A stretch of DNA of 16,518 bases from Fibrobacterales bacterium (GTDB lineage Bacteria; Fibrobacterota; Fibrobacteria; Fibrobacterales; JAOPTW01). The stretch spans positions 1-16,518 of the forward strand of contig JAOPTX010000056.1 in NCBI GenBank assembly GCA_051532055.1, given 5' to 3'. Shown here piece after piece: positions 1 through 16,518 of this stretch. The position numbers were made by a program, and so were the translations under genes. Numbering within the stretch: position 1 is the stretch's first letter; each line of letters begins with the position of its first letter. Below the pieces are notes generated by a model, which saw only the letters and a program-made list of their open reading frames with translations, ran no database searches and was not told the origin of the DNA.

Positions 1-1
1 A

Positions 2-1096
2 TCACTAGTTGATGATTCAGTCGTAGAAGAATTAGTACCAGAATCCAGTGTTGAATCAATTGAAGACCTTGAAGAACCCGTTGAGCTTGATGATACTGAA
101 ATGATTGAACTTACTTCACTGAGTGCGGACAAGCCTATAGATACACATGAAAGTGAATCAGAAGATGAAGTTACAAGCTCAAATCAGTTTTTCAATGTAC
201 TTGGCGATGAATCCCTTGGGGGGATTGATGAATCTCTTCTTGAGTCTATTGATTCGGTTGAAGTCGATGAGGACCTAGGCGAATTAATAGAAGAGCAAGA
301 GCATGAAAATAATTCAGTTTTAGATGATGATACTACAGTTGATGAACAAATAGATATGGCTTCAATAGAAGAATCAGAAGACGTTTTTGATGACACTGAA
401 GGGAACGCTCATTCAACATTCTTTACTGTAACAGGGGATAGCTCAAATGACGGAGAATTAGATCTCAAAGTTCTTGATGGTATTGAAAGTGTTGAAGTGA
501 TTGAAGATTTGAATGAAATCGTTGAAGAAAGTGATCTTGATGATGAATCAAACAATTTAGAAGAAGTATCTGCAGATAATGGTGAGAGCACTACTGACAT
601 AGATAAGATTGAAGAAGAACAACGAAGTGAAGAAGAGATTACAGAGATTCTACCAGATGAAGTATTAGATCTTGAAGAAGCAGAAATGATTGATCTTGCT
701 GCATTATCCGAAAGTATTAATGAAGAGCAAGAGCTACTTATTGATAAAGAAACCGCGTCAATAATAGATACCTCAATAGATTTATCCGAGTTAGAGGATG
801 ATGATACCTCTGCACTTGATGAATTACGTATTCAAGAGGTAGAAGAGGAACAAAAGCAACAAAAGGCTGCTGAAGTACCGAATGCAATTGACGATATAGA
901 CTATTTTTCATCAATTGATCCCTCCGAGTTACCAACACCAACAGTAACACTTGCAGAAATTTATTTTGATCAAAACCTCTATGCTCAGGCATTAGAGATG
1001 TATAGACAGTTATCTGAGAGCGATACCGCTAATGAAGTCCTCACTCTTAGAATGAAAGAAATTAAGGAAATACTCACTAAAAAAGCAGAAAATTAA
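2..1096 (+). CDS. 5'-partial, highly acidic low-complexity protein with C-terminal TPR-like motif
   Basis: Frame is open from base 2 (SLVDDSVVEELVPE...) into the ORF-track protein, so the true start lies upstream of the window. Very D/E-rich. Ends in PTVTLAEIYFDQNLYAQALEMYRQL, a TPR-like helix pair. Stop TAA at 1094-1096. Confidence 0.75.
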   Translation, partial: SLVDDSVVEELVPESSVESIEDLEEPVELDDTEMIELTSLSADKPIDTHESESEDEVTSSNQFFNVLGDESLGGIDESLLESIDSVEVDEDLGELIEEQEHENNSVLDDDTTVDEQIDMASIEESEDVFDDTEGNAHSTFFTVTGDSSNDGELDLKVLDGIESVEVIEDLNEIVEESDLDDESNNLEEVSADNGESTTDIDKIEEEQRSEEEITEILPDEVLDLEEAEMIDLAALSESINEEQELLIDKETASIIDTSIDLSELEDDDTSALDELRIQEVEEEQKQQKAAEVPNAIDDIDYFSSIDPSELPTPTVTLAEIYFDQNLYAQALEMYRQLSESDTANEVLTLRMKEIKEILTKKAEN

Positions 1097-1145
1097 TCTG
1101 GATTTAGTGAGAAGATGGAAAAACAAACAAACAATAAGGAACATC

Positions 1146-1595
1146 ATGAATTTTAAAGAAGTAAAATCACTGATGAGTTTATTAGATAATTCAGACTTGA
1201 CTGAGATCGAGTGGAAATTTAATGATAACCATATCATTCTTAAAAAAGAGAAAGAATTGGTACACACTGTTGCACAGGCTGCCCCTGTAGCTATAGCCGC
1301 GGCACCTGCCGTAGCATCTGCTCCTGCTCCTGCTTCTGCAGAGCCAGTAATCGAATCGGGACTTTCAATCAAATCTCCTATGGTTGGAACTTACTATGCA
1401 AAACCTTCCCCTGATTCTGAACCATATTTGAAAGTTGGTGATAAAGTTTCAAAAGGCCAAGTTGTTTGTATCATAGAGGCAATGAAACTTATGAATGAAG
1501 TTGAATCTGATATCGATGGAACCGTTGTAGAGGTTTGCATTAATGATGCGACTCCTGTTGAATATGATGGTGTTCTTTTTAAGGTAGCTCCATAA
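1146..1595 (+). CDS. accB: acetyl-CoA carboxylase biotin carboxyl carrier protein
   Basis: Biotinylation motif IIEAMKLMNEVES, SPMVGTYY motif and Ala/Pro linker. Start reassigned to ATG 1146, which has AAGGA at 1136-1140 upstream. Confidence 0.96.
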   Translation: MNFKEVKSLMSLLDNSDLTEIEWKFNDNHIILKKEKELVHTVAQAAPVAIAAAPAVASAPAPASAEPVIESGLSIKSPMVGTYYAKPSPDSEPYLKVGDKVSKGQVVCIIEAMKLMNEVESDIDGTVVEVCINDATPVEYDGVLFKVAP

Positions 1596-1616
1596 CCTTA
1601 GACTATTAAATTAATG

Positions 1617-1670
1617 ACCAGTAGATGTTTAAAATGATTGGAAAAATTCCAGTTCATTTATTCTAATGGT
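1617..1670 (+). other. intergenic extended stem-loop between accB and accC
   Basis: Nested arms ACCAgTAGA/TCTAaTGGT, AAATGA/TCATTT and TTGGAA/TTCCAG around an AAA loop. Confidence 0.45.
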
Positions 1671-1710
1671 ATTGTGAAATTAAGGGTTACCCTAAACGAA
1701 ACGAGAAAGT

Positions 1711-3060
1711 ATGAAAAAAGTTTTAATTGCTAATAGGGGTGAGATTGCGCTTCGCGTGATTAGAGCCTGTAAAGAACTTGGGATTCAAACAGTTGCGATA
1801 CACTCAACTGCAGATAACAATTCTTTACATGTACACTATGCTGATGAAGATGTGTGCGTTGGTCCACCTTTGGCTAAAGATAGTTATCTTAATATTAAAG
1901 AAATATTGGCTGCAGCTGAAATTACAAATGCAGATGGTATTCATCCTGGTTATGGGTTTATGGCAGAGAATGCACATTTCGCTGAAATGTGCAAAGAGAA
2001 TGGCATCGAGTTTATCGGTCCATCTGCTAAAGCGATCCAAGAGCTCGGTGAAAAAACTTATGCGAAAGCTGCTATGAAAAAAGCAGGAGTTCCTTGTATT
2101 CCAGATAGTGAAGGAGTGTTACCTACTGTCGAGTCCGCCAAAAAGAAAGCTGAAGAGATTGGATTCCCAGTAATTCTAAAAGCAGTAGCTGGTGGTGGTG
2201 GCCGCGGAATGCGTGTGGTACATTGTATTGAAGATGTGGAATCACAGTTTAATATTGCGCGTGCAGAATCTGAAGCCTGTTTTTCAAATGGCAGCTTATA
2301 CATGGAGAAGTTTTTTACTGAACCACGACACGTTGAAATTCAGCTTATGGGTGATAAATATGGAAATATGGTTCATCTTGGAGAACGTGATTGTTCTGTA
2401 CAGCGTCGTCACCAAAAGTTGATTGAAGAATCACCATCACCTGCATTTTCTCCTGAAATGAGGAAACAGCTCGGTGAAAGTGCTGTTCGCGGTGCTCTTG
2501 AAGTAGGGTACCATAGTGCGGGTACAATGGAGTTTCTCCATGAGAACGGTAAAAACTTTTTTATGGAAGTGAATACCCGAATTCAGGTTGAACACTGCGT
2601 TACTGAAGAGGTTACTGGAATTGATCTCATCCAAGAAATGCTTCGTGTAGCTCAAGGTGAAAAACTTCAGTTTACTCAAGATGATATTGAATTAAAAGGA
2701 CATGCTCTGGAATGTCGTATTAATGCTGAAGACCCCGCTAAAGACTTCAGACCATCACCTGGTAAAATTGATCATTTTTCTGTACCTGGTGGGCCTGGTG
2801 TCCGTGTAGATAGCCATTGTTATTCTGGATATGTTATACCACCGTATTATGACTCGATGATAGCTAAAATTATTGTTCATGCTCCAACGCGTATGCAAGC
2901 AATTGCTCGTATGCTGAGAGCACTTGATGAATTTGTTATTGAAGGGGTTGAGACAACAATTCCGCTCCATAAAAAAATTCTGCAGCATCCAGTCTTCCAG
3001 TCTGGTAATTTTAATACTAAATTCCTTGAATACTATCCAGAAATTCTGGAAAGTCTTTAA
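1711..3060 (+). CDS. accC: acetyl-CoA carboxylase biotin carboxylase subunit
   Basis: MKKVLIANRGEIALR, HPGYGF, AGGGGRGMR, ERDCSVQRRHQK, EVNTRIQVEH, RINAED and YYDSMIAK motifs; 449 aa; directly downstream of accB. Confidence 0.97.
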   Translation: MKKVLIANRGEIALRVIRACKELGIQTVAIHSTADNNSLHVHYADEDVCVGPPLAKDSYLNIKEILAAAEITNADGIHPGYGFMAENAHFAEMCKENGIEFIGPSAKAIQELGEKTYAKAAMKKAGVPCIPDSEGVLPTVESAKKKAEEIGFPVILKAVAGGGGRGMRVVHCIEDVESQFNIARAESEACFSNGSLYMEKFFTEPRHVEIQLMGDKYGNMVHLGERDCSVQRRHQKLIEESPSPAFSPEMRKQLGESAVRGALEVGYHSAGTMEFLHENGKNFFMEVNTRIQVEHCVTEEVTGIDLIQEMLRVAQGEKLQFTQDDIELKGHALECRINAEDPAKDFRPSPGKIDHFSVPGGPGVRVDSHCYSGYVIPPYYDSMIAKIIVHAPTRMQAIARMLRALDEFVIEGVETTIPLHKKILQHPVFQSGNFNTKFLEYYPEILESL

Positions 3061-3070
3061 GGGAGGGTAC

Positions 3071-3772
3071 ATGCCACGTCATAAGTATTGGTTTGCAATT
3101 ACAGTATCTGTATTAAGTATTGTTCTATTTGTTCAGGCAACAAATGCAGCAAGAGTTGGACAGGTCACTTTTGTTTCAGGAGATGTATTCCTAAAACAAA
3201 AGTCGGGTAAAAGTAAGAATATGAAAGTGCAATACCCTGTTAAGGCGGGGCAAGTATTTACAACTGGATCAGAAAGTATATTAGAAATCACCTATTCGAA
3301 TGGCACAGTTCTTCGAATAGGTGAAAATTCTAGTGTAATATTAAGTGGAAAAAATAGTTCAGCTCCTTTTTTAAATAAGGGTAAGATTTGGGCTAATATT
3401 CAAAAAATGTCAAAGCGTAATGACCCATTTACTATTCAGACGGTTACTGCTACTGCAGCAGTTCGTGGAACGGTTTTTAGTGTTGAAGCAGGCTCTGATT
3501 CAAGTGCGACTATTGCGCTTTTCAAAGGGACAGTTGATGTCGGTCCTGCGGATACAACAGGACTATCAAATGATTCAAATTCGTGGGGGCCACCAAAAGA
3601 GATTAAAGGACCTTATGAAGTTTCTCTCAAAACGTGGATAACCCTAGATCCTGGGCAAGAAATTCATGTGAAATCGAATGGTACCTATAACACGCGCCTA
3701 ATTGATAGTACCTCAACTACTCAGTGGGTGAATTTTAATAAAAACCGTGATATGGAGCTTAATAAGCAGTAA
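3071..3772 (+). CDS. secreted FecR-domain protein
   Basis: ATG 3071 with GGAGG at 3062-3066. Signal-peptide-like N-terminus ending ATNA. FecR-type motifs TTGSES.LEI...NGTVLRIGENS and F.IQTVTATAAVRGTVFSV...ALFKGTVDV. Confidence 0.85.
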   Translation: MPRHKYWFAITVSVLSIVLFVQATNAARVGQVTFVSGDVFLKQKSGKSKNMKVQYPVKAGQVFTTGSESILEITYSNGTVLRIGENSSVILSGKNSSAPFLNKGKIWANIQKMSKRNDPFTIQTVTATAAVRGTVFSVEAGSDSSATIALFKGTVDVGPADTTGLSNDSNSWGPPKEIKGPYEVSLKTWITLDPGQEIHVKSNGTYNTRLIDSTSTTQWVNFNKNRDMELNKQ

Positions 3773-3805
3773 TACTACAGAACTTGTATATTCTTTGGTA
3801 AGTAA

Positions 3806-3849
3806 GATAGTGACTCATGCTATCAAAGCTGCGGGCCCTTTGGGCAGCT
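3806..3849 (+). terminator. two tandem hairpins after the FecR gene (possible terminator or stability element)
   Basis: GATAG(3806-3810)/CTATC(3820-3824), then AGCTGC(3827-3832)/GCAGCT(3844-3849) with an inner GCCC-TTT-GGGC. No clear U-tract. Confidence 0.3.
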
Positions 3850-3871
3850 AACTCATTGAAATTGAAAGAAA

Positions 3872-3901
3872 TGTAAAAAACCTCTTTACAAAAAATTGTA
3901 A
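3872..3901. promoter_or_regulatory. overlapping inverted repeats upstream of mini-nrdD copy 1
   Basis: TGTAAA-N7-TTTACA (3872-3890) overlapping TTACAA-N4-TTGTAA (3886-3901). Confidence 0.4.
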
Positions 3902-3947
3902 CTGGAGCATCTTGTATATATAGGGTTTCACAAACAAGGGGTAATCA

Positions 3948-4130
3948 ATGTCAGCAGCTATCATTCTCCATGATCATGAAAGAACGAAATGTGAAGTTTG
4001 GACTCGGGTAATGGGATATTATCGTCCAGTGAGTGAATTTAATATTGGGAAACGTGCTGAATTTAAAGAACGTACTCCTTTTAATGAAATTAAGGCACTT
4101 TACTCAACAAGAGAGTCTGCAGTAGCATAA
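3948..4130 (+). CDS. stand-alone NrdD C-terminal glycyl-radical domain protein (mini-NrdD), copy 1
   Basis: 60 aa. CEVWTRVMGYYRPVSEFNIGKRAEFKER matches the class III RNR C-terminal RVxGY...N.GK..E...R glycyl loop (Gly23). AAGGGG SD at 3936-3941. Confidence 0.9.
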   Translation: MSAAIILHDHERTKCEVWTRVMGYYRPVSEFNIGKRAEFKERTPFNEIKALYSTRESAVA

Positions 4131-4135
4131 CCTAC

Positions 4136-4176
4136 CCATTCTTGTTATCATACCGGTATTCTGGTGACAAGAATGG
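4136..4176 (+). terminator. stable hairpin immediately after mini-nrdD copy 1
   Basis: Perfect 10-bp arms CCATTCTTGT (4136-4145) / ACAAGAATGG (4167-4176), starting 5 nt after the stop, with inner ACCGG-TATT-CTGGT. U-tract is weak. Confidence 0.55.
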
Positions 4177-4241
4177 ATATTCAACTCAAAATACTCCATT
4201 TTTTTAAAGCATTTAAATGTGAGAATTTGTACAATAAAAAT

Positions 4242-5210
4242 ATGAAAAAATTGATATTCGTTACATTTCTGAGTCTTATTGCTCTCTGTTGTACGCAAAT
4301 AAATGATGTCCCCCAGGATTCACATATTCTCCCTATGGTACGCTATAATTATAATTTGGATAGTACTGTATATGATTCAGCATGGGTTGAATATGAAGAT
4401 ACCCTTCTTGTAATTGAAAATGAGAGTGGAATTGATACGTTTTACCTGAAGAGTCACTTTGAAGAGCGGTTCGTATACGGAACTGATGCACTTGTGTTAA
4501 CTCAAGTATATGATACGGTAATTCGTTCATATGACCAGGGATTTAATTATGCATATGTTTCGGGTGGTGATACCCTCACGGAGTTAGAACGATTTCCGAG
4601 CCTGTCAAGTAGTTCAAGTTTGGTGGTTTCGAGTGAAAGTAGTAGCAATCAATCGAGCGATGTTTTAAGCTCTACAGAGATATCTTCTTCCGACATTATT
4701 GTATTAAGTTCAACGGATGGAGTAAGTTCCTTAGTTCAATCAAGTGAGGTAATTTCAAGTAGTTCTACAACAGGTTCTTCAGCAGTATCTTCATCATCGG
4801 ATGATTTGAGATATATCAAAATTAATGTAATTTCAAAATCATTACTATCACCGCCAAATTTAGATGGAAGTAATTATAAAATGTATATGCACATTTATTA
4901 TGATGGAGCTGGTACAGAAATTGATGTTGATCTGGATAATCTTATCCTGAGATATAGAGAAAATTATGCTGAGGTTAACGGAGTCAAATTTGATAGTTTA
5001 TCATTTTCGACACTGGATACTGTACCTTATAATTCAAATACAAAAGAAATTACTTTTGGTCTCAATGATACCGCAAAAATTCAGATGTATTACCCCGTAG
5101 ATACTTCGAAAACAGTCATGAAAATTTCGTTCTCTAATTATGATAATTATTTTTATGGAATTGTAGATTCCGTGGCTTATCAACAATACCTTGATTCTCT
5201 TGATCAATAA
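4242..5210 (+). CDS. hypothetical lipoprotein with central Ser-rich linker
   Basis: Start reassigned to ATG 4242: MKKLIFVTFLSLIALC(C) is a signal-peptide-II-like N-terminus. A ~65-aa poly-Ser linker separates two non-repetitive domains. Confidence 0.75.
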   Translation: MKKLIFVTFLSLIALCCTQINDVPQDSHILPMVRYNYNLDSTVYDSAWVEYEDTLLVIENESGIDTFYLKSHFEERFVYGTDALVLTQVYDTVIRSYDQGFNYAYVSGGDTLTELERFPSLSSSSSLVVSSESSSNQSSDVLSSTEISSSDIIVLSSTDGVSSLVQSSEVISSSSTTGSSAVSSSSDDLRYIKINVISKSLLSPPNLDGSNYKMYMHIYYDGAGTEIDVDLDNLILRYRENYAEVNGVKFDSLSFSTLDTVPYNSNTKEITFGLNDTAKIQMYYPVDTSKTVMKISFSNYDNYFYGIVDSVAYQQYLDSLDQ

Positions 5211-5219
5211 GGACACGAA

Positions 5220-5423
5220 ATGTTAAAAAATATACTCTCAATAGTTGTTCTTATTGCATCATGTTTTATGGTTCATACTTACAGGTTTGAACTTGCATCA
5301 ACTTATATGATTAACTCATTAAATATTAACCTTGAGACCTATTATTTAGAGCTCGAGTTAGAAGAATTACAAAAAAGTATAGCGCATCAACACCTATCAA
5401 TCGCGCGACTACAGAAACAATAG
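5220..5423 (+). CDS. small hypothetical membrane-anchored protein
   Basis: AAGGA SD at 5209-5213 overlapping the upstream stop. Hydrophobic N-terminal helix followed by a Leu/Glu-rich, coiled-coil-like tail; 67 aa. Confidence 0.5.
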   Translation: MLKNILSIVVLIASCFMVHTYRFELASTYMINSLNINLETYYLELELEELQKSIAHQHLSIARLQKQ

Positions 5424-5436
5424 ATTTCATTTTATC

Positions 5437-5458
5437 AACAACGTGTATACAGGTTGTT
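5437..5458. promoter_or_regulatory. near-perfect 22-bp palindrome
   Basis: AACAACGTGTA|TACAGGTTGTT, one mismatched pair. Confidence 0.35.
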
Positions 5459-5541
5459 CATGTAGTATCAATGATTTCGTCCATGATGTGGTTGGGTGAC
5501 CATATATATACACTATAGAGTGTTTGTTTTAGGTTGCAGAC

Positions 5542-5570
5542 TTGTAAAGCATCTAAATACAAGCTATAAT
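5542..5570 (+). promoter_or_regulatory. sigma70-type promoter of mini-nrdD copy 2, overlapped by the inverted repeat CTTGTA-N11-TACAAG
   Basis: TTGTAA (5542-5547), 17-nt spacer, consensus TATAAT (5565-5570), 25 nt before ATG 5596. Confidence 0.65.
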
Positions 5571-5595
5571 TACTCCACTATATGGAGATGATGTA

Positions 5596-5775
5596 ATGAC
5601 ACATACTATTTTAAAAAATTCAGAAAGAACTAAATGCGAAATTTGGACACGAGTTATGGGCTATCACAGACCGGTCTCAGAGTTTAATATTGGCAAACAG
5701 TCAGAATATGCTGAACGTACTGTTTTCAATGAAAGAGTTGCACAAGAATCTCAAGAAAAGAGTGCTGTCGCATAA
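5596..5775 (+). CDS. stand-alone NrdD C-terminal glycyl-radical domain protein (mini-NrdD), copy 2; absent from the ORF track
   Basis: Hand translation: MTHTILKNSERTKCEIWTRVMGYHRPVSEFNIGKQSEYAERTVFNERVAQESQEKSAVA* (59 aa). GGAG SD at 5584-5587. 39/59 identical to copy 1 by manual alignment. Confidence 0.9.
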   Translation: MTHTILKNSERTKCEIWTRVMGYHRPVSEFNIGKQSEYAERTVFNERVAQESQEKSAVA

Positions 5776-5864
5776 TTGAAAATGTGCTTAATAAAAGTAA
5801 CACTGTGAACGCAGATGTACATTTATCGTTTATAAATGCTAAAAGTAGAGTTGTTCATGTGGTA

Positions 5865-5887
5865 TTTGTTCACGGTATGTGAACAAA
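5865..5887. promoter_or_regulatory. perfect inverted repeat upstream of the DNRLRE lipoprotein (candidate operator)
   Basis: TTTGTTCAC-GGTAT-GTGAACAAA, with an extra TGTTCA half-site at 5852-5857. Confidence 0.5.
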
Positions 5888-5971
5888 ACTGGATAAAATG
5901 AAGAATTTTTAAATGTAAATAAATAATGGTAATCCTATATTTTACCTATAACGATAATTTGAGGATTTACA

Positions 5972-8395
5972 GTGAAGCTATTTACATCTTTTATTTTGAC
6001 AATACTAGCGCTCTATTTGAGTTCTTGCAGTATTACTTCTGAAAATGACTCATCGTTTTCGATAACCGGTATAACTATTACTGGATCAAATAAAACAACG
6101 GCACTATCTCCTGTAGCATTTAAAAATAGCAAAATAATATCTGAAGTTACACAAGCAAATGTATCTGTATACTTGTATAAAAAAGGATCTGAACATGTTG
6201 TTATAGATTCAACACAAACTGATGCATCAGGGTATTTCCAGTTTCACGTTTTGGAACCGGGTGAGTTTACTATAATGGCAGATCTTAATACAATATTAGG
6301 AGGCGTGACTCGTGAAATATCGATATCAAATTCAGTTCGCCAGCGTAATGATATCAAAATTTCATTAACTAATTACGAATTTAAGGCAATTGACCTGGAA
6401 GGGAAGAATGTTACGAGTGTCAAATATTTTCATCGAAACCTTACCTCGATAACTGGAGATTATATTGTCCCAGCTTTATTAGGAATAAATCAGTTTATAA
6501 CAGTAGTTGAACCTCAAAATAGTGGATCACTTAAAAGAAACGTATATGCAATTGTAAATATTGAAGCATCTATAAGTGTAACCTTAATTGAGGTTCAAAA
6601 TGTTGATGCTAGTAGCAGTGAAAATACAACAAGCGGCATGTCTTCAAGTTCATTTTTTACTATCAATTCTTCTTCTCGAAATGCAGCGATGAGTTCCTCA
6701 GTAGATTCCGATATCATTTTTTCATCAAGTACTCCAGTAGGAAATGAATTTATACCAGCAATTCCTAAAGTAAATTATCAATACTCAACAATAATTCAAT
6801 TTGATGAAGAGTCTGCTAAAGATGCAAATATTGTTTTTAATGGAAGTTTAGAGAATACCCAAAATACTGGTAGAAATGATGGTGAACTAAGAGTCTTTGT
6901 TGCAGGTACTTACGATAAGAATACTAGAATGCGAACATTGATAGAGTTCAATACTATTCCTGAAACAATAGTAACAGATAACGTGAGTTTTGCTTATATG
7001 GTATTATACCGAGATCAGACTTGGGAAAAACATTTTACTAATGACTATACAATTGACGCACATAAAATGCTCGTTCCGTGGAAAGAAGGGACAAGTAAGG
7101 CTCCAGATCCGAGTGCGTGGTACACCTATGGGTATGACAACAGTTTGTACAACGGCGCAACGGGCTTAGAGGCTCAGTATGGTGTTCACTGGAGTGAAGA
7201 AGGTGTTGGGCTGAATAATATTGATGCCGAAACAATGCCAACGAGTTCGGTAACTATTGTCAAAGAACATCTCCTTACTTTTGATAGTGTCGCTATTATA
7301 TTATCGGGTGCTGTACATGATTGGGTGCAAAATCCATCAACTAACTATGGAGTACTTTTAAGGAATACATATGATAGTGGTAATGACGAAAATTACCCTA
7401 CCTATCCTATGTTTCATTCAGGAGAGTCTCCTATTGTTGCGAAAAGGCCAAAACTTGTTGTTGTTCTGAAACAACCAATCGAGCAAAATTCTTCATCTGA
7501 GACCACTGTATCATCTAGTGATTTATTGAGTTCAGTAGAAGTATTATCTTCTAGTGAATTAACGAGCTCGACAACAGATTTGTCATCATCCATTTTACTC
7601 TCAAGTTCATCGGTAATCAGTTCAAGTACTGAACTGCCTTCTTCTTCAAGTATTTTATTACCGAATGATGAATTAAGTAGTGTTGATCAATATAATCAAG
7701 TTCCGCTAGGATTAGATTATTCGAACTCAATAATAATACAGCCAGACAATACAACTGGCAAAGACAGTCAAATAGGGATAGATTCATACATTCAGAGAAA
7801 TGATGGTGAAGTACAATTTTTAACTGTTGGAAAGTATGATGGAAGTACCAGAACTCGCTCACTTATAGAATTTACAGCCCTTTCAACTCCTCAGATTGAT
7901 AGTGTTCCGAAATTTGCTTATTTGGTATTGTACAGAAGGACTACTTGGAGTAAACATTACGAAGTTGATTTTAAAATAGATTTTCATAAGTTACTTAAAC
8001 CTTGGAAAGAAGGGAGTGGAGAACCATCATCAGTTGACCTTCATTTTTCGACAGCAAATGATAACTCAATTGCTGATGGAGTGACTGGGCAAGAAGCTTT
8101 TTATAATGAAAGCTGGAATGAAGTAGGAGTTGGTTTAAATGATATCGATGCTGGTAGCTTGCCTATTGCTTATGGAATAGTAAAAGAAAATGAAATGGCA
8201 ACTTTCGATAGTCTAGCAGTAAATATGACTGAGGCTGTTAAATTTTGGATAGAGAATCCATCAGAAAATTATGGATTTATTATGAGGCATGAAGATGACC
8301 TAACTTTAGATATTTCTATCCCAAGTTATCCTAGCTTCTACAGTTGTGAGATAGGGCTTGTAGATAAAAGGCCAAAGCTTGTCTTAGTCTATTAA
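5972..8395 (+). CDS. lipoprotein with N-terminal carboxypeptidase-regulatory/prealbumin-like domain, Ser-rich linkers and two DNRLRE domains
   Basis: GTG start with GAGGA at 5961-5965; lipobox LSSC (Cys19); TQTDASGYFQF motif. Two homologous domains (about aa 274-499 and 588-807) with R.LIEF, PWKEG, W..NPS.NYG, F.S.E and RPKLV motifs. Confidence 0.85.
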   Translation: MKLFTSFILTILALYLSSCSITSENDSSFSITGITITGSNKTTALSPVAFKNSKIISEVTQANVSVYLYKKGSEHVVIDSTQTDASGYFQFHVLEPGEFTIMADLNTILGGVTREISISNSVRQRNDIKISLTNYEFKAIDLEGKNVTSVKYFHRNLTSITGDYIVPALLGINQFITVVEPQNSGSLKRNVYAIVNIEASISVTLIEVQNVDASSSENTTSGMSSSSFFTINSSSRNAAMSSSVDSDIIFSSSTPVGNEFIPAIPKVNYQYSTIIQFDEESAKDANIVFNGSLENTQNTGRNDGELRVFVAGTYDKNTRMRTLIEFNTIPETIVTDNVSFAYMVLYRDQTWEKHFTNDYTIDAHKMLVPWKEGTSKAPDPSAWYTYGYDNSLYNGATGLEAQYGVHWSEEGVGLNNIDAETMPTSSVTIVKEHLLTFDSVAIILSGAVHDWVQNPSTNYGVLLRNTYDSGNDENYPTYPMFHSGESPIVAKRPKLVVVLKQPIEQNSSSETTVSSSDLLSSVEVLSSSELTSSTTDLSSSILLSSSSVISSSTELPSSSSILLPNDELSSVDQYNQVPLGLDYSNSIIIQPDNTTGKDSQIGIDSYIQRNDGEVQFLTVGKYDGSTRTRSLIEFTALSTPQIDSVPKFAYLVLYRRTTWSKHYEVDFKIDFHKLLKPWKEGSGEPSSVDLHFSTANDNSIADGVTGQEAFYNESWNEVGVGLNDIDAGSLPIAYGIVKENEMATFDSLAVNMTEAVKFWIENPSENYGFIMRHEDDLTLDISIPSYPSFYSCEIGLVDKRPKLVLVY

Positions 8396-8397
8396 CA

Positions 8398-8430
8398 TGT
8401 AATTGTACCTCTATCTGAGGCACTATTACA
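8398..8430 (+). terminator. hairpin after the DNRLRE gene
   Basis: TGTAATTGTACCTC-TATCT-GAGGCACTATTACA: 14-bp stem with 2 mismatches, followed by AATTGTTTTG. Confidence 0.5.
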
Positions 8431-8448
8431 AATTGTTTTGATTCAGGA

Positions 8449-8477
8449 TTTACTAACTCGATTTGTATAGTTACATT
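8449..8477 (+). promoter_or_regulatory. candidate promoter for a leaderless TIGR02147 transcript
   Basis: TTTACT (8449-8454), N17, TACATT (8472-8477), then 6 nt to ATG 8484. No SD. Confidence 0.35.
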
Positions 8478-8483
8478 GTTACA

Positions 8484-9341
8484 ATGATCAATATATATGA
8501 TTACGATAGTAATATTACTTATTTAAATGATTGGTTTAAAAGCCAAAAAGAGGGAAATAAAAAGTTCTCTCATCAATTTTTTGCCCATAAAGCTGGATTA
8601 AATTCTCGTAGCTATATGGCAAATATCTTAAATGGTTCACGGTGCATTAACGCGAAAAATATTTTTAAAATCGCTGAAGGTTTAGGATTGGTTGGTAAAG
8701 AGGTTCTTTATTTTGAAACTTTAGTATACTATAGTCAATGTATTGAGCTAAAAGACAAAGGTCGCTTCTTTTTAGCTCTTCAAAAATTAAAGCCGAAATC
8801 TAAAGTAAATCATTTAAAAAGTATGCAGTATGAATATTTTCAAAAATGGTATTACCCTGCCTTAAGAGAATTACTGACCTATTATGATTTTGGTGGGGAT
8901 TATAAAATACTTGGCCAGCAAATTTTACCAGCTATATCAGGAGCTGAGGCTAAACGAGCAGTTCAATTACTTTTAGATCTCCAGCTCATAGAAAAAATAA
9001 AACATGAACCTCCGACCTCCAAGATCGTTCAAAATAATAAATGGGGTTTGTATCGTCAAACTGAAGGTGTTATTTTTGGAGATGATAAGTATGAGTCTAT
9101 GGTAGTTCGAAGCTATCAGGAAAATACGTTAGACTTGGCTAAAAAAGCTTTATCTAAAATTGAAAGTAACAAACAGAGCTTTAATACATATACCTATAGT
9201 GTAGATTCTATCGGAGCCAAAGAAGTCGATAATCTGATACAGGAATTTCAGGAAAAGCTCATATCGATAGTGAATAATGCAAAAAATGTAAATAATACCT
9301 ATCAATTAAATCTGCAGCTGTTCCCACTTACCAAGGACTAG
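8484..9341 (+). CDS. TIGR02147 family protein (N-terminal XRE-like HTH, DUF4423-like C-terminus), putative regulator
   Basis: INIYDY...YLNDWF...K...FS...FA.KAGL.SRSY...ILNG.R; YFETLV.YSQ; YEYFQKWYYPALREL; C-terminal YQLNLQLFPLTK. Start placed at ATG 8484 rather than TTG 8463. Confidence 0.88.
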   Translation: MINIYDYDSNITYLNDWFKSQKEGNKKFSHQFFAHKAGLNSRSYMANILNGSRCINAKNIFKIAEGLGLVGKEVLYFETLVYYSQCIELKDKGRFFLALQKLKPKSKVNHLKSMQYEYFQKWYYPALRELLTYYDFGGDYKILGQQILPAISGAEAKRAVQLLLDLQLIEKIKHEPPTSKIVQNNKWGLYRQTEGVIFGDDKYESMVVRSYQENTLDLAKKALSKIESNKQSFNTYTYSVDSIGAKEVDNLIQEFQEKLISIVNNAKNVNNTYQLNLQLFPLTKD

Positions 9342-10039
9342 TTCTTTCTGGCCACCTGGCAATAGCTTTGAATAAGTGCTGTTTCGATTTTCATTTGAAT
9401 ATTTGAGTATCTAATTCTATCGGGCATAATAAATTTTATTGTTGTAAATAAGAGATAAAGTGGTGCACGTAGAATTCTACCAAAATATCCAGGAATTCCT
9501 AGATAGATATAGCGCTCTTTGATAACAGTAAAATTATGATCCTCAGCAATTCTTCTGAGTCGATATGGAGATGTTGGGAATTGATGCGTCCAATCACAAT
9601 CATAAAATGATGCTTTCATATCTAAAATATTTGGTGTTGCAATAAGGATAATACCATTTGGTTTTAGTATTCTATGGATTTCATTATAAAGCGAGGAAAT
9701 AGAATCAACTGATGGAAAATGTTCTAAAACATGAGAAAGAACACAAACATCATGGGAAGAGTCTTCAAGGGGAAGAGGGGGAGCTGATGAATGTATTATT
9801 GAAAATTTATCTTTTAATAAAAATGATGCATGTTCAGATTCTTCTATCCCCGTATAGTTGGAGTGTGTATTAGTTATAAGGGATGCGAGTTCTCCACGTC
9901 CAGGACCTATTTCACAAATTTTCGCTTCGGGAGGTAGTTTTTGTTTTATCGTATTCCAAAGTCTACTACGATAGGATTGATTTATAATTTTGATTATCGA
10001 AGATGTCTTGTTTTTAGTATAGTAATCATACTTTGCCAT
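9338..10039 (-). CDS. class I SAM-dependent methyltransferase
   Basis: EIGPGRG motif I, LPLEDSSHD, SHVLEH and RILKPNG. Confidence 0.88.
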   Translation of the reverse strand: MAKYDYYTKNKTSSIIKIINQSYRSRLWNTIKQKLPPEAKICEIGPGRGELASLITNTHSNYTGIEESEHASFLLKDKFSIIHSSAPPLPLEDSSHDVCVLSHVLEHFPSVDSISSLYNEIHRILKPNGIILIATPNILDMKASFYDCDWTHQFPTSPYRLRRIAEDHNFTVIKERYIYLGIPGYFGRILRAPLYLLFTTIKFIMPDRIRYSNIQMKIETALIQSYCQVARKN

Positions 10040-10982
10040 TTTGAAATCCTCTTAATAATATAATCCCCTGTTTTAATAATATCAATGTACCACTATAAAG
10101 TGCAGCCATAACCATATAGGCATAAGCAACAGTAGATGCAGCAAGGCATGTTTCATTACTGAGGGGGAATAATGATGAAATCATATATACATATATACCC
10201 TCGCGAATACCGATACCAGAAAGTGAAATTGGGATCAGAGTAGCAAAAGTAATAATTGGTTGAACTAAATACGCGCCTAATAGTGGCATGTCGGCATCAA
10301 TCACTTTAAAACTTAGGTAGAATAGAAAAATCGAAAGGTTCTGAATCAAAAAGGATAAAAAGAAGGTGTATATAATCTCTTTGAATGATCGATGCTCTTT
10401 CGTTAACTTTAAGAACGTATCGATTTTGTTTTGATAAGGAAACCATGATGGGATTGTAATGGCTTTAGAACGAAGTGTAACATAGATTAGTAGAAATAAG
10501 ATAAAAGTTATGGTAATCATTCCCGCAATTGATAATGCTGGGAGAGGAAGGTGAGGGTTAAAGAAAAAAAGAACCCAAAATGAAAGTGTTAATAGGGCAA
10601 AACCTTGGAGGCGAACATAAAAAATTGAGTAAATTGATAATGAAGATGCGTTAATTTTTTTACCGAGGGTGATACTTTTGATAGCATCTCCACCCATAGA
10701 GCCTGGTAGAAAAAGATTGAAAAAATGGCCCATACATATGTAGTAGTAAAATTGTAGAATTGTTGGCTTATCCTTCTTAACTATAGGTAAGCTTACTTTC
10801 CATCGTATTGCCTGAAGAATAAATGTAACTTGTAATATAATAAGCGAAAAACCTAAGTATTTTAGATTGGGCCGTGCTATAGTTTCGATGACTCCGTCAA
10901 ATGAGACAAATCGAAATAGAAAAAATAAGCAACTGATGCTGATTAGAAACTTTAGTCCGGTAATACCATGTTTTTTATTCAT
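10026..10982 (-). CDS. lysylphosphatidylglycerol-synthase TM / UPF0104 flippase-like membrane protein
   Basis: Multi-TM; A.RW, GHFFNLFLPGSMGGDAIK and LIPISLSGIGIREG motifs. Confidence 0.85.
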   Translation of the reverse strand: MNKKHGITGLKFLISISCLFFLFRFVSFDGVIETIARPNLKYLGFSLIILQVTFILQAIRWKVSLPIVKKDKPTILQFYYYICMGHFFNLFLPGSMGGDAIKSITLGKKINASSLSIYSIFYVRLQGFALLTLSFWVLFFFNPHLPLPALSIAGMITITFILFLLIYVTLRSKAITIPSWFPYQNKIDTFLKLTKEHRSFKEIIYTFFLSFLIQNLSIFLFYLSFKVIDADMPLLGAYLVQPIITFATLIPISLSGIGIREGIYVYMISSLFPLSNETCLAASTVAYAYMVMAALYSGTLILLKQGIILLRGFQNGKV

Positions 10983-10983
10983 A

Positions 10984-11988
10984 TTATAGGGTTAACTCAG
11001 CTCGTTTAAGTTTAAACATTTTTAATAATCGAAGAGTTTTTTGTGGGGTTTCAGTGCTGTTATTCCAGAAATATTTACGTTTTTGGTACTCTCTAGGGAT
11101 ATACCAGAGGCCAGCTATCCAAGCAGTTAACAGTGTTTTAATAATACCAACCTTTGATAAATGCTCAGTTGCTTTTTCTCCACTCGGTCCTTGCGCATTT
11201 TTTAGAGTGTAATACCTAATAAAGGTATAGAAAAAGGTTAGTGGGAAATACCATAGCGGTAAGTATTTATAACAACTCATTACTCTATTTCGCTCTGAGT
11301 AATAGAGCTTAGTTGGTGAAAATCGAACGGTTGCTAAAGAACGGTGATGATATACTATGGCCAAAGGATTAAAAATAGTTTTAAGTCCATTGATTTCTAA
11401 ACGCCAAAAAAGATCGGTCTCTTCGTAAAAAAGAAAGTAATCTTCATCAAAAGGTGTGATGATATCAAACAAGCTTTTTTTGAAAGCCATCACTGCACCA
11501 TAGCACCCAAAGACTGGATCTTGTGAATATTTGAAATGTTCATATGGTGTGTTTACTGCTATGCCTTGGGGATTTAGGTCACCAAAAAATTTGTTTCCGG
11601 CCCAATTAATTGAATTGTCGGATTTATGAAGAAATAGTGAAGCCATAGAATAGGCCTCAGGTTGTTCATTAAATGTTTTTATAAGTTGCTCAGCCCATGA
11701 CGTATCATATTCAACATCCATATTTGAAAGTACGACAATTTCTGAATTCATGACAGCAAGTAATTGATTACAAGCACCAGCATAACCCAAATTTTTTTGT
11801 GATGTAATAACAGTGATTGTACTATAGGCTTTCATCGAAAGTTCTGTCAGGGAGTTATCTGACGAGTCGTTGTCAAATACAAAAATATTTATGTGTGGGC
11901 CCGTGCATTTACGTAATGAATTAATGCACATCAGTAATTGTTCGCCACCATTGTAATTAATTATACCGACATCAATAGAAGAAGCCAT
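10984..11988 (-). CDS. glycosyltransferase family 2
   Basis: IINYN, DNDSSDNS, NLGYAGACN, NMD, FDEDYFLFYEETDLFWR, VYHHRS and YYSERNR motifs (WbbL/rhamnosyltransferase-like GT2). AGGA SD. Confidence 0.9.
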   Translation of the reverse strand: MASSIDVGIINYNGGEQLLMCINSLRKCTGPHINIFVFDNDSSDNSLTELSMKAYSTITVITSQKNLGYAGACNQLLAVMNSEIVVLSNMDVEYDTSWAEQLIKTFNEQPEAYSMASLFLHKSDNSINWAGNKFFGDLNPQGIAVNTPYEHFKYSQDPVFGCYGAVMAFKKSLFDIITPFDEDYFLFYEETDLFWRLEINGLKTIFNPLAIVYHHRSLATVRFSPTKLYYSERNRVMSCYKYLPLWYFPLTFFYTFIRYYTLKNAQGPSGEKATEHLSKVGIIKTLLTAWIAGLWYIPREYQKRKYFWNNSTETPQKTLRLLKMFKLKRAELTL

Positions 11989-11999
11989 TTTTGTATCCT

Positions 12000-12758
12000 T
12001 TAAGATTCGTGAGTTGGCCCACGGTAATAATTAGTTTCAAAAAAATGATTATCAAGAATAGAAACAAATGAACCATCTTTAGCACTACGAGTGATACTAA
12101 AAAATATACTTGTAGATAGGTTAGGTAGAAGACTTGATAAGCGTTGAGCTGTTTTAGTAGGAAACGGATAGAAGCCAGAGCCTGCAAAATTACTTATGGT
12201 AAAATAGCCATCTGTTTGTATAAAGCGCTCCATACCTTGCCGAGTGATTCCGCGGGGGTGTGGGCCAAGCATATGGTTGCTGGTGGGTTCCATCCCAAGA
12301 AGCAACATGGCTCTATCGTGCCAAGCTGCAAGGTTAGGGACCCCAATAATAAGACGCCCCCCAGGTTTTAGTACTCGTGAAATTTCTCCACATACCCAAA
12401 AGATATCTTTGGTATGTTCGAGAACTTGGTTTATAACAACTACATCAAAGGTTTCAGTTGGCCATGGAAGGGTGTCTCGTTCAATATTACAGCCATGAGC
12501 TTCAATTCCCTTTTTAAGAAGTATTTCTCTATAAGGTTCATATGCCTCAATTGCAGCAAGGGTGCAGTGTTCATTTAATATTTTTGAAATACCGATGAGA
12601 TCATCTCCCTGGCCACAACCAATATCTAATATAGAAAGGGGGAGGTGTGAATGTGCGGCATAATCTTTAATCCATTTTTGTATTATAGGACGTCCATAAG
12701 TAAGATGTTCAGTGTCACCTTTTAAAGACTTTGCCTTTTGATATATCCATTCAAGCAT
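12000..12758 (-). CDS. class I SAM-dependent methyltransferase
   Basis: ILDIGCGQG, LPWPTETFDVV, QVLEH and RVLKPGGRLIIGVPN. Confidence 0.9.
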   Translation of the reverse strand: MLEWIYQKAKSLKGDTEHLTYGRPIIQKWIKDYAAHSHLPLSILDIGCGQGDDLIGISKILNEHCTLAAIEAYEPYREILLKKGIEAHGCNIERDTLPWPTETFDVVVINQVLEHTKDIFWVCGEISRVLKPGGRLIIGVPNLAAWHDRAMLLLGMEPTSNHMLGPHPRGITRQGMERFIQTDGYFTISNFAGSGFYPFPTKTAQRLSSLLPNLSTSIFFSITRSAKDGSFVSILDNHFFETNYYRGPTHES

Positions 12759-12768
12759 ATGAGGAGAC

Positions 12769-15225
12769 CTATGTTCTTTTCTTACGTGATTGTTTGTATG
12801 AAACTGCAGTAAGAAGAATAAGGATCAGGACACCTAAGTAAATCAAATATTTGGATTTGTCAGCTACAACTGATTTATAATACATTTTGACTGTGGATTT
12901 TCCTGCCGGTACTTCCACAGCTCTAAATGTTGTGAAGGCTCGGTGGATAGGAGTAAGCTTTCCATTAACCTCAGCATTCCAGTATTCGTGGAAATTGTCA
13001 TTTATAAAAAGAAGTGCAGGACGCTCAGTTTCAACGGAGATTGTAAACTCATCCATGGTGTATGCCGTTATTTTTGAACTACCCTTAATAAAGGTTGAAT
13101 CAATTCCTGCATTGGTAAAACCGTATTGGAATGTTGGCTTTTCAAAAAGCATGAGTTGGTTTTGATAATCGAATGAATCAGATTTCAACAAGGTAATCGC
13201 AGAACTACTATCAACAATAGATGTATTGTAGAAAAGAGTAGTCTTATCAAATGCTGCATTGTTCATTACAAGTTGTGGACCATTTTGATTGGGGAGTGTG
13301 AGGTACTTAACACCGAGTATATTTAAAAATGGGTTAGTTGCGAGTTCTTGTTTTCTCAGTTTATATAAAAGGTTATCTAACTGTTGGCCGCCTCTAAAAG
13401 ATCGATAGGTGCCGACCTCATTGTCGTGAAAGCCCGTTGGTATTTGAATCCCGTAATAGGCGACCATGCCCTCTTTAACTGTATTGCCCAAGGGGAGTAT
13501 CCGGTGCTGATTTAGTGGATCAATACGTGGTTTGACGGCATCAACAAGATTACTCCGATTAATATAGCGACTCATGGGGACTGTTTGAATAAACTGTAGG
13601 TTTACAACAGAGGTGTCAATAAGGATTGCCATAAGGAGTAGCCCGGCGAATCGATTAAGATTAAAAGGAGTCGTTACACTATAGAGAAGGCCGCCTGCAA
13701 TAATGAGGAGGAGTATAAAAGAGGCAAAAATATCTGATGCACTACTATTCATAAGCTCAGTATTGAGTTCTTTAAAATAGGAAGGGGAGAGGTGAGCTGT
13801 ACCTGAAGATGCAATGAATATGAGGATGATTGCAGCAAAGGCAACTGAAGCTAGAACCCAACGAGGGATATTTTTTATGGAGGTGGTTTCAGCACTATAT
13901 TGTTTTGCCAATCCATAGACAATCGCTCCAATACCACCAAGTACAGCAACGGTACCAAGTCCACCAATTGCACTTTCCCACATAAAACGGGCAATGACAA
14001 GAGCGAAGCCCAGACCACAAAATGAGAGAATCCCAATTTTGTGAGCATGTTCGTATTCATTGACTTCCTTAAGATAGAGAGCGGCGAGCATTAAGATTGA
14101 GAATGACCACCAGATTGTGGCCATTGAAGGACCTCGAAAGAGTTTTACTCCAGGGACAAAAGAGAAAAAGAATTGAAAGAGTGGTGTGTGACCACCGACG
14201 GAAAAGGTAAGTGCAAGAGTAGCGAGAGAGAGCCAGAAGAACTTTTCCTTCCTACGCTTTTTTGTGAAAAGACCAACAAATGCAAGAAGAGTAACAACGA
14301 TGCCTGCTGTTTCATGATTCAGTTTAAATGAGTTGTGTCCCCAGTAGGCCTTTTCGCCAGTGTCAATTCCTATAAAGCCAGGGAGAATTAGCGACGCGGC
14401 TTCTTCTTGGTGAAGTGACCAACTAATAGCGTGGTCAATAGTTGTTTTTTCTTCTGTTGAACGTACGGACTGTTCGGTTGAGTAAAAATAGGGAGGAATC
14501 AATTGTACTGCACCAAGCATTAAGCCAATGGTAACAGAAAGGCCAATGAGTGCTTGTTTGCTGAGCTTAGTTTTTAAGGGGTTCTTAGTGTGAATAAAAA
14601 TTTCATACACCGAAACAAAAAAGAGGCCCCACAGAAAAAAGTAAGTAAGTTGGACATGACTCGATATGAGCATCCATCCCATAGTCAGTCCCATGACTGC
14701 AACACCCCATAGCCTGTTCTCTCTACTAAACTTTAAGAGGCCATATACTACGAGAGGCATAGCGGCGATAATGTACATTTTCCCATCATGCCCTGGATAA
14801 ATATGTGAAAAGAATTGAGGGTTCAGAGCGTAGGCGGCTCCGAGTATGCCGCCAATTTTCCAATTTTTAGTGAAGTAGCTAAAGAGTATGTGTCCACATA
14901 CAAAGGCAATTAAAATAGCGGCTATAAATTTAAAACCTACACCACGAGCAGGGTCCATAATAGAACTCATATATGATAGTGGGTGGTATATGTCACCAAA
15001 CATTGCATCAATAGTGGGCATCCCACCGAGGATATGATCATTCCATTGTGAAATAAAGAATTCACCATTTCTAAACCATCTCCAACCAAGGCCATTGAGT
15101 TGATCACTACTCACAAGTAGTTTTGATACATCAAAAATAAACTCCCGAAATAGGAAAGCTAAGAGGATGATAAATCCACTTGTAGAAATAAGGAAACGTT
15201 TTATAGTAAGACTAGAATTATTCAT
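12769..15225 (-). CDS. YfhO-family integral membrane protein (putative GT-C glycosyltransferase)
   Basis: WN...LGGMP, H.Q..Y, GAVQLIP....S..SVR and F...PG...FRGP motifs; many TM helices; C-terminal LFINDNF...WNAEVNGK..PIHRA...FRAVEVPAG...V.M.Y domain. ATG 15225 preferred over TTG 15252. Confidence 0.85.
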   Translation of the reverse strand: MNNSSLTIKRFLISTSGFIILLAFLFREFIFDVSKLLVSSDQLNGLGWRWFRNGEFFISQWNDHILGGMPTIDAMFGDIYHPLSYMSSIMDPARGVGFKFIAAILIAFVCGHILFSYFTKNWKIGGILGAAYALNPQFFSHIYPGHDGKMYIIAAMPLVVYGLLKFSRENRLWGVAVMGLTMGWMLISSHVQLTYFFLWGLFFVSVYEIFIHTKNPLKTKLSKQALIGLSVTIGLMLGAVQLIPPYFYSTEQSVRSTEEKTTIDHAISWSLHQEEAASLILPGFIGIDTGEKAYWGHNSFKLNHETAGIVVTLLAFVGLFTKKRRKEKFFWLSLATLALTFSVGGHTPLFQFFFSFVPGVKLFRGPSMATIWWSFSILMLAALYLKEVNEYEHAHKIGILSFCGLGFALVIARFMWESAIGGLGTVAVLGGIGAIVYGLAKQYSAETTSIKNIPRWVLASVAFAAIILIFIASSGTAHLSPSYFKELNTELMNSSASDIFASFILLLIIAGGLLYSVTTPFNLNRFAGLLLMAILIDTSVVNLQFIQTVPMSRYINRSNLVDAVKPRIDPLNQHRILPLGNTVKEGMVAYYGIQIPTGFHDNEVGTYRSFRGGQQLDNLLYKLRKQELATNPFLNILGVKYLTLPNQNGPQLVMNNAAFDKTTLFYNTSIVDSSSAITLLKSDSFDYQNQLMLFEKPTFQYGFTNAGIDSTFIKGSSKITAYTMDEFTISVETERPALLFINDNFHEYWNAEVNGKLTPIHRAFTTFRAVEVPAGKSTVKMYYKSVVADKSKYLIYLGVLILILLTAVSYKQSRKKRT

Positions 15226-15232
15226 AAGTTCT

Positions 15233-16165
15233 CTATTTTGATTTTTGACCAACTGCTAACAATAACGGGAGGCCTTCTTTAACGTGAATTGTTTCGATAG
15301 TTTTAATAAATGCATTTGAATCAATGAGCCACTCTTTGAGCCGGTCTGTTTCAAAGCCGAGCCAGAGATCGCCCATTTTATCATGAACCCATTCCTGGTC
15401 GTGTGACATAAGGTCGAGTATCATAAAATATCCCCCAGGTTTTATTACACGCATCATTTCCACTATTGCTTTTTGTGGATGGGCTGAGTGGTGGAGTACT
15501 TGGCTCATGAGTGCAAACTGAACTTCTCCATCTTCAAGGGGTAATTGGTTAAGATCACCAATACGGGTTTCAATGGTGTGAATATTTTTATGTTCAGCTT
15601 TCTGTGAAATAATATCGAGCATTTTTTGATTAAGATCAACAGATATTACTTTCTTACAATTAGTTGCAAGCATAAGACTTGTTTCGCCCTCGCCAGCTCC
15701 AATATCTACAACTGAGTCATAAGAGAGTAGTGACGCATAGCCACGAACCAGCCCTTCAAAGCCGCCACCAAGCTCAGCAATCTTATGGTATTTTCCTGCA
15801 ACCTTGTCAAAAAATTGTTGGGATTTACTACGACGTGCATCGAGTACCTGATCAATTTTAGAAAGCATCTCTCCATTTTTATCGATGGATTCCCAGGTTT
15901 GTTTTAATAGCTCAGCGAGTTCGCTGTTACTTTTAAACGCGTCACTAATTCTATAGTAAACCTGTGCACCATCCCGTCTGTCTTGGAGTAGGCCACCATC
16001 ACGGAGTTGTGTGAGGTTGCGACTAATGTTTGATTGATGGATGTTTAGAATTTCAATAAGTTCACTCACGTTGAATTCTGAGTGACTGAGAATCATCAAC
16101 ATTTTCATACGAGTTTCATCGCTGATGATTTTAAAGAACTTTAAGGTGGGCTGAACTTTTTTCAC
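15233..16165 (-). CDS. ArsR-family HTH fused to SAM-methyltransferase domain (SahR-like regulator)
   Basis: SDETRMKML...VSEL.EIL...QSNISRNL..LRDGGL...RRDG..VYY, then SQQFFD..A..Y, VDIGAGEG, LPLEDG, VLHH..HP, IKPGG...ILDL..HDQEW and DLWLGF. Confidence 0.88.
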   Translation of the reverse strand: MKKVQPTLKFFKIISDETRMKMLMILSHSEFNVSELIEILNIHQSNISRNLTQLRDGGLLQDRRDGAQVYYRISDAFKSNSELAELLKQTWESIDKNGEMLSKIDQVLDARRSKSQQFFDKVAGKYHKIAELGGGFEGLVRGYASLLSYDSVVDIGAGEGETSLMLATNCKKVISVDLNQKMLDIISQKAEHKNIHTIETRIGDLNQLPLEDGEVQFALMSQVLHHSAHPQKAIVEMMRVIKPGGYFMILDLMSHDQEWVHDKMGDLWLGFETDRLKEWLIDSNAFIKTIETIHVKEGLPLLLAVGQKSK

Positions 16166-16177
16166 TTTACCTAAATC

Positions 16178-16206
16178 TTTTTATCAATAATCGTGCAATC
16201 TGTCAA
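16178..16206 (-). promoter_or_regulatory. sigma70-type promoter for the ArsR-MTase operon
   Basis: On the - strand: TTGACA (16206-16201), 17 nt, TAAAAA (16183-16178) preceded by TGn (extended -10). Confidence 0.5.
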
Positions 16207-16256
16207 TATTAATAGGACAATCTTGCAAAATAAAATTATATTAGTTTCAAATTTAA

Positions 16257-16518
<262 letters not shown>

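Follow-up and report, generated by a model that had tools for sequence, protein, structure and literature searches.

Why would a stretch of bacterial DNA that holds no gene for the body of a class III RNR carry two separate copies of the radical-bearing end of that enzyme? The window analyzed here, a stretch of 16,518 nucleotides from contig C56 in the draft genome of a Fibrobacterales bacterium (hereafter G000), contains two such genes on the forward strand. The first, m1 (mini 1; 3948..4130), encodes a 60-aa stand-alone NrdD-type glycyl-radical subunit with a predicted radical Gly23 and an invariant Cys15. The second, m2 (mini 2; 5596..5775), is a paralog that encodes 59 aa with a predicted radical Gly22 and Cys14. 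Based on gene content here and in other genomes, we consider that m1 and m2 are probably paralogs of the small subunit that bears the radical in a two-gene class III RNR, where they would serve as exchangeable or alternative radical subunits.

The initial annotation described m1 and m2 as two genes of ~60 aa, identical at 39 of 59 positions, each with its own SD and consisting of the NrdD C-terminal glycyl loop alone with one Cys. This description holds. Both open reading frames are present, each preceded by a purine-rich SD-like stretch (AAGGGG and GGAG, respectively), and their products are 66% identical in a global alignment (38/55 by BLASTP, E 6e-28). Each product contains a single Cys and the loop TRVMGY[Y/H]RPVSEFNIGK; Zn ribbon and catalytic barrel are absent from both. 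The Pfam NRDD family (PF13597; cut-off 26.2 bits) matches only with the end of its profile, at positions 530-561 of 562 for m1 (35.6 bits) and 532-562 of 562 for m2 (31.2 bits), both above the cut-off. Similarly, NCBIfam NF006126 matches both proteins at model positions 649-683 of 684 only, and both score below the NCBIfam whole-enzyme cut-offs, as a piece of 60 aa would be expected to. By these profile scores, the likeness of m1 and m2 to the NrdD C-terminus is far above chance. A PDB search with a mini profile gave 0 matches at E up to 1 because the profile is too short. In the GenBank phage collection, m1 has one weak match, to a protein of the ANMV-1 virus (47% identity over 36 residues) that is annotated as anaerobic RNR.

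The window neighbors of m1 and m2 are genes for a FecR-domain protein, Ser-rich secreted proteins, and a DUF4423/HTH protein. In agreement with the initial annotation, the window contains neither nrdG nor an nrdD body, and a genome-wide PF13597 search gave the m1 and m2 tails as the only matches on C56. Repeats around the two genes are limited to short chance-like matches, so nothing points to a mobile element or to recent duplication of a segment. No Rfam family reached its gathering score in the window.

Elsewhere in G000, the PF13597 search found a sole NrdD body, a protein of 582 aa encoded on contig C23 that ends after the Zn ribbon (CPTH...CPKC). This large subunit has the MCCR finger loop and a Cys-His-Cys-Cys Zn ribbon, no ATP-cone, and no glycyl loop, and its match to NF006126 spans positions 97-656 of 684 (1039 bits; cut-off 548). 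Downstream of its gene come, in this order, 90 nt that contain three in-frame stops, a gene for a 61-aa mini, and an activase gene (TIGR02495 NrdG2, 192.9 bits; cut-off 131.15). Large subunit and mini jointly tile the NF006126 model. Whether nrdD and mini are fused or split was judged from the DNA, by in-frame stops. The order of a tail-less nrdD, an operon mini, and nrdG implies that the class III RNR here is a two-gene enzyme. With a further mini on contig C94, there are exactly four minis per one large subunit: two in the window, one on C94, and one in the nrd operon. The draft is 94% complete, so the count of one NrdD holds for the assembled part and a further NrdD could be unassembled. 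The core of the minis (residues 11-47) is nearly identical across all four, and their C-terminal tails differ. In terms of predicted gene products, the class III RNR of G000 is made from two genes, with four radical-subunit paralogs per single catalytic subunit.

These findings settle much of the initial annotation, which had called m1 and m2 orphans and had asked whether the NrdD of this genome keeps its own RVxGY tail. With four minis in the genome and one of them inside the nrd operon, orphans is the wrong word; a class III RNR and its activase are encoded, and the tail is missing, which points to a split enzyme. What survives of the interpretation is the proposal of alternative small subunits of a split NrdD, as expected from a tail-less NrdD encoded beside the 61-aa mini and nrdG. 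The proposal of a GrcA-like spare part for an intact NrdD is unsupported here because the sole NrdD has no tail of its own. In its strict form, this explanation states that the minis rescue a full-length NrdD whose C-terminal glycyl domain was cleaved by O2. Both window genes have the look of such a part, being small, stand-alone, separately promoted, and limited to the glycyl loop, and the arrangement exists in another genome of the phylum, G148, which has a 59-aa orphan mini beside two NrdDs with their own tails. However, the only NrdD body is tail-less in both G000 and its sister species G001, two drafts (94% and 91% complete) in which no full-length NrdD is present. Moreover, m1 and m2 are not homologous to GrcA or the PFL-type Gly_radical domain (no match at E<=0.01 for the Pfam models and <=1 for the NCBIfam models); NRDD models alone match. 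We consider a strict spare-part role very unlikely.

A complex model of m1 with the tail-less NrdD gave an ipSAE of 0.79, compared to 0.00 for the best of three controls; this score may reflect memory of solved single-chain NrdDs. Of 157 solved complexes, 116 attain the mark used for such models, as do 2 of 215 mismatched pairs. At least 90% of contacts are common to the runs, and the partner has a pLDDT of 75 or more. In the model, a segment of the mini (residues 12-19) pairs with two segments of the large subunit (residues 544-548 and 558-564), and C15 of m1 touches C548 and C561 of the large subunit. Among solved structures, T. maritima NrdD matches the large subunit best (E 3.8e-31), and model memory of the T. 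maritima (4COI/4U3E) and T4 (1H78) structures may be the source of the score. As such, the model speaks for likeness and not for binding by the m1 paralog. These results also bear on the idea that m1 and m2 are radical subunits for a different, unrecognized partner enzyme, which their position away from the nrd operon and next to unrelated secreted-protein genes might suggest. Their sequences are NrdD-specific, the model docks m1 on the NrdD large subunit whereas a control with another large protein scored 0.00, and the PF13597 search found no second tail-less GRE body in the genome. We give this idea almost no credence.

The sister species G001 likewise has four minis and one tail-less large subunit, and there, too, 1.6 kb separates the orthologs of the two window copies. 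Between G000 and G001, the dN/dS values for m1-m4 are 0.086, 0.238, 0.087, and 0.052, respectively, at dS of 0.43-0.56; judged from these ratios, all four minis are under purifying selection. Comparison of m2 with its G001 ortholog found that residues 1-47 are conserved and that the tail is fast-evolving, with the terminal AVA kept. In all four minis the C-terminus reads A-[V/T]-A, similar to the AMAA at the end of the tmRNA tag. A degron claim derived from this likeness was dropped, as the likeness is loose and the C-termini in other phyla differ (AAE, QVA, CGCS, and others). In a tree of the minis, based on 61 columns and with many forks unresolved, every paralog forms its own G000/G001 pair. 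Metagenomic orthologs join the pairs of m2, m3, and the operon copy, and the operon-type minis form a separate clade (support 97/95).

The initial annotation had also credited each window gene with its own upstream region, and those of m1 and m2 are indeed distinct and conserved between G000 and G001. For m1, pairwise alignment of the two genomes delimits a conserved region of ~90 nt (3858..3947, + strand) that is nearly identical in both; sequence farther upstream diverges. This region is probably the promoter/operator plus SD. It includes a weak NrdR-box-like site, CTTGTATATATAGGGT (3911..3926, no strand assigned), located 37 nt before the m1 start and scoring 9.2 bits; the same place in G001 scores 8.4 bits. 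A second, strong NrdR-box-like site, ATACACTATAGAGTGT (5508..5523, no strand assigned), is located 88 nt before the m2 start and scores 13.1 bits; G001 has a site of 13.2 bits at -89, plus another one 31 nt upstream. The region upstream of m3 has an NrdR-like tandem pair 32 bp apart (10.4 bits by PWM) at a position conserved in G001. Because the two species are close kin, these conserved positions are not independent support. Among 3355 upstream regions, 3.8% reach the m1 score, 0.45% the m2 score, and 1.6% the m3 score, with an AT-rich motif and a PWM trained on non-mini RNR/nrdR sites. The first tandem scan used an NrdR consensus, and its 34 genome-wide matches include sites upstream of an RTPR-like gene, a PF02867 RNR gene, nrdD, nrdR, and m3. 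NrdR boxes are usually tandem, about 31-32 bp apart, and NrdR itself is encoded in the genome (TIGR00244, 173.5 bits, above cut-off). Each of the three dispersed minis has its own, different conserved upstream region, with NrdR-like sites that vary in strength and layout. With these candidate sites, the dispersed minis are probably under NrdR control.

Other signals near the window genes are less specific. Upstream of m2, a sigma-70-like promoter match (TTGTAA-17-TATAAT; 5542..5570, + strand; 10/12 matches) is the best in 3600-6100 and is a consensus match only, as shuffled versions of the whole region contain more such matches. Immediately downstream of the m1 stop, an inverted repeat (4133..4179, no strand assigned) with 18-nt arms that are 83% complementary and an 11-nt loop may be a hairpin at the transcript end and lacks a T run; a terminator scan of 3600-6100 found none. 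In a small metatranscriptome run (X3, which shares its sample with X1, the probable source run), 5% of the sampled 3600-6100 words were present, which gives no verdict on transcription. Among the X3 contigs listed, there are some over other window genes (e.g., 3055-3655, the enolase end) and none over m1 or m2, and contigs cannot show absence. The separate transcription expected of the dispersed minis, together with a docking surface and activase motif that are the same as in the operon copy, would also suit regulators or decoys that compete with the operon subunit for NrdG2 or the docking site, thereby tune or shut down the class III enzyme, and might also store radicals off-enzyme. However, the radical Gly and loop residues are invariant and under purifying selection, which is needless for a pure blocker, and the NrdR-like sites in common suggest that the minis are induced together with RNR genes and do not oppose them. 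We regard such roles as quite improbable.

The arrangement extends far beyond these two species. The same nrdD/mini split was found in 72 of 80 related loci from many phyla, and 70 of the 72 have nrdG downstream. The initial annotation had mentioned short ORFs adjoining nrdD/nrdG in some bacteria as apparent split genes, and this was accurate. For NrdD of the G000 type, the compared loci make the split the rule and not the exception, and split class III RNR looks widespread in bacteria. The R, V, G, and Y of RVxGY are invariant in all 49 minis compared. Multiple copies also recur: in one alphaproteobacterial order, 29 of 121 genomes have 2-4 minis, and the multi-copy genomes G000, G001, G042, G043, G044, G348, G415, G416, and G420 each have one large subunit per 2-4 minis. 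The duplication is less unusual than previously deemed, as it recurs elsewhere. Another explanation is that the four minis are redundant, interchangeable duplicates maintained for dosage, with no specialization or repair role. An excess of the small subunit may be all that is required, the nearly identical residues 11-47 and the single large subunit for all four fit this, and the same genomic picture would result without exchange or repair. However, the paralogs are maintained as separate lineages, one G000/G001 ortholog pair apiece, and they differ in conserved upstream regions, strength and layout of NrdR-like sites, and C-terminal tails; in other lineages, multi-copy states have arisen repeatedly. 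Dosage alone is in our judgment unlikely.

For the preferred reading of m1 and m2 as exchangeable or alternative radical subunits, a mechanism can be outlined. NrdG2 with SAM would activate each mini on the Gly of TRVMGY. The activated mini would then pair, strand to strand, with the Zn-ribbon hairpin of the large subunit, the invariant Cys of the mini coming to lie beside the Zn ligands, and this docking would insert the glycyl loop into the barrel, where a single-chain NrdD holds its own. Oxygen cleaves glycyl-radical enzymes irreversibly at the radical glycine, and GrcA, which serves pyruvate formate-lyase, is the one remedy known. With the oxygen-labile part on a 7-kDa protein of its own, the mini may be replaceable alone, and a cleaved or spent mini could be swapped while the existing large subunit is kept. 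The three dispersed copies, each separately promoted, would give the single catalytic subunit further radical subunits or ones suited to particular conditions.

A more general proposal, which we hold with more doubt than belief, is that the class III RNR of many bacteria is a two-component enzyme with a ~60-aa radical "cartridge" that is made, activated, and replaced independently of the catalytic body. This cartridge would be tethered via a Zn site shared between the chains (the mini Cys by C548, C561, and C564), and genomes like G000 would have several differently regulated cartridges per enzyme. If true, spare-part-like radical supply would for the first time extend beyond the formate lyases, and the enzyme would come with its own means of surviving transient oxygen. 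A separate, multiplied, and separately regulated radical loop would alter views of class III RNR activation, turnover, and oxygen tolerance. It would also offer an experimental handle, as large subunit, small subunit, and activase could be mixed and exchanged in vitro. For annotation, the 60-aa minis now carry the names "anaerobic ribonucleoside-triphosphate reductase" or "hypothetical protein," and an NrdD body without its tail could pass for a truncated pseudogene.

In the literature searched, we found no description of a two-piece class III RNR with a detachable radical subunit, and the known systems each resemble it in part. Single-chain NrdD with NrdG (T4 1H78/1H79, T. maritima 4COI/4U3E, and P. 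copri 8P23) has the same catalytic body, Zn ribbon, RVxGY loop, and radical-SAM activase, whereas in G000 two genes encode the chain, with the break between Zn ribbon and glycyl loop, and the smaller part has four paralogs. The Cys that is invariant in the minis is replaced by Thr or Ala in three fused tails (two in G148 and one in G076). The NrdJa/NrdJb of Pseudomonas aeruginosa is a split class II RNR of two polypeptides; it differs in class and break point, and its small part is not known to be a radical carrier or to be multiplied. Small extra polypeptides are also needed by other GREs, namely, HpdC of 4-hydroxyphenylacetate decarboxylase and the beta and gamma subunits of BSS, but unlike the minis these are not known to carry the radical glycine. 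A 2026 review (PMC13450708) gives formate lyases as the only GRE class with identified spare-part proteins. The PFL cofactors GrcA/YfiD of E. coli and Y06I of phage T4 share with the minis a small stand-alone glycyl-radical loop encoded away from the enzyme gene, presumable activation by the enzyme's own activase, and the logic of a replaceable oxygen-labile part. The window copies are GrcA-like in lying on a different contig from nrdD with their own conserved upstream regions. However, the target of GrcA normally has its own glycyl domain, whereas the split NrdD of G000 and G001 never has one, and the minis have no sequence relation to the PFL-type domain; the likeness is one of logic, not homology.

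In the window, two small genes lie on the + strand, m1 (3948-4130, a 60-aa ORF) and m2 (5596-5775, a 59-aa ORF), each preceded by an SD-like purine stretch. Their products are identical at 38 of 55 positions (E 6e-28) and match only the last ~33 profile positions of Pfam NRDD (35.6 bits for m1 and 31.2 for m2; cut-off 26.2), corresponding to positions 649-683 of 684 in the NCBIfam NrdD model NF006126. These ORFs and tail matches confirm the initial annotation, which had described two small genes consisting of a glycyl loop only. Each of these stand-alone proteins (hereafter, minis) has a single Cys, located eight residues ahead of the Gly in TRVMGY. Based on ORF translations and a profile scan, the flanking genes have no link to nucleotide metabolism and encode a FecR-domain protein, Ser-rich secreted proteins, and a DUF4423/HTH protein. 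Secreted proteins that are repetitive and either highly acidic or rich in Ser surround the minis (1-1096, 4164-5210, and 5972-8395); within an 807-aa ORF, a disaggregatase-related repeat region occurs twice (below cut-off), and the ORF at 8463-9341 encodes the HTH plus DUF4423 protein. Other neighbouring ORFs are presumably accB/accC-like, as judged from their translations.

A genome-wide profile search of the source assembly (G000; 5.17 Mb, 181 contigs, 94% complete, 39.6% G+C) identified a single NrdD body and four matches to the tail. A permissive tblastn search of G000 found the same four only (two in the window, m3 on contig C94, and m4 on C23) and no fifth mini. On C23, the nrdD ORF has a TAA stop after ...CPTHGYLTGEYDYCPKCDEALIEKKLKEQGVTTSV, followed by 90 nt with three in-frame stops and then a 61-aa ORF that also carries the glycyl loop; the end of this operon mini is overlapped by a 233-aa radical-SAM gene, the activase NrdG2 (TIGR02495, 192.9 bits; cut-off 131). 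The 582-aa body matches positions 97-656 of NF006126 (1039 bits) and therefore lacks the first 96 and last 28 positions of the model; the minis cover positions 649-683. The body also has the double-Cys finger loop MCCR, which PMC9669993 describes for the T. maritima-type NrdD subclass. The initial annotation had considered either spare parts for an intact NrdD or small subunits of a split one. Because the C23 nrdD ends without a glycyl tail, the former is not supported for this genome and the latter is supported: the enzyme is split and has four radical subunits. The identification of m1 and m2 as radical subunits of a class III RNR that is naturally split, with four such paralogs in the genome, is well supported.

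The sister species G001 likewise has one body and four minis, and its counterparts of the window pair share a contig, also at a spacing of 1.6 kb. Between these two genomes, the dN/dS values (Nei-Gojobori) are 0.086 for m1 (dS 0.556), 0.238 for m2 (dS 0.560), 0.087 for m3 (dS 0.428), 0.052 for the operon copy m4 (dS 0.546), and 0.024 for the large subunit (dS 0.925). Fast evolution in m2 occurs in its last 12 residues (dN 0.52), with the AVA end retained. An A-[V/T]-A end is common to the four minis (window 4100-4127 and 5745-5772; L004:1618-1644; L005:1621-1647), similar small-residue ends (AAE, QVA, and AKA) are found in many minis of other phyla, and the tmRNA tag of G000 itself ends in AMAA. 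In a tree of 40 minis, which has 61 columns only and leaves many forks open, each G000 mini pairs with its G001 ortholog (support 99/82, 95/72, 99/87, and 95/65), metagenomic orthologs join m2, m3, and the operon type, and the operon-type minis form a separate clade (97/95). This pairing and the separate operon clade argue that the paralogs diverged long ago and have been kept as separate lineages rather than arising by recent copying.

A profile of the four minis matched at least 7998 of the 7999 small metagenomic proteins scored (32-107 aa; E up to 0.001). The few names attached to these are "anaerobic ribonucleoside-triphosphate reductase" or "hypothetical protein", and the close relatives are labelled Fibrobacterales. 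More than 600 stretches of species genomes match the two most conserved peptide patterns. Among the best 80 of these loci, a set biased toward this NrdD type, 72 are split, with a stop or frame change between the body and the stand-alone mini that follows it, 3 are fused, and 5 have no body in the locus; nrdG is downstream in 70 of the 72 split loci. The set spans isolates of Betaproteobacteria (Janthinobacterium, Massilia, Castellaniella, and others), as well as Omnitrophota, Verrucomicrobiota, Chlamydiae, Armatimonadota, and Elusimicrobiota, and the split-locus bodies are 69-74% identical to that of G000. Such identity of tail-less bodies across Fibrobacterota, Betaproteobacteria, Omnitrophota, and Armatimonadota (L010-L089, alignment A2) is unusually high, which suggests horizontal spread of a three-gene cassette.

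Within the phylum, 98 of 296 genomes have a tail of this type (E up to 1e-4), mostly in 700-800-aa frames and thus fused. Four short copies are found in G000 and G001 only, single short frames in G271, G276, and G005, and one short frame besides fused enzymes in each of G148 and G076. Further genomes (G041-G045) were chosen for the presence of an orphan locus: the operon mini and one more are found in G042 and G043, G044 has the operon mini and three more, and body and mini are unlinked in G041 and G045. In the order around G044 (121 genomes, 120 of them drawn evenly), a mini is present in 119 genomes; by hand count, two copies are present in 24 genomes, three in 2, and four in 3, such that 29/121 have two or more (28/120 without G044). 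In each of four further multi-copy genomes examined, there is just one body.

A second, unrelated-looking NrdD split is found in Fibrobacter-type genomes, verified in one genome per genus (L110:2181-2342 in G126, genus g6; L111:2021-2299 in G019, genus g8), so class III RNR seems to have been split on more than one occasion. There, the body matches PF13597 positions 1-531 and the separate 48-54-aa mini is E. coli-like (RRITGYLVG..RFN.AK.AEV.DRVKH); in g8, mini and body are on different contigs.

NrdR is encoded on C12 of G000. A scan of this genome with a 16-bp consensus, requiring two boxes at a spacing of 30-33 bp, gave 34 matches, including those upstream of nrdD (C23), nrdR itself (C12), m3 (C94), an RTPR-like class II reductase gene (C9:8188-10434; TIGR02505 210 bits, below its cut-off), and a PF02867 class I/II large-subunit gene (C27:34307-36559). 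All three reductase types of G000, including the split class III on C23, are preceded by NrdR-box-like pairs, which fits life across oxygen gradients. The second-best pair in the genome (C121:514-560; 26 of 32) is not followed by any recognisable RNR gene; the + strand sequence beyond it is Ser-rich and contains no clear ORF. A PWM built from ten sites of non-mini genes scored the m1 site at 9.2 bits (-37), the m2 site at 13.1 bits (-88), and two m3 sites at 10.4 bits (-91) and 9.1 bits (-59); the best scores of m1, m2, and m3 are reached by 3.8%, 0.45%, and 1.6%, respectively, of 3355 background upstream regions (ORFs of at least 150 aa). G001, a close relative, has near-identical scores at the same positions, and its m2 has a second NrdR-like site 31 bp upstream. 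The ~90 nt ahead of each mini are far better conserved between G000 and G001 than the sequence farther upstream. Judged from an AT-rich motif in two closely related species, NrdR control is probable for m2 and m3 and possible for m1.

When NrdD-large (32 aligned rows) and m1 (49 rows) were modelled together, the complex scored 0.79 (runs 0.77, 0.79, and 0.81; best of three controls 0.00). Of solved complexes, 116 of 157 attain this mark, as do 2 of 215 mismatched pairs. At least 90% of contacts are shared between runs, and the partner has a pLDDT of at least 75. Mini residues 12-19 pair with large-subunit residues 544-548 and 558-564, the two Zn-ribbon arms, and C15 contacts C548 and C561. The best solved match to the body is T. 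maritima 4COI, a single-chain NrdD; since such structures are already solved, the high score may reflect these known structures, and the model shows that m1 looks like the missing NrdD tail, a likeness rather than binding. Cys15 is invariant in 49/49 minis and replaced by Thr or Ala in the three fused tails examined, which suggests that it may help with tethering, at the Zn site or close by.

We infer a role in exchange and repair. Most likely, NrdG2 would put the radical on the mini, free or docked, and docking on the Zn ribbon would complete the enzyme. A separate mini could be replaced once cleaved by oxygen, and the dispersed copies may boost the supply or provide versions for particular conditions, probably controlled by NrdR. 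This system is like GrcA in logic, but the minis are not GrcA members, as they have no homology to it and their target enzyme is tail-less rather than intact. The nearest approach to a genuine GrcA-like spare part is seen in G148, in which an orphan mini (L103:2016-2192; 59-aa frame, PF13597 35.6 bits) with Ser replacing the usual loop residue (RVSGYYRP) and no Cys coexists with two NrdDs that keep their own fused tails. Full-text searches of openly accessible articles, with PMC13450708, PMC4390871, PMC9669993, PMC11528403, PMC11226230, and PMC3019208 among those consulted, turned up neither a class III RNR encoded by two genes nor an NrdD radical protein that stands alone. Relative to what is in print, a split NrdD with extra radical subunits is a new form of a known enzyme.
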